Sequence record: PQ741806.1
Length of the DNA stretch: 64,000 nt
Reading direction: 5' to 3' (one strand)
Part shown: one piece after another, positions 1 through 64,000 of the stretch
Layout: each line of letters begins with the position of its first letter
How positions within the stretch are numbered: position 1 is the stretch's first letter
The notes under the pieces: generated by a model
The model's database searches: none
What the model was told of the DNA's origin: nothing
Seen by the model: only the letters and a program-made list of their open reading frames with translations
Position numbers and translations under genes: made by a program

Positions 1-116
1 TTGTCAAAGTTGGCTTTAGTCTCTTTAGCCTTCTTGTAGATAACATACCCAGTTCCAGCCAGTGATGCAGTGGCCAGAAGAAAAGATACACCTTTTGCAA
101 TCGTATTGAATTTCAT
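1..116 (-). CDS. Partial CDS running off the window edge; N-terminal hydrophobic anchor (MKFNTIAKGVSFLLATASLAGTGYVIYKK...)
   Basis: Manual translation; ATG at 116 preceded by AGGA; no stop before position 1. Confidence 0.7.
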   Translation of the reverse strand, partial: MKFNTIAKGVSFLLATASLAGTGYVIYKKAKETKANFD

Positions 117-150
117 AATAAATATTCCTATTTACTAATATTAAAACTAT

Positions 151-597
151 TTAATAGTTTCTGAAATGTTCACAAGTCGTTACTTCTTTCAGTCGTTTGA
201 TGATGTAATCTCGACTTTTATTGAATTGAAGTTTCTTTGCGTCATCCAGTTCATCCCATTGTGTAATTCTGGCCAGTTCAGGAACATTGTCATATTTTGC
301 TTTGTTAAGTTTTTTAATCATGTCCCATACATAGCAACCTTCGATAAACCACAAAAGACTCGTGTATGTATCCTTGTCAATTAAATTTACTCCATAAAGA
401 CTAAGGTCAACCTTGGCTTCTTCTGCCATTTTAATGGTTTTCTTATAATTATCAAATACATTGTGGAGGTTATGCTCTTCGCCACTGCTATCACAGTTTT
501 CAATAGCTTTCATCAACTCCGGAAATGTATCACTATAGAACTTGATCAATTTACGAGTAATCGCCTCTTGCACTTTCTGCTTTTTAGTCTTTGCCAT
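151..597 (-). CDS. Hypothetical early protein (phiKZ gp105-like by synteny)
   Basis: ORF track; AGGTGG RBS; directly downstream of the early promoter at 655-672. Confidence 0.75.
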   Translation of the reverse strand: MAKTKKQKVQEAITRKLIKFYSDTFPELMKAIENCDSSGEEHNLHNVFDNYKKTIKMAEEAKVDLSLYGVNLIDKDTYTSLLWFIEGCYVWDMIKKLNKAKYDNVPELARITQWDELDDAKKLQFNKSRDYIIKRLKEVTTCEHFRNY

Positions 598-654
598 TTT
601 ATTTCCACCTATTTACATTAAGTTGTATGATAATGTTTACAGTATTGTCACAAA

Positions 655-672
655 TGTAATATACTGTTTAAA
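655..672 (-). promoter_or_regulatory. Early (virion RNAP) promoter TTTAAACAGTATATTACA
   Basis: Contains the established phiKZ early motif TATATTAC; near-identical copies at 1843 and 38381. Confidence 0.85.
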
Positions 673-695
673 ATGGTTTGAATATACGACATAAA

Positions 696-715
696 GCCTT
701 CCCCTGAGGGAAGGC
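696..715. terminator. Intrinsic terminator hairpin GCCTTCCC-CTGA-GGGAAGGC
   Basis: 8-bp GC-rich inverted repeat just after the stop of the macrodomain gene. Confidence 0.75.
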
Positions 716-720
716 CAATG

Positions 721-1209
721 TTAAACCGATGAATCTATCCACGGTGGATAAACAACCACAATCTGGTTAGGCATGTGATTAGACCAATCTTCAATGATAG
801 TTCTAACATCAGAGAAATCTAATCCACCATTAGCACACCCTAGAGGTGGTATGATAATTTTCCAATCTGGATGAATACAGTCTTCTTCATTTTCCGCAGA
901 ATCCGATACGTTCTCCATCATCCACTCTAGACCACGTTCAATGAAACTAATTTGAGATGGGTTCCGCCAGTTATCCTTAGTGGGAAACATCATGAAACGT
1001 TTACCATCGGATGCTTTGTAAATAACCGGATTACCAATAGTAATAATTCTCTTTTTGCAATCGTGTTTGTATCTTTCAAAAAGTTCAGGATACTTTTCTT
1101 TAAACGATTTAGCTAAACCAGCGCCCATGACGCCAACAACATTAACAGTGATTAGATAAAGATCACCAGGTACATTGAATATATCTTTACCTATAATAAA
1201 TTCAGCCAT
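721..1209 (-). CDS. Macrodomain (ADP-ribose processing) protein, DarG/TARG1-like class; phiKZ gp104-like
   Basis: Motifs TVNVVGVMGAGLAKSF, FPTKDNWRNPS and IPPLGCANGGL. Confidence 0.85.
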   Translation of the reverse strand: MAEFIIGKDIFNVPGDLYLITVNVVGVMGAGLAKSFKEKYPELFERYKHDCKKRIITIGNPVIYKASDGKRFMMFPTKDNWRNPSQISFIERGLEWMMENVSDSAENEEDCIHPDWKIIIPPLGCANGGLDFSDVRTIIEDWSNHMPNQIVVVYPPWIDSSV

Positions 1210-1289
1210 GATAATGGCTCCTTCTACAAGAGTACTAATGAGAAGATCAAAACATAGACCTTCTCATTAGATTGGGTGCATTTCCAGGC

Positions 1290-1682
1290 TTATTGGATTT
1301 CTGGATTAGCATTGTAGAAGCCAATATAAGCCTTATTAAACTTCAAGTAATAATTATACTCTGAAGGCTCACCAGTTATTTCCCTAAATACCTTAGCAGT
1401 TATAACTTCGAACTTAGAACGCCGTAGCATTGGGAATAATTTCTTACTGCGCGATAGCTCACACAATCTAATCGAGATAGCTTGATCTTTAAATAAACCT
1501 GATTTGGTAAAAAAAGCGCCTTCATGAAGCCATTGAATTACTTCATTAAAGTCTGCGCGCCATTTCCTATGCTCATTTAAAGTTTTACCATTTATAAGGT
1601 ACCATAAAGCTCTAACTTTAGATCCAATAGTAAAAATACCTATTACCATTACTGCTAGACATATAGCAATTATAAATGACAT
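1290..1682 (-). CDS. Membrane-anchored hypothetical protein (gp103-like); start moved from 1766 to 1682
   Basis: AGGAGG RBS before ATG 1682; N-terminal TM helix MSFIIAICLAVMVIGIFTIG. Confidence 0.7.
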   Translation of the reverse strand: MSFIIAICLAVMVIGIFTIGSKVRALWYLINGKTLNEHRKWRADFNEVIQWLHEGAFFTKSGLFKDQAISIRLCELSRSKKLFPMLRRSKFEVITAKVFREITGEPSEYNYYLKFNKAYIGFYNANPEIQ

Positions 1683-1690
1683 ATGTCCTC

Positions 1691-1816
1691 CTAAATACCA
1701 TTGAAGATTAAAGTTCCTATTAGTGAGAGAATGAATAACACGACCACATGATGAAGTTTTATCCATGTTTCAGGTACTACCGGTTGTTTAGGTTTATTTA
1801 AAGGGATGTTTTCCAT
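1691..1816 (-). CDS. Unannotated 41-aa single-TM microprotein MENIPLNKPKQPVVPETWIKLHHVVVLFILSLIGTLIFNGI
   Basis: Manual translation; GGAG RBS; first ORF after the early promoter; its TAG overlaps the AGGAGG RBS of the next gene. Confidence 0.7.
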   Translation of the reverse strand: MENIPLNKPKQPVVPETWIKLHHVVVLFILSLIGTLIFNGI

Positions 1817-1842
1817 GTATATACTCCACATTAGTTCATATG

Positions 1843-1859
1843 TGTAATATACTGTTTAA
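1843..1859 (-). promoter_or_regulatory. Early promoter TTAAACAGTATATTACA
   Basis: TATATTAC motif; matches the copies at 655 and 38381. Confidence 0.85.
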
Positions 1860-2278
1860 GATCTTTCAAATACACCTTTCCAATTAGTAGGTCTTGGATA
1901 GGATCTAGGTAGTGATTCAGAATGTATAATGAATCCCTCGATATCCCCTTCTTTTGTTTTAACAGCAACTATATCTTTGATAATACCTTTTATTTGTAAT
2001 AAGCTATTCATAATCTCACGATAGAGTTGATCAAATCTATTTGCAATGATATTAGGATTGATTGGATAACCACAAATTGATTTATAGAAACTACACATTA
2101 CATCATTGTATCTATCTGGAACACATGTCCAAAAGAAATTATGTCGTTCTTTAATATAAAGAATGATCAAGTAGTTAAGATCATCTTCATCTTTTGCGGT
2201 ATAATTAAAGTATTGTTTTAATTCAGAAAAGAATTGTTGTGACCACCTCACATCAACTCGTATAAATAGTTGTTCCAT
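1856..2278 (-). CDS. Hypothetical protein (gp102-like); start moved to 2278
   Basis: The track start at 2302 lies inside a terminator hairpin; AGGTG RBS before ATG 2278. Confidence 0.7.
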   Translation of the reverse strand: MEQLFIRVDVRWSQQFFSELKQYFNYTAKDEDDLNYLIILYIKERHNFFWTCVPDRYNDVMCSFYKSICGYPINPNIIANRFDQLYREIMNSLLQIKGIIKDIVAVKTKEGDIEGFIIHSESLPRSYPRPTNWKGVFERS

Positions 2279-2294
2279 AATACACCTAAATAAA

Positions 2295-4268
<1,974 letters not shown>

Positions 4269-4272
4269 GGTA

Positions 4273-7328
<3,056 letters not shown>

Positions 7329-7363
7329 TTAAGATCATAAGATCATGGTCTAACAGCATAAAA

Positions 7364-7382
7364 GGGAGCCATGAGGGCTCCC
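7364..7382. terminator. Terminator hairpin GGGAGCC-ATGAG-GGCTCCC flanked by CATAA/TTATG
   Basis: Inverted repeat after the gp97 stop; TTTTATG follows on the minus strand. Confidence 0.8.
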
Positions 7383-7393
7383 CGTTATGTTTG

Positions 7394-9844
7394 TTACTTA
7401 ATGGCACGATTCACAGCAGTGTTAATTGCATTGGTAAGAGCTACAATGTAATCAACTAGAATGGTGTGGTTTTCAGCCGATTGGCCAACAACTTCCCATA
7501 CTGCGCCAGCTAGTTGCCGGACTTTCTTTTTACCGGCTTTACTATCCATGCTAGCCACTTTAGAGATATCACGGTTAGCTTGGTCAAGACGACGTACACC
7601 ACGGTTACCGCTAACTTTTAGAGAGGCATTACCAAGACCAATTAGAACTTTAGAAAGTTTCATTAGTTCAGTAACGTCTTTACGGCTAACTTTAGCAGTA
7701 CCAGTACCAGTAGCACCCCATTCACCAGTTGGAAGTGCAATAGCAGCTAATCGTTCAATATCTTTACTAGTGCGACCAGTTACATCACGTCCAGACTTCT
7801 CGAAGGTAAAACTACCATCTAGTTTTCCACTAATGAATGCGCTTTCAGGATATTTCTTAACAGGTACTTCTAATTTAGTTGCTTCTTCTAGAGCCTTATC
7901 AATAGCTTCTTCACTATCAGCTTCAATAGCAGTTGCTAGATGACCAACTAAACGTTCGATGTATTCACCATCGATTTTAAAGCATTTGTTAATAATATCG
8001 CTAATACGACGAACCTCTCCAGCAACACCACGCACTAGATTATCATCACCTTTTAGAATACCATTAATTTTGATTTCTTTACTTTCAAAATTATCAGTGT
8101 CTTTAAGCTTAACTAGAAGTTGGTCAGCTTTAGTATTAGCTGCGGCGAGTTCTTTTTGGTTAGCTTTAACATGGATGGATGCATTTGCACCTTCAGCAAT
8201 ATTGTCGATAATATTTCGAACAAACTTACCAATAGTGCTATTAAATGATTCTAGTGAAGTAACCATCGCCTTATAGTAATCTTCTAGATTACCATAACCA
8301 TAATCTTCCATTGCTGGAATACCAGGTGAATAGACATCAAAGGCATTGTGTAGACGTTCTAAGCAGCTATTAGCATGAACGATGAACTGAGGGCTATACT
8401 GTTTATGCTCTAGTCCATAATGCAGAATCTCAAGCATTGATTCATTTGATGCCTGCTCTTCAAGTAATTGACCAATGGTCTTCTTACTGTCCTCAACTTC
8501 ATCTTCAAGATCATCAGCTTCAGCAACTGCCTCATCAGCAGCTTCATCTGCTTCTTCAACATCATCTTCAGTTACTTCTACGTCAACATCCGGGATGTCA
8601 ATTTCACCTTCAGCTAACTTTTCTTCGATGTCATCTTCTGAAACGTCATCATCTGTTTCTGCAACAATTGTTTCACTGTCGTCTTCAACAGCACCTTCTT
8701 CAATTGTTGGTTCGGAAATAGTAGATGCCGTTTCGGTTTCAGCAACTGTTTCTTCAGTTTCAGCTTCATTGATTAATACATCAGTAGAATCACTGTCATC
8801 ATTAGTTAATTCTTCTTCAGCTTCATCCCGAACTTCTTCCAATTCGCTTAAGCCTTCTTCAGCTACTTCTGCTGTTTCGGCAGCTTCTTCTACAATTGGA
8901 TCAGTTACAGCTACTTCTTCATCAACTGCTACGATTTCATCTGGTTCAGCTTCAGCAGGAACACTTTCAGATTCCGCCTCTACTACTTCAGCTACTTCAC
9001 TATCAGTTGTATCCGGCGTATCTTCTACGGTTTCAACAACTTCTGTTTCAGCATCAGCTACAGCTGGTTCAGTAATTTCGACTTCTTCTGTTTCAGTGAT
9101 CTCTGTCTCAGGTTCATCATTGGAACTTTCATCAGCAGTTGTTTGCTCAGCACCGGCTTCTTCAGGAGTTACATCGTCATCAATACCAGGGACTGCTTCA
9201 CTTACAACTTCACCAGCATCTAACACTTCATCTGGTAGTGTATCCATGGTTGATGAAACAGGTTCATCACCAGCTGGAAGTTCCTCAGATAGTGGTGCAG
9301 GCGGTGGAGTTTCGTCACCAAGTGGGGTTTCTTCAGTGGGGGTTAATTCCACTGCTGTTTCACCAGGTGCTTCTGCAACAGGTACTAGTTCAGTATCATC
9401 AGCCGCATCTTGTGCAGCTTCAATAATTTCAGTGGTTGAATCTAAAACCTCTTTACCGCCTTCAGAAATTGTACCGATTTCTTCAGCGATTTCAGCTTCA
9501 GCAACTTTAACTGCTTCTTCGCCTTCTTCGACACTAGTGGTAGCTAGCGGTTCAGGAATACTTTCCTCAACAACAGTTTCTTCTGGTACAACTTCTTCAA
9601 CAATTACTGCTGACTTATCAGCAGCATGTGCTGTTTCTTCATGTTCTTCAGCAGAGATAATATCAGTATCTGTTTTAACAGTTTCATTCTCAATAGTTGC
9701 AGATGCATCATTATCTTTCTTTAAATCTTGAACTAGTTCATGATCATCTTTAACAGATGTCTCGACTTTGGATACATCCTGTTCCACAGCCGTACCATCT
9801 TGGTTCTCAAGGCTGGCTACATATTTGTGAATATTTACCATCAT
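7394..9844 (-). CDS. Inner-head (inner body/ejection) protein with a very long acidic propeptide (gp97-like)
   Basis: About 500 E/D/A/V/T-rich N-terminal residues; S/A-x-E prohead protease sites (ASLE, AME, TSLE); position in the gp93-97 cluster. Confidence 0.8.
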   Translation of the reverse strand: MMVNIHKYVASLENQDGTAVEQDVSKVETSVKDDHELVQDLKKDNDASATIENETVKTDTDIISAEEHEETAHAADKSAVIVEEVVPEETVVEESIPEPLATTSVEEGEEAVKVAEAEIAEEIGTISEGGKEVLDSTTEIIEAAQDAADDTELVPVAEAPGETAVELTPTEETPLGDETPPPAPLSEELPAGDEPVSSTMDTLPDEVLDAGEVVSEAVPGIDDDVTPEEAGAEQTTADESSNDEPETEITETEEVEITEPAVADAETEVVETVEDTPDTTDSEVAEVVEAESESVPAEAEPDEIVAVDEEVAVTDPIVEEAAETAEVAEEGLSELEEVRDEAEEELTNDDSDSTDVLINEAETEETVAETETASTISEPTIEEGAVEDDSETIVAETDDDVSEDDIEEKLAEGEIDIPDVDVEVTEDDVEEADEAADEAVAEADDLEDEVEDSKKTIGQLLEEQASNESMLEILHYGLEHKQYSPQFIVHANSCLERLHNAFDVYSPGIPAMEDYGYGNLEDYYKAMVTSLESFNSTIGKFVRNIIDNIAEGANASIHVKANQKELAAANTKADQLLVKLKDTDNFESKEIKINGILKGDDNLVRGVAGEVRRISDIINKCFKIDGEYIERLVGHLATAIEADSEEAIDKALEEATKLEVPVKKYPESAFISGKLDGSFTFEKSGRDVTGRTSKDIERLAAIALPTGEWGATGTGTAKVSRKDVTELMKLSKVLIGLGNASLKVSGNRGVRRLDQANRDISKVASMDSKAGKKKVRQLAGAVWEVVGQSAENHTILVDYIVALTNAINTAVNRAIK

Positions 9845-9943
9845 GTTAATATACCTTCTGTACAGAGTTTATGAGTTATGCTATTCGTCTTAGTCATAAC
9901 TCCAAGCGACGAACGTTAACATTCAAAATATTGCGCTGGAATC

Positions 9944-11059
9944 TTACTTTAGATTTTCATCGCATACATTGAGTATGGCAGTCAAATTACGACATGTTAA
10001 TTTAAATAGGTCGTGATAAGGAATAGCCAACCAATCAACATATGTTTCTACCAATGAAACAAGTTCTTGTATTTCTCTATCAGGTCGCCCTTCATTACGA
10101 GCACGTGTTAGTTCATCTCTAAACCTGATTAATGCACCTTTAAGAGTCCTTAACCGTTCATTTCGACGAGTACGCATTGATGCAGCATTTGCACGATTGA
10201 TCTTATCAACTACCTTAACAACTCGATCAATAATACTTTCAGTAACTTGATGGTTGAAATGTTCAAATTCTATTTCGACTGGTAGTGGTCTAGGGGTTTC
10301 TTCAGATGGAACTAACCGTGAAGAAATATCCCTACACTGATCATAAGCACTTGCATTCTTATCGGGATTATAGTTAATTACAATCTGATGATTACCTAGC
10401 AAATGCAATGATACAAATCGATTACCTTGATCGCGATAAACAGATGGTGTGGTTATTTTAGTTGGGGCACTATTTAATAGTAGTTCTGCTAAAGCATCTG
10501 GACTAGCATTTGGATTCATATACGAAGGTATGATATTAGCTGGCCTTAGAATCACATTGTCTAATCCATTGATATACCCATCAACTACTGTCTCCAATAC
10601 GCGTAAGTGAGATAACAAATTAGCACTATTGGTAATAGGTTTATATCTAACACTTAGGTTCTGAATACGAGTTGTAATTAGGAATGTAGGATTCTTATTT
10701 TTACGAGTTCTAGCACGACTGTTAACTCGTAAGTTTTCTGCTCGAATTGCAACATATTCAGCTGTAGCTGCTAATACTACTCCACTATCCATTAGTTTCT
10801 CAATAGTGGTGACAAATAGTTTAATAACTCGATCAATGACATGTTTAATAGTATCACTAATATCTTCAGTAGATACCACATCCTCTAATTCTTTGATAAC
10901 CCCTTGGATCTGATTATAATCTTCCATACCACCTAATAGATCCATCACTCGCCTAGCTAATGCTTCATCGCCTGATAATAAATCTGCAAGTCTTTTAGGT
11001 TCATCAAGATCAATAATCATTTCATCTGGTGTATCTTTATAAATATCAATTAATTCCAT
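9944..11059 (-). CDS. Head protein (gp96-like)
   Basis: VSTE-DIS cleavage-type motif near residue 65; synteny. Confidence 0.7.
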   Translation of the reverse strand: MELIDIYKDTPDEMIIDLDEPKRLADLLSGDEALARRVMDLLGGMEDYNQIQGVIKELEDVVSTEDISDTIKHVIDRVIKLFVTTIEKLMDSGVVLAATAEYVAIRAENLRVNSRARTRKNKNPTFLITTRIQNLSVRYKPITNSANLLSHLRVLETVVDGYINGLDNVILRPANIIPSYMNPNASPDALAELLLNSAPTKITTPSVYRDQGNRFVSLHLLGNHQIVINYNPDKNASAYDQCRDISSRLVPSEETPRPLPVEIEFEHFNHQVTESIIDRVVKVVDKINRANAASMRTRRNERLRTLKGALIRFRDELTRARNEGRPDREIQELVSLVETYVDWLAIPYHDLFKLTCRNLTAILNVCDENLK

Positions 11060-11077
11060 TGCTAACTCCTAACATAA

Positions 11078-11101
11078 GACGGGACTCTTCCGAGCCCCGT
11101 C
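11078..11101. terminator. Terminator hairpin GACGGGACTC-TTCC-GAGCCCCGTC
   Basis: Inverted repeat between gp95 and gp96, with CATAA on one flank and ATATG on the other. Confidence 0.75.
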
Positions 11102-11120
11102 AATATGTCGTCACCTATCA

Positions 11121-12764
11121 TTATTCTGCTTGGAATTTAGTGTTAATTACACTATTATAAAGTCCAGTTGCAGTATTTGCGTAACGCATTGCTTCACGAA
11201 TAATGGAGTCATGTTTAGGTGCACTATCTGTAATAATAGATGCTACCTTACGTGATACTTCTTCGATCTGTTCTTTAGAAACATCGTCGATTTTATCACT
11301 CTCTAGTTTCCGTGAAAGTTGATCAACATCATCTTCAAGTTGCTTAATGGCTTTAACAATGTTCCGTCCGCCAGTGATAACATTAGCTGCATCATCAACC
11401 AGATTACGTAGAGCTACTGCTTCTTTCTTAGCTTGACTCTTATCAAAGTTCTTTAAAGTCACTTCAGCGCCAGGTTCTGCGGCTGTCTCATCATCCGTTA
11501 GATATACTTGAGTAGCAGTCGTAGTTACAAGCTTATTACCCGGTAAAGTGTTAGATGTACTAGCGTAGTGTTTGAGAGGCCCATCTTGAAGTTTGTCCAT
11601 CTTCTCAACTAGTTCGCTAGCATCATTACGCTCTGGATCCCAAGCTTTAAGCACAGTGCCAATATTCGTTAGGTAGGTAGCATAGTCTTTTGCATATACA
11701 GATGCCATCCATTTAACAATAGGGCCATATCCAACGTTAGCTGAAGGCTGAATGAATTTACCATTAGCAAATACGGGTCCACCATTTTTAACAGGAACCG
11801 TTAATTCACTGGGTATATTTTCAAACTTAGCATTTTGGATAGCTAAAATGAGTTCATCAACTTTTACGCTCACACGCGGTACACTATTCTTAAGACTATC
11901 CCATACGTGGCTAATAATTTCACGTAGTTTAGCAATAGCTTTCTTGATATAAGCAAGCGCCTTACGACTTAACTCTTTAATATCCTCAGTTGAAATCTTA
12001 ACTGGATATAAATGACTTTTACCACCAGTCGTATAGTTTTCTAATGAGCTAGTTAAAGTATTATCACCAAGTACATGACGATGTGGTAAGAGTGCAGAAT
12101 GAATAAATGCAGCTGTACTTTGACTGATACCATTAATACCAGCTTGTCGAACAAGAGCTTTAATCGACTCTAGGGCATATGCGGTATTTAGACCTTGATT
12201 AATATCTTGCACTGCTGTAGTAACTACTTGTGCATTACCAATGTCCATGAAATCAGTAGGTTTATCCATATCCACTGCAACAGCGATCTGTGGCACCACG
12301 CCATTATGCGCTAGTGGAATAGAACTATCTTTGGCAGCCTGATCAGCGATTTGCTGAGTTACTGTTTCACCACCTTGTGGTTCCTCTCCTTCGGCACCTG
12401 CTGGAATAACTGTTTCAACAGCAATATTAGGTTGTTCAGGAATAGGGGGTACTTCTGTTACTACATCTGTTTCAACTACGGTAACTGGTACAGCTGGTTG
12501 TTCAACTAGAGTAGCAGCTGGAGTCTCAACAATAACGCCATTATTAGGAGTATTAACAATAGTGGTATCTGCATCCACTGGTGCAGTTGGTGTTACACCA
12601 ACATTATTGTCAGTCACATCTTGAATAGTATTTTCAGGTACAGCGTCTTCAGAAATACAATCGCCACTAGTCATGGCTGCTACTTTATCAACTGCTGTTT
12701 CAGGAATAGGTACCTCAGTATAGTCTTCTAGACTATCTAGATACTCATTGAGTTTAAATGTCAT
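11121..12764 (-). CDS. phiKZ internal head protein family (gp95-like)
   Basis: Paralogous segment ALESIKALVRQAGINGISQSTAAFIH...SLENY...ISTEDIKE. Confidence 0.8.
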   Translation of the reverse strand: MTFKLNEYLDSLEDYTEVPIPETAVDKVAAMTSGDCISEDAVPENTIQDVTDNNVGVTPTAPVDADTTIVNTPNNGVIVETPAATLVEQPAVPVTVVETDVVTEVPPIPEQPNIAVETVIPAGAEGEEPQGGETVTQQIADQAAKDSSIPLAHNGVVPQIAVAVDMDKPTDFMDIGNAQVVTTAVQDINQGLNTAYALESIKALVRQAGINGISQSTAAFIHSALLPHRHVLGDNTLTSSLENYTTGGKSHLYPVKISTEDIKELSRKALAYIKKAIAKLREIISHVWDSLKNSVPRVSVKVDELILAIQNAKFENIPSELTVPVKNGGPVFANGKFIQPSANVGYGPIVKWMASVYAKDYATYLTNIGTVLKAWDPERNDASELVEKMDKLQDGPLKHYASTSNTLPGNKLVTTTATQVYLTDDETAAEPGAEVTLKNFDKSQAKKEAVALRNLVDDAANVITGGRNIVKAIKQLEDDVDQLSRKLESDKIDDVSKEQIEEVSRKVASIITDSAPKHDSIIREAMRYANTATGLYNSVINTKFQAE

Positions 12765-12851
12765 GTTATTTCCTCAAGGAATTTCTTTGCGCGCGTTTAA
12801 CAATAAACCATAGAATTAGGTACTTAGATAAAAATGAACACTTAGATATAT

Positions 12852-14369
12852 TTATTGGCCATATCTTTCTAATTCCATATTACAAACAGCATTTCGTTGC
12901 TTTGCAATACGTAATAGGTAACTAATTAGTGTTGCGTATTCTGGTGACATATCGGTAATAAAGCCATTAACTAAAGATATAATCTCATTTGCATCATCAC
13001 GAGCACCTTTCCAAATAGCTTTAGACCTACGTAGCTCCATGTCCTCAATGCCCTGTGCAACCTTCTTCAGTTGTTCAAGGACATCTTTTTCAGCTTTAAA
13101 TAGATCACCTAAACGACGAATAGCTTCTTTATTAACTTCTAATGTTTTACGCACTTCAACAGGCGGCCTTGGCTCGATCGTGATTGTATCTGGACCATCA
13201 CCATGTTTATCTTCACCAAGTCGTGGAGCATATTTATCTTTCTGGAATATAAGTTTACTATTACCAGGTAGAGAAGTATCTTTTACTTTATCTAACTGAT
13301 TAGCTTCACCAATAAATTCAAAAGCCTCTTTAAACTTATCTAGTTCATTATCTTCTAAGTCGTAGTCTTTAATTAATTTAACTACTTTATCAATGTTTGA
13401 TCTAGCTATATTTGGCCATTCTTTAGCTAGAAATTGACTAACTTTTGTTTCATTAGTTAAATCGTCTAAAACAAATTCATCACCAATGAATAACATTTTA
13501 GGATTGTCAATTTTAATTGACATATCAAAATCAGGTGTTACCCTTTCATTTGATACAGTTGGCTTATTGATTAAACTTTTCGCTTTTTCAATTAACTCAT
13601 CAGTTTTATCTTCAACTGATTTGATTCCAGTTAGTACACGCTGTGCCGCTACTTTAGCTTGTTCAATAACATGGACTATTAAAGCAAGTATCTTTTTACC
13701 TATACTTTCAATACGTTCTTTTATTTCTTCTTGAGAAATATTTACAAAACGCATAGCGCTGCTAGGGGTTGCATTAAAATCTTCAATACTAATCTTTTCA
13801 AAGCCGATAAGCTTATCAATTGATTCTAATGTAACGTGCATAAAAGCAGCTGATTGTTTAGTAATACCTCTATCACCAGCGGTATTTAATAAATCTATAA
13901 AACATTCTAAACTAGTACGCGCATGCAGTAATTGATTTAGCTGATATGTCATGTTTTGAGATGGAGGTGTATCATACGCAAAGATATTTAAATGATCATC
14001 ATCACTATCTAAATCTTTACCATCCACTGGTGTAGGTCTATTATCAGGACTTTCTCGGGTATCATGGGGTGATGCTGGATATTCTTCTGATGCGACGTAT
14101 GTTTTACCAAATGAATCAACTTCAGTAACTAAACCACGATCTGATTTCCAATGGATATTAGGTTTATGTGCTTCTTCAACATCTAACCCATTATTAGTTG
14201 CTTTTACATCATTTGGTAATTCATCAATTAATTTGGCAGCTTCTTCTGGTTCTTTAGATATTTGCTTGTCGTCTGTAGCAGCGTGCTTTAGTTTGGCTTT
14301 CGCGACTTTTTCTTTTACTTCGACAACACCATAACCTTCTAAACTATCAAGTAACTTATTTAAGTTCAT
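12852..14369 (-). CDS. phiKZ internal head protein family (gp94-like)
   Basis: Paralogous segment SLECFIDLLNTAGDRGITKQSAAFMH...ISQEEIKE. Confidence 0.8.
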   Translation of the reverse strand: MNLNKLLDSLEGYGVVEVKEKVAKAKLKHAATDDKQISKEPEEAAKLIDELPNDVKATNNGLDVEEAHKPNIHWKSDRGLVTEVDSFGKTYVASEEYPASPHDTRESPDNRPTPVDGKDLDSDDDHLNIFAYDTPPSQNMTYQLNQLLHARTSLECFIDLLNTAGDRGITKQSAAFMHVTLESIDKLIGFEKISIEDFNATPSSAMRFVNISQEEIKERIESIGKKILALIVHVIEQAKVAAQRVLTGIKSVEDKTDELIEKAKSLINKPTVSNERVTPDFDMSIKIDNPKMLFIGDEFVLDDLTNETKVSQFLAKEWPNIARSNIDKVVKLIKDYDLEDNELDKFKEAFEFIGEANQLDKVKDTSLPGNSKLIFQKDKYAPRLGEDKHGDGPDTITIEPRPPVEVRKTLEVNKEAIRRLGDLFKAEKDVLEQLKKVAQGIEDMELRRSKAIWKGARDDANEIISLVNGFITDMSPEYATLISYLLRIAKQRNAVCNMELERYGQ

Positions 14370-14406
14370 TTACAATTCCTCAAGAATACTTAATTACATA
14401 GCATAA

Positions 14407-14428
14407 GAGGAACCCCGAAGGGTTCCTC
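14407..14428. terminator. Terminator hairpin with a cUUCGg loop on the minus strand
   Basis: GAGGAACCC-CGAA-GGGTTCCTC with CATAA/TTATG flanks. Confidence 0.85.
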
Positions 14429-14438
14429 ATTATGTTTG

Positions 14439-15746
14439 TTACTTCTCATCATTCTCAGGTGCTTTAGAAGTTTCTTTGCCGTACGCAGCTAATTCATGTT
14501 TAACAATAAATGTATACTGCGCAGCGATGCATTTAGCAATATAGTTAACTAGTGCACTATTATCAATACCACCAATATTCAGTGCATCACGCGCTGTTTC
14601 TTTTGACATGCCTGCTTCGTCAGGATTCCAATCAGCTAGGGCCTTTTCAAGATTCTCAGCAATCTTGTAATCACTCTTATTAAAGTCCTGTAGTTTAATA
14701 ACAAGACCTTTAAGAATATTAAGATGTGCTAAGATTTTACTCGGTGCACGGACATCAACTTCAACTTCATGTAGATCCGTTTCCCCATCACCCTCAACAA
14801 CTTCCCACTTATTCACACCTGACTTAGAAGAAGTAACTTCTAACTTAACATTACCAGGAGCTTTCTCAACGGCTTTATTAATATCTTCAGCCATCTTAGC
14901 TTGTAAATCACTGGTGACTTGATCAATATCAATAGACTTGTCACCTTTGAGATAACGTACTCCAAGTTCGCCATATTTCCTAAGAGCAGATACATACTGA
15001 GTTGAGAATACAGTCATGAAGTCTGCAATAGTCTTCGGATTATTTGCAATAAAGCCACTACTAGATACCATATACTCAGAAGGAGTGAACTTAATCTCTT
15101 CTTTCTTTAGATCACCGGCTTTGAGTGATTTAATAGCATCAATAGTTTTAGTAATACGCATATCGAGTGCAATCAGCTTAGGATTAAAATCTTTAATCTT
15201 CTGCTTTATCATTGCAACAATTTTCTTGATAATCTCTAAAGCTTTCTTACCTGCTTCTTTTAGTTTCTCTTTGAGATCCTCAAGAGAGATAACAGCTGCT
15301 TTCTGAATAGCGCTGCGTGGAGAAGCATCGTAATTCTCAAGCGCGGCAGTGAGTCCAGATTTTTCAATACCTAGGATACGATCGATTGATTCCATGCCAA
15401 CATGCATGAAGGCAGCTGCTTGTCGAGAGATACCATCTTCACCAGCTTGAAGTAAAAGACCTTGGAACTTTTCAAGTGCTTCTTTAGCATCTTCAATTAG
15501 CCCTAATTCATCTTCAGCTTGAACAATAGTTACTTCAGTAACTAATGCAGTTGGTTGAATAGCATCATCTGCATCAAGAACTTCTTCTACGGGATTATTT
15601 TCAATCTGATCTACTTCTGCTAAAACGGATGATACATCAGCAGAAGTTTTATTTTCAACGACTAATTCAACATCACCATGAATCGTAGTGCCTTGATCTT
15701 CAATTGATTCAAGTGATAGTTTGTCTAGCATTTTAAGTAGAGACAT
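14439..15746 (-). CDS. phiKZ internal head protein family (gp93-like)
   Basis: Paralogous segment ALEKFQGLLLQAGEDGISRQAAAFMH...ALENY...ISLEDLKE. Confidence 0.8.
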   Translation of the reverse strand: MSLLKMLDKLSLESIEDQGTTIHGDVELVVENKTSADVSSVLAEVDQIENNPVEEVLDADDAIQPTALVTEVTIVQAEDELGLIEDAKEALEKFQGLLLQAGEDGISRQAAAFMHVGMESIDRILGIEKSGLTAALENYDASPRSAIQKAAVISLEDLKEKLKEAGKKALEIIKKIVAMIKQKIKDFNPKLIALDMRITKTIDAIKSLKAGDLKKEEIKFTPSEYMVSSSGFIANNPKTIADFMTVFSTQYVSALRKYGELGVRYLKGDKSIDIDQVTSDLQAKMAEDINKAVEKAPGNVKLEVTSSKSGVNKWEVVEGDGETDLHEVEVDVRAPSKILAHLNILKGLVIKLQDFNKSDYKIAENLEKALADWNPDEAGMSKETARDALNIGGIDNSALVNYIAKCIAAQYTFIVKHELAAYGKETSKAPENDEK

Positions 15747-15751
15747 GTTAA

Positions 15752-17074
15752 TTACCTTACCTGGGAGGGATTATTTACTTGTTCTTGCGTAGGTCTTTGA
15801 ATTGGACGCTGGTAAGCTTTTAATTCTAACTCGGTCACGAATACTAGTCGACCCATTACTCTGACTAAACCAGCAAGAGCATTACTAAAATCTGTTACAA
15901 CGCGACTTACATTATTGATCATTAATGTAATTGAATTAATGATATTTGAGATAGCAGGGATGCCATCAGGTGCATCCGGATCTTGAACTTTTGCTTGACG
16001 ATTTCGCATATTAGATTGTTGTGCCCGAATCCTACCAGCTTGTTGACGATTAGTCTCGGCTAACTGCATTAACCTACCAAATTCAAAATCTAGTTTAGTT
16101 GCATAATCTTTTCTAGCATCTATACGTTTAGCCATTTCGCTTAATAATACTAACCGTCTTCCAATTGAACTCGTATCATTAACCTTAAAGGTATTGTTAC
16201 CTTCAGGTGCATCCTTCATAGTAGGAATAGTATAAAACTTAAAGGCAAAATCACGGACAGTATTTACTAAAAAATCCCAATCCCTGATCTCTTCAGTCTG
16301 TGTTTCAGTTGGCCCTGCGCCAAATAAAGTCTTATTACCTTGAACTGGCATACTACGATAAACTGTAGAACTTACTCTAAATCTATCATCTTTCTTAATA
16401 GGTACTGCACCCTTCATCCAGTTCTTAACATTAAACTTACTAAAGTCTTGTGCAGCTCTATCAGTCCATTTTTCATCAAATGATAATTTCCTAAGGATAT
16501 CCGCTACAGATTGGATATACAAGAGTAGGGATTTATCATAGAAAGCTATCAAGTTGTTAACTTGCATGAGTATCGGATCAACTGTAGTCGGTTCGAATTT
16601 ACCATCAATACTAAATCGTTTAGTATTTTTAAATTTTAATTCTTGCTTAAATGGCTCATGCTTAATATTTTCAGCTCTTTCTAAAAGCATGTTTATTCGT
16701 TCAAGAGTACGTTGATTACCTTGTGTAATAACACGTGCATACTCTTTTAACTCATCTCGATGCTTTGCTTGGGATTTTTTCATTTCATCCCAGGTATTTC
16801 GTGCTGTCTTAGATAGGTCTTCTAATGACACATTCTCAGTTTTTAGAATGTGTTCACTAACAACATCTTGGTTATCTGCATATTTTTGAAATAAGCCATC
16901 GGTATAGGTTTTAACTAAAATGTCTTTTTCAGTGCATTCTAATCTACTTTGAATATCTTCAATTGATGGCAATAATTCTTTTAGATATCCATCGCATGTA
17001 GCGATCATATCGACGGGGCTGTCCCCGTCGATTGATTCAAGTAAGACCGAATGACTAAGTGAATTATTAGTCAT
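15752..17074 (-). CDS. Head protein (gp92-like)
   Basis: VSLE-DLS cleavage-type motif; synteny. Confidence 0.7.
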   Translation of the reverse strand: MTNNSLSHSVLLESIDGDSPVDMIATCDGYLKELLPSIEDIQSRLECTEKDILVKTYTDGLFQKYADNQDVVSEHILKTENVSLEDLSKTARNTWDEMKKSQAKHRDELKEYARVITQGNQRTLERINMLLERAENIKHEPFKQELKFKNTKRFSIDGKFEPTTVDPILMQVNNLIAFYDKSLLLYIQSVADILRKLSFDEKWTDRAAQDFSKFNVKNWMKGAVPIKKDDRFRVSSTVYRSMPVQGNKTLFGAGPTETQTEEIRDWDFLVNTVRDFAFKFYTIPTMKDAPEGNNTFKVNDTSSIGRRLVLLSEMAKRIDARKDYATKLDFEFGRLMQLAETNRQQAGRIRAQQSNMRNRQAKVQDPDAPDGIPAISNIINSITLMINNVSRVVTDFSNALAGLVRVMGRLVFVTELELKAYQRPIQRPTQEQVNNPSQVR

Positions 17075-17083
17075 AGATAGTCC

Positions 17084-17629
17084 TCAGTCCTTATCTATTA
17101 CTTCTACAGATCCAAATAGTAGATGTAGGGTATACATTAGATCATTCATACCGTTTTTGTGTTTAACCCAATTCTGGATCATTGAAACAGTATCTAGATC
17201 TAATTTTAACTCATTAAAGAGAGTAGCAATTTCAGCGCGCGGTTCAATGAGTTGTGCACCAGCATCTGGTTCAGTAGCTAGTAACATTGGCCATTGGGTA
17301 ATTGAAATACGTCGATGACCCGTAGCAATGTATCGAACAGTATCTAATAGGAATTGATAATTATAACTATCAATATTACTATTATTGTCCTGTAGAATAA
17401 ACCAATTATAGTTTCCGCTAAAAAGACGAATAGCACAAGCTAGAACTTTCTTATGGAATTCCCAATATGCAGTTTGTGCAGGAAAGTTGGTAAAGATAAG
17501 ATATAGTTCTTCAACTTGAGGATCACCGGGACGAGCAGTGAACCGTGAAATGGCCTGTTGTTGACCACCTGAGTAATTACGACCAAATGGGCGTACAGCA
17601 TTAGTTGCTGGCATATCAATGCCCTCCAT
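17084..17629 (-). CDS. Conserved hypothetical/virion protein (gp91-like)
   Basis: ORF track; TAATG-coupled to gp90. Confidence 0.65.
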   Translation of the reverse strand: MEGIDMPATNAVRPFGRNYSGGQQQAISRFTARPGDPQVEELYLIFTNFPAQTAYWEFHKKVLACAIRLFSGNYNWFILQDNNSNIDSYNYQFLLDTVRYIATGHRRISITQWPMLLATEPDAGAQLIEPRAEIATLFNELKLDLDTVSMIQNWVKHKNGMNDLMYTLHLLFGSVEVIDKD

Positions 17630-18561
17630 TAGTGACCAAGAGATAGTAGATCACGATGGTTAGCAAAGAACTCAGATGCGCGATCTTGGATCATACCTAG
17701 GCGATAGTTATAATCAGAGATACGAATTTCATACTCTTTAATAAGCTTCTGTAGGCGTGCATCCACTTTACCATTACTTTGCATTTCCCGCATTTCTTGT
17801 AAACGTAGCTGAAGTGCAAGGAATTCTTGCTCAGCTTCTTTAAAACGTTCAACCTGATACTCAGCTAAGAACTTGCCAAATAGCACGAACGGGTTCTGAC
17901 GAGGTGAGAAGCCATCCATGTTAAGTGGATCACGTTGAGCTATAGAGAGAGCACTCACAGCTACATCATAAGTACCTTCATTGACTTCAGCACTAGATGC
18001 ACGGCTTAAGCGTTGTTTCAGTTCATTAGTCTTAAGACTCATTGCTGGATACAGAGTAATGAATTGCGCCATATTAGTGTATAGCCATTCTTTCTCAGCA
18101 CGAGATGATTTTAATTCAGTAGCCTTACCTAATTTCATTGCTTCTTGTGCAATTAGATTTAGTAGTAGTTTACGGCCATAACGAATATAGAAACTAAGAC
18201 CATCAACAAAACGTAACATGTTTGCACGGTCAAAGGTTAGATTAGAGTTAGTAAACTGAATAGCAAATAAACGCCGGATTTCGCTTTCGATCATATCAAA
18301 GCTACCACGAATATTTGAAAGAGTATCCAGTACTAGTTTAATCGGTTCAGTATTAAAACTAATCGCTCGCCGTAGTTCAGTAGATAACCGCATACCTAAA
18401 TCTGATTTAAGTTGCATATTACCAAATACTTCACCTACATCGTCAATAATTGGTGCGAGAGTTGCATCATATTCTTCACGTAATGAACGGATTTGATTTA
18501 ATAGTTCACGACGTTCAGTAACTGGTGCGAGTTCACGTACATAATCAATAATTCTCATCAC
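17629..18561 (-). CDS. Inner-head protein (gp90-like)
   Basis: 310-aa helical/coiled-coil protein; synteny next to gp89. Confidence 0.7.
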   Translation of the reverse strand: MMRIIDYVRELAPVTERRELLNQIRSLREEYDATLAPIIDDVGEVFGNMQLKSDLGMRLSTELRRAISFNTEPIKLVLDTLSNIRGSFDMIESEIRRLFAIQFTNSNLTFDRANMLRFVDGLSFYIRYGRKLLLNLIAQEAMKLGKATELKSSRAEKEWLYTNMAQFITLYPAMSLKTNELKQRLSRASSAEVNEGTYDVAVSALSIAQRDPLNMDGFSPRQNPFVLFGKFLAEYQVERFKEAEQEFLALQLRLQEMREMQSNGKVDARLQKLIKEYEIRISDYNYRLGMIQDRASEFFANHRDLLSLGH

Positions 18562-18568
18562 TCAGTCC

Positions 18569-19732
18569 TTAAATATTGGTAGACATGGTTTTATTCATCA
18601 TTTTAAAGATCTCAGTGATATCCGGACCTTTATTCTTTTCAGCCATTTTAATTTCATCAAGTCGGTGAGATGTAGATAGATCAACCCCACGATGATAAAT
18701 AGTTACTCGCTCATAACGGTCATCAATAACAACAAGCATCATTAGATAGCTATTGTCAAAGATCTTTTGCCGAGTGGCGAAATCATCAATACGACCATAA
18801 AGAGAATTAGAAGCAGCTTTAAGAGTTGAAGTTGATACAATCGCGATATTTGATGCATCTGCTAATGAAACCGTACCACTGCGAACTGATTGTTTCCAGT
18901 TGTTACGGCGGCGATCGGTGATTTGTTTATAAACACCTGATTTATCATTCATTAGAATGCGATAATGTTCATCGATCATATCTTGACCTAGAACGAAGTC
19001 ACGCCAGAATTTAATTTGACCAGTTTTTACTAGAAATAGGCGATGTAGCCAAGTATCTCGTCCACCAGCACTAAAGATGTGCGCAATAATCTGAGGACTA
19101 ACAGCGGCTGGAATTAAACGGATCATAACAGGAATTTTAGCTTTCTGCTTTCCTGATTTAACATCAACGTTAACCAGCTTACCAACGGCAAGGTTTTCAA
19201 CTTCATAAATCTTTTGTGTATCACCACTAGAAATACTTTGTGCACTTGTACTTTCGTCATTCGCTTCCATTGAAGCTACCCAACGCTCATGTGAGTGTTC
19301 AGCGACGATATTTGGTAAATGCACAGGCTTCTCAAAAGACTCTAATGAAGGAAGACCATCAGAATACTCTTCGGCAGAGAATACACTAGTGCGAGTTACA
19401 CCTGTACGGTTAGGATTAATAGTATCGAATACTTTTAAAGTATCAATCTTATCCACACCTAGAAGCATATTAACAGCTTGTAGATAATAACCAGTAAAAG
19501 ACGATGAAACAAATTTCATAACGTCTTTCATGTAAGGTTGATCAACTAAGGTTTGGTCTACGATGACCAATGGTTCAACACGAGTTGGACGTGCTAGATC
19601 GGTTAGAGAAGAAATCTCTACACCATTTTTAGTGGCTTGTAGGACAGTCTGCATTAGACCACGTACACCTTGATCAGCAGCAACAGTCATCAGAGCAGAA
19701 CTTACTGCTCCGGCGATTACAGGTAATGGCAT
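18569..19732 (-). CDS. Inner-head protein (gp89-like)
   Basis: Internal SAE/SLE/SME cleavage-type sites; synteny. Confidence 0.7.
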   Translation of the reverse strand: MPLPVIAGAVSSALMTVAADQGVRGLMQTVLQATKNGVEISSLTDLARPTRVEPLVIVDQTLVDQPYMKDVMKFVSSSFTGYYLQAVNMLLGVDKIDTLKVFDTINPNRTGVTRTSVFSAEEYSDGLPSLESFEKPVHLPNIVAEHSHERWVASMEANDESTSAQSISSGDTQKIYEVENLAVGKLVNVDVKSGKQKAKIPVMIRLIPAAVSPQIIAHIFSAGGRDTWLHRLFLVKTGQIKFWRDFVLGQDMIDEHYRILMNDKSGVYKQITDRRRNNWKQSVRSGTVSLADASNIAIVSTSTLKAASNSLYGRIDDFATRQKIFDNSYLMMLVVIDDRYERVTIYHRGVDLSTSHRLDEIKMAEKNKGPDITEIFKMMNKTMSTNI

Positions 19733-19768
19733 TTTTCTCTTCCTATATGGGTTTGCAGAGAGTTATAA

Positions 19769-23740
<3,972 letters not shown>

Positions 23741-23743
23741 GGT

Positions 23744-23775
23744 CATAATGCCCTCCCCTAGGGGAGGGCATTATG
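23744..23775. terminator. Perfect 32-bp palindrome CATAATGCCCTCCCCT/AGGGGAGGGCATTATG; bidirectional terminator
   Basis: Lies between the convergent gp87 and gp86 stops. Confidence 0.9.
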
Positions 23776-23782
23776 TTGTATT

Positions 23783-25072
23783 TTACATTGCATAACCACG
23801 TTTAAAGTCATCGATGACTTTATCAAATCGACGCTGCCATTCGCGAATAGCATCATTGAAGCCATGGATCTTATAATCTTCACTAACTACTTGTGCACAC
23901 TTACCATAATAGTTAAGTACGCAACTAGCTGCTAGATATTGTGCTTGAGAATATTCAAACATCGTATCAGTAATACGACGCATACCTTCAAGGGAAGTGT
24001 TGATTAATTGAACAGACTCACCAATAGCATCAATAGTTTCTTGACTATAATTACGTGATAGTTGCTTTAACTTACGTAGAGTATCACTGCTATTGCGATA
24101 TGCTTTTAACAAATCATCAAGTGGTGCGACAAAACGATCTTTTAACAGATGTGAGTTTTTCCAGAAATTCTTATCAGGGAAATCTGGAATGCTTGAACGA
24201 TCAGGATACACTGTAGATAGTTCATTGCACCGGGTAGCTAGTTTACCAATCTCACGGATATTAGCGATAGGCATAAGTGCACGATAATCATCACCATTGT
24301 AATTAACATATTCAATGATAGTGCCAACTAGCTTTTCCATTGTACCTAGTTCAGTACGTGCTTCATTATTAATATTAATGATTTCTTTCTGGTAGTATAC
24401 ACTACCAAATGCAGCAGCATATACACGACTAGCTAGGATTTTAGGATCATCAATGATTGATTGTGCAATTGCATCAAACTTTTCTAGTAGCGCATCCTTT
24501 CGATTACCTAATCGATTTTTAACTAGTAACTCTTGAAAGAGAGTACGTGCTTGATCAACTGCCCGGACAATCTTTCCATAACGAGTTGCTACAACAACAT
24601 CGCGCTTCTTAAAATCACTAATCCAACGCATCAGCTTAGCAAATAGTTCCATTAGTTTCTCAAACCAAGTCTTAAGAGTATTAATGATGGTAGCCATCAC
24701 TGCCTCTTGAGAAATAGTCACATTAAGAGTACTACGGGTTGGTGTAAACATAGAAGCATATTGCTCAAGTGAAGCTACTGCTTTCTTAGGAGCTTCAAAC
24801 CCTTCAGTGCTCATGCGCTTAACTAATGCTCGAATACCATCAACATCTGGTTTTGATACGCCTTCAAGTTTAGTGATTGCATAAATATCAGATAGCTGAT
24901 GAATCGCTTCGACAGCTACACACATCTTAGCTAAAATTTCAGGAGCCGAGGCACTTGAAACAGTCTCTTCTTCGCCTTCAACCATCTCTGGTTGGTTCTC
25001 ATCAAAGAAAAGTTTTTCCTCTTCGACATCTACTTCTTTAACATGAGACATGGGTTTAACCTCACTCATCAA
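23783..25072 (-). CDS. Head protein with a processed propeptide (gp86-like)
   Basis: MSTE, ASLE-QY and ISQE-AV motifs spaced as in gp93-95. Confidence 0.7.
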   Translation of the reverse strand: MMSEVKPMSHVKEVDVEEEKLFFDENQPEMVEGEEETVSSASAPEILAKMCVAVEAIHQLSDIYAITKLEGVSKPDVDGIRALVKRMSTEGFEAPKKAVASLEQYASMFTPTRSTLNVTISQEAVMATIINTLKTWFEKLMELFAKLMRWISDFKKRDVVVATRYGKIVRAVDQARTLFQELLVKNRLGNRKDALLEKFDAIAQSIIDDPKILASRVYAAAFGSVYYQKEIININNEARTELGTMEKLVGTIIEYVNYNGDDYRALMPIANIREIGKLATRCNELSTVYPDRSSIPDFPDKNFWKNSHLLKDRFVAPLDDLLKAYRNSSDTLRKLKQLSRNYSQETIDAIGESVQLINTSLEGMRRITDTMFEYSQAQYLAASCVLNYYGKCAQVVSEDYKIHGFNDAIREWQRRFDKVIDDFKRGYAM

Positions 25073-25511
25073 TACTACCGATTAATTGATTTAATGCATT
25101 ACCCATGTCTGCTTGGATACGGTTATAATCTGGGCCATTAACAACGGCAGAGACAATATTGATATCATCGACAGTTAGATAATCATTAGCGGTATCAGAT
25201 GTCAGTACAGCTTTGACAAGACATGGATCAGTAATACCGTTGATAAGACTTTGGCGAATGCGAAGAATATTGTTAAAATATGTTACGGCTAGTTTAGTAT
25301 CAACTGCAATATTCTCATTAACTTTACTTAAGATTTTCTTAAATTTAGCAACAGCTTTATCCTGTTGTTCATTGAAATCAAGTAAAATCTCAAATGGAAT
25401 CTGTAATGCCACCGCATTAGCTAGGAGCATTGCGCGGGTTTTACGATCAGAACCACCTAAGTTAGGCAGTTGCTTTAGAATACGGGAAAGTTCAAAACCT
25501 AATTGTTGCAT
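25062..25511 (-). CDS. Small head protein (gp85-like)
   Basis: ORF track; overlaps the gp86 start; synteny. Confidence 0.65.
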   Translation of the reverse strand: MQQLGFELSRILKQLPNLGGSDRKTRAMLLANAVALQIPFEILLDFNEQQDKAVAKFKKILSKVNENIAVDTKLAVTYFNNILRIRQSLINGITDPCLVKAVLTSDTANDYLTVDDINIVSAVVNGPDYNRIQADMGNALNQLIGSIDE

Positions 25512-25522
25512 GATTTTTCTCT

Positions 25523-26764
25523 CTATTTAGTTAAGCGGTAGGCTCTTACAAATAAGTCATTATTTAATAGACTTTCTAAAGTATCTTCTAATTCAGTAGC
25601 CCGTTTATCTTTACGACGCTGGGGACTAAGGAAATCTAAAATTTTATCAAAAATGGTCCACTCATTAGCTAAATCATTTATCAATGAATCAATTACTTTA
25701 ATGTCATCATCAATTCCTGGTTTTAGTGATGAGTCCTTTACCCATTTAAGTTGTGCTACTAGATCTTGTTTAATTTTCATTAAACGTTGTCGTTGTTTGT
25801 CATAACGTGAACTAATTGGATCATATCCAACTTTTAAATTACCGGCAATGATACCTAGTGTAACAGGTAAACCAATGATCATAAATAGACCTTTGAATAC
25901 CTCAGCAGTAATATGGCTAGAAACAGATTTATATTCACGGTCATTATAATACCGACCTGATTTAGTTAATGCCGTTGCCAGTGGCCTTCCATAACCTAAT
26001 CGAGTGGCGAATAAATCAGCTAATTGTTCATCGCGTTTACGTGATTGAACATCACCAGTTAAATGCGGACGTTGCGCTTTCTTAAATGATGATAGAATGA
26101 CTTTACGAATATTTCCTTCAGTCCTATCATTAGCAAACTTCTCATAATCGGCTGGATCAACGTTTTTCTTTAACCATGTTTCATCCAATAATTGAATCTT
26201 ATACTTATTAGCTTTCCTACCCTGTAAGATAAGTATACCTTCAGTAAGTGCATAGTTAAGATAGACGTAGTCACCCATTGTAGCCAGTGTTTCCCAACAA
26301 TGCCCAATTTCATGTAATGTAATGGCAGTAGCTTCTGCTATACTAACACGGTTAATAGCCGATAATAAACCAATAGATAAACCGACCTTGTATTTAAAAG
26401 TTGAAACAGCCTCACCCGTAACTTTTAAATTTGTTAAATTAATATTAATGAATGTATTGACACCTTGCTCAGTTGCTAAAGTAACTCGATTAATATTGTC
26501 AAATTTACTACCAGTATGTCCAACTGTAAAGGATGTGTATGCACCACCCATTATACCCTGATCATCCAGGTGTGTAAACTCTATATTCATATTGAGGATC
26601 TTAGAAACATCATCACTCAGTGACCTAAAATCATTAATATCTATTCTCTGTTGATTATCTAATTTATCACGAATCTTGGTTAGATGTTCTTCGATCAATG
26701 GACCTAAGTCACGCTTAACATTCACATCTAACACTTCATTAGAGATTTCTATCGTATGTAGCAT
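25523..26764 (-). CDS. Virion protein with a zinc-metallopeptidase-like motif (gp84-like)
   Basis: AITLHEIGH (HExxH) plus downstream EQLADLFATRLGYG. Confidence 0.65.
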   Translation of the reverse strand: MLHTIEISNEVLDVNVKRDLGPLIEEHLTKIRDKLDNQQRIDINDFRSLSDDVSKILNMNIEFTHLDDQGIMGGAYTSFTVGHTGSKFDNINRVTLATEQGVNTFININLTNLKVTGEAVSTFKYKVGLSIGLLSAINRVSIAEATAITLHEIGHCWETLATMGDYVYLNYALTEGILILQGRKANKYKIQLLDETWLKKNVDPADYEKFANDRTEGNIRKVILSSFKKAQRPHLTGDVQSRKRDEQLADLFATRLGYGRPLATALTKSGRYYNDREYKSVSSHITAEVFKGLFMIIGLPVTLGIIAGNLKVGYDPISSRYDKQRQRLMKIKQDLVAQLKWVKDSSLKPGIDDDIKVIDSLINDLANEWTIFDKILDFLSPQRRKDKRATELEDTLESLLNNDLFVRAYRLTK

Positions 26765-26865
26765 TTTATATCTCTACCAGTATTAATTTATAATCATAAA
26801 GATAAGGCTGCGTTGTATAGAATTCAATCTTATGCACTACGTATTATAAAAGAGGCGCACACAAA

Positions 26866-28380
26866 ATGTTTGAGTTATTGTTGTCTTCTGGACTAACAAA
26901 TACGCCTATATATTCCGATCCTTATCCAGGTCCTAAAACACTGATAGCTGGGACAAGGGAATTAGGTTTGTATGGTGAAACAACATCTTCAGAATTATTT
27001 GGTTATGATGATGCAGCTAAATTAGTTAATATGACATTTGGAACAGTAATCAATGATGGACAACCATGGTTAAAGTTCTCTAATAAAAATGTTACTTGTT
27101 ACATACCAAAGAAACCAGCTCGTAAATCAATACAAAAATCACGGCTTAATAATGCCGGACTCCGTAATGGTGACTATGAAGTTAGATTTATGGGGAACAT
27201 TTATAAATTTGGTTTATTAACAATGGCTGGTGCCACATCAGAATGGCAAAGGTTACTTTATAATGTTCACGTATCTAATTTAAATGGTGCTAACTGGCCT
27301 TATAAATTTACAGATAATGACTTAGGTATTAACCAAGCGGTCGCTGGTGGTATTAGCACTGATGGTACTACTAACTGGGGAAGAGACCCAGGTAGTGATC
27401 CAGTTAATGACCAGCTCTATCGTGGCTACTATGCGATTGATATAACTAGCTCGTCAAGTAGTGAAACGGGTGCTGCAACCCAAGGTTGGCGTCCAGTGGT
27501 TTATGCTAGTGGTACATATCCATTCGTTAAAGATAATGTTATTAAACTTACTGATTTTGAAACTGATAACGAAATGGCAGCAGGTGCCCAAATAGGTAAC
27601 TTAGTCTATTATTACGGTGGTAAGAATAATGCTAATACTGCTCTACGTACACTGAATTTAGTCACGGGTAAGTTAACAACATTACAACCAACTGGTACGC
27701 CTATAGCAGTTAAACAATGCTCGGCTGTTGCATTTAATGGTAAAGTATATTTCTATGGTGGTGAAAGTGCCACAGATGGTGTACTTACTAAAGATATGCA
27801 GTGTTATGATCCTGCAACTAATACATGGGAAATAAAATCACCAGGCACGATAGCTTGCCGGTATGCACGTGGAACTAGTCTTAATGGGTTAATCTACATA
27901 TTAGGTGCAGCTGATACAACTGCGACAAATAATCGTGGATTTACATTAATGTACAATCCAACTACAGATACATATACCAGTGGTGCAGCATTTAATGATA
28001 CTGGGGAATATACCCAAGATTATTCAGTGAGTATTTATAATAATAGCGTATGCGTTATTGGTGGTACGGTTGGTGCTGGTGTTAATACTGGAATCATATC
28101 GTACAATCAAACCAACAATAATTGGTCCAAACCAATAACTACAGGTATACCTCTTGGTGCAGCTATTAATATACGCCCATCTGGTGAACTTTATGTAATC
28201 GCTGGTGAAAATCAAAATAACGCACCAATTAAGTATTATGAACCACGATTAGCACGATGGATAAATTTAGGTAATTTAGAAACTGGTTTAGTGGATGCAG
28301 GTTTTGCCAATACGTTTAATAATGACGGTAAGATTTATGTTCTAAACGGTAATCAGAATTTAAAATACCAAATTAGTTAA
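26866..28380 (+). CDS. Virion protein: phiKZ MFELLL/YPGP-type N-terminus plus a C-terminal Kelch beta-propeller (gp83-like)
   Basis: Kelch-like blades GNLVYYYGG, NGKVYFYGG...YDPATNTW, NGLIYILGA...YNPTTDTY, NNSVCVIGG. Confidence 0.7.
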   Translation: MFELLLSSGLTNTPIYSDPYPGPKTLIAGTRELGLYGETTSSELFGYDDAAKLVNMTFGTVINDGQPWLKFSNKNVTCYIPKKPARKSIQKSRLNNAGLRNGDYEVRFMGNIYKFGLLTMAGATSEWQRLLYNVHVSNLNGANWPYKFTDNDLGINQAVAGGISTDGTTNWGRDPGSDPVNDQLYRGYYAIDITSSSSSETGAATQGWRPVVYASGTYPFVKDNVIKLTDFETDNEMAAGAQIGNLVYYYGGKNNANTALRTLNLVTGKLTTLQPTGTPIAVKQCSAVAFNGKVYFYGGESATDGVLTKDMQCYDPATNTWEIKSPGTIACRYARGTSLNGLIYILGAADTTATNNRGFTLMYNPTTDTYTSGAAFNDTGEYTQDYSVSIYNNSVCVIGGTVGAGVNTGIISYNQTNNNWSKPITTGIPLGAAINIRPSGELYVIAGENQNNAPIKYYEPRLARWINLGNLETGLVDAGFANTFNNDGKIYVLNGNQNLKYQIS

Positions 28381-28386
28381 CGAAAT

Positions 28387-28411
28387 AAACCCTCCCGTAA
28401 TGGGAGGGTTT
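28387..28411. terminator. Bidirectional terminator AAACCCTCCC-GTAAT-GGGAGGGTTT
   Basis: 10-bp stem between convergent transcription units. Confidence 0.8.
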
Positions 28412-28483
28412 TATGATGTGTCGAAGTTTATGTTAGCAGTAATGATCAATTGATAATATTTAATTAGGAATACCTTCCATTTT

Positions 28484-28852
28484 TTAATATCCTTCATTAA
28501 GTAGTTCTGCTAGAGCACGTGCCTGTGAAATATCAGTAGAAGCAAAAACATCAGAAAGATAGTTATCATGTTCTTTTGCATTCTGACGCAATTCATCCAT
28601 TAGATGTTTATTAGATACCGCCCATACTTTCCACAGATTTTTATAATCATCATATTTGGGATTATACCCGTCTAGTGGTGGTTTTCCTTTACCAGCTTTC
28701 CAATGGTTGGAGTATATGCGATATCCTTTACAATCTAACTGCCAAGCTTCCTCAATTGTTCTGCCATCAGGAAGCCTTGCGTAAAGAGCCGAGAATCTTT
28801 TGTCACCAACAGATGAACATTCATATCCTCCTCGGCGCTTCCACTGATATAT
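28484..28852 (-). CDS. Hidden 122-codon ORF lacking an ATG/GTG/TTG start (IYQWKRRGGYECSSVGDKRFSALYARLPDGRTIEEAWQLDCKGY...SQARALAELLNEGY)
   Basis: Manual translation; fills an otherwise empty 370-bp gap; AT-rich third codon positions as in neighbouring genes; begins at an ATA overlapping the gp82 TAA. Confidence 0.75.
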   Translation of the reverse strand: MYQWKRRGGYECSSVGDKRFSALYARLPDGRTIEEAWQLDCKGYRIYSNHWKAGKGKPPLDGYNPKYDDYKNLWKVWAVSNKHLMDELRQNAKEHDNYLSDVFASTDISQARALAELLNEGY

Positions 28853-30768
28853 TACTTTGGGTTCTTATAGGTATTAATAAACTTCTCTAGCAGGGTGTCC
28901 ATTTTAGGAGCACCCATGATCTTCTGTGTGATTTCAATAGCATTAACCCTACCACCTGTTAAGTTTACGCCAACTTCACGGCGATGGTGTTCACTAATTC
29001 CTTCCATCATTGAGAATTCCATCACACATGTTTCACGTGCAATATTTAGAATCTGACTAACGTTAGGATATGTCGACACGATGTCAAGGTCGGCGATATG
29101 ACAGAAGATTAAGGTTTTATAATTCGGTAAATCTTTAACACACTGCAATCCATTTGGACCTGCCATGTATGATGGTAGTGTAACAATCCAATCATTATGG
29201 CCAATAACATATTGATCAAGTTCATGCACCATCTGATCTGAACTTGAACCAATGACACATGGCTCTGGTCTATTCAAATACCAGAAGTGCATATCGTCAC
29301 ATAGTCGTTTTGGGTTAGAACTAAAGTTCTTATAGTCAGATGCCTTAGAGAATAGACTTATAGAGCGACCAAGGTCATTTACTTGTTCATCAAGTTGTTC
29401 TAGTCGAATGGAGTCGATGATGTTATAAAGACCATATTTGATTTTATGCTTAGTCTGCATCTCACGGTGCCAATCGATACCACCAAGATGTGCAGTTTCT
29501 TTAAAGGTTAACTTACCAAATTCCATTACATATCTAATAGAATCACCATAGGTAAAGTTATCATTTAATATAAAATCATCCACCGGTACCCATTCATTAC
29601 TACCTACATTTTTAATATATTTAGTAATAACGCCGCCTGGTCGGTCAACTAGTTGTTTATTAAAACCTTCAATAAAATCTTCTAAGTCCTTATCATTTTT
29701 AATGGTCGTGGATTTATCGATGTTTAGTTCTTTTCTAAGAATAGACTCTAACCGATAGTTAGGATCACGTCCTTTAGCTAATCGAGTTACTCGATAAGTT
29801 GACATAGAATCGATACATTGAAAACTAGAGGGTGCTGTAATCCAATGCCATTGATCCTCCGGTCCTTTAGATTTAGTGACCCCAGATGCAGTGGTGGTCA
29901 TAGGTTCATCAATCTTAAAATGGAAATACCTATAATTCTTAGGTACCGATGGATCAGAAAAAACATCAGCTGGATTAACACCATAGTGTTCTAATGTTTT
30001 TAAGATTCTACCAATGTCGAAGCTAATATTCCAGAATGCGAAGAAATCTGGTTTCCAGGTATGTAGTCGTTTAAAACATTCAATAATAATATCTACTGGT
30101 GTTTCAACAACCATTACTTCAATATCTAGACCACGTTCTTTAATTAGATGTGATAATACCTCTTCTTTTTGTGCTTGTTCTAATGTCTCTTTCACTGGAT
30201 CTTCAATATCACTAACCCATCGTTTTAAATAGGCTAAGAAAGCTTTGTTCTTATGTGTAACTGACATACAGATAATCTGACCATCGTTCTCAGCTTCATA
30301 AACGTTGGTTTCGATGTCACCGCCAGCAACAGTGTTTAGAGAGATTAGACCAGGATAACGTTCTTGATAATCATGCTTCAGATAACAGGTTGAACTAACA
30401 TCACTGCCATATAGGTAAGGACTACGCGCTAGTTGACGAAGAGATCTAGCCGAATAGTCACCTAGGATTTTACTAATCTTACGTTTCATGTCAATTTGAG
30501 TTGACATGTATTTAACTAAGTTACGCTCATATTCGTAATCTTTCTTTTCTTTATGGTTACGCATTCCTTTTGAGGTAATCCAAAAAGGACGCTGGTAGTT
30601 TTCCCACATCCTTAAATTATTTGCAGTTGTACCATCTTCAAAATGAATTCGTTCTTTAACGAAATGCGCATCTGTAAACTTACCAAATTGATCAGTACAA
30701 TAAGTAATATGTTTGGCTTCAATGCCCTTAATCTTTTTCTTATTTGTAACCTGTTGTTCATTAGACAT
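28852..30768 (-). CDS. B-family DNA polymerase, 3'-5' exonuclease plus motif-A part of the split enzyme (gp82-like)
   Basis: ExoI DIET, ExoII FWNISFD, ExoIII YNIID, polymerase motif A DLDIVSTYP. Confidence 0.8.
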   Translation of the reverse strand: MSNEQQVTNKKKIKGIEAKHITYCTDQFGKFTDAHFVKERIHFEDGTTANNLRMWENYQRPFWITSKGMRNHKEKKDYEYERNLVKYMSTQIDMKRKISKILGDYSARSLRQLARSPYLYGSDVSSTCYLKHDYQERYPGLISLNTVAGGDIETNVYEAENDGQIICMSVTHKNKAFLAYLKRWVSDIEDPVKETLEQAQKEEVLSHLIKERGLDIEVMVVETPVDIIIECFKRLHTWKPDFFAFWNISFDIGRILKTLEHYGVNPADVFSDPSVPKNYRYFHFKIDEPMTTTASGVTKSKGPEDQWHWITAPSSFQCIDSMSTYRVTRLAKGRDPNYRLESILRKELNIDKSTTIKNDKDLEDFIEGFNKQLVDRPGGVITKYIKNVGSNEWVPVDDFILNDNFTYGDSIRYVMEFGKLTFKETAHLGGIDWHREMQTKHKIKYGLYNIIDSIRLEQLDEQVNDLGRSISLFSKASDYKNFSSNPKRLCDDMHFWYLNRPEPCVIGSSSDQMVHELDQYVIGHNDWIVTLPSYMAGPNGLQCVKDLPNYKTLIFCHIADLDIVSTYPNVSQILNIARETCVMEFSMMEGISEHHRREVGVNLTGGRVNAIEITQKIMGAPKMDTLLEKFINTYKNPK

Positions 30769-30844
30769 TGCTATAACCTCAGCACATATTGATATTTATC
30801 TACGTACTATATTAGTGCCTAGTAAAAGTAATAATCAGCATAAA

Positions 30845-30862
30845 GCCTCCCCTAGGGGAGGC
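30845..30862. terminator. Terminator hairpin GCCTCCCC-TA-GGGGAGGC
   Basis: Palindrome sharing the core CTCCCCTAGGGGAG with 23744-23775. Confidence 0.8.
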
Positions 30863-30869
30863 GATATGT

Positions 30870-32291
30870 TTACATACCAGCTTTCTGCCGGAAGAAGTGT
30901 AGAACGAGTTGCCGTTTACCTTCAGGGATGAAACGTGCAAGATAGTTAATATCTACCTGATAAAGCGCATCTGATACATCACTAGTAAATAGGCAGAATA
31001 GAGTAAGAAGATTAATGTGTGCTTCTTGACGGTTATTCTGAGTAGGTAGAGTAGCAACAAAGCGAAGTGCGTTAGATTCACTAAATAGGGTATTACGATT
31101 TTTCTTAACGAAATCAAAGATAATATCCATGCCTGATTTAAAGCCTTCAATATCTTCGATTGTCATTACGTAGTTGAATACATCATCTAGTTTCTTTTGT
31201 GCATCTCCACCACGTTCGATAGTGATATAGTCACCAGGTTTAGCACCAGTGGCAAACTGCTCTAGACGAGATTCGATAAATACTTGGTTCATTTTGGTCA
31301 TACCTTTACGAAGTACAGGTTCATTAGATGTTGATTCACTATTCAAGATTTTAACTTCCCCGGTTGGTTTAATATCATCTTTACCAGAGAATACTTTCCA
31401 TTGTTCAACAATAGTTTCAATATCTTGACTAGTGGTAGGTAAGAATAAACGATCGCGTAACTCAATAGCAATTTTAAAATCTTTTATCAAATTACTATTT
31501 TTAATAAGTCCTTCAGCCCAGTCTTCAAGCTCTGCTGTCGTCCAATCGGTAGGTGGAGCATTATCACGAATAACACTATTAACCCAACTACCACGTAGTG
31601 TTTTTGGTGGAGTAATACCTTGTTTAACAAAATCAACCACTTCTTGGGTAGACCAATCTAGTGGAATATCACTAGTGTGAACACGCAGTTGCTTGACTAA
31701 TTCTTCAAGCTTGATACTGTCTTCAGTATTGCGAATATCTTGTTTCAGAGTATCTTCATTAACTACCAGTACAATTACTTCCTCAGTAGTCTCATTCTCT
31801 TTAGCCCGTTTAGTTAAAATATCATCAGCAATATCGGCAATATCATTAACTACACCAGTTAGACGATGGTTAGCAGCATCGATTAGTTCATCATCTGACC
31901 ATTCATCATAAGGACGATATTTACGGGTTGGGTCAAATACAAAGCTACCGAGTTCAGTTTTACCTTTAGCAATGCCATCATTGGTAAACCATTCAATGAC
32001 ATTTTCATCTGTCCATGTTTCAGGAATATCGAAGTCAGTACGTAGTGCATTTACATTAACTTCAGCTAATTCTGAGGTATCGTTATCTGTATTAACTGAA
32101 GAATTAATATCATCTGCTGTAGCATATACTTCCTCAGGAGATACTAATTCAATATTTGTTAATCCTCGACCAATTTCAGAAGTTGGCTTATCTTCAGTTG
32201 CTTCTGATAAAACTTCGTCTTTGACAATGGGTTTTTCAGGTAAACGATTGAGTTGAGGAAACTTTCCAAATCGTTGATTCTTTTTAGACAT
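30870..32291 (-). CDS. Conserved hypothetical protein (gp81-like)
   Basis: 473-aa ORF; AGGA RBS; two internal approximately 55-aa Trp-containing repeats. Confidence 0.7.
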   Translation of the reverse strand: MSKKNQRFGKFPQLNRLPEKPIVKDEVLSEATEDKPTSEIGRGLTNIELVSPEEVYATADDINSSVNTDNDTSELAEVNVNALRTDFDIPETWTDENVIEWFTNDGIAKGKTELGSFVFDPTRKYRPYDEWSDDELIDAANHRLTGVVNDIADIADDILTKRAKENETTEEVIVLVVNEDTLKQDIRNTEDSIKLEELVKQLRVHTSDIPLDWSTQEVVDFVKQGITPPKTLRGSWVNSVIRDNAPPTDWTTAELEDWAEGLIKNSNLIKDFKIAIELRDRLFLPTTSQDIETIVEQWKVFSGKDDIKPTGEVKILNSESTSNEPVLRKGMTKMNQVFIESRLEQFATGAKPGDYITIERGGDAQKKLDDVFNYVMTIEDIEGFKSGMDIIFDFVKKNRNTLFSESNALRFVATLPTQNNRQEAHINLLTLFCLFTSDVSDALYQVDINYLARFIPEGKRQLVLHFFRQKAGM

Positions 32292-32353
32292 TACTAGTTC
32301 CTTTCGGGTTATAATCTAAATAATGGAGAAGCTGAGTAACTTCTCCATCTATT

Positions 32354-33712
32354 TTAACTGATGCGATCGCGATAAGACCATTTAACAGTCTTAAGAACAG
32401 CACTGTGCATTTTAGACATGAAGATGGATAGGAATCGACCACCTACACCTGCTGCCGCTGCCGGTATGCCATTGGGGTTCTCTGACATTTGTTTACCCAT
32501 ACAGACAGCGCATACGTTCTTACCTCTACCTATTACACCATTAGCTGGATCACCACCGGCCTTACATGTCATTGGACCACGTAGTTCAATCTCAGTGCCA
32601 ACTAGTTCATCAATATTAGTTTCTTCAATAAGGATAGATTTCCCATTCTTAACATAAGACAAGCCAATGAAATCTTTCTTATTAAATTGATGAACAGTGG
32701 TTGGAATACCTATCCATGTGTTGCAGTCTTCCATAATAATCCTGACTGTACCAACCATTCGATAAATCGTTTTAGTTGACTCACCGCCAAGGGCTGTTTG
32801 TGCACCACGGTTATATGAGCCATAACGTAATGAGTTATTCATTACTGGCATATGGTCAGTGTCAATGCCTTCTTCCAATGATTTACCGATATATTCAACC
32901 GATGTACCATCTTGGAATGGTGCTTCCCCACCAAACATACCAAATACTTTCTTACGCACGCCACCAAATAATTTACTATGTTTAGTGTCATAGAACTCAT
33001 AAGAAGGATCGTCTTTTAGATAGTCCTCATCTAGCTTGATTAACGCATTACCCATTTCTGCAATAACAGCCGGATCATCTAACCGATCTTTATATTTCTC
33101 TTCTAGTTCTTTGCGTAACTTATCTCTGTCTGGTGCAGAGGTCATTGATTTCTCAGTAATGGATGTTACCAAGGTACTAGCATATGCTGGCAATGCTAAA
33201 CAATGATCTGCAAACATCCGATATTGCCATACATATAACTTACCATCAGTTGCACGCGGTGGATTATCATCATCAATTGGATCATCGATCATGCGGTTAA
33301 GAATTTCTTTCTCAACTTTACCAATATCGAAATAACCAGATTGGAATGGGAACAGATCACCGAAAGGTAAACATAATACTAAATGGTTAACAAAAACGTT
33401 ACCATAAGTTGTTCTTAATGCACCTGGTCCTTTATAGTTTTCAATTTCACCAGGTTGTAAAATGAATTCATCTCGAAATGCTAATGGTTGTTTACCTTCA
33501 ATATAATCGTCGATATAAACAACTTCATCATTAGAATCGCCTTCTTTATAGAAGAACATTTTACCATCTTTGAAATATGGCTTGTATAGATATTCACCAC
33601 CATCATTTGGGTTATAAACGATATTAAATAAAACGTTAACCCATGCTCGTTTCTTATCTAATCCAGCATTGATACCCATTAGAAAATAATCACGTAATTT
33701 CATTAGTATCAC
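32354..33712 (-). CDS. Virion RNA polymerase beta-prime-like subunit (gp80)
   Basis: Bridge-helix-like RGAQTALGGESTK; Zn-site elements EDC, RGPMTC, CAVCMG. Confidence 0.85.
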   Translation of the reverse strand: MILMKLRDYFLMGINAGLDKKRAWVNVLFNIVYNPNDGGEYLYKPYFKDGKMFFYKEGDSNDEVVYIDDYIEGKQPLAFRDEFILQPGEIENYKGPGALRTTYGNVFVNHLVLCLPFGDLFPFQSGYFDIGKVEKEILNRMIDDPIDDDNPPRATDGKLYVWQYRMFADHCLALPAYASTLVTSITEKSMTSAPDRDKLRKELEEKYKDRLDDPAVIAEMGNALIKLDEDYLKDDPSYEFYDTKHSKLFGGVRKKVFGMFGGEAPFQDGTSVEYIGKSLEEGIDTDHMPVMNNSLRYGSYNRGAQTALGGESTKTIYRMVGTVRIIMEDCNTWIGIPTTVHQFNKKDFIGLSYVKNGKSILIEETNIDELVGTEIELRGPMTCKAGGDPANGVIGRGKNVCAVCMGKQMSENPNGIPAAAAGVGGRFLSIFMSKMHSAVLKTVKWSYRDRIS

Positions 33713-34580
33713 CTATGCTATTTAAAATCTTTTTAGCTTCATTTTCCATAATAGATCGTTCAATATTGTTAGATGTGAAATCATCTATAATACCCATTAC
33801 CGTTCTACTAATTTCATTCTGTTCAGTATTTGAAATTAATACCAATCCGACAATTTCTTTAGCAACTTCAATAGGCGTCATAGCATCTAATGGGCCAAAT
33901 GAAATTTGTAATAGGTCATCAATATTCCTTTTACCAACACGTAATCCTGCATTAACTAGTTCCATAGCTAACTTAAATGATGCGCGCGTATGAATACGAA
34001 TAAGGCGATTAATTAAATTAATCCGTTCAACATTACTTACATTGCCATATGCTTGACCACGGGTAGTAAGTACTGACTGAATAAATGATGTAATATTACT
34101 AATAAGTGTTGGCGATACACTTTCAATTAAGTCAATGATATTTAAGAAATCTACACTTGTATCAATAAGTTCTACCAGATGCGCTAATGTCTCTTCGGGT
34201 GAATATTCAGCTAACAGAATATCATTCACTTCATCTGGAATAATGTAATCTTCTAAACTAAGGAGTGTATTAACAACAGCTTGCCGCTCAGCCTGAGTTG
34301 CTTCATCACTAATTTTAATAAGATGCTCATTTAGAATTTCATCTTGTGCAATGCGAATGATATCATCAATGCGAGAAAGAAGCATTGCATTATCTGAGAT
34401 ACCTGATTGAATCTGACATACTGTATTTAGTTCATCTAGAGCTGCAACATAATTAATCTTTTCAAAAGATGCTACGCAGTCTAGGATAACTTCTTTACGC
34501 TCTTCATGTATAAGAGGCGTAAGATAACTATCAATGAAATCTTTCATGACGATATCCTTTTTATACGGAATTATTAACAT
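33690..34580 (-). CDS. Conserved hypothetical/virion protein (gp79-like)
   Basis: ORF track; the true start may be the second Met (34547). Confidence 0.65.
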   Translation of the reverse strand: MLIIPYKKDIVMKDFIDSYLTPLIHEERKEVILDCVASFEKINYVAALDELNTVCQIQSGISDNAMLLSRIDDIIRIAQDEILNEHLIKISDEATQAERQAVVNTLLSLEDYIIPDEVNDILLAEYSPEETLAHLVELIDTSVDFLNIIDLIESVSPTLISNITSFIQSVLTTRGQAYGNVSNVERINLINRLIRIHTRASFKLAMELVNAGLRVGKRNIDDLLQISFGPLDAMTPIEVAKEIVGLVLISNTEQNEISRTVMGIIDDFTSNNIERSIMENEAKKILNSIGDTNEIT

Positions 34581-34717
34581 AGGGTTGGACAGATAGTTAT
34601 TCTTTAATATAGTGTAAAATTACCAAATGTGTTAAATATATGTTGAACTAATCATTTTTTCATTTGTCAATTTATATTGGCAAATATTAAATTAAGCCTC
34701 TATCGGAGTATAACAAG

Positions 34718-35212
34718 ATGTCAAATAAAGCTAAAGAACCAACTCTAACTAAAGAACAGGAAAAGACTCTACGTCTATTTGAACGTGCAGTTGGAGCATC
34801 AGCTGCCGCAGCTGATCATATTCTTAACCGTGATGGTTGGGATGTTGTCAATGTACTAGCAGGTTCCGTAGGTAAACGTATTCTACAAACTGAAGTATTC
34901 ATTAATCCAGTTATCAATAAGATCAATGAAATCATTCCGACGTTATCTGATCCTACTGGATTCCAAAAGAACCTACAAACAGTTATTGCTGACCTTAATC
35001 GACTAACTAAAATTATCAGTGTCCTATATGCACAACATCAAGGTAAGGCTGGTCCAGCAAATAATGAAGATGAACTAAAACTCATCAGTGAACTTGTTAC
35101 TAAATACACTGGTATTGAAGGTGCTATTGAACGCGGTATTGATGGTGTAATCCTAGCGATGATCGGCACTCTTCGAGAAGCTGGTTGGGACGAAAAACTA
35201 ATTCAACAATAA
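34718..35212 (+). CDS. Conserved hypothetical protein (gp78-like)
   Basis: GGAG RBS; first gene of a divergent unit. Confidence 0.7.
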   Translation: MSNKAKEPTLTKEQEKTLRLFERAVGASAAAADHILNRDGWDVVNVLAGSVGKRILQTEVFINPVINKINEIIPTLSDPTGFQKNLQTVIADLNRLTKIISVLYAQHQGKAGPANNEDELKLISELVTKYTGIEGAIERGIDGVILAMIGTLREAGWDEKLIQQ

Positions 35213-35223
35213 TGGAGTTTTAA

Positions 35224-36825
35224 ATGGCTACTGCTGACTTCGATAATGAGTACGATGATACTCCAGAAGAGAATTTACTAGATCAAATTGATGAGATCAA
35301 TGCGCAACACGATCCTGACTCTAGTATTGAAAATAATGACGAGGTGGAAACTCCACCTTTCGTTCCTGATCAAAAAGAAATTAAACTACGTATTCCACGT
35401 AATGCTAAAACTGGAAATATCCGGGATGCTTCTGAACCGGCTATTAAAGATAGTGCTAGCATTCTTACTTTACTACGTGAGAATCCCCAGACTGTTTATA
35501 ATTTCCTGGATCACAATAAAGAACTATTTAAAGCATTTGCTGATAATAAAGTAGATGACACTAGTGACGGTGTAAAGTGGACAGCTGCTATTCTGGAAGG
35601 CTTAGCTCACTCTATTGTTGAAGATGCACCAATCGGTGCAACTGCCCGAGAAGGTTCTGAATGGTCTAGTGAAATTCCTTATGGTGAAAAGATCATTCGA
35701 CCTGGCCGACCTGTATTTAATACCAATGGTCGTAAAATGACCGATGATGAAACTCTAGTTTTCCTAACACGTAAAGCTAACATCGGTACGCCATATGATA
35801 CTTTCCTACCTCATTCAGGTATTTGGGTAAAACTACGTGCACCTACTGGTACTGAAGTAGCTGCCCTACAAGCACGTCTAGCACAATTAAAGATCCGGCT
35901 AGGCGCTGAATCAAAAGGTATGCTGTTCTCAAACATGGCAGCTGTGTTACTTAACATGGTTAGTAGTTTAGCACTTGCATGTGTTATTCAATCCAACTAT
36001 AAGTTCAACACCCCAACTGATCTAGAGCATGTTATCTCAGTAGCTGATGAGCCGTTCTTGCATCACGCACTAGCGGCGACTATGTATCCAGATGGATTTA
36101 ATTATAGTTATCCATGCATTGCAGATGCCAATACATGTAACCATATTGAAACAGCGAAACTTAATATGTCAACGCTTGTTCAATATGATCTACTGGCATT
36201 CTCAGAAGAACAAAAGAAATATATTGCACGTAAGTTTAATGCATGTACTGAATCTGATCTTAAGACTTATAAAGAAGGATTCCGTATTGAAACTCAAGTA
36301 ACTGAAATGTTTGGTGACGTTGGTGTTGTTCTTGAGATGTGTACAATTGCTGATCGCCGAGAGTCTGGTGATAGTTGGATTAACTCAATTATCGATATGA
36401 CTCAAGGTAGTTTTAATGAACCAGTCGATGGTCCGCAACGTTCTCAGTATATTGCACGTTTACAAAAGATCTCTATTGCCCGTCAGTTCTCACATTTTGT
36501 TAAAGAAATTAAAGTACGTGAAGATGACGATGGTGAAAGTTCTGAAGACAATATTCGTACTGCAACCACTAATCGTGAAACTATTGAAAAGTTCTTAACT
36601 AATATTCTATCCACACCGGAATATAATGACCGCTTTATTAATGCGGTGAGTAACTTCATTGATTCACAACTAATTGGAATGATTGCAATTACAAGTTGGA
36701 ATTGTCCAGTATGTGAGTCACCTGCTGCTACTAAATTTAAAGAACGTTTCCCACACTTAATCCCTATTGACATGCTGTCAACTTTTTTTACTTTGGCGGC
36801 CTCGAAGTCAAACCGGATGGTGTAG
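35224..36825 (+). CDS. Baseplate hub/tail assembly chaperone-like protein (gp77-like)
   Basis: GGAG RBS; C-terminal CPVC Zn motif followed by ...STFF encoded on a T7 run, as in T4 gp26/gp51-type chaperones. Confidence 0.65.
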   Translation: MATADFDNEYDDTPEENLLDQIDEINAQHDPDSSIENNDEVETPPFVPDQKEIKLRIPRNAKTGNIRDASEPAIKDSASILTLLRENPQTVYNFLDHNKELFKAFADNKVDDTSDGVKWTAAILEGLAHSIVEDAPIGATAREGSEWSSEIPYGEKIIRPGRPVFNTNGRKMTDDETLVFLTRKANIGTPYDTFLPHSGIWVKLRAPTGTEVAALQARLAQLKIRLGAESKGMLFSNMAAVLLNMVSSLALACVIQSNYKFNTPTDLEHVISVADEPFLHHALAATMYPDGFNYSYPCIADANTCNHIETAKLNMSTLVQYDLLAFSEEQKKYIARKFNACTESDLKTYKEGFRIETQVTEMFGDVGVVLEMCTIADRRESGDSWINSIIDMTQGSFNEPVDGPQRSQYIARLQKISIARQFSHFVKEIKVREDDDGESSEDNIRTATTNRETIEKFLTNILSTPEYNDRFINAVSNFIDSQLIGMIAITSWNCPVCESPAATKFKERFPHLIPIDMLSTFFTLAASKSNRMV

Positions 36826-37286
36826 TTAATGATCTGAGATATAGTCGTCTTGAGGCCACTTTCAAGGAAGATAGTGGTCACATCCTACATCCAAACTTTG
36901 GTTATGATAAGTTAACTGAAGATGATACACACTTAGATAGACTATTATCGACAGTAGGGGCAGTAAGACCGTCTACAGCAGCACGTTTAACAAGAGAAGC
37001 ATATCTACTTGATTACGATATCGGTTCACCAGAAAACGGACCCATGTGGTTAAATAAGGTAAATCCTAAAGAGGACTTTATCGAAGGTGGGTTGAGAAGG
37101 AGACTGACTAGAGATTTCTTCAAGTATAAAGTAGGTAGCTTATCTAATATGTCATTAACTGAATTCTTTGAATTAGCTTATTCTGAGGTAGAATACATAA
37201 TTGAATTATGTAGAAATATTACCCATAATGAAGCTGTTAATAACAATAACCAGTTAAATGAATTAAACAAGCCGTTAACTAAATAA
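36789..37286 (+). CDS. gp76-like reading frame, open from 36771; probably translated as a -1 frameshift extension of gp77
   Basis: No stop and no ATG/GTG/TTG in frame between 36771 and ATG 37044; slippery T_TTT_TTT at 36783-36789. Confidence 0.7.
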   Translation, partial: YFGGLEVKPDGVVNDLRYSRLEATFKEDSGHILHPNFGYDKLTEDDTHLDRLLSTVGAVRPSTAARLTREAYLLDYDIGSPENGPMWLNKVNPKEDFIEGGLRRRLTRDFFKYKVGSLSNMSLTEFFELAYSEVEYIIELCRNITHNEAVNNNNQLNELNKPLTK

Positions 37287-37303
37287 AAAAAAATAAAGAC
37301 AGG

Positions 37304-37325
37304 CCCCTCTCCACATGGAGAGGGG
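37304..37325. terminator. Bidirectional terminator CCCCTCTCCA-CA-TGGAGAGGGG
   Basis: Strong stem; long U tract on the minus strand, TTTATG on the plus strand. Confidence 0.85.
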
Positions 37326-37336
37326 TTTATGTCGCC

Positions 37337-37480
37337 TTACTTACGTGCAAAGCTAGCTACAAGACCTTTGATAGCTAGAGCGACCATCCAGGCCGTTAAC
37401 CCCTTCATTGGGCGGATATCAACCCGTTCTTCGATATCCAGATTGCCCTCACTATTGATTACCTCAATTCGTACTTGCAT
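37337..37480 (-). CDS. Unannotated 47-aa protein MQVRIEVINSEGNLDIEERVDIRPMKGLTAWMVALAIKGLVASFARK
   Basis: Manual translation; AAGGAG RBS; ends at the terminator. Confidence 0.75.
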   Translation of the reverse strand: MQVRIEVINSEGNLDIEERVDIRPMKGLTAWMVALAIKGLVASFARK

Positions 37481-37539
37481 GGTCTACTCCTTATCAGGGT
37501 GGGATATGATATTCAAAAGTCTTTTGATATAAAGATGGC

Positions 37540-37572
37540 ATATTACCCCACCAATAAAAGGCGGGGTAATAT
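37540..37572. terminator. Terminator hairpin ATATTACCCCACC-AATAAAA-GGCGGGGTAATAT
   Basis: Long inverted repeat after the small membrane ORF cluster. Confidence 0.75.
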
Positions 37573-37575
37573 TTA

Positions 37576-37770
37576 TTAAACCATCAGATATCCTAATGGG
37601 AATAAAGCAAAGAAGCCATATAAAACAACAAGCAGTGTCTTTTGGCGAACATACCGGGATTTAATACTATCTTTATCTAAGTCAAACTTGACATAAAGAT
37701 AAATCTGATAACTTTTATATCCCATACTAGCCACAAGGGCTATTACTATAAGTTGACACAAAAAGACCAT
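37576..37770 (-). CDS. Small two-TM membrane protein (64 aa)
   Basis: Two hydrophobic segments; co-oriented in the early operon; weak RBS. Confidence 0.6.
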   Translation of the reverse strand: MVFLCQLIVIALVASMGYKSYQIYLYVKFDLDKDSIKSRYVRQKTLLVVLYGFFALFPLGYLMV

Positions 37771-37825
37771 AGTGGGATGCTCTTATTATTAGAGAACAAT
37801 GATCAATTGTTCTTACATAGCATGT

Positions 37826-38017
37826 CTATTTAATATGCATGATTATCATATTAAATAACCACAACCCTAACATAAGGGTAAACATACTGCAAATCAAGCC
37901 ACTTACAATCATTGCTTTTTGTTTGATTGTTTTAGCAGCAGCAAGAAATATAATTGAAGTTATTAATCCACTAAATGCAATTAATAGTGGTACTAAAAAT
38001 AACAATACCCGAGCCAT
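37826..38017 (-). CDS. Small two-TM membrane protein (63 aa)
   Basis: GAGGTG RBS; two hydrophobic helices around a basic loop. Confidence 0.7.
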   Translation of the reverse strand: MARVLLFLVPLLIAFSGLITSIIFLAAAKTIKQKAMIVSGLICSMFTLMLGLWLFNMIIMHIK

Positions 38018-38029
38018 ATAGACACCTCA

Positions 38030-38287
38030 TCAAAATAGATAAGTTGTACATGTCAGTGAATAGTTAGTCCAGCAACTAACAATAGTACTTACCCATATGG
38101 TAACTAATACAATGCTTACGGAGAGAAAAAGCATAGCGTACTGGCATGCACTTTTATTAAAGATATCTTTAAACTCAAGATATGTTTTAATAATAAATAT
38201 CAGCATGCATGTTAGAAGAATATCAACTAAGATCAAAGTACTGACTAGAAGCCATGTTGCACCAAAGATCTGATCAACTGTATACAT
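38030..38287 (-). CDS. Small two-TM membrane protein (85 aa; start moved to 38287)
   Basis: GGGAG RBS and TAATG overlap at 38287; two hydrophobic helices. Confidence 0.7.
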   Translation of the reverse strand: MYTVDQIFGATWLLVSTLILVDILLTCMLIFIIKTYLEFKDIFNKSACQYAMLFLSVSIVLVTIWVSTIVSCWTNYSLTCTTYLF

Positions 38288-38352
38288 TATTTCCACTCCC
38301 ATAGTTTATAAGCTATAACTACAATTGTAATCATAATCAATTTTTTCTTCAT
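38287..38352 (-). CDS. Unannotated 21-aa peptide MKKKLIMITIVVIAYKLWEWK
   Basis: First ATG after the early promoter; basic-hydrophobic-aromatic pattern; TAATG coupling to the next gene. Confidence 0.55.
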   Translation of the reverse strand: MKKKLIMITIVVIAYKLWEWK

Positions 38353-38380
38353 TGTAAATACCCTATAGTTTTATCACATT

Positions 38381-38398
38381 TGTAATATACTGTTTAAA
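38381..38398 (-). promoter_or_regulatory. Early promoter TTTAAACAGTATATTACA
   Basis: Identical to 655-672. Confidence 0.85.
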
Positions 38399-38430
38399 AT
38401 GCTTTAAATACAAAAAATAAAAAAAGCATA

Positions 38431-38454
38431 ATCCCTCCCAACTAAGGGAGGGAT
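38431..38454. terminator. Terminator ATCCCTCCC-AACTAA-GGGAGGGAT
   Basis: 9-bp stem after the helicase stop; U-rich tract follows on the minus strand. Confidence 0.85.
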
Positions 38455-38469
38455 CATTTATGCCATTTA

Positions 38470-40008
38470 CTATAAACGCATCATGCGCATACTTTTAGTT
38501 TTACCCATGAAATGATTTTCTTTATTTCTAGCGTATCTGCAATGATGAGGTATGTTATTACAAACCATGAATGTTAACCTTGGTATTACATCAGGCCAGT
38601 TCTTCAATGGTCTTAGTCGTCCAAGAATTTGGATGCTGTCCTTTTTAGAGTCAGTTGCTTGTAATAGAATAACTTCCCTTAAATTCCTAATATCAACACC
38701 AGTACCAGATGATTTAATAGTTGATACAGTGATATCATTAGTCATTAATCTATCATACGGACTACCCGAAACATGTCTATTAATCTGAAGATCTGGATAT
38801 TGTTTCTTAAGATAAGCTGTCAGTACATCGATAAAGTTTACAGTCGCGCATAATAGCAAACATTTCTGACCTTCAATACGATCCTTTATATAAACGCCAT
38901 CTACAATACGTTTAACCATCTTTAAATAGAAGTCTAGTCGCCTAGGATTCTTCATCATTACTGTTTCATAACGAGCATGGTTATATGTATTTTTAAATGG
39001 AGTTAAATAGTCCTTAGGTTTAATAGTTGGTTCACTATATAACAAGCCAATAACATTGATGTATGAGTCATATGCAGGTAACCTACACTTTGTAGTGGCA
39101 GGTAGCATGACATCAATCATTTTAGTAACAAACTGATTACCAGTGTATGGAGTAGCTGATAAATAGATTTGTTTATTGACATTGGTATATAGATCAGTAC
39201 GAAATACTAATCCTGGATCTTCTTGAATCTCATCATTGATCTGCCAACCTGCTCCAATAACCTCATGGAATCTAGGTGGTGGTACATTAAATCCAACTAC
39301 ATCGATTTTTTCACCTAATCGTTCAAAAGTATCGATATATGCACGGTATGTTGTAGAACTAATGAGAATAATTTCAACACCCTCTAAATCATTCTCTAGT
39401 CCGCGATTAATTAGATTCTGTAACTCAGCAGATCCAGATACTTTTAAATATTTTATACCTAGCTGATCTTCATAACCAACAAATGTTTCTTTTAATGCTT
39501 TCTCCCAAATACCGAAATATTTAGGTGGAATCATAACAACACCACGTTCTTTCATTACTGCAACTGAAGCTAAACTAGTTAAGGTTTTACCTTTACCAGT
39601 CTGTAAATCAACACGTGCTGAATGTAAATGTGGTCTTAGAATATCTTCGCGGATGGTTTCCTGATAATCCCTTAGAACATAATGTTCAAATAAAGTATAG
39701 TCTACTTTAACAGCTGTTGGTACAGGAATATCTACAATTTCAATTCTAGTAGATGGTATATTCTTATCGGCTAGATAATTAATAAGTTCTTGAAGACATT
39801 CACGATGGATGAATACAGATTTACCATCTTCTGTTTCACCATAATATTTTTTCTTTATTTCCATTATGGTGCGTTGACCAGGTATCTTCTTAGGTTCTTT
39901 TAAAACCAGTTTATTAAGATATCCAGTCATCTTTAAGTATGTTTCCCGATCGTAACCGGATAAACGAACACCATGGGTGTATCGTTCTGCTGTAAGAATC
40001 GGTTTCAT
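38470..40008 (-). CDS. SF2 (UvsW-like) helicase (gp75-like); start moved from 40083 to 40008
   Basis: Walker A LQTGKGKT, motif II DEIQ, motif III SAT, motif VI QILGRLR. Confidence 0.85.
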   Translation of the reverse strand: MKPILTAERYTHGVRLSGYDRETYLKMTGYLNKLVLKEPKKIPGQRTIMEIKKKYYGETEDGKSVFIHRECLQELINYLADKNIPSTRIEIVDIPVPTAVKVDYTLFEHYVLRDYQETIREDILRPHLHSARVDLQTGKGKTLTSLASVAVMKERGVVMIPPKYFGIWEKALKETFVGYEDQLGIKYLKVSGSAELQNLINRGLENDLEGVEIILISSTTYRAYIDTFERLGEKIDVVGFNVPPPRFHEVIGAGWQINDEIQEDPGLVFRTDLYTNVNKQIYLSATPYTGNQFVTKMIDVMLPATTKCRLPAYDSYINVIGLLYSEPTIKPKDYLTPFKNTYNHARYETVMMKNPRRLDFYLKMVKRIVDGVYIKDRIEGQKCLLLCATVNFIDVLTAYLKKQYPDLQINRHVSGSPYDRLMTNDITVSTIKSSGTGVDIRNLREVILLQATDSKKDSIQILGRLRPLKNWPDVIPRLTFMVCNNIPHHCRYARNKENHFMGKTKSMRMMRL

Positions 40009-40029
40009 AAAAAAATCAACGATCGGTAA

Positions 40030-40046
40030 GGGGAGCAGTGCTCCCC
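40030..40046 (-). terminator. GC hairpin GGGGAGCA-G-TGCTCCCC between gp74 and the helicase (terminator or attenuator)
   Basis: Perfect inverted repeat in the intergenic gap; U tract not immediately adjacent. Confidence 0.5.
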
Positions 40047-40066
40047 AAACCTCACGTCCTCCACGT

Positions 40067-42100
40067 CTATCGCAGTTTACCACCTTTAACTAGTAAGTCA
40101 TATGGATGGTCATTCCTCATCTTGTTAAGGAAACTGCCTGGGTTATTTAGTGGCTCATGCTGCTTTTCGAAAGCCATCGCACCACCTAAACTACGACATT
40201 GCATTAGCCTATTATATTTTTCAAATTGGCCATTAATACCGGGTTTAGGTAAGCGATAGTCTCGATATTGAGCTGAACGGATCATCATAGCGTATATCAA
40301 GATCTCACAATGGGAAATATTAAGGCTAATCTTTTCATTAGCCATTGTTGCAAATACAGGTAGTGCTTCAATTGGTGACTTGTAGTTTTTAAGATACGTT
40401 TTAGACGTATATCCAACTTTCTCAGTGCTTAGTTTACCTGCCTCGGCTGAGTCACTACCGGAATGTAAGAAACTTTGGAATCGTTTCATTACTTCATACA
40501 TGTTTACGTGCTTATTTGGTAGCGTTAAGAATGGTAGGTTAAAATCAAAACCACGAAGACTAATGACGATATTGTCTCGCTGATCTAGTTCCCAACGGAC
40601 CATCTTAATATGCTTTAGCATTTCAATAGATAGACTAGCCCTACGGTTATACAGCGACACAGTCAGAACATCACCACATTCACCATTCACCTCATCATCA
40701 TAGACTAGGGCCAGGCTGGTTAGTTCAGTAGCTGAAGTAGCTGGATATGCAGTAAGGTCATCAATCATTAAAATGTCAGCAAGGTTTTCTGCCTCTGACC
40801 GTGCGATTACTAAACGATAATCCTTCTGAGTAAGTTCTTTCTTTAGATATAGTGTCTCTGGGATTTCACCTGTTCTTAAATAATTACTTTCAATTTTGCC
40901 AAGTTTATATTGTTCTACAGCAGAAGACGCATCGGTGTGTTTAGTAGACAATACTGCTGAAGTAATTTTGTCACCCATCGATACGGCAGCAACCTGACCG
41001 ATATTAGTTCCTTTTGGAATATTGATACCTAGTCGGCCATAACAAGTCATACAGATACCCTGACTATCTGGATGATTACATCCAAATACAGACCTGAATT
41101 TCTGTTTAGTTCCAATTAGGTGTGTTTCATTTCCACGGATCCAGTCTAGTTTACCATCTTCTTTTTGATAATATTTTCCTTTGAATGCTTTTAAAGTTAA
41201 CTTAGTTACAGGATACTCAGCTAAGATTGTGGTCTTACAATCACCAGGATGTAGCCTTTGGACATATTGTGCAATAAGCTGAGATTTCCGGTTAAAGTAT
41301 TCAGTTACTCGCAGTAGTTCTTTGTTATATAGTAGTGCTTTAGTACCTGAACGAGATTCAATCATATTCTCATACAGATTCCAAATACCATCAATATAAC
41401 CAGTTGTTACCGGATATTTAAAGATATCTGAGTTAATGTCAGTTGGAAAGCCCCGCCAAGCAAATGCTTGTAGAAGCTGTTCAGTTTTCTGAGTACCAGA
41501 ACGAAGACCTTCAATGATGCTGTTACCAATGAATTGGGTAGGATCATTAAATACTTCTTTGACTTTACCATAACTAATTTTTTCGATACCATAAGTAGTT
41601 GGTTCGATATTATGGTTAGCCTCACGTACCTTGGGATGATTATATACTTCAGCAATATCAAACATCGACAAGGTTGCTAGATATTCAGACAGTTTCACAG
41701 TGGTCTGATTATACAGCCAGTTCTTACCTTCAATAGCCAGTTTAGATAGTACTTCAGGATCTACTGTTTCACCTGACCAATCATAGATGTTCCAAATAGC
41801 CTTATTTAAATGCTTAACCATGGCCTTAGATGTTACTCGGCCACCTTCAACATTTAGATAATCTTTAGGGTTATCAGTTAAGATGCGATTGAAATCGATA
41901 TGGTGATCAGATGGAATTGGGCAATCTTTATAATGTTTAAGAGGATACCAACACAGAACGGATAATTTGGTAATACGGTCAACTGACACAACCGTTTTAC
42001 CATCATCAAATTCGATTAGATGCCATTCTGAAGGGAGTGACCATAAATCATCATAACTTAGATTTAGAAGATCACGCGCTTTATAACGATTAAGATTCAT
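40067..42100 (-). CDS. Non-virion RNA polymerase beta-prime C-terminal subunit (gp74)
   Basis: Bridge-helix region RSGTKALLYNK; Zn site RSVFGC...CMTCYG; trigger-loop-like AAVSMGDKITSAVLSTKH. Confidence 0.9.
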   Translation of the reverse strand: MNLNRYKARDLLNLSYDDLWSLPSEWHLIEFDDGKTVVSVDRITKLSVLCWYPLKHYKDCPIPSDHHIDFNRILTDNPKDYLNVEGGRVTSKAMVKHLNKAIWNIYDWSGETVDPEVLSKLAIEGKNWLYNQTTVKLSEYLATLSMFDIAEVYNHPKVREANHNIEPTTYGIEKISYGKVKEVFNDPTQFIGNSIIEGLRSGTQKTEQLLQAFAWRGFPTDINSDIFKYPVTTGYIDGIWNLYENMIESRSGTKALLYNKELLRVTEYFNRKSQLIAQYVQRLHPGDCKTTILAEYPVTKLTLKAFKGKYYQKEDGKLDWIRGNETHLIGTKQKFRSVFGCNHPDSQGICMTCYGRLGINIPKGTNIGQVAAVSMGDKITSAVLSTKHTDASSAVEQYKLGKIESNYLRTGEIPETLYLKKELTQKDYRLVIARSEAENLADILMIDDLTAYPATSATELTSLALVYDDEVNGECGDVLTVSLYNRRASLSIEMLKHIKMVRWELDQRDNIVISLRGFDFNLPFLTLPNKHVNMYEVMKRFQSFLHSGSDSAEAGKLSTEKVGYTSKTYLKNYKSPIEALPVFATMANEKISLNISHCEILIYAMMIRSAQYRDYRLPKPGINGQFEKYNRLMQCRSLGGAMAFEKQHEPLNNPGSFLNKMRNDHPYDLLVKGGKLR

Positions 42101-42123
42101 TATTTACCTCTTGTATTATTAAA

Positions 42124-42144
42124 CCCCTGATCAATGATCAGGGG
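42124..42144. terminator. Hairpin CCCCTGATCA-A-TGATCAGGGG overlapping the gp73 stop
   Basis: Perfect inverted repeat. Confidence 0.55.
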
Positions 42145-43054
42145 CATATTCTAATGCAATACCACTACATTCAAGCAGGTGATCAAACATAGCTACTGGG
42201 CGAGATCCACCAAATGGAATCTTTTCACGATCAACTGCAACTGGTACAGATGAAGGTTTTTCTGCTGTTAGCCAAGACTCGATAACCGCAGCATGCGCCA
42301 ATGGGTTATTAGTTTGGTCTAAGATTTCAGCAGTCGGACCTGGACCAACTGTACAGTTATATGACCGAGTTTCAGATTCACCGAATGACCGGATAGCTGT
42401 TTCTCGACCAGGTGTGCTAGCCCTATCAGCATTGTTTAACTTAGAAGGTAGACCAAATGGTTGTGTTTTTACAGATGCTGCTGCTGACCAGTCTTCACCA
42501 ATCTTTTCTAGTAGCATCATGTAAAGTGGACCCATTAAGACATTATCTTTAGTTGTTACCCACTTACCAGCTTGATCTCGATAAGATACCTTCCCATAGT
42601 GTGGTCGATACTTATCGCTATTAATTAATTTGTTGACTGCTGCCATTAGATCCACTGGATCATCAACTGGTGCGTAGATATATGGGAATCCATCCATTAG
42701 TACTGTTTTAACATGTTCTGCTGGATTTGGGTGTTCCATCATTTTACTATGCATTGTTGGAGCAATGATCTCATAGAAACCTAATAGTTCTTTAAATGCA
42801 TAATCAACCCATTGCGTATTACCCATTACACTATTTAGTTGTTGCTGGGTTGGTTTGGCATGTCGATCTAGTCCAGCTTCAACGCGTAGGCGTTGAGCTA
42901 GATCTCGTGCAGCTGCGCCAAAACCATGTTCATAAATTCGACCATAATTTGAACGACGCATGGTTGAACCACCAAAGATAATTAGATCTGCCCTATTACC
43001 ATTTTCGTCAATAGGCATATCTTCATCTTCCATTACCTTACAGATGACGCCCTT
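42131..43054 (-). CDS. nvRNAP beta C-terminal subunit, exon 2 (gp73 part of gp71-73)
   Basis: The frame continues upstream of ATG 43033 as KGVICKV; joining to exon 1 restores the beta motif HGGKGV (bacterial HGNKGV). Confidence 0.9.
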   Translation of the reverse strand, partial: KGVICKVMEDEDMPIDENGNRADLIIFGGSTMRRSNYGRIYEHGFGAAARDLAQRLRVEAGLDRHAKPTQQQLNSVMGNTQWVDYAFKELLGFYEIIAPTMHSKMMEHPNPAEHVKTVLMDGFPYIYAPVDDPVDLMAAVNKLINSDKYRPHYGKVSYRDQAGKWVTTKDNVLMGPLYMMLLEKIGEDWSAAASVKTQPFGLPSKLNNADRASTPGRETAIRSFGESETRSYNCTVGPGPTAEILDQTNNPLAHAAVIESWLTAEKPSSVPVAVDREKIPFGGSRPVAMFDHLLECSGIALEYAPDH

Positions 43055-43361
43055 CGTTATGTTCAGGTAAGTTCGCTACGCTTACCCCGCCTCTCGTATT
43101 GCAGGCAGCTGCATGTCACCATGCAGACCAGACTATATCTTAACCTTCACCCTAGGTGGTCAGGTCCCTCCCATTTCCACTCGCTTGAGTGTACTCCGCG
43201 TAACCGGATAGTCGTTGAACGTTCAATCCATTTCTGGAAAGCTTCGCTGCTGATTGTCTCATTGAGATGTCCCAGCAATTAGAGAGGATTTACTTGACTC
43301 TTTCGAGATCAAGCAGGCAATTTGACAATATCCATTCCTGAGAGATGGATGGATATTAATT
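43055..43361 (-). mobile_element. Group I intron (IA2, T4 td-like), 307 nt, no endonuclease ORF
   Basis: P AATTGCTGG, Q AATCAGCAG, R TCAACGACTA, S AAGATATAGTCT; 5' exon ends in U (GGTGGT); terminal G in AACATAACG; P1 with a U-G pair can be drawn. Confidence 0.92.
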
Positions 43362-44540
43362 ACCACCATGAAAATCAGTCATCTTGAAAGCACCAGCAGG
43401 CATCTTTTGGGCTTTGTAAGTTACTTCGACTCGCCATTCATCTAGTGGGTCTAGTCGATAGAATCGAGATAGTTTACGGACATTATCAGGTTGAGGTAGG
43501 AACATCTGTGCAGTTACAATAAGACGTTCAAATTCCTCAGTGATATGTAGATCATCTTTACGACGTGCTAATAGACCACGATAGATCTTTAATAGTTCTC
43601 GATAATAACTGCTAAGATGAGTATGATATTTAACTAGTTGTGCATCCATTCCTGTTGGAGTAGGGGATGGATTTACACGCTCATCACGCCAAATATCAAT
43701 ATCAATAACCTTCGCACCAGGTGTGCCAATAACAGCTCTATCGAAAGTTCTATCTAGTGTACGAAGTGCCCTAGGAGTCATCTCGGCAGGAGCTAGATCA
43801 TCATCATGGTCACGGATGGCGAAGATTACACCATCTGGTCGGATAACATCGCCAATGTCTGGGAATGGTTTATAGACCTTATCATCGCCATACATGTTTA
43901 AGAAGAAAGCTTTCCTACCAGCATTAGCTACAGCCGTGCTATAACTAGTTGGCATCATCCTTTTAAGGAAATTCTTATTAGCTACGAATCCATCTTCAAT
44001 GGTACCAGCGGCAGATAGGAATACAACATTAGCATTAACACCCATCCCTAAAGTACCGTCTTTCTTAACTGCACCAGACTGTGCAATCACTGTGTCTTTA
44101 GAGAACATTTCATTTGGGGCAATGGTTTCCCACACTTCTCGATTCTTTACAAGTTCATAACCAAAGTCTTGGTGATGACTCATGTACTCGGGAACATGTA
44201 AGACACCAATGGTTTTATATTTGTCAAAATAGTTTTCGTAGATAATAGTTGTTACCGGGTTAGATCTAATACTGTCTTTACCAATACCCGTTGGATATTT
44301 TCTAAGAACATGTAGTACACGACAATCCTCAGGAAAACGAACATCATGTGTATACTTGGCATACTCTAATTCAGCACCCGTTAGGAAATAACGCGATTCA
44401 TTTCCATTTACTTCTGGTGCCTGGCCAATATGTGTTACAAACATAGCACCCCGTGCAGATGAGGTAGTGCCATACCAAGGATCTAAACCAGTATGCCCTA
44501 ATAGGGTTAGATCAATTTCACGTTTACCTAGTTCAGCCAT
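43362..44540 (-). CDS. nvRNAP beta C-terminal subunit, exon 1 (gp71 part of gp71-73)
   Basis: Motifs GTIEDG and FKMTDFHGG; likely start MAELGK at 44540 (track start 44555). Confidence 0.9.
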
Positions 44541-44652
44541 TTTGTTTATCACCATTAATTAGACAAGATGCAGTACTACTATATTTCTTATTTGCGCTGT
44601 TTTTAGATATAGCCTTTTGTAAGACTTCAATGTCTGGTATCACCAATCTCAT
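44533..44652 (-). CDS. Unannotated 36-39-aa leader ORF (MRL)VIPDIEVLQKAISKNSANKKYSSTASCLINGDKQNG
   Basis: AGGAGGT RBS properly spaced to TTG/GTG at 44646/44643; its TGA overlaps the gp71 start (ATGGCTGA). Confidence 0.55.
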   Translation of the reverse strand: MRLVIPDIEVLQKAISKNSANKKYSSTASCLINGDKQNG

Positions 44653-44678
44653 ACCTCCTGTTTACTAATTACAAATCA

Positions 44679-44696
44679 ATGATATAGATCTTAAAT
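44679..44696 (-). promoter_or_regulatory. Early-type promoter ATTTAAGATCTATATCAT upstream of gp71
   Basis: Variant of TATATTAC with the AGAT(C/T) prefix shared by four other core-gene promoters. Confidence 0.65.
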
Positions 44697-44704
44697 AAAA
44701 TTTA

Positions 44705-45079
44705 TTGGAATTTATTATGGCATTCACACTGTTAGCTAATCAGCCAGATTCAGGTGAATCTGTTTATTATGAACCAGGGTTCAGATTAATTATTGAGACT
44801 CATTTGAATATCTTACGTAATGTCAGATCCACACGTATTCAGATTCCACCTGAACTGTATTACCAGTTCGAAGGAAACTTTTATGGATACATGGCAGAAC
44901 GCCGTGTCAATCCTGATATGTGGTGGATTCAAATGCGTGTTAATGGTTTAGTTAGCCCTTATGATTTTGGTAAAGTTCTAAGGGATCCTTCAGCTAATGA
45001 TTACACCAGCTATTTAATCATACCGAATAACGACATGATTCAACACCTCGTTAGCTTATATCAAACTAAAAAGTTTTAA
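44705..45079 (+). CDS. Small conserved protein, possibly T4 gp53/LysM-like baseplate wedge domain
   Basis: Motif FYGY...WWIQMRVNGLVSPYDF; own terminator at 45085. Confidence 0.5.
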   Translation: MEFIMAFTLLANQPDSGESVYYEPGFRLIIETHLNILRNVRSTRIQIPPELYYQFEGNFYGYMAERRVNPDMWWIQMRVNGLVSPYDFGKVLRDPSANDYTSYLIIPNNDMIQHLVSLYQTKKF

Positions 45080-45084
45080 AGCAA

Positions 45085-45110
45085 GCCAGGGGACCCTTAG
45101 GCCCCCTGGT
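45085..45110. terminator. Bidirectional terminator between convergent genes
   Basis: GCCAGGGG...CCCCTGGT stem followed by TTATG. Confidence 0.8.
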
Positions 45111-45120
45111 TTATGCCGTG

Positions 45121-46512
45121 TTACAGTAGACGACCCATCATTTGGTTTCCACCTAGATTCATCATCGCGGTGTTACCATTACCAGCTAGAGCGGGGTTTA
45201 GTGCTTGTGCAAATCCACCACCCATCGGCATTTGATTGCCCATGAGTTGCATCATTTGCGGATGCATATTAGCCATCATTGGTTGCTGTGGCTGCATCAT
45301 CCCAGGCATTGCAAAGTTATTGTTCATCATAACAGGTTGTTGCATCATTCCGGGTTGAGCAAATTGGTTTTTCTGCCCAGCGTTTAGAAGATCTTGGATA
45401 GATGCTTTATTGCTAGTTTGAACTTGTTGTGCGGGACGTTGAGGTGCCTGAGTCATTGCTACAGCTTGACTCATAGATGGATTAACATTCACAGTTGTGC
45501 CTACTGGTACACGTGTAGAAGTAGTTTGTTCTTTAGCAGTATTACCCACTTTAACTACACTATCCTTTTTCTGGACAGGAATTTGGGCAACTGGGTTTAC
45601 AGTTTCAGAAGCTTCTTCTTCTACTTCATTGCTGACTCCTTCATTACCATCAAGAGAGGGGATCTCACGTTGCATCTTTGCAAAATCAGCAATCACCTTC
45701 TCATCAACTTTTGAATAAGGTTGAATAGCATCATCGAAGATCAGGCGATACTTATCAATAACACTATTTAGTTGAGTAGTGATTTTGTTAAATGCCTGGA
45801 TAAGACATACAAAATAAGGTGCTACCCGCTCAACTGTTCCTGCTGAATATTCAGTTGGTGAATCACCAAATGGTACAACTAGTTTAAATAGTTCGATTAG
45901 AACTGGCCGCTGTTTCTTAGGTACATTTACTCCAAGGATATCATCTTTAGAATAAAGATCCTCTACGATAGGGAACCGAATAACGCAGATACGGTTAACT
46001 GTCTTCCCATCAAATTTACCATTTGCTTTTAGATACACGCTTACAAAACGTGAACGTTTTTCAGCAGCTTTGACAACCTTATTAAACCACTCAATGGTAT
46101 CTGGCTTAGCACCGGATAGTTTCTTTAGGAAGTCTGAACATTCTGGTGGAATGTCTTTATGCAGAGTGGAGTCGGCAGCTACTTCTAAAATACGTGAAGT
46201 AAGATACTTCACAGTAAACATTAGATTAGCCTTAACTTGACGCTGCATATGCTGTAGTACTTGAGAAGTACCTAGCCGAGAGATCTTTTCAGATAGCGGG
46301 TGGAAGGCGATGTAATCATCGCCTAGCCCTTTACGAAGCCAATCTTTAGTAGGTACCACTAGTCGCTTACCATCTACCTTTGCAGGTGCAGGTCGACCAA
46401 GTGGATCGAGAATACTGATCATATCCTCTTCACCTACTTTGTATCGGAAAGCAGGTAATACTTGATCACTATAGAACTTGGAAAGAGAAATCGTAGGCAT
46501 TGTTATCACCAA
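45121..46512 (-). CDS. Conserved nucleus-block protein (gp70-like) with a Q/M/N/P-rich low-complexity tail
   Basis: Directly after PicA; likely start at 46500 (MPTISL). Confidence 0.75.
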   Translation of the reverse strand: MVITMPTISLSKFYSDQVLPAFRYKVGEEDMISILDPLGRPAPAKVDGKRLVVPTKDWLRKGLGDDYIAFHPLSEKISRLGTSQVLQHMQRQVKANLMFTVKYLTSRILEVAADSTLHKDIPPECSDFLKKLSGAKPDTIEWFNKVVKAAEKRSRFVSVYLKANGKFDGKTVNRICVIRFPIVEDLYSKDDILGVNVPKKQRPVLIELFKLVVPFGDSPTEYSAGTVERVAPYFVCLIQAFNKITTQLNSVIDKYRLIFDDAIQPYSKVDEKVIADFAKMQREIPSLDGNEGVSNEVEEEASETVNPVAQIPVQKKDSVVKVGNTAKEQTTSTRVPVGTTVNVNPSMSQAVAMTQAPQRPAQQVQTSNKASIQDLLNAGQKNQFAQPGMMQQPVMMNNNFAMPGMMQPQQPMMANMHPQMMQLMGNQMPMGGGFAQALNPALAGNGNTAMMNLGGNQMMGRLL

Positions 46513-48142
46513 ATTTAGGATTGATTTGAGCAGGTTGAGCTACAGGATGTTGATACGGTTGCATGTTAACCGGCTGACCACTACTGTTTAGAATGTTTTG
46601 TTGAGTCTTAGTTGGGATAACATTCTTAACAAGATAGGTAAGGTCATTAGAGATCATAGCCGGTGCAGATGCATCCCGAGTAATGACTGGACTAAACAGA
46701 CTATCAATGAAGGTCGGTGCGATGAATCGTTCTACCGATTCATGATTTAGACTGATATCAATAACAGTATCACCAGCTAAGTCAGAGTGCATGGAAATTT
46801 TAAACGGAATCTGGTTACCATAAGAGATACTGTTAATCGCATCGGTAATAAGACGACGTTCAAAGTCATTAATCTGTGGAGTCATATCAATTCCATCCAT
46901 GATACTCCTGGTACCATTTGGATGCATTTCGAATAGATAGTTATTCGCTCCATGTCCATTTGTAATTGCAAAGGAGGTTACCCGGAAATAGTTATCCATC
47001 ATGATTGCTGGAACTACTTGTGCAAGTAGAGATGCTGCAACAGTGTGATGATCTGCACCACCCCAATGCATGGAATGCTCTGCTCGGTTAACGAAGCGTT
47101 GAGAATTACCATTATCCATACCAGCTTTAACTACACCATCAACCAGTAGTTCAGGGAATACTCGTTGTAGGTCAGCCAGTGTAACAAAGCCACGTTCCAT
47201 GTAATTGCAGCGTTCTTTTAGAATGCGCATGAACATATTGGAATGGATATCTTGATTTCGAAGTACAGCTGATGCATCACCTAGCATCACTTCATCAGAG
47301 ACACCTCCAAAGATATTATCGTTATCATTATTAGCCATCTCAGCTTCTTTAACAGAATGCTGCCATGCATTAAGAGTACTAGATAGATAACGAGTAGGAG
47401 AAGTATCACGGCGATTTGAATATTGGAAAGTACCTGCTTCACCAACACTGGAACGTTGATCAATGATCCGGTCAAATACACCTTGATGTAGTCCAGTTGA
47501 TTCAATGCGTTTAGCTACTTGCATCGTTTGCTGAATCTGGAAAACATCTTCTGGCCGTTGGAGATATGATGAAGTTCCAGTATACATGCTAAACCCGTTC
47601 TGAGGGATAGTAATATCACTCATGATATCGACGGGTGCAAGGATCTGGTTAGAACCTAGGATATGTGCTTGTTTAACCACACCAAACTCAGTTGGTCGTT
47701 GACGCTCTACAATAACAGTTTCACTATTAAAATAGATACGCATGTTAGGATCTAGACTATTGCTAAGCGGACTAATAGAGCAATGGTCAGAGCAACCAAA
47801 TAGAATCCGGCAAGTACGGGTATTACCAAAGAAACGGTTATTCTCCCATACTTTCATCATGAACCTAAACCGGCGTTCACCCCAACCATTGACGATAGGG
47901 ACTTCGCCTTGAGTTTGAGCACGTGGTGCGATCACATCAGCTGCAATTTGCTGTACAGCTGCAACACCTAGATTACGACCATCATTAGTTGCTTCTTTTA
48001 AACGTTCAATAGAGTTCTCAGTGACCTCTACAGTAAATGGTCGAACATGTTCAGGTTGATAAGTACCAGTTTGTACTAGAATGAATGATTCAATCTGTAC
48101 TTCAGTATTACCGCCCATTGCTGAATTATTAAAACCTAACAT
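46469..48142 (-). CDS. picA: Phage nucleus protein-import factor PicA/Imp1 (gp69)
   Basis: 557-aa gene immediately after gp68 in the conserved chimallivirus block; identification rests mainly on synteny. Confidence 0.8.
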   Translation of the reverse strand: MLGFNNSAMGGNTEVQIESFILVQTGTYQPEHVRPFTVEVTENSIERLKEATNDGRNLGVAAVQQIAADVIAPRAQTQGEVPIVNGWGERRFRFMMKVWENNRFFGNTRTCRILFGCSDHCSISPLSNSLDPNMRIYFNSETVIVERQRPTEFGVVKQAHILGSNQILAPVDIMSDITIPQNGFSMYTGTSSYLQRPEDVFQIQQTMQVAKRIESTGLHQGVFDRIIDQRSSVGEAGTFQYSNRRDTSPTRYLSSTLNAWQHSVKEAEMANNDNDNIFGGVSDEVMLGDASAVLRNQDIHSNMFMRILKERCNYMERGFVTLADLQRVFPELLVDGVVKAGMDNGNSQRFVNRAEHSMHWGGADHHTVAASLLAQVVPAIMMDNYFRVTSFAITNGHGANNYLFEMHPNGTRSIMDGIDMTPQINDFERRLITDAINSISYGNQIPFKISMHSDLAGDTVIDISLNHESVERFIAPTFIDSLFSPVITRDASAPAMISNDLTYLVKNVIPTKTQQNILNSSGQPVNMQPYQHPVAQPAQINPKFGDNNAYDFSFQVL

Positions 48143-48158
48143 AGAACTACCTCAATTA

Positions 48159-49724
48159 TTACTGATTAAGTTTACCCAGATGAATTACCAGTTCGGTGAT
48201 CACCGACTTAATTGTGGCCGGTACAACAAGGACTTTATTCTGAGTTACCTGTTCTGCTTCTTTGAATAAACGATCGGGTCCATGATAGATCCAGTTACTA
48301 GATCTAATGGATGCATGTGCAGATTGCACAGCAATGCCCGCAATATTTACAGGTGCTACTGGAACACCGTTAATAGCTCGTTGTTGTCGCTGATGTGGAT
48401 AAAGTTCATCCATCACATCCTTATATTTAATTTGAATACGTGTACTATTACGTGGTTGAATGGACATTGCATGTTCACCACTATAATACAACTCTACTTG
48501 CATAAATACAGCAACTTGTTGGAAACCCCAATGCCACATTAGTGACTGAGCTGCTGCCAACAAATGGTTAACTGCATTTTTATTAATGTGGCTGAATGCT
48601 CTTGCAGGGAAAGCTTTGTGCATCACCCATTGTGCAAGTAATATCTGGTGTGGATAGATATCTTTAGTAGCTGTAACTGCAACGCAATCTAGACATTCCT
48701 GAATTAACTCTACTGGGACAGTGTCATCGATTTTGTGAACCAGTTTAACTACATCAAGAGCATCTAAGTTATAAGCTACGATATCACCAGGAGTAACTCG
48801 CTGTTTAGTTTTATGCGATTCGATAAATGATGTTTTATCATCATCATCAATACCACCTTTATCTGGCCGTTTATCATTAACCCGGTCAGCAGTTGATCGT
48901 TCAGCAGGGTTTAGATTTGACTTAACATATCTAAACATATTTGAAACGATGGAATGTGAGGTGGCATCGTTTAATGGTAGGATGGTTAATCGCCTAACCA
49001 TAACTTTAGCCTGTAAGATATCCGGCACTTCAGCTGAACTCATACCTCTATAAAGGTTGGCTAAGGTGGGTGCTTCATCTTCTACACAAAACTTAACATA
49101 TGCACTTAGCTTATCATAAGCTGTTTCTACTGGAGTTCCATCGATTGATATTTCATCAACAGGCCAATGGTTAACCTCACAATCCGAGATGAGACTAATT
49201 ACTTCACACTCTTTATGCATTTCCTGAGAAGTGCCCTGATCAATAAACTCGCCCCAAATAGGTACTAAAGGACGAAGAGCTAGTGATACAGATGCAAGGT
49301 TAATATAGTCATGTTTCAGATATGTTTGATCTGGTCGATTATATCGTGAATCATCAGTGATAACTTCTTCAATATCTACTGGAATATAAAGTTTACCAAT
49401 AGTTAGTAGCCATCGCCGAAAACTGTTCATCGGCATGGCTTTATACATCTCTTTGATGTAATAGGATAGACTCATTGCAATCCTCATCGGATCCATAGCC
49501 ATATCCATGATCTTACGAATTTCTACATAACAATTCCAGATATGTTGTTGTGTCTCAGCACTTAGGCCACTCCAATAATCATTGATTTCTTGGAATACGC
49601 GTTGTTGATCTTGTACACGGATTTTACTATAAGCCGTAGTTGTCCAAGTTAAACGTTTACCATTGTGTTCTGTAGCCACTTCAGTAAAACCAGTACCTTG
49701 AACTCCTGTAACGATGATTTGCAT
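48159..49724 (-). CDS. nvRNAP sigma-like promoter-specificity subunit (gp68)
   Basis: Recognised N-terminus MQIIVTGVQGTGFTEVATEHNG; GAGG RBS before ATG 49724. Confidence 0.85.
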   Translation of the reverse strand: MQIIVTGVQGTGFTEVATEHNGKRLTWTTTAYSKIRVQDQQRVFQEINDYWSGLSAETQQHIWNCYVEIRKIMDMAMDPMRIAMSLSYYIKEMYKAMPMNSFRRWLLTIGKLYIPVDIEEVITDDSRYNRPDQTYLKHDYINLASVSLALRPLVPIWGEFIDQGTSQEMHKECEVISLISDCEVNHWPVDEISIDGTPVETAYDKLSAYVKFCVEDEAPTLANLYRGMSSAEVPDILQAKVMVRRLTILPLNDATSHSIVSNMFRYVKSNLNPAERSTADRVNDKRPDKGGIDDDDKTSFIESHKTKQRVTPGDIVAYNLDALDVVKLVHKIDDTVPVELIQECLDCVAVTATKDIYPHQILLAQWVMHKAFPARAFSHINKNAVNHLLAAAQSLMWHWGFQQVAVFMQVELYYSGEHAMSIQPRNSTRIQIKYKDVMDELYPHQRQQRAINGVPVAPVNIAGIAVQSAHASIRSSNWIYHGPDRLFKEAEQVTQNKVLVVPATIKSVITELVIHLGKLNQ

Positions 49725-49757
49725 TTTAACCTCTTTTACCAATGTAGATACATGTTA

Positions 49758-49778
49758 GTAATATAGATCTCAAATTTT
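49758..49778 (-). promoter_or_regulatory. Early promoter AAAATTTGAGATCTATATTAC upstream of gp68
   Basis: Exact TATATTAC; near-identical to the chimallin promoter. Confidence 0.85.
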
Positions 49779-49849
49779 TTTTAGTATAACGGTATTTAGT
49801 GCTGAGGGCATATCGGTGCCTACTTCGAGAGTAAGCACCGAAATATGTT

Positions 49850-50590
49850 TTAGAAGGAAGGCATATCCTCATCAAAAGCTGAGTCATTATAACTATTATT
49901 AGCCGGCTTAGCATAACTATTATTGCCACCGTTGTTATAGTTATTGCGCTGACCCCCGTTATTGTAACCACCGCTATTACCATTACCCTGATTGAAATTA
50001 GCAGGGTTAGATACACCTTTAGCATCTGGATCGAATTCAGTTACTAGAAGATGCATTACTAGTTTATATGCGGGGTCTAGGAAACCGTATGCATAAGCAT
50101 CAGACATTTCCTTAGGTGATAGCTGACTACCATCTGCTTTGCGGATATCATGGAATTGGGACGGGCCAAAGAAGAATTTGATCTTTGGACGATCAGGTTG
50201 AGTGCTCAGCACTGCGATGTAAATTCGACCATCTTGTGCACGGCCAACATGTAGCTTAGAAAGCTCAATAAAATTATCACGCTTTTTACCAGCTACGAAG
50301 TTATTGCGGTAAACAAAGACGCGTTCAGTATCTTCAGTTTTACCTTCAATTAAGTCCATTGCAAACTTAATGAAACATGCAAAGGTTGCTAGGTCAGTAT
50401 TGAACTCAATTTTACCATGGTCTTTATCACCAGGTACATTAGTACGAACAGTAACCCGTGGTTGGTTTTTAAACAGACCAAATCGTAGCGTCGGTCGTTT
50501 TTGAGAACCCTCACATGGTTTAGCATGTAGCCAAGTATTCATTACGTTAAAAGGGTTAACTACGGGTGCATTAGGCTGCTGTTGTGACAT
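49850..50590 (-). CDS. chmC: Nucleus-associated RNA-binding protein ChmC/Imp6 (gp67)
   Basis: Position before gp68/gp69; N/G-rich disordered tail followed by an acidic SSB-like tip (FDEDMPSF). Confidence 0.8.
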   Translation of the reverse strand: MSQQQPNAPVVNPFNVMNTWLHAKPCEGSQKRPTLRFGLFKNQPRVTVRTNVPGDKDHGKIEFNTDLATFACFIKFAMDLIEGKTEDTERVFVYRNNFVAGKKRDNFIELSKLHVGRAQDGRIYIAVLSTQPDRPKIKFFFGPSQFHDIRKADGSQLSPKEMSDAYAYGFLDPAYKLVMHLLVTEFDPDAKGVSNPANFNQGNGNSGGYNNGGQRNNYNNGGNNSYAKPANNSYNDSAFDEDMPSF

Positions 50591-50676
50591 GATGTGATAA
50601 CTCCAAATTAAAACTAGATTCTTTTAACTAGATGGGAAATGATTTCTACGTAATATTATCGCAACAAGTATTTCTT

Positions 50677-51507
50677 CTATTTGAATTTCTTGTATGCTTC
50701 TTTTAACTCTTTAGAACCATAAGCAGTAATGTCATGATGAACTTTATCTGGTGTTGTTAATCCTGTCCATTTTCTAGATTGTGCCAATTGTTTTAATTGC
50801 GCACGAATAGCTTTGTCTTGTGGTTCAAGTAATTGTTTATCGCCAAATATCTGTATAGCAAATGATGTAAAAGGAAATGGAGTATCTTCTTTTAAACCAT
50901 TTAGTTTAGTATACCACATGTTGTATGTCTTTATTTTACCCGTATGGGATTCCAATAAAAGAAGTCTATTAAAATGGGGTTTCCATAATAGTTCATGTGG
51001 GAAATGGGTTAATAGTAAAACAGTACCTTCAACCTTTGGAGGTTTATTAGATATTTCCATTGTAGTTAAATCTGTATCTTTTAACTTCTGGTATAGTTCA
51101 ATTGATACAAATCGTTCATAAACATCATAAGCTAATTGTTGCGGTGTTCGTGATACTTTAAATGTAGCTTTAGGGAATAACCACTTCACTGCATCTCGAC
51201 CAGTAATGTAATATTTTACAGTTGCTTTTATCCCCGATTGCCGTAAAGCAACCGGGATTGTTTGTGCTTCTTGAAATAAAACATCGACTGCTGCAACCAA
51301 GTTAATATTAGTTTGTTGTTCAGACTTCATAGCCTGCCACATATTTCTTGCAAGAGTACGGACATTAATCCATATTTCTTTAATAGACTTAACATCAGTT
51401 GGTTGTCTAGGCTTTTGTGGATGTGTTCCTATAAGCCCTTCGAGAGCAAAAGAAGTTCCAATGCTAATCGGAATATTAGCACCTACATCTCTCTCGATAA
51501 TATCCAT
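50677..51507 (-). CDS. Conserved core hypothetical protein (gp66-like)
   Basis: ORF track; synteny. Confidence 0.7.
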   Translation of the reverse strand: MDIIERDVGANIPISIGTSFALEGLIGTHPQKPRQPTDVKSIKEIWINVRTLARNMWQAMKSEQQTNINLVAAVDVLFQEAQTIPVALRQSGIKATVKYYITGRDAVKWLFPKATFKVSRTPQQLAYDVYERFVSIELYQKLKDTDLTTMEISNKPPKVEGTVLLLTHFPHELLWKPHFNRLLLLESHTGKIKTYNMWYTKLNGLKEDTPFPFTSFAIQIFGDKQLLEPQDKAIRAQLKQLAQSRKWTGLTTPDKVHHDITAYGSKELKEAYKKFK

Positions 51508-51519
51508 TATTATTGCCTT

Positions 51520-52686
51520 TTATTTGAACTCTGTCAATAATCCCAATACCCGCTGGATCTGAGCAGCGTCCGCTGTAAATTTTTCAATATCTGGAATAAT
51601 TAAATCAGAAATACTTTCTGGAGTTATATCCAAAAATTCTGATAAATCAAAATTCTTTAGGCTATCTGACACAGTATTTTTCTTTGTAGTAACTTTTTCA
51701 ATTAAGATACTCCATGAAAAATTAGGATATTCATTTTGAAATGTATCGAGATCACCAGTAACTACATCACCTGGATTACATCTTAACCTAATTGCAGAGT
51801 TAGTTGGTAGTGTCTTGATATGTTCTTTAACAGTGTAATTAAGTTGCTTAGTATCCATTCCATGGACATTCAAAGTATCATATCTACGCGCACCCTTATT
51901 CTCAAGGAATGTAGCAGTCCATTCGCCATTTTCTTTCACCACAACATCAAATAATCCTTTTGGAATTTCATCGTTGTGACTTAATCGGTCAAATCCACCG
52001 GCAGCTAAAATGCGTTCATAGATAGACATCTCATGAACATGTCCACCATTGATCATATATTTAGTTAATGCTAAATATTCATCTGGATCATGTGTTGGCT
52101 CTTCAACAATGCTAGGTAGCTGGTGTTTAAATGCACCATGTAAAATAGTAAAGTCAACTTGAGATATACCTTTCTTATGCATTAAATCTTTTACTTGATT
52201 TAAAGTCTCTGATGTGGATGGATTCCATTTATCAGGGACATAAAGGAAATATGCATCTAGTTTCTCAATATACTCGATATCGAGAATCTTTGAATAATGC
52301 AAATCAACTTTAATATTAGCATTATTCTTTTGTTCTACGAAAAACTGCATTTGCCCACGATCGTGTGATGGAGTCCCTTCAACAATACGGATCATTACAT
52401 TATACATTTCACATTTGTAGAGAAGTATTGTAATAAATCTATCAATTGCGTATGCAGCTGGATCACCATTGTTTAATTGGCGATCAAATAAATCCCCTGT
52501 AATAATCAACATATCAATATCTTTTAAAATTGTATCAGGGACAGTTTTCCAAAAGTTATTGATGATTAATTCAGTAGGGGTTTGGCGATGCCCCATATGG
52601 ACATCGCCTACTGTTAAATATCGAAATATGCCAGGTTTCTTTGTTTTATCAGTCTTCATATTCGTCACCGTAAACACATTCATCAT
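51520..52686 (-). CDS. SbcD/Mre11-like metallophosphoesterase nuclease (gp65-like)
   Basis: Motifs GDVHMG, ITGDLFD, GTPSHD, LHG, GGHVH. Confidence 0.85.
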   Translation of the reverse strand: MMNVFTVTNMKTDKTKKPGIFRYLTVGDVHMGHRQTPTELIINNFWKTVPDTILKDIDMLIITGDLFDRQLNNGDPAAYAIDRFITILLYKCEMYNVMIRIVEGTPSHDRGQMQFFVEQKNNANIKVDLHYSKILDIEYIEKLDAYFLYVPDKWNPSTSETLNQVKDLMHKKGISQVDFTILHGAFKHQLPSIVEEPTHDPDEYLALTKYMINGGHVHEMSIYERILAAGGFDRLSHNDEIPKGLFDVVVKENGEWTATFLENKGARRYDTLNVHGMDTKQLNYTVKEHIKTLPTNSAIRLRCNPGDVVTGDLDTFQNEYPNFSWSILIEKVTTKKNTVSDSLKNFDLSEFLDITPESISDLIIPDIEKFTADAAQIQRVLGLLTEFK

Positions 52687-53257
52687 TCTCAGGTGTATCT
52701 ACTTGCACACCTCCAGATTTAGATGAAGATGCATTCGGTAACTCATATAACGGAGTACCATCAGTATTTTTTAATACCCGACCATATGCTGCTAAGATTT
52801 GGATTAACACTTGTAGAAGTTGTTTTTCTAATGGTTCATTATAAATACACCGCTCTAGGAATTGAGCCGCTTCTTTAGCAAACCCACCACGTGGATTACG
52901 GTTATGTTCTTTATTATAATAATCCATTACGTTAGAAATGCTAGCAACATTCTCACCAGATGAGATTGCAACACTTGGACGAGGATAGAGTGCTGGAACT
53001 GTAAAAAGCACAACTGCTTCTTTGGTATTTACACTTGCTACGCGTAACGGATTTGATAGCTCACGAACATATTTACGATATTCATCTAATGCACCAGGTG
53101 CCCATGGACATTCAAGTAACGGTAATATATTCTTTACAAAAACGTCCTCATGAACAATAGGTGTCTCTTTCTGATGAATGTTAACCATGGCTTGCATTGC
53201 ATCCATGATCATGTTATCGCTATCTGTAACTCTAGTGTTCGGTTCCGGAGTTGCCAT
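52649..53257 (-). CDS. Conserved hypothetical protein (gp64-like)
   Basis: ORF track 52649-53281; likely start MATPEP at 53257. Confidence 0.7.
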   Translation of the reverse strand: MATPEPNTRVTDSDNMIMDAMQAMVNIHQKETPIVHEDVFVKNILPLLECPWAPGALDEYRKYVRELSNPLRVASVNTKEAVVLFTVPALYPRPSVAISSGENVASISNVMDYYNKEHNRNPRGGFAKEAAQFLERCIYNEPLEKQLLQVLIQILAAYGRVLKNTDGTPLYELPNASSSKSGGVQVDTPENDECVYGDEYED

Positions 53258-53789
53258 CTTCTTTACCCATAACTTGTTCAATCTGTTGTTTAGTCAGAGT
53301 AGTGATGATATTAAAACGAGCTTCTTCTTTATTTTCCATTAGTTGAGGATTACTATTTAGGTAATCAATCAACGCATCGCAGTTTTCAGTAGTGAACTTA
53401 TTAGGCGTTCCAACAGTAGCAAACATATAACCTTTATCACCGCCCTTACGAACAATGACTGATTCCATATGTTCTTTCTGATTAACCCCATCTACTTCAG
53501 CTAGTGAGAATACTGGTTTAGTATCACCATGGATAGCTCGCAATGCGTCATCAACTTCATGCCGAATACTTTCACCCATATTGCAAAGAATATCTGCAAG
53601 AACTCGACTAACGCGAATATTAAATGTTGCAGTTTCTTCAGCTTTAGCTTTTACCAATTGTTGGAAAGCCTCATCTACAACATTAGCATGTTTTGTTAGA
53701 TTCCTAACTGTTACTTCTAGCATATGAATTCGTTTTAATAGCATGGAGTTCATAGCTTCGCTTTCATTTTTCTCAACTTCACTAGTCAT
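53232..53789 (-). CDS. Conserved hypothetical protein (gp63-like)
   Basis: ORF track; N-terminal coiled coil. Confidence 0.7.
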   Translation of the reverse strand: MTSEVEKNESEAMNSMLLKRIHMLEVTVRNLTKHANVVDEAFQQLVKAKAEETATFNIRVSRVLADILCNMGESIRHEVDDALRAIHGDTKPVFSLAEVDGVNQKEHMESVIVRKGGDKGYMFATVGTPNKFTTENCDALIDYLNSNPQLMENKEEARFNIITTLTKQQIEQVMGKEDGNSGTEH

Positions 53790-54227
<438 letters not shown>

Positions 54228-54239
54228 TTAAGTTAAGAT

Positions 54240-54257
54240 GGGAGCCAAATGGCTCCC
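54240..54257 (-). terminator. Terminator GGGAGCCA-AA-TGGCTCCC
   Basis: Perfect inverted repeat; T-rich sequence downstream on the minus strand. Confidence 0.65.
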
Positions 54258-54293
54258 TTTATATTGCTTGATACATACAGTTAAATACTTACA

Positions 54294-54758
54294 TTAACTA
54301 GCATATAAATATTTACTTGCAATTAATTCAATGTGATATACGATAACAGCACCTTCTTTTTTCTTGAGTGTGCTTGTTAAAACGATATCGTGTTCAGTAA
54401 CACATGCATGTACACTAATGGGTTTGGTAGTAATTTCACTACTTGTCCCTGAAAAATGAGTTGTAGCTACATATAACTGGGTATCATCAACTAACCCATT
54501 TGGATCCCTACCAACATGTACAAATGGTGGCCTGCTAGAAACATTAGGATGGTCGTCTTTAATAACAAGATGACCATCTTCAGATGGGTAAGCATAGTCA
54601 TATCCAGTTACATAGATACGTAGAGCGCCATTCTTAAATGCTTCTTTAAGATAAGAATATTCTTCAAAATTAAAACGAATTGAATCAACCACAGCAGTAG
54701 TTAATTTAAGAATAGGGTGTAGTGGCCTTGATGAGTTATTATTCTTAATTAATAGCAT
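54294..54758 (-). CDS. Hypothetical protein (gp61-like); start moved to 54758
   Basis: AAGGA upstream of ATG 54758; avoids a long overlap with gp60. Confidence 0.65.
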   Translation of the reverse strand: MLLIKNNNSSRPLHPILKLTTAVVDSIRFNFEEYSYLKEAFKNGALRIYVTGYDYAYPSEDGHLVIKDDHPNVSSRPPFVHVGRDPNGLVDDTQLYVATTHFSGTSSEITTKPISVHACVTEHDIVLTSTLKKKEGAVIVYHIELIASKYLYAS

Positions 54759-55080
54759 CGGTATTTTCCTTAACGTAAAAAGCAATATGTGGATGGTTCC
54801 ACAATGGACTCTCATCACAAAAACTATAACTATGTATTTCCTCGCCAGTATCTAATTTAATAGAGACCACTTCACCTTCAATGACTGTGAAAATAAATTT
54901 AGTATCAGGTGAAACATAATCACCAGTTACATAGTCATTATCGGGAAGATACAATAGTCGTGTTTGATTATCGTATTTAAGTTCTATTCCATCTGTACTA
55001 TTAAAGTACATATATCCCGTACCATCTGGACTTTTTTGAAACATCTTTAGTTTATTTGGTACGAGTAGATCAATTGACAT
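54745..55080 (-). CDS. Hypothetical protein (gp60-like)
   Basis: AGGAG RBS; ORF track. Confidence 0.7.
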   Translation of the reverse strand: MSIDLLVPNKLKMFQKSPDGTGYMYFNSTDGIELKYDNQTRLLYLPDNDYVTGDYVSPDTKFIFTVIEGEVVSIKLDTGEEIHSYSFCDESPLWNHPHIAFYVKENTDAIN

Positions 55081-55102
55081 AGATCTCTCCTAAACGATAG
55101 AA

Positions 55103-55125
55103 GAGAGCCCCATGTAGGGACTCTC
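55103..55125. terminator. Imperfect terminator hairpin GAGAGCCCC...AGGGACTCTC
   Basis: Inverted repeat after the gp59 stop. Confidence 0.6.
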
Positions 55126-55131
55126 ATTTAT

Positions 55132-55743
55132 TTAACCTAGAAGATTACCTACGACTGAAGTTGGATCTTCTTCACCTGCGTCCAGATGTTCATCAATAGC
55201 ATTCCACATACGGATGATGTCAACTTTCTCGTGCAGACTAAGTTTACGATCGCTCTTGATATCTTCGTGATAGTTTTTATAACCGAATTCTTTCTTATCG
55301 GTATACATAACTCCATCCATCACGCGGCGATAATCAAACTGTCGTTCACCTACAGCATCACCTTGGATGTTATTATAAGAACCACCATATCCATCAACTT
55401 CATTATTAAGATACATAGTTCTTAGACGCTCATGCGCCATAACCCAACGTTGCATAATTGGACCAGCTGTTTGTAGTTCAGCTAATGTCTCAAGATACAC
55501 AATGTTGTTCGACTGCCATAAGTTATCTTTCTTTGTGGTCAGATTCCGCAGTGCTTGAACAGCAGCTGATTCACTAATCATACTGTACATATTTTGAGCA
55601 GTATTAAAAAAGCTAGCAGCAGCAGTTGACATAGTTGAACGAAGTGCCTGACTACGCTCACCCAACCATTGAGTTGTTTGCTGTGTAAGATGGCCACCTG
55701 CACAGATGTCCAAGAGGTCTACACCATGTGCATCTACAATCAT
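55132..55743 (-). CDS. Conserved core protein, Imp3-like import cofactor (gp59 by synteny)
   Basis: GAGGTG RBS; position count between gp55 and gp65. Confidence 0.6.
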   Translation of the reverse strand: MIVDAHGVDLLDICAGGHLTQQTTQWLGERSQALRSTMSTAAASFFNTAQNMYSMISESAAVQALRNLTTKKDNLWQSNNIVYLETLAELQTAGPIMQRWVMAHERLRTMYLNNEVDGYGGSYNNIQGDAVGERQFDYRRVMDGVMYTDKKEFGYKNYHEDIKSDRKLSLHEKVDIIRMWNAIDEHLDAGEEDPTSVVGNLLG

Positions 55744-55751
55744 TATACACC

Positions 55752-56177
55752 TCAGTTATTGGCCGTATATGACCAGCATAGATTAAACGGATGTTGCATA
55801 GGTAAGTTAAATGTATTTAGTTCCTGACCGATCCAATTGACAGCTTTTGTAACACCTTCAACAGTTACAGTTAATTCAACATGGATATCATGTTCAGGTG
55901 CAGTCACCACAATAGTGATTGGATCATCATGTTTAATACGGAATCCAAACTTAGGATGATGGAATCCAGTATATTCACCTTTAGTATTTTCTAGAATACA
56001 TTCAAATAGATTAGTTTCTTTATTAAGTTTAAATGTAACTAGTTTATCTGAATCTTTAAGTAAACCATTATCCCCAAATACATTGAATCGATAATGCTTA
56101 TGGCAGATACCAAGTGTTTTTGGTACATCATGGGAATTATCGATTTGCTTAGTACATTCGTTGCATTTACTATTCAT
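55752..56177 (-). CDS. Hypothetical protein (gp58-like)
   Basis: ORF track; N-terminal CxxC...CxxH. Confidence 0.7.
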   Translation of the reverse strand: MNSKCNECTKQIDNSHDVPKTLGICHKHYRFNVFGDNGLLKDSDKLVTFKLNKETNLFECILENTKGEYTGFHHPKFGFRIKHDDPITIVVTAPEHDIHVELTVTVEGVTKAVNWIGQELNTFNLPMQHPFNLCWSYTANN

Positions 56178-56189
56178 CTTTATTTACCT

Positions 56190-56573
56190 TTAATAGATTT
56201 GTTTATCAAAAGAACAATTGATTGGAATAGTGATAACTTCATTAGTAATTACATGTTTACCTGTCTTTTTAAAGAATTGGGCAAATTTTGAAGTAGCTGG
56301 AATTACAAAGGTATCATCCCGATCATTATTTGACATATTGTACAGAGTAAATTTACCGTCTAAATCAAACCTAATTTGCCATTCAATATCACGTACTTTG
56401 AAATCTATACCAAACCTTAAGTGATCATCAATTAATTCAGAACCACCGTATACATACGCTCCAGTGAAATTCCAATTAATTTCTGCGAATTGGAAAGTTA
56501 CAGGATGTTCGCCATATTCATCTTGTATGTAGTAACCATCATGGGCTTTCCAATAGATAACTAAATCATGCAT
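56190..56573 (-). CDS. Hypothetical protein (gp57-like)
   Basis: GAGG RBS; ORF track. Confidence 0.7.
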   Translation of the reverse strand: MHDLVIYWKAHDGYYIQDEYGEHPVTFQFAEINWNFTGAYVYGGSELIDDHLRFGIDFKVRDIEWQIRFDLDGKFTLYNMSNNDRDDTFVIPATSKFAQFFKKTGKHVITNEVITIPINCSFDKQIY

Positions 56574-56633
56574 ACTACCAGCCTCAAAGAATTAATAGGT
56601 GGATTCAAACTCCCCTATTAATTTATTTTGCTT

Positions 56634-56822
56634 TTAATCATTAAGCTTAGATATCATTTCGACATATGCATCGACAAACCTTCTGTTTACCACTACATCA
56701 CCATTCCCGCGAGTAATATATCTCTTAGTGAATACGGCTACCGATCTGGCTTCACGTTCATCTCGTTCGACTTGTGATAAACATTCCGGGTTACGTCGAA
56801 TAATTTCACGAATATTAGACAT
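56634..56822 (-). CDS. Small early hypothetical protein (62 aa)
   Basis: AAGGGG RBS; behind the promoter at 56854. Confidence 0.7.
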   Translation of the reverse strand: MSNIREIIRRNPECLSQVERDEREARSVAVFTKRYITRGNGDVVVNRRFVDAYVEMISKLND

Positions 56823-56853
56823 TGGGTATTCCCCTTATCACTATTGCATCTTA

Positions 56854-56872
56854 GTGATATAAATCTGAAATT
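56854..56872 (-). promoter_or_regulatory. Early-type promoter AATTTCAGATTTATATCAC
   Basis: AGAT(T)TATATCAC variant of the early motif. Confidence 0.65.
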
Positions 56873-56926
56873 AAATCCAGTGGAACTTTACATCCATAGT
56901 TAGGCGCTGCCATAACAGGAAATAAA

Positions 56927-56952
56927 GCCCCTACTACATAAGTGGTAGGGGC
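56927..56952 (-). terminator. Terminator GCCCCTACTAC-ATAA-GTGGTAGGGGC after the beta-prime gene
   Basis: 11-bp stem followed by TTTATTT on the minus strand. Confidence 0.85.
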
Positions 56953-56962
56953 AAGTTTATTA

Positions 56963-57181
56963 TTACGACTTCAACCACTCTTCTAATGGTGGTAAATACT
57001 TCTCATGCGCCCAGTTAATAATCGTTTCTACAACAGGACCCTGTAATTCAAGGTTACCTGAGATTTCATGTGGTTCATCAATAGATAGAACCCATGTATG
57101 TGGAGCAATGCGTTCAGTTGCTTTAGTTAAATACACATCAGGCATTAACGTTAAATTCAATTGATCGCCGTCAAAATCCGC
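56963..57181 (-). CDS. nvRNAP catalytic beta-prime subunit, exon 3 (gp56.1 part): ADFDGDQLNLTLMPD...
   Basis: Starts GCG GAT TTT GAC GGC GAT; completes NADFDGD with the AAT ending exon 2. Confidence 0.92.
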   Translation of the reverse strand, partial: ADFDGDQLNLTLMPDVYLTKATERIAPHTWVLSIDEPHEISGNLELQGPVVETIINWAHEKYLPPLEEWLKS

Positions 57182-57674
57182 CGTTATGTTCAGTATGGGT
57201 CGTTAATCCATACCCGGTAGTATAATTACCACATGATAATTACCACCTGCTGCATGTCACCATGCAGACCAGACTATATCTTCACCCTTCCTTTCAGAGT
57301 GGGGTGTCTCCCATTTCGAGTCACTTGACCCTACATCCTATTTCTAGGACCGGTGCACCTGATACCGTAATAGTCGTTGAACCTTCTCCTATTCCTAAAT
57401 GGAATGTTACGGAGCTTGGCTGCTGATTGGCCCTACCTAATCTTTTTCAAACCTTGGCTTTGTCTTTCGACTCGCAGTGGTAGATTAGTTTAACAGGATA
57501 TCCCAGCAATTAGAGAGAACTCACCCCAATGATTACTCACTGGGGGAACTAGACTTGATTAACTTAATAAGGTATTTATCAAGCACTTCATATTCAATTT
57601 TAAATGAAGCCGGATCAAAGACGGACACTACTCCGTTTTGTTCCATTGTTTTTACCTTATTTAGTTAGTTGTCC
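57182..57674 (-). mobile_element. Group I intron (IA2, td-like), 493 nt, inserted between N and A of NADFDGD; carries only a 37-codon mini-ORF
   Basis: P, Q, R and S elements; P2 hairpin CCCCAGTGA-GTAA-TCATTGGGG; ends AACATAACG. Confidence 0.92.
57533..57646 (-). pseudogene. 37-aa mini-ORF in the intron P1 loop; probable remnant of a homing endonuclease gene
   Basis: TAAGGT RBS plus ATG: MEQNGVVSVFDPASFKIEYEVLDKYLIKLIKSSSPSE; no HNH motif left. Confidence 0.5.
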
Positions 57675-57782
57675 ATTAGGCGCTTTAAGGCATAATACTG
57701 ACATGCTGATTGAATTATCATTAATGTCATCTTTTACTTTAGTAATAAAGAATTGTTGAGTAGATCCACGTTGAAGGGTCGG
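57675..57782 (-). CDS. nvRNAP catalytic beta-prime subunit, exon 2 (108 nt): PTLQRGSTQQFFITKVKDDINDNSISMSVLCLKAPN
   Basis: Manual translation; HRN+PTLQR matches bacterial beta-prime NRxPTLHR. Confidence 0.92.
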
Positions 57783-58087
57783 CGTTGTGTTCAGATAAGT
57801 TCGTTAAGCTTATCCCGTCTATTAATAATAGACAGCTGCATGTCACCATGCAGACCAGACTATATCTTCACCTTTGGCATTACCCAGTAAGGTGCTCCCC
57901 ATTTCGAGTCACTTGACTCTACTCTACTCGGTTCACTTTCGTGCCTTTCGATAGTCGTTGAACGTTCAATCCATTTCTGGAAAGCTTCGCTGCTGATTGT
58001 CTCATTGAGATGTCCCAGCAATTAAAGGAGTTTTGTCGAGTAATATTTCTATTACAAGGAAACCATTTAGTATTAATATACAAATTA
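57783..58087 (-). mobile_element. Group I intron (IA2, td-like), 305 nt, ORF-less, inserted between HRN and PTL
   Basis: P1 GAAAU/GUUUC with a U-G pair at the splice site; P, Q, R and S elements; ends AACACAACG. Confidence 0.92.
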
Positions 58088-59224
58088 ATTTCGGTGAAAA
58101 GTGCAACCCATTCCTTTATATGGTGCGGCCTCTGCAATTAACTCTTTAAATAGATCAGCGATGATTTGGTTATATTGAAGTACATTCTCATATACAAATG
58201 AGAATGCTTCACGAGTTGTCATGTTAAACTTAGCTTTTAACTTGTTAGTTAGATGATACTTTAATAATTGACAACCTACTCCCCAAGGGATATGTAATTC
58301 ATCATAATCATGCGGGTCACTAATAGAAGTGATTACTGCACGTGCCGTAGCGTTGAGACGAGCACCAAACATGTGACGCCGAGCAAGACCAGGCTTTTGA
58401 GCAATTCGTGATTTTGCGTAGATCTCGTAGAACTGGCCATATAGTCTTAGTCCTCGCATAGTCCTATTCTGAGCTTTAATTGGACTAAGTGGTACAGATG
58501 ATGCATCAATACTAGCGAAGGTTAAGGTAGCATCAATTGCTGCTTCAATTGGTTTATCTAAGTAAGTACCAGATGTGGTTGATTCTGCTACGAAACAGAG
58601 TTTAGAAGGAACTGGTAAATATTTAGGGAATAACTTATCTTTATTCTGAGCAACGAATTGAGCGAATTCGGATTTATTATTAGAAATAATATTTGCATCT
58701 AGTAGGAATTGGAAGATCTCATTGAAATTATCAATGAAGTGATTTAATCCTCTTTCAAATCCTCGATGCAGTAGCCTATCTACTTTTCTGCGTGTTTCTT
58801 TAGAACCAATAGATTCCACATCGTATCGATAAGAAGTATCAGTTAGATATGCTAAGAAATCGAATTCTTTAGTTACTAGATATCCGGTTAGCATAATGAT
58901 TAAACGTGGGTTAATTAGACTACGTACATGTTTTGGTGTACGAACCCACATTGATGGTTCGATAGGGCGGCTAGAAGTATTGACAACTGGAGTATTACAA
59001 ATATCACAGATTACTCCGAGTTTATGTGCGTCTTCGATTGCTCGACAATCACAACTTACGCTACTTTCAATTGCTTCTGAATCTTGGAAATGAGAATAGA
59101 AATGCCTATCAAATTCTTCTTTCTCATCTGAGTTACTCGTATTGTAATCATTGGCATAAATACGTTTACCCGTAAATTGATCATGTACTTCATCATGATC
59201 AACAACTTTGGCATAAAGACCCAT
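58088..59224 (-). CDS. nvRNAP catalytic beta-prime subunit, exon 1 (gp55)
   Basis: Zn finger CDC...CDIC; KPGLARRHMFGARLNATARAVIT (bacterial [22 protein letters not shown]); spliced product 379+36+72 = 487 aa. Confidence 0.92.
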
Positions 59225-59259
59225 ACCAAACTCCTATTTATCGATTAACAAAAAAAGGA

Positions 59260-59292
59260 GATATAAGCGGCCCCCGAAGGAGCCGCTATATC
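59260..59292 (-). terminator. Strong intrinsic terminator with a UUCG loop and a downstream U8 tract
   Basis: Minus-strand sense AGCGGCTCC-TTCG-GGGGCCGCT...CCTTTTTTTT. Confidence 0.85.
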
Positions 59293-59293
59293 A

Positions 59294-59618
59294 GTTTTTA
59301 CAATGGACCACCAACGGAGCCTGGCCCGAGCCTAGCGTCATCTACAAAGCTTAACCTCCGCTCTTCTTTGTAGCATACCGGCACTAGTCTCATTTACCAT
59401 CCATTGTAGTTTTTGATCACACGTTACCTTTTGAGTAACTCCTTTCGGTTAAGTGATCTATCATCCTCGTGTAGTGATAGGTCGACCTAGACTAAGTCCA
59501 CTAGTCGATTACTTCACGGAACCTACTCCTAACCGTTATCACCGAAGTGAACCAGGGTCGCAGTATTAGAATCGGGATGTTACTTATTTAACATCCCTAT
59601 CTACCGAGGTATTTCCTA
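59294..59618 (-). ncRNA. Putative structured RNA (chimallin 3' trailer or separate ncRNA), class unknown
   Basis: No ORF; many nested stems; cUUCGg and GAAA tetraloops; a possible pseudoknot. Confidence 0.6.
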
Positions 59619-61499
59619 TTAGTACCAGGTACCCGGTGCATTATAGGAAGGAGCGCCGTAAGTTTGACCCATGCTGCCAGCCATGCCAACTTGTGCACTA
59701 CCAGAAACAGCCATGTTACCCATACCGGTGTAACCAGCGAAGCGCTGTTGACCGAAGTTGGTAATTAGGTTTTCCATGGTTACAGTTACACCAGCTGCTG
59801 CTGCTGCGGCATCCATTGCGGTGATGAATTTCGGGTTAAAGGTTAGACGACGAGCACGACCAGTATAGGTAACGTTACCTAGGTACATCTTGTCGAAGCC
59901 TTTACTGTTATTCATACGACGCACAATGTGGTCATTACCTACTTGAGTAGCATACCAGGTCTTCCACTCTTGATCGTTACCTTCAGACATGTTCATGGCA
60001 CCTAGAACGTCAAGATCACGACGGTCACTTAGTTCGCCATGCTCATCAGTGTAGTGACCGAGGTCTACTTCATGATGGTTGTCAAAGATGATCGGACCAG
60101 CTTCAGCTAGGTTATAGAACTGACGGAAATCAGTGCCATATAGGTTAGTTAGAGCTTGGAAGATCAGGCTAACTGCACGAGCTTGGTTTACGCCACCAGC
60201 TGCATCTAGGACTACTTGCTCAAGAGCAGAGTTGTCACCCATCGGATCGATATCGATCTGGAATGCAGGGTTCTGGTTAACCATCTTGTTCATTAGCATT
60301 ACGAAGTTGCTGTCGTCTGCCATGAATGCTTCGGTGCGAGTTTCAATCGCTTTACCTAGCTCTGAGTAATAACCAAGTGCACCAATATCACGCATCTTGC
60401 TGGTAGCGATCTTCGGCATTAGGGTACGAGCCCATGCCTGGGATGCAGTTGCACGATACGCATTACCAAGTGCGAACAGCCACATTTCTAGAGTCCATGC
60501 TTGGATCCAGGAAGCCTTACGAACGTCAGTGATAACGATGTAAGGAGTGAACTGCGGAGGTAGAACTGCACCAGGTAGAGTTACGCCGAACATACCTTGT
60601 TGCTGGCCAGTGGTCGGAGTCCAATGTAGGTCTACGAATAGACTAACTTGGTTTAGCTGGCTATCGGTATCATAGAACTCGTTCTCAGGTACGTTGGTTT
60701 TCTTACCACGGCTAGTGGAGATAACCAGGTCAGAACGAATCGGATTACCGCAGCTATCTTTAACCGGAATACCATTGTAGTCTAGGTTGCAGGTAAGCTG
60801 TTCGTTTTCTGCTTTGATGTGGGTCGCAATAGAGAACGGAGTCTCATTGTTACGACGTGCGATAGCATCTTCACAGATATTAACAGATTCAACTAGTAGG
60901 TTCTTAACAGCTAGTTCATCTTTGAAGTCGAAGTCAGCATACACTGCACGGGGACCGGCAGATAGTACTTCTAGACCAGGGATGTTGTAACGGTTCCGTA
61001 GGAATTCGCCGATCTTGCTCCAGTATTGAGCAGTGAATACATCACGCGGTAGTACCTTCTCTTCAATGATGTCATCAGTTAGACCATTGTTGATCTTGTG
61101 GGTACGGGGACGGATGCGAGTACCAGGTAGGTTATCGAGTACTAGAGTACGAACGAATGCCTTCATGGAACCATTGATATCTTTAGCTAGTTTAACAATT
61201 AGTAGACCAGCCATACCAACTTGTTGCGCATCGCGATCGAAACGATGGATATCGAAATCATCAGGTAGGTCCTGATGGCGGATTGCTTCTTCTTTTACTT
61301 TAGTGAATACTTGTAGGGCATCTGCTGAACGAGCATCAGAACCATCTAGCCGCCCAGAGCGACGCATTAGATGGTTAATGCCAGTAGTTGACCCAGGTGC
61401 GCCAGCAGGACGTTGAGCTTGACGCTGTGCAGTGGGTTGCGGAGCCGGAGTGGTAGCTTGAGTTTGAACGGTGCCGATTTCGTTTTCGTTAACAGCCAT
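59619..61499 (-). CDS. chmA: Chimallin, major phage nucleus shell protein (phiKZ gp54/PhuN)
   Basis: 626-aa gene immediately upstream of gp55; sequence recognised as the phiKZ-type shell protein; strong high-expression codon bias. Confidence 0.92.
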
Positions 61500-61571
61500 T
61501 TTAAATACCTTTACGATTATGGTTTCTTGATCAAGAAGAACCTAAGTACTTAGTATACTAGATTCAATTTA

Positions 61572-61591
61572 GTAATATAAATCTCAAATTT
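61572..61591 (-). promoter_or_regulatory. Early promoter AAATTTGAGATTTATATTAC for chimallin
   Basis: TATATTAC motif about 75 nt upstream of the ATG. Confidence 0.85.
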
Positions 61592-61810
61592 TTTTCATTA
61601 CAACATAGACGCTATAATCTGCTATCAGCAGATCGTAACGAACACTATGTTCACTACATATTATTACAATCTGAGTATTATTTATTTTTCATCTTACAAT
61701 TTCCATATCTTCTTTTTTGAGTTTATGGGTATAAAGTTTGAATCCAGAAACTAATTTACGTCAGTCCTGTATTAAATAATAACTATCAGTATTTTTATAA
61801 AATGCAGTTA

Positions 61811-62176
61811 TCATTTACTTCGCATATACTTACGAACTGTTCCAAAAAGAGAATGATACAGTTTGTATAGTTTACTAACTGGATCAACTTTATTATTATC
61901 AGTTGTATCAAATTTAGCAATAAATGGTGAATGTGCCGAAGCAGATGTTTCATTTACTTTAACTACACTACCAAATCGATATGCGACTAATACCTTTATT
62001 AATTCCTCATGGAGTTTAGTAGCAGTTGCTAATGGATTGGGATCATTAGGATCTATCTTAATCCTACGCTCGACATTGAAAAAGTTTACTACAATTTCTT
62101 TGCTAGTCATGTATACAGTAAGATCTTTGTTATTACCTAAATATAGTGGCGGATCTTCAACATTATTTTTAGCCAT
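61811..62176 (-). CDS. Hypothetical protein (gp53-like)
   Basis: AGGA RBS; early-type promoter upstream. Confidence 0.7.
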   Translation of the reverse strand: MAKNNVEDPPLYLGNNKDLTVYMTSKEIVVNFFNVERRIKIDPNDPNPLATATKLHEELIKVLVAYRFGSVVKVNETSASAHSPFIAKFDTTDNNKVDPVSKLYKLYHSLFGTVRKYMRSK

Positions 62177-62217
62177 TGTATATTCCTATTTGTAATTACT
62201 ACTGTTGTTACCAAACT

Positions 62218-62235
62218 ATGATATAGATCTCAATT
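62218..62235 (-). promoter_or_regulatory. Early-type promoter AATTGAGATCTATATCAT
   Basis: Same AGATCTATATCAT core as 44679. Confidence 0.65.
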
Positions 62236-62257
62236 AATTTTTAATCGGATAATAACC

Positions 62258-63349
62258 ATGTATAATTTATTTAAGAATGCTCCGTCACGTAAATTGGGGC
62301 AGGTGGTTGATCCTAACATCCATTATATCCGACGAATCTACGCTGAGCAAATTAGGGACGTTAAAAGTTATTATAGACGGGCACCGAAGTATGTTGAATC
62401 TAAAAACATATTAGCACAAATGATTCGACATTTTAACGTAGAGTTACTAAGTGATGATGCTACTTTTATAAAGAACGTGGACGATCGTTCACGTGCTATT
62501 ATTCGTTCATTTGGTATTACATCATCTTTAAATAAAGGTAAGGTTCATGTAGGTGGTGTTACACTTGGTCCTCAAACTGAAGAAGTTCTAGTATCCACAT
62601 CAGAGAGCTTTGATCTAAAAGATCTAAATAAAACATGGTATAAACTTTCCCCTGTTACGTATCTGTATCATACACGTACTGATACTAATTTACCTATCAT
62701 GAACAATACCACACAGGGTAGAGGCTATGGTGTAACTCTAGTAAATATACCAATGCTTCTTGTGATGTACCGTTACTGGTATCGATGGCAAGTTGAGAAG
62801 AATCCTGATGAAGTAGAAGACACTTATAGGTTTATAGGATCATTTGTATTGCCAAATATGGTTGACTCTTATTTAGATATTTCTTTCTTTAATAGGTTAG
62901 CAAGGAATGCTTTAGATATTAAAAATCCAACATTCCCTATACCGCATCCATTTTACATCACTGATATGAATCCACGTATTGATAAACTATGTACAACTAT
63001 CAATAGAGAATCCATATTAAAAGGTGTAGACATGGAAGGTTTATCATGGATAACACCAGCTATCGTACAATCTAATTTGTTCGATATGATGCGGCTCCCA
63101 CGAGAACCTATTAACAGGAATAATGAATGGGCTTATGTATTGGCTCGCACACCCTTCATTAAGTATCTTGTAGGGCAGCTTTTAAAGAATACTGGTTATG
63201 ATCAATCTTCTGTTAACACTGTATTAATTGATCTTATAGAAGCATCTAATGATCAAGCATTTAAGCAACAAGCAAATAGTGAGTTTGTAAAAGCTCAACA
63301 GGCACAAGTTGATTGGATGATAGATGCACTTAAAAGAAAAGAAATGTGA
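62258..63349 (+). CDS. Conserved core protein (gp52-like)
   Basis: 363-aa ORF; synteny near chimallin. Confidence 0.75.
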   Translation: MYNLFKNAPSRKLGQVVDPNIHYIRRIYAEQIRDVKSYYRRAPKYVESKNILAQMIRHFNVELLSDDATFIKNVDDRSRAIIRSFGITSSLNKGKVHVGGVTLGPQTEEVLVSTSESFDLKDLNKTWYKLSPVTYLYHTRTDTNLPIMNNTTQGRGYGVTLVNIPMLLVMYRYWYRWQVEKNPDEVEDTYRFIGSFVLPNMVDSYLDISFFNRLARNALDIKNPTFPIPHPFYITDMNPRIDKLCTTINRESILKGVDMEGLSWITPAIVQSNLFDMMRLPREPINRNNEWAYVLARTPFIKYLVGQLLKNTGYDQSSVNTVLIDLIEASNDQAFKQQANSEFVKAQQAQVDWMIDALKRKEM

Positions 63350-63353
63350 CATA

Positions 63354-63379
63354 AACCCCCTCCTAAATTGGAGGGGGTT
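63354..63379. terminator. Bidirectional terminator AACCCCCTCC-TAAATT-GGAGGGGGTT
   Basis: 10-bp stem between convergent genes, with CATAA and TATATG flanks. Confidence 0.85.
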
Positions 63380-63392
63380 ATATGCCGTTTTA

Positions 63393-63986
63393 TTAGAAAT
63401 TACCTTTCTTCATTTTAGAAAGTAATTTTCTACGTTCAGCTCGGTTAATTCCTGGGATAGCTGGTAATAGCATTTTATTACTAAACTTACCTGGCTTGCG
63501 GTCATGATTTAGTAATTGATCAACTACAGCTTGGTCACTGCTTTTAACTCCATTATCCATTTCATCTAATGGGTCCATAATAGCTTTAGCAGTCAATCTT
63601 AGATGAGTAACTAGTTCATCAAATGAACTATCGGTATTAATAAGTTGTTTATCAACACCTTCTTTAAGAGCTTGTTTAATAGTTACGTCTTTTACCAGGA
63701 TATTATCACATTCCCAAAGAGTTGTATGATGGGTATTTAGCATTAATTCAAGTGAGACATTATTGTAATCGTTGTCAGCACTTGAGTGCCAATTGAATTC
63801 ATCAATATAGTCATTTAGACTCATTAACTTTGGTGGTTCGTTACTAGAGGTAATTAAACCAATTGGTTGAACATCATCTAGTGAACTTTTATCACTAGTA
63901 ATTGCAGTTGTTTCAGTAGTAACATCAACTTCTTTTAATTCGTTGGTATAAGTTACATATACTAATTCTTCACTACCGTCATCCAA
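63393..63986 (-). CDS. Hypothetical protein (gp51-like) with a basic C-terminal NRAERRK motif; the true start may lie beyond the window
   Basis: ORF track. Confidence 0.6.
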   Translation of the reverse strand: MDDGSEELVYVTYTNELKEVDVTTETTAITSDKSSLDDVQPIGLITSSNEPPKLMSLNDYIDEFNWHSSADNDYNNVSLELMLNTHHTTLWECDNILVKDVTIKQALKEGVDKQLINTDSSFDELVTHLRLTAKAIMDPLDEMDNGVKSSDQAVVDQLLNHDRKPGKFSNKMLLPAIPGINRAERRKLLSKMKKGNF

Positions 63987-64000
63987 AAGAACATAGGCTG

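What the first reader, a model, noticed from the sequence alone, without database searches (positions are those of the whole stretch)
28484..28861. Hidden 122-codon gene behind the DNA polymerase gp82 with no canonical start: AUA initiation or a -1 frameshift fusion
Seen in sequence: a stop-free, phage-like frame fills the gap after gp82 but has no ATG, GTG or TTG in its first 84 codons. Two entry routes are visible. First, the gp82 stop overlaps an in-frame ATA (TAATA, one base from the usual TAATG coupling). Second, the last gp82 codons AAC CCA AAG TAA contain the heptamer C_CCA_AAG (28861-28855); a -1 slip to CCC AAA GTA enters this frame exactly. Established knowledge: A_AAG is a shift-prone sequence in bacteria. 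Inference: a fraction of the polymerase/exonuclease subunit could carry this extra domain.
Basis: partly seen in the sequence, partly recalled or inferred. Interest (0 to 1): 0.75.

Follow-up and report, generated by a model that had tools for sequence, protein, structure and literature searches.

The report
Frameshift-extended phiKZ DNA polymerase subunit
The giant phage phiKZ very probably makes a longer version of its DNA polymerase subunit gp82: some ribosomes slip back one base on CCCAAAG at the end of the gene and add a conserved 122-residue domain that no genome record annotates, a trick shared by many related phages but not yet shown at the bench.

Summary
On the minus strand, gp82 (30768-28852) ends AAC CCA AAG TAA. 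A stop-free 122-codon frame (28852-28484) follows in the -1 frame and has no ATG/GTG/TTG in its first 84 codons. That start-less part is under strong purifying selection and is a full-length member of phage family phrog_9995.

Comparison of about 30 distinct polymerase-domain junctions favours the frameshift route.
- All 18 lineages with the domain in the -1 frame carry C_CCA_AAG, G_GGA_AAG or A_AAA_AAG in the polymerase register. A 2016 review names these three as highly shift-prone in E. coli.
- 14 of the 18 have no usable start codon. The codon where phiKZ has ATA is ACA, ACT, GTT, GTA or GTC elsewhere.
- Polymerase genes without the domain lack the heptamer.
- Of 188 long ORFs in the window and related loci, 14 carry such a heptamer near their end, and all 14 are this polymerase gene.
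- Two distant relatives encode polymerase and domain as one ORF. Two lineages (three contigs) separate them by a single in-frame TAG.

The predicted product is 761 aa (88.4 kDa, against 74.0 kDa for gp82). No stimulatory RNA structure is conserved; the adjacent stop codon is the likely stimulator. The domain's function is unknown, with only a weak NADAR/DUF4326-like fold signal. I found no prior report. There is no experimental proof yet.

The parts
28852..30768 (-). gp82 = DNAP-N, the N-terminal subunit (NTD, exonuclease, part of the palm) of the split B-family DNA polymerase. It is the 0-frame product: 638 aa, 74.0 kDa, stop TAA at 28854-28852.
   Evidence: phrog_3011, E 1.2e-241; PMC13648687
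28855..28861 (-). Slippery heptamer C_CCA_AAG in the gp82 register (last base of Asn636, then Pro637 and Lys638). This is the proposed -1 tandem-slippage site.
   Evidence: Conserved or replaced by G_GGA_AAG / A_AAA_AAG in 18 of 18 -1 lineages. Named as highly shift-prone in E. coli in PMC5009743.
28852..28854 (-). 0-frame stop codon TAA directly 3' of the heptamer. It is the candidate 'shifty stop' stimulator.
   Evidence: A stop abuts the heptamer in 10 of 11 lineages of the C_CCA_AAG/G_GGA_AAG class (TAA, TAG or TGA); 201phi2-1 has one codon in between. The stimulatory role is inference.
28853..28855 (-). First -1-frame codon after the slip (GTA, Val). It links Lys638 to the domain.
   Evidence: All lineages of this class read [P/G]-K-V-x-Y-x-W after the slip.
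28487..28852 (-). 122-codon domain (IYQWKRRGGYECSSVGDKRFSA...LLNEGY), family phrog_9995. Its first codon, ATA (28852-28850), is an ordinary Ile codon in the fused reading. The stop TAA is at 28486-28484.
   Evidence: (AlphaFold2 pLDDT 96.2)
28484..28600 (-). The 38-aa ORF annotated as PHIKZ082.1 in the phiKZ record. It is only the C-terminal fragment of the domain, starting at an internal Met codon.
   Evidence: phrog_33573 is this fragment
28735..28824 (-). Out-of-frame 29-aa ORF behind the SD-like GAGGAGGA (28833-28826), annotated as a gene in some records. It is probably spurious: the SD-like string is just the codons for R-G-G-Y-E of the domain.
28779..28844 (-). Hairpin predicted 10 nt downstream of the heptamer in this genome (z = -2.6). 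It is not conserved in relatives and no role is claimed.
28387..28411 (-). Intrinsic-terminator-like hairpin about 70 nt after the domain's stop. It marks the end of the gp82-domain transcription unit.
30845..30862 (-). Terminator-like hairpin upstream of gp82. No promoter-like site lies between gp82 and the domain on this strand.

Best explanation
gp82 and the frame behind it form one recoded gene. Most ribosomes decode ...AAC CCA AAG and terminate at TAA, giving the 638-aa DNAP-N subunit. A fraction slip back one base on C_CCA_AAG: tRNA-Pro re-pairs from CCA to CCC and tRNA-Lys from AAG to AAA. This is probably favoured by the slowly decoded stop codon that follows. Those ribosomes then read GTA ATA TAT CAG TGG... 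to the TAA at 28486-28484. The product is a 761-aa, 88.4-kDa DNAP-N with a compact 122-residue C-terminal domain tethered by a very short linker to the polymerase's palm-insertion region. The ATA is simply an isoleucine codon. Shown by comparison: the frame is translated, the slip site is under selection, and the fused architecture exists in nature. Inferred: the slippage itself, its efficiency (probably a minority of ribosomes, since no RNA stimulator is conserved), and the domain's function. For function, the best guess is an accessory enzyme or DNA-lesion-processing module of the NADAR/DUF4326 neighbourhood that travels with the replisome.
For: (1) Codons 2-84, which have no start, are under strong purifying selection (dN/dS 0.02-0.06 where dS is measurable) and match phrog_9995 full-length.
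(2) Slip-site conservation with substitution. Among -1 lineages, 9 have C_CCA_AAG with a stop directly after it (10 with Viktualia). 201phi2-1 has C_CCA_AAG with one codon before the stop. L013 has CTG GGA AAG TAG, which is G_GGA_AAG. Eight lineages, including phage Noxifer, have A_AAA_AAG about 5 codons after the conserved polymerase end. In every case the heptamer is in the polymerase register and the -1 frame is open into the domain. The base before the heptamer's first full codon matches X in 7 different codons (AAC, CCC, GTC, CTG, TCC, GCC, CTC), and is A in 8 of 8 of the A class (GGA, GCA, TCA, CTA).
(3) In this window only 13% of codons end in C, CCA is 48% of Pro codons and AAG is 33% of Lys codons.
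(4) 14 of 18 -1 lineages have no ATG/GTG/TTG between the upstream in-frame stop and the conserved W-K/R-R motif. The codon aligned with phiKZ's ATA is ATG, ACA, ACT, GTT, GTA or GTC elsewhere.
(5) Specificity. Of 188 distinct long ORFs, 14 have an A/C/G_XXA_AAG heptamer in register within the last 40 codons. All 14 are DNAP-N genes, each followed by a 125-150-codon open -1 frame. DNAP-N genes with no domain downstream (L115-L118, L121) end without a heptamer.
(6) Rosetta-stone fusions. P0080 (698 aa, from a phiKZ-like contig next to a PhiKZ_MCP gene) and P0151 (919 aa) encode DNAP-N and the domain in one ORF. In L112 and L113/L114 the two parts are in the same frame, separated by one TAG, with no start codon.
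(7) The polymerase tail after '..LDxLLxAY' is variable and linker-like.
(9) The junction is present in all 47 phiKZ-type genomes and identical in 40 of them.
Against: There is no direct evidence: no peptide, western blot or ribosome-profiling data were found. No stimulatory RNA structure or upstream SD is conserved, so efficiency may be low. Four -1 lineages (PhiPA3, L059, PA1C, 201phi2-1/Viktualia) do have ATG or GTG at or near the domain's first codon. Stand-alone homologues exist in unrelated phages. The domain can therefore work as a free protein, and it may also be made separately. In the Psa21-like group (8 loci) the domain is in the +1 frame behind a conserved GAA AAG AAG, which a simple -1 slip cannot explain. 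The recombinant gp82-gp50 polymerase is active without the extension. Shiftiness of C_CCA_AAG was measured in E. coli, not in Pseudomonas.
Confidence: 0.85

Rival explanations
1. The domain is made as a separate 122-aa protein by termination-reinitiation (translational coupling) at the near-cognate ATA that overlaps the gp82 stop (TAATA, one base from TAATG).
For: PhiPA3 and L059 have TAATG at exactly this position, and PA1C has an overlapping GTGA. Stand-alone family members start at about this residue. ATA is a known weak near-cognate start (general knowledge).
Against: The same codon is ACA, ACT, GTT, GTA or GTC in other lineages that keep the heptamer, and two-mismatch codons cannot initiate. 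In 8 lineages the polymerase stop lies 12-30 codons past the slip site, inside the domain's coding region, so reinitiation at the N-terminus is impossible. This route does not explain selection on the base preceding the heptamer, the natural one-ORF fusions or the in-frame TAG class.
Confidence: 0.08
2. The frame is a decaying pseudogene in phiKZ: a start-codon mutation (ATG to ATA) of a formerly independent gene, no longer expressed beyond the annotated 38-aa remnant.
For: The phiKZ record annotates only the 38-aa ORF. The nearest sister genus has ATG.
Against: There are no stops or indels in 122 codons. The sequence is identical in 40 isolates and nearly so in 7 more. pN is 0.05 against pS 0.74 versus PhiPA3 in the start-less part. 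Many other lineages also lack a start yet conserve the protein.
Confidence: 0.02
3. The frame change is made at the RNA level, by transcriptional slippage of the phage RNA polymerase, rather than by the ribosome.
For: The A_AAA_AAG class contains a run of six A. Transcriptional slippage is a known alternative for dnaX in some bacteria (PMC5009743).
Against: [quoted passage not shown] The constraint on register (X_XXY_YYZ relative to the polymerase frame) is a ribosomal signature, not a transcriptional one.
Confidence: 0.03

Closest known systems
Phage lambda gpG/gpGT tail-assembly chaperone frameshift, and its relatives across tailed phages
   Same: A -1 slip on X_XXA_AAG (G_GGA_AAG in lambda) near the 3' end of a phage gene, with no strong RNA stimulator, yields a minority C-terminally extended fusion alongside the short product. 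Across relatives the recoding is conserved in position while the heptamer and even the type of recoding vary (PMC5009743).
   Different: Here the recoded gene is the catalytic N-terminal subunit of the replicative DNA polymerase, not a morphogenetic chaperone. The added part is a mobile, independently folding domain that also exists stand-alone and inside giant virion proteins. In phiKZ the heptamer abuts the stop codon.
E. coli dnaX (tau/gamma) frameshift
   Same: A replication-machinery gene is recoded at A_AAA_AAG, the same heptamer used by 8 chimallivirus lineages, to give two polymerase-associated isoforms that differ at the C-terminus (PMC5009743).
   Different: In dnaX the frameshift truncates the protein (a stop follows almost immediately) and is about 50% efficient thanks to an upstream SD and a downstream hairpin. 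Here the frameshift extends the protein by 123 residues, and no SD or hairpin is conserved.
E. coli copA / CopA(Z) frameshift
   Same: It uses the identical heptamer C_CCA_AAG in a bacterial mRNA. The heptamer identity is my own recollection of the 2017 copA report; the paper held here (PMC9548414) only confirms that bacterial copA frameshifting was reported.
   Different: The copA slip produces a short truncated chaperone from within a long gene and relies on a downstream structure. Here the slip is at the end of the gene and adds a domain.
TAATG/ATGA-type translational coupling of adjacent phage genes
   Same: The geometry is the same (downstream frame is -1, with a 1-4 nt overlap). PhiPA3 and L059 actually carry TAATG.
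   Different: phiKZ and 13 other lineages have no start codon, so coupling by reinitiation cannot be the conserved mechanism.

Membership tests
Programmed -1 ribosomal frameshift (tandem slippage, X_XXY_YYZ) | Canonical slippery heptamer in the 0-frame register | tested here: met
   C_CCA_AAG at 28861-28855 in the gp82 register. It is one of the three heptamers called highly shift-prone in E. coli.
Programmed -1 ribosomal frameshift (tandem slippage, X_XXY_YYZ) | The -1 frame is open from the heptamer and encodes a conserved polypeptide | tested here: met
   125 open codons; full-length phrog_9995 match; dN/dS 0.02-0.06.
Programmed -1 ribosomal frameshift (tandem slippage, X_XXY_YYZ) | Phylogenetic conservation of the shift site beyond what the encoded amino acids require | tested here: met
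   18 of 18 -1 lineages, with three interchangeable heptamers at two positions. The wobble base of the preceding codon always matches. 0 of about 174 other long ORFs have such a site near their end.
Programmed -1 ribosomal frameshift (tandem slippage, X_XXY_YYZ) | No independent initiation signal for the downstream frame | tested here: met
   There is no ATG/GTG/TTG in the first 84 codons here, and none in 14 of 18 lineages. ATA remains a weak near-cognate possibility in phiKZ.
Programmed -1 ribosomal frameshift (tandem slippage, X_XXY_YYZ) | Stimulatory element (downstream hairpin or pseudoknot, or upstream SD) | tested here: inconclusive
   A local hairpin is predicted in phiKZ (z = -2.6) but it is not conserved (consensus -8 kcal/mol, covariation 0). 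The A_AAA_AAG class has none. An adjacent stop codon is present in 10 of 11 lineages of the C/G class and is a candidate stimulator. This feature is not obligatory for the family: the lambda G/GT site lacks one (own knowledge).
Programmed -1 ribosomal frameshift (tandem slippage, X_XXY_YYZ) | Trans-frame protein demonstrated experimentally | not testable with these tools
   No proteomic or ribosome-profiling evidence was found in the literature searches.
phrog_9995 (phage protein family of unknown function) | Full-length profile match | tested here: met
   E 1.6e-55; residues 2-122 on profile positions 2-123 of 124. There are 970 representative clusters in the 1.84-billion-protein library.
NADAR superfamily (YbiA, DarG1-type NADAR, AdfN) | Significant sequence-profile match to a NADAR model | tested here: not met
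   No Pfam NADAR hit for the window protein. PF22397 NADAR-DarT1 is hit by only 2 of 66 family members, best E 0.0011. hhalign of the family profile against genuine E. coli YbiA gives probability 0.3%.
NADAR superfamily (YbiA, DarG1-type NADAR, AdfN) | Shared fold | tested here: inconclusive
   Foldseek gives YbiA (2b3w) at TM 0.53 with E 4.2. Several viral NADAR and DUF4326 models score TM 0.45-0.54 with E 0.5-7. The signal is recurrent but below significance.
NADAR superfamily (YbiA, DarG1-type NADAR, AdfN) | ADP-ribosyl-DNA glycohydrolase or N-glycosidase activity and catalytic residues | not tested
   The invariant polar residues of the family (D17, R19, S21, E34, K42, Y70, D101, Q110) suggest an active or binding site. 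They were not mapped onto NADAR catalytic residues.
Chimallivirus split B-family DNA polymerase, N-terminal subunit (DNAP-N, gp82) | Homology to gp82, with exonuclease plus partial palm and a separate DNAP-C | tested here: met
   100% identical to the PA7/SL2 gene. phrog_3011 E 1.2e-241. Described structurally in PMC13648687.
Termination-reinitiation coupling (TAATG/ATGA overlaps) | Start codon overlapping or adjacent to the upstream stop | tested here: not met
   The window has TAATA. Relatives have TAACA, TAACT, TAGTT and TAGTA.

The most novel reading that the evidence does not exclude
Chimalliviruses use a whole toolkit of recoding to tether a small enzyme stoichiometrically to a fraction of their replicative polymerases inside the phage nucleus. 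The toolkit would comprise -1 slippage at two different sites, readthrough of an in-frame TAG, an unexplained +1/-2 event at GAA AAG AAG, and outright gene fusion. The enzyme would belong to the NADAR/DUF4326 neighbourhood and would clear base adducts from the template ahead of the polymerase, for example ADP-ribose added by DarT-type defences. On this reading the frameshift sets the ratio of 'plain' to 'repair-equipped' replisomes and is itself an anti-defence adaptation.
Probability: 0.15. Interest if true: 0.88.

Novelty: new member of a known kind. Interest (0 to 1): 0.72.

Why it matters
phiKZ is the model nucleus-forming jumbo phage and a phage-therapy candidate family. Its replisome is being solved right now: a 2026 cryoEM preprint expressed only the annotated 638-residue gp82. 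If a fraction of DNAP-N carries an extra conserved domain, current models of the polymerase miss a component.

None of the 47 or more genome records inspected annotates the gene properly. They show it as a gap, a 38-aa stub, or two or three spurious small ORFs.

The case would add the catalytic subunit of a viral replicative DNA polymerase to the short list of bacterial and phage genes with conserved programmed frameshifting. It offers a natural series of interchangeable slip sites (C_CCA_AAG, G_GGA_AAG, A_AAA_AAG, an in-frame stop, and direct fusion) for studying how recoding evolves. It also gives the first functional context, physical coupling to a polymerase, for phrog_9995. That family is widespread (970 clusters at 50% identity), has no known function, and is also embedded in giant virion proteins.

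Tried and rejected
(1) My first idea was a 1-nt indel or sequencing error just after the ATG at 28824, which sits behind a strong SD-like GAGGAGGA. The SD-like string is just the R-G-G-Y-E codons.

(2) I looked for a stimulatory RNA structure. A hairpin is predicted in phiKZ, but RNAalifold on 9 lineages finds nothing conserved. The 8 A_AAA_AAG lineages show no significant downstream fold, with z from -1.8 to +0.3.

(3) Function by sequence gave nothing. Pfam finds no family. A profile search of PDB sequences gives only noise.

(4) Function by structure was inconclusive. Foldseek against the PDB has no hit at E below 1. Against BFVD only the domain's own family is significant, with NADAR and DUF4326 recurring at TM about 0.5.

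(5) hhalign of the family profile against genuine E. coli YbiA was negative, so I do not file the domain under NADAR.

(6) A -1 slip does not explain the Psa21-like +1 class. This class is left unexplained.

(7) Literature searches for chimallivirus or phiKZ frameshifting, ribosome profiling, and polymerase cases in the PRFect survey found no prior report.

Only the two pieces and the natural fusions were analysed.
Full report
**What is in the sequence**

The window is a phiKZ-type Pseudomonas jumbo phage. It is 100% identical over 1 kb to PA7, SL2, PA02 and about 40 other isolates. The finding lies on the minus strand.
- gp82 (30768..28852, 638 aa) ends AAC CCA AAG TAA.
- In the -1 frame the same bases read CCC AAA GTA ATA TAT CAG TGG AAG...
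- From ATA (28852-28850) a stop-free frame of 122 codons runs to TAA (28486-28484).
- The first ATG/GTG/TTG in that frame is at 28600. The phiKZ record therefore annotates only a 38-aa 'PHIKZ082.1'. Other records annotate nothing, or extra spurious small ORFs.

**The frame is a real, translated protein sequence**

- It matches phage family phrog_9995 over its whole length (E 1.6e-55, residues 2-122 on profile positions 2-123 of 124).
- tblastn finds it full-length in PhiPA3 (88%), 201phi2-1 (69%), PA1C (66%), Phabio (58%) and in unrelated N4-like Achromobacter phages (54%).
- The most conserved motifs lie in the start-less part: W4, R6, Y10-E11, S13-S14, G16-D17, and R19-F20-S21-A22.
- Against five relatives, codons 2-84 have saturated synonymous change (pS 0.74-0.81) but pN of only 0.05-0.30. 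Where dS can be estimated, dN/dS is 0.02-0.06. This is at least as constrained as the annotated 38-codon tail.
- The 81-nt junction occurs in all 47 phiKZ-type records and is identical in 40 of them. That excludes a sequencing artefact and my own first idea of an indel after the out-of-frame ATG at 28824.
- AlphaFold2 with a 66-sequence alignment gives a compact alpha/beta domain with pLDDT 96.2.

**How the frame is entered: comparative evidence**

I collected 80 IMG/VR loci through the domain, 34 through the polymerase C-terminus, and several named phages. I then read every polymerase-domain junction in register.

Class 1: the domain is in the -1 frame and the heptamer sits at the end of the polymerase gene. 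The codon listed is the one aligned with phiKZ's ATA.

| Lineage | Heptamer and stop | Aligned codon |
|---|---|---|
| phiKZ type | C_CCA_AAG TAA | ATA |
| PhiPA3, L059 | C_CCA_AAG TAA | ATG |
| L010, L014 | C_CCA_AAG TAA | ACA |
| L012 | C_CCA_AAG TAA | ACT |
| L013 | CTG GGA AAG TAG (G_GGA_AAG) | GTT |
| PA1C | C_CCA_AAG TGA | ATA, with GTG one codon upstream |
| Phabio | C_CCA_AAG TAG | GTA |
| 201phi2-1 | C_CCA_AAG TTG TAA | GTG 8 codons after the heptamer start; frame open throughout |
| Viktualia | C_CCA_AAG TAG | GTG 8 codons after the heptamer start; frame open throughout |

Class 2: the domain is in the -1 frame and A_AAA_AAG lies about five codons after the last conserved polymerase motif.
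- Members are L018/L119, L100/L101, L105, L106, Noxifer (L108), L109, L111 and L120.
- The polymerase 0-frame runs on for 8-32 unconserved codons.
- The -1 frame reads K-K, then a 0-16-residue linker, then the domain.
- No start codon is available in any of the eight.

Taken together, all 18 distinct -1 lineages carry a heptamer, and 14 of them have no canonical start. The three heptamers are exactly those that a standard review singles out as highly shift-prone in E. coli (PMC5009743).

The selection acts on nucleotides, not only on the Pro-Lys or Lys-Lys residues.
- The wobble base of the preceding codon always supplies X, across the codons AAC, CCC, GTC, CTG, TCC, GCC and CTC, and GGA, GCA, TCA and CTA.
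- In this AT-rich window only 13% of codons end in C, CCA is 48% of Pro codons, and AAG is 33% of Lys codons.

**Controls**

- DNAP-N genes with no domain downstream (L115, L116, L117, L121, L118) end without any X_XXY_YYZ and run straight into terminator hairpins.
- Among 188 distinct long ORFs in the window and the related loci, 14 have an A/C/G_XXA_AAG heptamer in register within their last 40 codons. All 14 are DNAP-N genes, each followed by a 125-150-codon open -1 frame.
- In the window's own long ORFs, in-register X_XXA_AAG occurs at 3 per 10,000 codons. gp82's is the only one next to a stop.
- Among 50 distinct loci without a gp82-type polymerase upstream, 32 have a canonical start within 15 codons upstream of the W motif. 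Most of the rest are embedded in longer ORFs.

**The fused architecture exists in nature**

- P0080 (698 aa) comes from a phiKZ-like contig whose neighbouring gene is a PhiKZ-type major capsid protein. It has the gp82 family (phrog_3011, residues 29-541; 30% identical to gp82) followed in frame by the domain (560-677).
- P0151 (919 aa) has DNAP-N, then phrog_2072, then the domain (697-817), then DUF4326 (836-907).
- In L112 and L113/L114, polymerase and domain are in the same frame, separated only by one TAG, with no start codon. That implies readthrough or suppression.
- The polymerase alignment shows that conservation stops at '..LDxLLxAY'. What follows is a variable tail of 5-35 residues, which is how a linker behaves.

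**Mechanism proposed for phiKZ**

With Pro-tRNA on CCA and Lys-tRNA on AAG, both tRNAs can re-pair one base upstream (CCC, AAA). The next 0-frame codon is a stop, which is decoded slowly. That is a classic context for slippage, although its role here is inferred.

After the slip the ribosome reads Val-Ile-Tyr-Gln-Trp and onward. The product has 638 + 1 + 122 = 761 residues and a mass of 88.4 kDa, against 74.0 kDa for gp82.

I found no conserved RNA stimulator.
- The hairpin predicted 10 nt downstream in phiKZ (z = -2.6) is not kept in relatives.
- The A_AAA_AAG class shows nothing significant either.
- I therefore expect a minority product, but I cannot estimate the efficiency.

gp82 and the domain lie between two terminator-like hairpins, with no promoter-like site between them on that strand. 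This is consistent with one mRNA.

**Rivals**

- ATA reinitiation fits phiKZ, PhiPA3 and L059 taken alone. It fails for ACA, ACT, GTT, GTA and GTC, and for the eight lineages whose polymerase stop lies inside the domain's coding region. It may add a little free domain in phiKZ.
- A pseudogene is excluded by the selection data.
- Transcriptional slippage is implausible on a run of three A. It also does not explain the register constraint.

**What the domain might do**

The function is unknown.
- The family is large: 970 clusters at 50% identity.
- It occurs stand-alone, and inside giant ORFs of 1,000-6,000 residues that match a 'virion structural protein' family.
- It often sits next to phrog_2072 and DUF4326/phrog_464.
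- Foldseek finds only weak matches, though they recur: NADAR proteins (E. coli YbiA, TM 0.53) and DUF4326.
- The best weak Pfam hit among the 66 members is the DarT1-associated NADAR model (E 0.001, 2 members).
- hhalign against genuine YbiA is negative.
- I therefore treat a NADAR-like adduct-removing activity as a lead only.
- It gains some biological plausibility from two recent lines of work. DarT-type DNA ADP-ribosylation threatens chimalliviruses, and phages counter it with NADAR or macrodomain enzymes (PMC13309987; PMC11825919).

**Relation to what is known**

gp82 is DNAP-N of the split B-family polymerase. Its residues 589-638 belong to the 'palm insertion' domain. The 2026 cryoEM preprint expressed the annotated gp82 CDS only and does not mention frameshifting, slippage or isoforms.

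No paper in the searchable library links chimalliviruses or phiKZ to ribosomal frameshifting. The PRFect survey mentions polymerases only through dnaX. No genome record I inspected annotates a joined CDS.

The mechanism is of a well-known kind, like lambda G/GT, dnaX and copA. The gene, the appended domain and the family-wide variety of recoding modes appear to be new.

**Unexplained**

In the Psa21-like group (L015, L019, L021, L026, L027, L028, L030, RVTF4) the domain is in the +1 frame.
- The polymerase tail contains an invariant GAA AAG AAG within otherwise variable sequence.
- The polymerase overlaps the domain by about 8 codons.
- The codon aligned with ATA is GTG, TTG, CTG, ACG or CGG.

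Ordinary initiation may suffice in some of these. A -2 slip of Lys-tRNA from AAG to the AAA two bases upstream would land in the domain frame, but I could not test this.

Noticed in passing
L110 (PhiPA3) 1938-2283; L113 2013-2383; L118 1920-2419: The DNAP-N gene is interrupted by a 345-500-nt intervening sequence at the codon for residue ~562/563, next to the catalytic Asp562 of motif A. In PhiPA3 the two halves are in different frames, and the annotated polymerase CDS stops early. These are probably group I introns at a conserved site.
   Followed up: partly
L015, L019, L021, L026, L027, L028, L030, L125 (RVTF4): polymerase tail: In Psa21-like phages the domain is in the +1 frame behind an invariant GAA AAG AAG 9-mer set in a variable tail. 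The start codon at the expected position is not conserved (GTG/TTG/CTG/ACG/CGG). This may be a -2 or +1 recoding site.
   Followed up: partly
L112 2266-2268; L113/L114 2704-2706: Polymerase and domain are in the same frame, separated by a single TAG (TAG CTG / TAG CTA), with no start codon. This implies stop-codon readthrough, a suppressor tRNA or TAG reassignment in these uncultured phages.
   Followed up: partly
L084-L087, about 1826-2047 and 2501-2725: The phrog_9995 domain homologue itself is split into two tblastn segments 450-490 nt apart, which suggests an intervening sequence inside the domain gene in some phages.
   Followed up: no
L036, L041, L049, L060-L065, L067-L072 (whole loci); P0010-P0139: The domain is embedded in giant ORFs (1,000 to more than 6,000 residues) that match phrog_16227 'virion structural protein' or virion RNA polymerase-like families. 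It behaves as a mobile module of polyvalent or ejected proteins.
   Followed up: partly
P0151, P0158, P0019, P0001: There is a recurrent accessory module of phrog_2072 + phrog_9995 + DUF4326 (phrog_464). P0158 is a DNAP-N fused to phrog_2072 + DUF4326 without the phrog_9995 domain.
   Followed up: partly
window 28735-28824 (-) and 28826-28833 (-): A strong SD-like GAGGAGGA followed by two out-of-frame ATGs creates a 29-aa ORF that several GenBank records annotate as a gene. It is a by-product of the Arg-Gly-Gly-Tyr-Glu codons of the domain.
   Followed up: yes
P0153 (746 aa): This DNAP-N homologue has an N-terminal HNH endonuclease region (residues 11-213) fused in frame. It is possibly a read-through of a homing-endonuclease or intron ORF.
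   Followed up: no
MT995928.1 (phage U5), H51: The feature under the domain region in this record is labelled 'major capsid protein', which looks like an annotation error.
   Followed up: no

Follow-up and report, generated by a model that had tools for sequence, protein, structure and literature searches.

Introduction

In phage lambda G/GT, and in the conserved tail-assembly-chaperone frameshift of long-tailed phages more generally (Xu, Hendrix and Duda 2004; summarised in PMC5009743), a -1 shift close to the 3' end of a morphogenesis-type gene yields a minor, C-terminally extended isoform; the two-frame arrangement is conserved far beyond sequence similarity, the gene pair lies between the tube and tape-measure genes, and the G/GT products are absent from virions and bind the tape-measure and tube proteins. 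Lambda G is a protein of about 140 aa. A low-level -1 shift near the end of phage T7 gene 10A/10B likewise adds a short C-terminal extension to a minority of molecules, in this case of a capsid structural protein; the original papers are listed among the references of PMC5009743. In Escherichia coli dnaX (tau/gamma), a homopolymer-type heptamer read by one tRNA species in both ribosomal sites gives two isoforms that share an N-terminal body, with shifting shortening the product and relying on flanking stimulators (PMC5009743). T4 reaches two products of gene 26, 26 and 26', by a different route, internal initiation in the same frame. T4 gp26 and gp51 (Pfam PF12322, T4_baseplate) are baseplate hub assembly chaperones, gp51 being absent from particles (PMC3004832), and their genes sit beside hub genes 27-29.

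Here we examine a window of 64,000 nucleotides from sequence record PQ741806.1, a phiKZ-type Pseudomonas phage, in which a run of seven T's near the end of gene 77 probably lets some ribosomes slip back one base and add a 165-residue tail. Because the same arrangement is kept in every relative examined, these giant phages seem to need both the short and the long protein. Neither the records examined nor the papers found in our literature searches report this frameshift or a mutant phenotype for gp77 homologues; the proteins called gp77 in the Goslar, PCH45 and PhiPA3 papers are different proteins.

Results

We first asked whether the sequence carries the arrangement proposed in an initial annotation, which described a slippery T_TTT_TTT fusing gp77 to a downstream 80-aa ORF, a 6-bp hairpin beginning shortly after it, and a G/GT-type tail chaperone pair. 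The observation itself is correct: the run falls as ACT TTT TTT ACT in the gp77 frame, the X_XXY_YYZ register expected of a slippery heptamer, and a tandem slip would join 522 residues from frame 0 to 165 from frame -1, as that annotation had counted (Table 1). The first ATG, GTG or TTG of the -1 frame lies 85 codons after the slip point. One name requires correction, as the 80-aa ORF is PHIKZ076.4 in the phiKZ record, not gp76. The arrangement is more than chance, since T7/A7 runs are depleted in the window (14 matches against 32.9 +/- 7.7 expected) and this is the only run of seven or more T's deep inside a long ORF that also has a long alternative frame downstream.

Table 1. Features of the gene 77 region, in window positions
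Feature	Position	Strand	Description	Supporting data
gp78 homologue	34718-35212	+	164 aa; first gene of the same + strand unit; ends 11 nt before the gp77 start	phrog_14050, unknown function; annotated PHIKZ078; Churi homologue gp255 detected in infected-cell proteomics (PMC11849849); a gp78-like gene precedes the gp77-like gene in phiPA3, 201phi2-1, SPN3US, phiEaH2 and PCH45
gp77 homologue, frame-0 product	35224-36825	+	533 aa; stop TAG 36823-36825; conserved Cys 298, 305, 494 and 497; invariant Phe521-Phe522	phrog_4585 at E 7e-196; alignment A1 of gp77; AlphaFold model with pLDDT 78.5 and pTM 0.81; 1,684 cluster representatives at E<=1e-3
Slippery run, proposed site of the -1 shift	36783-36789	+	T7 in register T_TTT_TTT over codons 520-522	T5-T8 run at the homologous position in 65 of 65 distinct loci and in five further phages
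Overlap open in both frames	36789-36825	+	Last 11 sense codons of gp77 and its stop in frame 0; first 12 codons of the extension in frame -1	0 stops in 960 -1 codons across 65 loci
Frame -1 coding region read after the proposed shift	36789-37286	+	165 codons plus stop TAA 37284-37286; the frame is open for 171 codons from 36771, after a TGA at 36768-36770	phrog_12109 matches from residue 26
80-aa ORF annotated in phiKZ (PHIKZ076.4)	37044-37286	+	C-terminal half of the -1 region; starts at its first canonical start codon, ATG 37044	Churi annotates only the last 45 codons; AttikonH10 annotates nothing on this strand
6-bp hairpin, not counted as a functional part	36792-36812	+	36792-36797 with 36807-36812	-4 kcal/mol, z = -0.07
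Terminator-like hairpin	37304-37325	.	GC-rich, 9 bp, flanked by A and T runs; terminator-like on both strands; 18 nt after the -1 ORF stop; probably marks the end of the gp78-gp77-extension transcript	

We next examined the site in 65 distinct relatives from IMG/VR, spanning 23-100% identity, and found strong comparative evidence for recoding. The absence of the run from relatives, or stops within the extension, had been named in advance as grounds for rejecting the idea, and neither is found in any of the 65 loci. The run, at the same Phe-Phe position, is T7-T8 in 38 loci, T6 in 22 and T5 in 5, in the forms N_TTT_TTT, T_TTT_TTC or T_TTT_TTG, although the five T5 sites are imperfect heptamers, among them G_TTT_TTC and, in the locus designated L026, GTT_TTT_ACG. 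The first Phe codon is TTT in 65 of 65, against own-gene TTT usage as low as 0-15%, so that TTT is kept even where TTC dominates; the summed log10 probability from own-gene codon usage is -41 if the loci are treated as independent, which they are not. In three loci (L041, L042 and L047) the amino acids have changed to Phe-Leu but the T7 run has stayed. The same arrangement is present in SPN3US, phiEaH2, Bacillus phage AgentSmith, Halocynthia phage JM-2012 and PCH45.

The -1 frame itself bears the marks of selection at the protein level. Within the overlap across the 65 loci it contains 0 stops in 960 codons, whereas the +1 frame contains 51 in 960, and the -1 ORF measured from the run is 149-181 codons (median 166) in the 64 complete relatives, while the first canonical start wanders from 8 to 136 codons after the run. 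The -1 products align from the slip point; a translated search of nucleotide sequences (tblastn) aligns phiPA3, 201phi2-1, Psa21, PA1C and others from residues 1-6 of the open frame. In an alignment of 60 extension sequences (A2), in which conservation of the stretch between the run and ATG 37044 persists down to 14-35% identity, the near-invariant H31, F37, G38, Y72 and P85 all lie upstream of that ATG; F37 and G38, conserved in 59 and 56 of 60, precede the first canonical start in 35 of 60 sequences. Among the 150 best of the 1,684 family representatives, none carries the extension in frame. We also asked whether the 686-687-aa relatives in BFVD were in-frame fusions, and in phiEaH2, the one examined, the extra length is N-terminal and the T run and -1 ORF are still present.

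By contrast, we found no conserved stimulatory element, whether a downstream hairpin or pseudoknot at 5-9 nt or an upstream Shine-Dalgarno-like sequence. The hairpin of the initial annotation exists but is weak, 85 of 200 shuffles folding as well, and an 8-bp stem starting 8 nt downstream has z = -1.05. Over the 65 loci the mean z of the downstream 70 nt is -0.7, RNAalifold predicts 0 pairs in 21 relatives, and an Rfam scan gave no hit; clade-specific stems remain possible, as the Psa21-like group has z of -2.2 to -3.7. There is no phage tRNA in the window that might bear on the site. In E. coli test constructs U_UUU_UUU is a weaker shifter than A_AAA_AAG (PMC5009743). No product of the -1 frame has been observed: the Churi proteomics tables, which were searched against the annotated proteome, list the gp77 homologue gp256 but not the annotated 45-aa fragment of the -1 ORF (PMC11849849).

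Having found that the two frames are conserved together, we asked what the protein might do. Searches of Pfam, NCBI-style family names and PHROG functions with gp77, gp78 and the extension returned only phrogs of unknown function. A PDB sequence search with profiles of both parts gave nothing for gp77 and one chance-level hit for the extension, and a Foldseek search of the PDB with the gp77 model gave a best E of 2.9. A model of the extension from a shallow alignment reached a pLDDT of only 54, and its fold search found only its own family. The gp77 model's sole tail-chaperone fold hit has E = 2.4 and probability 0.06. Foldseek against BFVD returned five targets named baseplate hub subunit, hub assembly protein (T4-like) or hub assembly chaperone, at E 2e-4 to 4e-3, probability 1.0 and target-normalised TM 0.51-0.57, a weak resemblance between predicted models for which no solved structure offers a comparison. 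Sequence profiles do not confirm it: T4 gp26 and gp51 match PF12322 at E 9e-64 and 4e-52, whereas none of the 20 A1 members matches even at E<=10, and hhalign against T4 gp26 and gp51, singly and as small family profiles, gives a probability of 7% or less over short CxxC-centred segments only, although the T4-side profiles were shallow (2 to 11 sequences). T4 gp26 has Cys pairs and a Phe-Phe four residues from its end, collinear with those of gp77, which we regard as a lead only. Two GenBank records label homologues as baseplate hub assembly protein.

The genomic context does not point to tail genes. The neighbours are gp78, gp79 (head protein), gp80 (virion RNA polymerase), small ORFs and the gp75 helicase, and the same context is seen in phiPA3, 201phi2-1, SPN3US and phiEaH2. 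The Churi homologue gp256 is listed among non-structural proteins detected at 15 min (PMC11849849), which is early for a tail assembly factor, and the 201phi2-1 gp136 and gp135 entries carry no mass-spectrometry note, unlike their neighbour gp138.

Discussion

We consider it likely that gp77 and the ORF after it form one recoded gene. In this view most ribosomes would read frame 0 and finish the 533-aa protein, while a fraction would slip back one base as tRNA-Phe occupies the T run and continue in the -1 frame to make a 687-aa isoform, whose extension would start with a Gly/Pro-rich stretch and end in helices. Our analysis establishes the anatomy of the site, its conservation in every relative examined, and protein-level selection on the part of the -1 frame that has no start codon; that the long product is made, that the shift is ribosomal rather than transcriptional, that both isoforms are needed in a fixed ratio, and that the protein is a non-virion assembly factor related in fold to the T4 gp26/gp51 baseplate-hub assembly chaperones are inferences, the last of them weak. 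The interpretation offered in the initial annotation is thus partly supported: a programmed -1 shift extending gp77 is upheld by the comparative evidence, the hairpin is neither significant nor conserved, membership in the G/GT-type family is not supported, and the suggested link to T4 gp26/gp51 receives partial support from predicted structure alone.

The site shares with lambda G/GT a conserved -1 shift near the 3' end, by comparative evidence only, and a reportedly non-structural product in Churi, but gp77 is far longer than G, is not located between tube and tape-measure genes, shows no sequence or fold match to tail-chaperone families, and has a plain U run as its slippery site; the G/GT label is an analogy only. 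Should the functional inference hold, the pair would work like G/GT without being its homologue. Unlike that of phage T7 gene 10, the extension here is a 165-residue region conserved across a whole phage family and belongs to a protein reported as non-structural, and unlike dnaX, the shift lengthens the product and no stimulator was found. The predicted fold of gp77 weakly matches models named after the T4 gp26/gp51 family, and both are non-virion or doubtfully virion proteins (PMC3004832), but gp77 is more than twice as long, does not sit beside tail genes, and would gain its second product by frameshift.

The best-surviving alternative, though an unlikely one, is transcriptional slippage, in which the phage RNA polymerase adds one extra U in a fraction of transcripts, an insertion with the same reading-frame consequence as a -1 shift. 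The pure homopolymer of T7-T8 in 38 of 65 loci, the absence of a recognisable RNA stimulator, and the unusual multisubunit polymerases with which these phages transcribe, encoded next to this gene, are consistent with it; however, runs of T6 or T5 are short for polymerase slippage, and T5 variants such as G_TTT_TTC favour the ribosome. The run always sits so that Phe codons occupy the ribosomal sites, as ribosomal slippage requires, although the conserved Phe-Phe would also give this register.

Less probable still is that the -1 ORF is translated on its own, from a non-canonical start or by re-initiation after the gp77 stop. T4 gene 26 has an annotated internal product, 26', and some relatives have a canonical start 8-21 codons after the run that their annotators used. 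Yet independent initiation would require neither that the -1 frame stay open back to the run, as it does in 65 of 65 loci, nor that TTT codons be conserved against codon bias; the start position is not conserved, in several loci the frame opens only 1-6 codons before the run, leaving no room for an upstream start, and by inspection we saw no evident Shine-Dalgarno sequence before ATG 37044. That only the 80-aa ORF or nothing is expressed, as in the current phiKZ annotation, with the upstream open frame arising by chance, is very improbable and already contradicted by the conservation of that stretch, by the conserved ORF length and by the phrog_12109 alignment. A homopolymer sequencing error, to which such runs are prone in some sequencing chemistries, or a recent pseudogenising indel that splits what is really one ORF is contradicted by 47 independently sequenced phiKZ-type genomes that keep both frames intact at 99% identity or more, by 65 divergent loci with runs of different lengths that all need the same shift, and by the lack of an in-frame version among the 150 best family representatives.

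A more far-reaching reading is possible but tentative, and in our judgement less likely than not: that this is a recoding event fixed in the core genome of the phiKZ-like, nucleus-forming jumbo phages and their relatives (over 1,600 protein clusters), working on a bare U run without a conserved stimulator and setting the ratio of two isoforms of an ancient baseplate-hub assembly chaperone that shares ancestry with T4 gp26/gp51. On this reading jumbo myophages would have evolved their own counterpart of the G/GT principle on a different protein.

The records examined annotate only fragments of 45-153 codons as a separate downstream gene, or nothing on that strand, and the public protein collection searched holds only truncated 96-131-aa pieces, so that a protein region of about 165 residues, conserved across a large phage family, is largely missing from databases. 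A U-run site without a recognisable stimulator, conserved in hosts from Pseudomonas to Bacillus, is a useful natural case for what suffices for bacterial -1 frameshifting, and bears on whether phage factors that bind ribosomes could tune it. For the phages themselves, a frameshift kept at 23% protein identity, with no in-frame fusion seen, argues that both isoforms and their ratio matter, giving a concrete handle on a conserved jumbo-phage gene of unknown function.

Genomic setting and anatomy of the site

The window is 100% identical in this region to phiKZ-type Pseudomonas aeruginosa phages (Pa_AttikonH10, Bobae, KTN4) and 99-100% identical to phiKZ itself, and reads in the reverse of phiKZ gene numbering. 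On the + strand, gp78 is followed in order by gp77, by the short open reading frame (ORF) that RefSeq calls PHIKZ076.4, and by a strong terminator-like hairpin; upstream on the other strand lie gp79 (a head protein) and gp80 (a virion RNA polymerase subunit), whereas downstream lie four small ORFs and the gp75 helicase. The hairpin, which scores as a terminator on both strands, sits between the convergent gp78-gp77 unit and the minus-strand small ORFs (PHIKZ076-076.3).

Coordinates of the features at the gp77 locus and of two comparison sequences
Feature	Sequence	Coordinates	Strand	Remarks
gp78	window	34718-35212	+	
gp77	window	35224-36825	+	533 codons; stop TAG 36823-36825
T7 run	window	36783-36789	+	read as ACT TTT TTT ACT, a heptamer in canonical register
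Open -1 frame	window	36771-37286	+	opens after a TGA; stop TAA 37284-37286; first ATG, GTG or TTG at 37044
PHIKZ076.4	window	37044-37286	+	last 80 codons of the -1 ORF, as called in phiKZ
ORF called in Churi	window	37149-37286	+	last 45 codons of the -1 ORF
Antisense CDS called in AttikonH10	window	37013-37123 and 37178-37270	-	inside the -1 ORF; probably spurious
ORF antisense to the 3' end of gp77	window	36483-36881	-	132 codons; spans the slip site; probably a shadow ORF
8-bp stem	window	36774-36800		GCUGUCAA with UUGGCGGC; U7 run in an 11-nt loop
Terminator-like hairpin	window	37304-37325	both	9 bp, GC-rich, flanked by an A run and a T run
T4 gene 26	L082 (T4, NC_000866)	5803-6429		
Frame-0 tail after the T7 run	L079 (PCH45)	2239-2380		44 codons

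The initial annotation, which had described a T7 run in slippery register and a -1 frame open without a start codon into the downstream ORF, proved correct in its sequence statements, including its count of 522 plus 165 residues for the shifted product. The small hairpin that it placed after the run is present, but is no better than shuffled sequence (z = -0.07). Seven-base T or A runs are under-represented in the window, with 14 matches against 32.9 +/- 7.7 expected from dinucleotide shuffles (all 100 shuffles had at least 14), and this is the only such run deep inside a long ORF with a long alternative frame after it. Annotation of the -1 ORF differs between near-identical genomes, with AttikonH10, Churi and phiKZ each calling different parts of the stretch, while the 132-codon antisense ORF is annotated in no record that we opened.

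Conservation across the gp77 family

To ask whether the arrangement is maintained by selection, we turned to relatives of gp77, a large family that tblastn finds in 226 phage records, including phages of Pseudomonas, Erwinia, Salmonella (SPN3US), Serratia (PCH45), Ralstonia, Klebsiella, Vibrio and Aeromonas and a Bacillus phage, and of which a profile search finds 1,684 cluster representatives at E<=1e-3. We retrieved 71 IMG/VR loci, which reduce to 65 distinct sequences at 23-100% identity, and analysed each frame separately; all searches, alignments and models kept the two frames apart. Every locus has a run of T5-T8 (T7 in 26, T6 in 22, T8 in 12 and T5 in 5) at the Phe-Phe position that is invariant in the protein alignment. 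The first Phe codon is TTT in 65 of 65, although in many GC-rich relatives TTT makes up only 0-15% of the other Phe codons of the same gene, and in three loci the residues became Phe-Leu while the T7 run stayed.

Between the run and the frame-0 stop, the -1 frame has no stop in 960 codons, whereas the +1 frame has 51, with only 28 of 65 loci free of them. Measured from the run, the -1 ORF spans 149-181 codons (median 166) in all 64 complete loci; by contrast, the first canonical start codon lies anywhere from 8 to 136 codons after the run. The -1 products align from the slip point, and the near-invariant F37 and G38 lie upstream of the first canonical start in 35 of 60 aligned sequences; in the window, five of the seven near-invariant residues lie before ATG 37044.

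Named phages show the same pattern. A tblastn search with the window's open frame reaches phiPA3, 201phi2-1, Psa21, PA1C and others from residues 1-6, and SPN3US, phiEaH2, AgentSmith, JM-2012 and PCH45 show the same run and frame relation. In PCH45 the frame-0 tail after the run is much longer than the 8-17 codons of the 65 IMG/VR loci, giving the short isoform there a much longer private C-terminus. Among the 150 best of the family representatives, the match always ends at or near the C-terminus of the protein, and no lineage seen has simply fused the two parts in frame; for phiEaH2, one of the two 686-687-aa relatives seen in BFVD, the extra length is N-terminal. We also found a 96-aa 'hypothetical protein, partial [Klebsiella pneumoniae]' on a 288-nt contig that is 90% identical to the phiKZ -1 ORF, probably phage-derived sequence in a bacterial assembly.

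Mechanism of the inferred frame change

On these comparative grounds, the evidence requires a -1 change of frame at or within the T run. We favour ribosomal slippage over slippage by RNA polymerase, both because the run is always positioned so that tRNA-Phe can re-pair and because 27 loci have only T5 or T6, which is short for polymerase slippage, although this preference rests on sequences that cannot alone decide between the two. Independent initiation of the downstream ORF fits poorly, as it would explain neither the open -1 frame back to the run, nor the codon choice, nor the conserved residues that lack a start. Chance, sequencing error and a pseudogene are excluded, as 47 independent phiKZ-type genomes keep both frames intact.

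We found no conserved stimulator of slippage. Folding of the 70 nt after the run gave a mean z of -0.7, with 15 of 65 loci below -2, mostly from one Psa21-like clade; RNAalifold predicted no pair in 21 Pseudomonas-group relatives, and Rfam returned nothing. The Psa21-like clade (IMG/VR loci L027, L012, L025, L016, L022, L061, L017 and L015) has, within about 3-70 nt after the run, a stem of up to 9 bp that starts 3 nt after it, with z of -1.8 to -3.7, which may be a clade-specific stimulator. In the window itself an 8-bp stem would hold the U7 run in its loop (-7.5 kcal/mol, z = -1.77), but we did not see it in relatives. Given that U_UUU_UUU shifts less than A_AAA_AAG in E. coli test constructs (PMC5009743), a low efficiency, giving a minor long isoform, is the natural expectation.

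Predicted structure and possible function

Sequence analysis of gp77 and the extension returned only PHROGs of unknown function and no Pfam family, and neither matches any PDB sequence meaningfully. The gp77 model is good (pLDDT 78.5, pTM 0.81), yet it has no fold match in the PDB. Searched against predicted viral structures, it first finds its own family and then models named baseplate hub subunit, T4-like baseplate hub assembly protein and baseplate hub assembly chaperone, at E of 2e-4 to 4e-3 and target-normalised TM of 0.5-0.57; two GenBank records already carry a hub-assembly label for homologues. The extension could be modelled only poorly (pLDDT 54, with helices at residues 100-160 at about 75-84), and its model matched only its own family.

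The possible link to T4 led us to compare gp77 with the products of T4 genes 26 and 51 (NC_000866), both of which belong to Pfam PF12322. Neither that profile nor hhalign detects gp77, so that the link rests on predicted folds alone, and the jumbo-phage extension showed no similarity to T4 gp26 or gp51 in profile comparison. T4 gp26 has Cys82, Cys84, Cys187 and Cys190 (the last two forming a CxxC motif) and a Phe-Phe at 204-205 of 208, four residues from its end, collinear with gp77 Cys298, Cys305, Cys494, Cys497 and Phe521-522, which we record as a lead rather than as evidence. T4 gene 25 starts on the last base of the gene 26 stop codon and thus lies in the -1 frame relative to gene 26.

T4 gp26 and gp51 are hub assembly chaperones, and gp51 is not in the particle (PMC3004832); the Churi homologue of gp77 is listed among non-structural proteins detected 15 min after infection, with 12 peptides in one data set (PMC11849849). 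This early detection, together with the neighbouring RNA polymerase, head protein and helicase genes, argues against a tail-assembly role, and we regard the hub-chaperone reading as about as likely as not.

Relation to known systems

None of the ten GenBank or RefSeq records that we opened annotates a joined CDS, and our literature searches found no report of this frameshift. The interpretation offered by the initial annotation, a programmed -1 shift making a G/GT-type tail chaperone pair, is only partly supported: recoding is strongly supported by comparison, whereas assignment to the G/GT family is not supported, as tests of location, size, sequence and fold all fail. What the analysis itself establishes is the anatomy of the site, its conservation in the relatives examined and protein-level selection on the part of the -1 frame that has no start codon; the long isoform is inferred from this comparison rather than from an observed product, and its ribosomal origin and any function are likewise inferred. 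The functional analogy remains plausible. In this view the locus would work like lambda G/GT, in that a conserved -1 shift near the end of a non-virion morphogenesis-type gene makes a longer minor isoform, but on a protein that may instead be a distant, as yet unproven, relative of T4 gp26/gp51.

Follow-up and report, generated by a model that had tools for sequence, protein, structure and literature searches.

A modular structured RNA between the nuclear-shell gene of a phiKZ-type jumbo phage and its terminator

Organisation of the chmA–PHIKZ055 interval

The DNA analysed here, referred to as the window, is a 64,000-nucleotide stretch of record PQ741806.1 and belongs to a phiKZ-type Pseudomonas jumbo phage. 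Within it, the nuclear-shell gene chmA is followed on the same strand by the gene for the N-terminal part of the non-virion RNA polymerase (nvRNAP) beta' subunit, and the two are separated by some 325 bases of largely non-coding sequence and an intrinsic terminator. The features of the interval, all on the minus strand, are as follows.

61572..61579 (-): an exact TATATTAC octamer after a T/A-rich run, 73 nt upstream of the chmA ATG, a candidate phiKZ early promoter that would drive chmA and the RNA.
59619..61499 (-): chmA (PHIKZ054), nuclear shell protein of 626 aa, with the stop codon TAA at 59621..59619 followed in frame by TAG at 59618..59616.
59466..59608 (-): domain D1, a four-way junction.
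59415..59458 (-): domain D2, a small three-way junction.
59301..59406 (-): domain D3, a three-way junction, flanked by AAAAAC linkers.
59250..59292 (-): intrinsic terminator, GAUAUAGCGGCUCC-UUCG-GGGGCCGCUUAUAUC (59292-59260), then UCC, then U7 (59256-59250).
58085..59224 (-): first exon of PHIKZ055 (gp55), the N-terminal part of the non-virion RNA polymerase beta' subunit, with an AGGAG ribosome site at 59235-59231.

The identity of chmA rests on the open reading frame, on 99–100% protein identity to the shell proteins of the phiKZ clade and on the RefSeq annotation of the matching phiKZ stretch. The TATATTAC octamer is the core of the phiKZ early promoter, and no further match to it, with up to one mismatch, lies anywhere between 58080 and 61572, including the stretch between the terminator and the PHIKZ055 start codon. 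The structured region is hence most simply regarded as part of the chmA transcript, although middle and late promoters are too short to be scanned for and an independent origin is not fully excluded. The terminator consists of nine G/C-rich pairs capped by a UUCG loop and extended by five A-U pairs, and folds with an energy of -22.4 kcal/mol (z -5.2). It was missed by a consensus scan because the U run starts 3 nt after the stem, but it is conserved in all relatives, among them PA1C, phiHQ and PhiPA3, and is the only content of the corresponding gap in D6 and Noxifer.

Three folded domains on the chmA strand

A preliminary description, made from the sequence alone, had proposed that this interval encodes a multi-domain structured RNA of about 325 nt, and that observation is confirmed, with its coordinates and most of its helices as first described. 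These include GGGAUGUUA/UAACAUCCC at 59597..59574, UCAC-UUCG-GUGA at 59550..59539, UCGACU/AGGUCGA, GAUCAC/GUGAUC enclosing CC-GAAA-GG and GUUAC/GUAAC, and the (UA)CAAUGGA/UCCAUUG(UA) helix that closes the 3' domain. Three points require correction. The proposed helix CUAUCA/UGAUAG competes with the two helices that build the D1 junction, and whereas relatives keep it in only 4–6 of 6 pairs, the junction helices are kept in 10/10 in every sequence. The statement that the interval has no ORF is not strictly true, since a 31-aa ORF lies at 59393..59298 (-) and a 38-aa ORF on the plus strand. Finally, folding energy is only modestly better than chance and does not separate the strands, with a z score of -2.96 for the whole region on the minus strand, -2.75 on the plus strand and between -1.8 and -2.5 for single domains.

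D1 is closed by CUCG (59608-59605) and CGAG (59469-59466). Arm a (59603-59567) contains UAGA/UCUA, an internal loop UA/GAU and the GGGAUGUUA hairpin, whilst arm b (59565-59524) ends in a cUUCGg loop. This is followed by an invariant single strand, GGUUCC (59523-59518), by arm c (59517-59474), which carries the UCGACU/AGGUCGA helix, and by an invariant UACA (59473-59470). Consensus folding with RNAalifold and pair counts show every helix to be 99–100% paired, with compensatory pairs in 5 of the 7 D1 helices. PhiPA3, which is detected by the R1 model at an E value of 9e-11, keeps the same architecture and the same junction letters, yet its arm b is fully rewritten (CGACC/GGUUA to UUAGGC/GCCUAG and UCAC-UUCG-GUGA to CUC-GAAA-GAG) and its arm c is enlarged by about 190 nt.

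D2 is composed of the GAUCAC/GUGAUC closing helix, a UUAA junction, the CC-GAAA-GG hairpin, a single A, the GUUAC/GUAAC hairpin and GU. Its minimum free energy structure equals the centroid (z -2.4), and PhiPA3 has AACCAC/GUGGUU as a compensatory closing helix. Look-alikes of D2 sit in the chmA gaps of Phabio (L008, 4409-4460) and 201phi2-1 (L007, 4339-4389), but these could not be aligned with MAFFT and were recovered with a descriptor written by hand after they had been seen, so they count only as weak evidence.

D3 is formed by helix P1, CAAUGGAU/GUCCAUUG, an invariant GGUAAA joiner, a long P2-P3 arm ending in the invariant loop GAGCGGAGGUUAAG, and an invariant hairpin, CCAGGCUCCGUUGG. The CGGAG and CUCCG elements could form a loop-loop contact, although this is inference only because both partners never vary. 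In two uncultivated phages, L048 (4912-5016, 80 bits, E 7e-17) and L050 (about 489-588), all three long helices are rewritten while the loops stay letter-identical.

It is the comparative evidence that is decisive. Among close relatives, 99.4% of 989 pair cells, representing 110 pairs, are standard pairs in sense against 87.1% in antisense, and slid controls give only 33–42%. Nine compensatory pairs are spread over 9 of 16 helices against 0–2 in slid controls, and none of 500 shuffles reaches the covariation score. Once the distant metagenomic D3 of L048 is included, 22 of 50 pairs of D2 and D3 are compensatory, although that alignment was fitted to the model. Moreover, there are 124 G·U cells against 2 A·C cells, so that the pairing works on one strand only, as RNA on the chmA strand and not as duplex DNA cruciforms. 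Between this phage and PA1C, D1, D2 and D3 are 87, 91 and 88% identical, whereas chmA and gp55 DNA are 61 and 63% identical and the ChmA protein 47%. This high identity between genera could partly reflect recent exchange and not constraint.

The G·U asymmetry bears on the possibility of a DNA-level element, such as a replication origin, packaging site or set of protein-binding inverted repeats, or of a primer RNA for replication. Chimalliviruses lack a primase, RNA-DNA hybrids have been proposed as initiation sites (10.64898/2026.10.01.755736), and the cumulative GC skew has a shallow minimum near 58–60 kb, at the edge of the window. However, the skew signal is weak and ambiguous and coincides with the unusual composition of chmA, and the element is absent from many relatives, which must also replicate, making this reading very unlikely. 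Least likely of all is that the region encodes one or more small proteins. Some deposited genomes annotate 'hypothetical proteins' of 35–62 aa inside it, but start codons and frames are not conserved between phiKZ-type, SL2-type, PA1C and PhiPA3 sequences and substitutions follow base-pairing, not codon positions. The invariant GGAGGU in the D3 loop resembles a Shine-Dalgarno sequence, yet no conserved start codon follows it.

Comparison with known RNAs and distribution of the modules

The RNA matches no known family. Searches of the 4227 Rfam models, which include riboswitches, ribozymes, RNase P, 6S, GOLLD and ROOL, at gathering and at permissive thresholds returned only chance hits to the terminator hairpin (13–16 bits; STnc130, sbrA and mir-2568), and the same holds for the homologous gaps of PA1C, PhiPA3, phiHQ, Psa21, 201phi2-1 and Phabio. 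ARAGORN found no tRNA or tmRNA gene in the whole window, and no Rfam tRNA or tmRNA hit was obtained. The earlier statement that the region could not be matched to tRNA, tmRNA, RNase P, intron or ribozyme motifs is thereby supported. Inspection by eye for RsmA-type GGA motifs, Hfq A-rich motifs, a GNRA receptor and k-turns gave candidate matches that were not conserved between lineages. Exact-pattern scans of IMG/VR for D1, D2, D3 and the terminator returned only PhiPA3, PA7 and one new D3 carrier, and those of JGI metagenomes returned no D1. The D2 pattern gave 11 hits in bacterial genomes, none of which matches the R1 or R2 models, and these are treated as chance.

The gap is one of only six ORF-free stretches of 200 nt or more in the 64-kb window, and two of the others are group I introns. 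As three bona fide group I introns lie in the window, two of them within 1.2–2 kb downstream, the region might be suspected to be the decaying, functionless remnant of a mobile element such as a group I intron or a homing-endonuclease cassette, of which this genome has several. The site is an insertion and exchange hot spot and, in a comparison by eye only, part of an alternative module, here called X, resembles the P3-P6 region of the phage's introns. AAUUGC.GG and GCCAAAGUC-like strings also raised the suspicion that module X, or the whole element, is a diverged group I intron. Nevertheless, the group I model (RF00028, gathering threshold 50 bits) gives no hit in 59230-59640 at E values up to 10 with the laxest filters, whereas the real introns score 79–89 bits, and it does not support module X as an intron either. 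No conserved intron-core elements were detected and no gene is interrupted, since the element lies after a double stop codon at the end of a full-length ChmA, with which the Psa21, 201phi2-1 and Phabio proteins align up to residue 626. Although the introns are structured RNAs of similar size in the same neighbourhood with signs of horizontal movement, the compensatory changes and invariant loops show ongoing selection, and the region is more conserved than the flanking essential genes. The remnant hypothesis is thus very unlikely and already largely refuted by the covariation.

The order chmA, terminator and nvRNAP beta' is conserved across the family, but the RNA is not. Goslar, Ea35-70, Noxifer, D6 and most metagenomic relatives have a gap of only 50–190 nt, and in Noxifer, D6, Goslar and Ea35-70 the gap of 84–105 nt holds just a terminator hairpin. 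In other phages the modules assort independently. L048 has D3 alone, and Psa21 has module X alone whereas its relative D6 has none. phiHQ carries X, D2 and D3, although its 4.2 kb upstream are 99.7% identical to PS119XW, and the divergence between the two, a clean exchange of D1 for X, starts 3 nt after the stop codon and ends at the first base of D2. The D3 of SL2 is closer to that of another genus (96%) than to that of its own (89.6%). Pattern searches for module X in IMG/VR returned only Psa21, but the core of X recurs in an unrelated Ralstonia phage, next to a tRNA gene and not next to chmA, so at least that module works independently of the chmA message. In contrast, D1, D2 and D3 have so far been seen only behind chmA and always in the same order, which would also fit a role tied to this message or to the terminator.

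D3 is the last module before the terminator (T) in every arrangement seen, namely D1-D2-D3-T, X-D2-D3-T, D3-T and D2-like-D3-T, and it ends 8 nt before the extended terminator stem. As a three-way junction with invariant unpaired letters and covarying helices, it resembles an aptamer, and a riboswitch-like sensor that binds a small molecule or protein and switches termination, so as to regulate the polymerase gene, can be envisaged. Like a transcription-terminating riboswitch, D3 is placed directly upstream of an intrinsic terminator that precedes a gene, but it sits in a 3' UTR behind two other domains and matches no known riboswitch model, even with permissive filters. Folds of transcripts truncated at the terminator loop show no shared sequestration of the 5' arm in phiKZ, PA1C, L048 and L050; in L048 and L050 the arm is not sequestered, and the alternative pairing seen in phiKZ and PA1C is not conserved. 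Moreover, D3 is diverged or replaced in PhiPA3 and Phabio, which keep the same type of terminator. This reading is considered unlikely.

A probable accessory RNA carried by the chmA transcript

The interpretation first placed on the region, that it is a cis-element of the abundant early chmA mRNA or a processed non-coding RNA acting in nucleus assembly, is only partly supported. A selected, multi-domain structured RNA does lie in transcript sense between the chmA stop codon and its terminator, but the idea of a general device for chmA mRNA localisation or export, or for nucleus assembly, is not supported, because many nucleus-forming phages lack it and close relatives shuffle, replace or insert its modules singly. 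That pattern fits an accessory element and not a core one.

A cis-acting 3' UTR remains possible but doubtful. In this view, the folded block would stabilise the very abundant chmA message against 3' exonucleases and RNase E and, together with the terminator, would set how much transcription reads through into the essential beta' gene, acting as an insulator and attenuator between a gene needed in bulk and a gene needed in small amounts. The position of the block, the conserved gene order and the absence of a promoter octamer are consistent with this. Moreover, no promoter was found for the orthologous gp107 in 201phi2-1 (PMC11512511), PHIKZ054 is described as lying in a six-gene operon (PMC8244752), and orf55 is essential by transposon sequencing (10.1101/2025.11.23.690004). 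The intergenic attenuator between rplL and rpoB in E. coli provides a precedent, in which a structured spacer of roughly 300 nt with a partial terminator separates a very highly expressed gene from RNA polymerase subunit genes in one transcription unit. There is, however, no sequence or fold relationship with it, and here the terminator alone is the conserved part and the structured block is optional among relatives. Furthermore, relatives manage with the hairpin alone, letter-invariant loops and junctions across rewritten helices are far more than a nuclease barrier needs, modules are exchanged for unrelated ones, and the core of X sits beside a tRNA gene in another phage.

The explanation preferred here, though only tentatively, is of an accessory, partner-binding non-coding RNA that rides on the very early and very strong chmA transcript. 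What the analysis establishes is that three independently folding modules lie between the chmA stop codon and an older intrinsic terminator, that they are under selection as RNA on the chmA strand, that their helices change freely while their junction and loop letters do not, and that relatives gain, lose and exchange them as units. Invariant letters on rewritten helices are the pattern of RNAs with a specific tertiary fold or ligand. The remainder is inferred from sequence, including expression, partner binding and function. Without a promoter of its own, the RNA would be made whenever chmA is made, from the first minutes of infection and in very large amounts, and would end at the terminator hairpin, which would also protect its 3' end. 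Each module would be a rigid junction fold displaying a few invariant single-stranded letters, GGUUCC and UACA in D1, UUAA in D2, and GGUAAA, GAGCGGAGGUUAAG and GGCUCCG in D3, as a binding surface for a specific partner, most likely a protein of the host or the phage, that the RNA would titrate or recruit in the cytoplasm. This would be a host-interaction or counter-defence type of add-on and not part of the core nucleus-building machinery.

Published manual screens for phiKZ non-coding RNAs by Grad-seq, dRNA-seq and ONT-cappable-seq did not report an RNA at this locus, and no paper that could be searched describes it. A roughly 100-nt RNA from the 3' UTR of PHIKZ298, found by Grad-seq (PMC8545117), similarly lies between a stop codon and the gene's own intrinsic terminator, has no promoter of its own and shares the 3' end of its parent mRNA. 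The chmA element is three to four times longer, is built of multi-helix junction domains rather than one or two hairpins, and exchanges its modules between phages, and there is as yet no evidence of a processed species, a seed region or Hfq dependence. Like the large ornate RNAs of phages and prophages, GOLLD and ROOL, and other orphan structured motifs found by comparative genomics, it is a phage-borne, multi-domain RNA with strong covariation and invariant loops, and its sister module X sits next to a tRNA gene in another phage, as GOLLD and ROOL often do. It is, however, smaller, with modules of 44–143 nt, modular in composition, and embedded in an mRNA 3' UTR at one fixed locus.

A bolder possibility, which is not excluded but remains doubtful, is that the spot between the shell-gene stop codon and its terminator is a recombination hot spot where chimalliviruses keep interchangeable, independently folding RNA cassettes (D1, D2, D3, X and others). 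These would be the RNA counterpart of protein anti-defence or host-takeover islands, expressed at the earliest and highest level by hitch-hiking on chmA, each binding and neutralising or recruiting a different host or phage factor before the protective nucleus exists.

In practical terms, annotations of small 'hypothetical proteins' in this region are probably wrong, engineering of the chmA locus with tags, reporters or knock-downs should take the element into account, and D1, D2, D3 and X are candidates for new RNA families. The natural cassette swaps, with D1 against X, D3 alone or no module, are ready-made comparisons for genetics. phiKZ is the model nucleus-forming phage and chmA its most studied and earliest abundant transcript, yet the 325 nt behind it carry an RNA that is more conserved than the shell protein itself. 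If the modules bind defined partners, they would add an RNA layer to how jumbo phages take over or evade the host during the vulnerable minutes before the shell closes.

The shell gene, its downstream gap and the folded RNA

The stretch surrounding the RNA is 100% identical to the Pseudomonas phages PaZh_1 and PhiPizzaParty and 99.8% identical to phiKZ (NC_004629 47507-47922). All genes in this part of the genome are on the - strand, beginning with chmA (PHIKZ054), which encodes 626 amino acids at 61499..59619 and ends with two in-frame stop codons, TAA TAG (59616-59621). This is followed by a 394-nt gap and then by the first exon of PHIKZ055 (gp55), the non-virion RNA polymerase beta', from 59224. 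An exact TATATTAC octamer, which is the core of phiKZ early promoters, lies behind a T/A-rich run 73 nt upstream of the chmA start, whereas no such octamer, even with one mismatch allowed, is found between 58080 and 61572. A further exact copy of TATATTAC lies at 28848-28855 (+), at the right edge of a 471-nt stretch (28381-28851) between two convergent large genes (26866..28380 + and 28852..30768 -). This stretch contains no ORF of 90 aa or more on either strand, only two overlapping + strand ORFs of 42 and 71 aa, and it may hold terminators or another non-coding RNA.

The preliminary description had proposed a multi-domain structured RNA of about 325 nt behind the chmA stop codon, and this observation is confirmed and strengthened, since the helices that it listed are present in the sequence where it placed them. 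The minimum-energy fold of 59618..59294 (- strand) is -98.2 kcal/mol, with a z of -2.96, and 0 of 100 shuffles fold as well. However, the opposite strand gives a z of -2.75 and single domains give -1.8 to -2.5, such that energy alone neither proves the structure nor identifies the strand.

The decisive evidence is comparative. Ten sequences from the phiKZ clade and from Pawinskivirus (PA1C, PS119XW, HPP-Temi, HHBS36_1) align without difficulty and give one consensus structure of 110 pairs. On this MAFFT alignment 99.4% of 989 pair cells are standard pairs, against 33-42% when the partners are slid by 1-3 columns, and 9 pairs, spread over 9 of 16 helices, show changes on both sides, against 0-2 in the slid controls. 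No shuffle of 500 reaches the observed covariation score. When the same pairs are read on the opposite strand only 87.1% are standard, because 124 cells are G·U and only 2 are A·C. The selected object is thus an RNA in chmA sense, and not a DNA palindrome or an antisense transcript. GC skew gives no clear origin signal, and a role at the DNA level or as a primer is considered very unlikely. The parts of the RNA, in window coordinates on the - strand, are as follows.

59608..59466 (-), D1, a four-way junction: closing helix CUCG/CGAG, arm a with the GGGAUGUUA hairpin, arm b ending in cUUCGg, single-stranded GGUUCC, arm c and single-stranded UACA
59458..59415 (-), D2, a three-way junction: GAUCAC/GUGAUC, UUAA, CC-GAAA-GG, A, GUUAC/GUAAC
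59406..59301 (-), D3, a three-way junction: P1 CAAUGGAU/GUCCAUUG, joiner GGUAAA, a long arm ending in the loop GAGCGGAGGUUAAG, and hairpin CCAGGCUCCGUUGG
59292..59260 (-), terminator, followed by U7 (z -5.2)

One helix of the preliminary description, CUAUCA/UGAUAG, competes with arm c and the closing helix of D1, and is kept in only 4-6 of 6 pairs, whereas the junction helices are 10/10 everywhere. Although the gap had been described as having no ORF, small ORFs do exist in the region, but none is conserved. Several deposited genomes annotate 'hypothetical proteins' of 35-62 aa inside or across the RNA and its terminator (extracted loci L013, 299-406 and 552-740, and L014, 299-406 and 551-739; records OQ992562, OQ992561). 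These are not conserved and are probably over-calls, and the possibility that the region encodes small proteins is the least likely of the readings considered. The invariant loop of D3 (59358-59345, -) also contains GGAGGU, a perfect Shine-Dalgarno core, and the invariant hairpin loop (59316-59308, -) contains CUCCG, which can pair with it. No conserved start codon follows, and the pairing may represent a tertiary contact or a mimic of the ribosome-binding-site/anti-SD pairing.

Reach and conservation of the domains

PhiPA3 (Miltoncavirus) has the same D1 and D2 architecture with the same junction letters (g, ua, gau, a, gguucc, uaca, uuaa). Its arm b is fully rewritten, with the tetraloop changed from UUCG to GAAA, and its D2 closing helix is compensatory, whilst arm c is enlarged by about 190 nt and D3 is diverged. 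The D1 covariance model finds PhiPA3 at E 9e-11. A protein-guided scan of metagenomes for ChmA relatives returned 15 loci, one of which, L048 (RCUK01000114.1, ChmA 44% identical), carries D3 alone directly after the stop codon (80 bits, E 7e-17). A contig from IMG/VR, termed L050, carries D3 preceded by a small D2-like domain. In both, P1, P2 and P3 are rewritten while GGUAAA, GAGCGGAGGUUAAG and CCAGGCUCCGUUGG are letter-identical. With L048 added, 22 of 50 pairs of D2+D3 are compensatory, against 0-3 in slid controls, although this alignment was fitted to the model, which favours the structure. D2 look-alikes also sit in the chmA gaps of Phabio and 201phi2-1, but this is weaker evidence, with E about 0.1 and a descriptor that was written after they had been seen and whose background is about 9 hits per 490 kb.

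The RNA is more strongly conserved than the genes that flank it.

Identity of segments between this phage and PA1C
D1 (DNA): 87%
D2 (DNA): 91%
D3 (DNA): 88%
chmA (DNA): 61%
gp55 exon 1 (DNA): 63%
ChmA (protein): 47%
gp55 exon 1 (protein): 62%

Part of this reflects exchange and not only constraint. Within the phiKZ clade there are two variants of D3 (alignment A2, columns 221-326, corresponding to window 59406-59301), and SL2 (Phikzvirus), PA7 and W10-2 carry the Pawinskivirus-type version. The D3 of SL2 is 96% identical to that of PA1C but only 89.6% identical to the phiKZ type, which points to exchange of this segment between genera that infect the same host.

Optional modules and their exchange at the chmA site

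The order chmA, terminator, RNA polymerase beta' is kept across the family, but the size of the gap between the two genes differs widely.

Gap between chmA and the RNA polymerase beta' gene
Noxifer: 84 nt
D6: 87 nt
Goslar: 92 nt
Ea35-70: 105 nt
Most metagenomic relatives: 50-190 nt

In the four named phages the gap holds only a terminator hairpin. In the Pseudomonas phages this hairpin has a UUCG loop, with a GGCUCC/GGAGCC-type stem in the phiKZ, PA1C, PhiPA3, Psa21 and D6 lineages. The structured block is therefore not a core feature but an insertion between the stop codon and an older terminator, and its modules assort independently.

Modules found before the terminator
phiKZ clade, Pawinskivirus: D1+D2+D3
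PhiPA3: D1'+D2+D3'
phiHQ: X+D2+D3
Psa21: X only
D6 (sister of Psa21): none
L048: D3 only
L036 (metagenome contig Ga0256874_1000001, 305 kb): another, unrelated insert of about 105 nt

The insert of L036 (about 4760-4880) is hairpin-rich and lies at the same site, between the chmA stop and a Psa21/D6-type terminator. The phages phiHQ and PS119XW are 99.7% identical over the 4.2 kb upstream, and their divergence starts 3 nt after the stop codon and ends at the first base of D2, which is a clean cassette swap. Module X, which takes the place of D1 in phiHQ (L005 4232-4540) and is the only insert in Psa21 (L006 4256-4570), is a different structured RNA of about 310 nt that itself shows compensatory changes. 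Its helices GGUC/GACC and CCCAGU/ACUGGG covary, and UACGGU/ACCGUA could form a pseudoknot. The core of X recurs at 82% identity in the unrelated Ralstonia phage RP13 (L029 2497-2588), 10 nt upstream of a tRNA-Leu gene. The same RP13 locus has a match to the twister-sister ribozyme (L029 89-164) in an intergenic stretch, just above the gathering score (36.0 against 34 bits).

No Rfam family matches D1, D2, D3 or X, at gathering or at permissive thresholds, and no tRNA or tmRNA was found. By contrast, the three group I introns of the same window, at 58085-57836 (-), 57570-57250 (-) and 43337-43109 (-), are found at 88.9, 79.0 and 84.2 bits, respectively. Two of them split PHIKZ055 into three exons. 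Compared with the phiKZ reference, the first is an extra insertion of about 305 nt, and the second lacks the roughly 900-nt stretch that carries the HNH endonuclease gp56 in the reference. In Goslar (L032 4561-4937) an annotated group I intron and an HNH endonuclease follow directly on the RNA polymerase beta' gene, so the chmA-polymerase neighbourhood attracts mobile RNA elements in distant family members too. That the RNA is itself a decaying remnant of a mobile element is nevertheless considered very unlikely. A search for a conserved anti-terminator pairing that would make D3 plus the terminator a riboswitch gave none, and a riboswitch-like D3 is also regarded as improbable, although less so than a remnant.

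Possible roles of the RNA

Full-text searches and targeted reading, which did not extend to supplementary tables of transcript ends, found no description of an RNA between gp54 and gp55 in the phiKZ dRNA-seq paper (PMC8244752), the ONT-cappable-seq paper (PMC10914365), the Grad-seq paper (PMC8545117), the 201phi2-1 transcriptome (PMC11512511), the antisense-oligomer study (PMC12571901), the transposon-sequencing preprint (10.1101/2025.11.23.690004) or the RNase H preprint (10.64898/2026.10.01.755736). The element matches no known RNA family and appears to be undescribed. From these papers it emerges that PHIKZ054 is described as part of a six-gene operon and has both a primary and a secondary start site, that no promoter was found for the gp55 orthologue of 201phi2-1, and that orf55 is essential.

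The preliminary description had further suggested either a cis-element of the chmA message or a processed non-coding RNA acting in nucleus assembly, and this functional proposal is only partly supported. The main alternative to the interpretation favoured here is a cis-acting stabiliser and attenuator that sets the ChmA to polymerase ratio. This fits the position of the RNA and the missing gp55 promoter, but it does not explain the letter-invariant loops, the module swaps or the relatives that do without the element, and it is held to be rather unlikely.

What the analysis demonstrates is a selected, modular, sense-strand RNA with specific invariant loops, which is optional among relatives and exchanged between them as cassettes. 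It is only inferred from sequence that the RNA is transcribed with chmA and ends at the terminator, and that each module is a binding fold for a specific partner. On this view, which is put forward tentatively, the function would be an accessory one, of a host interaction or counter-defence type, that exploits the earliest and strongest promoter of the phage.
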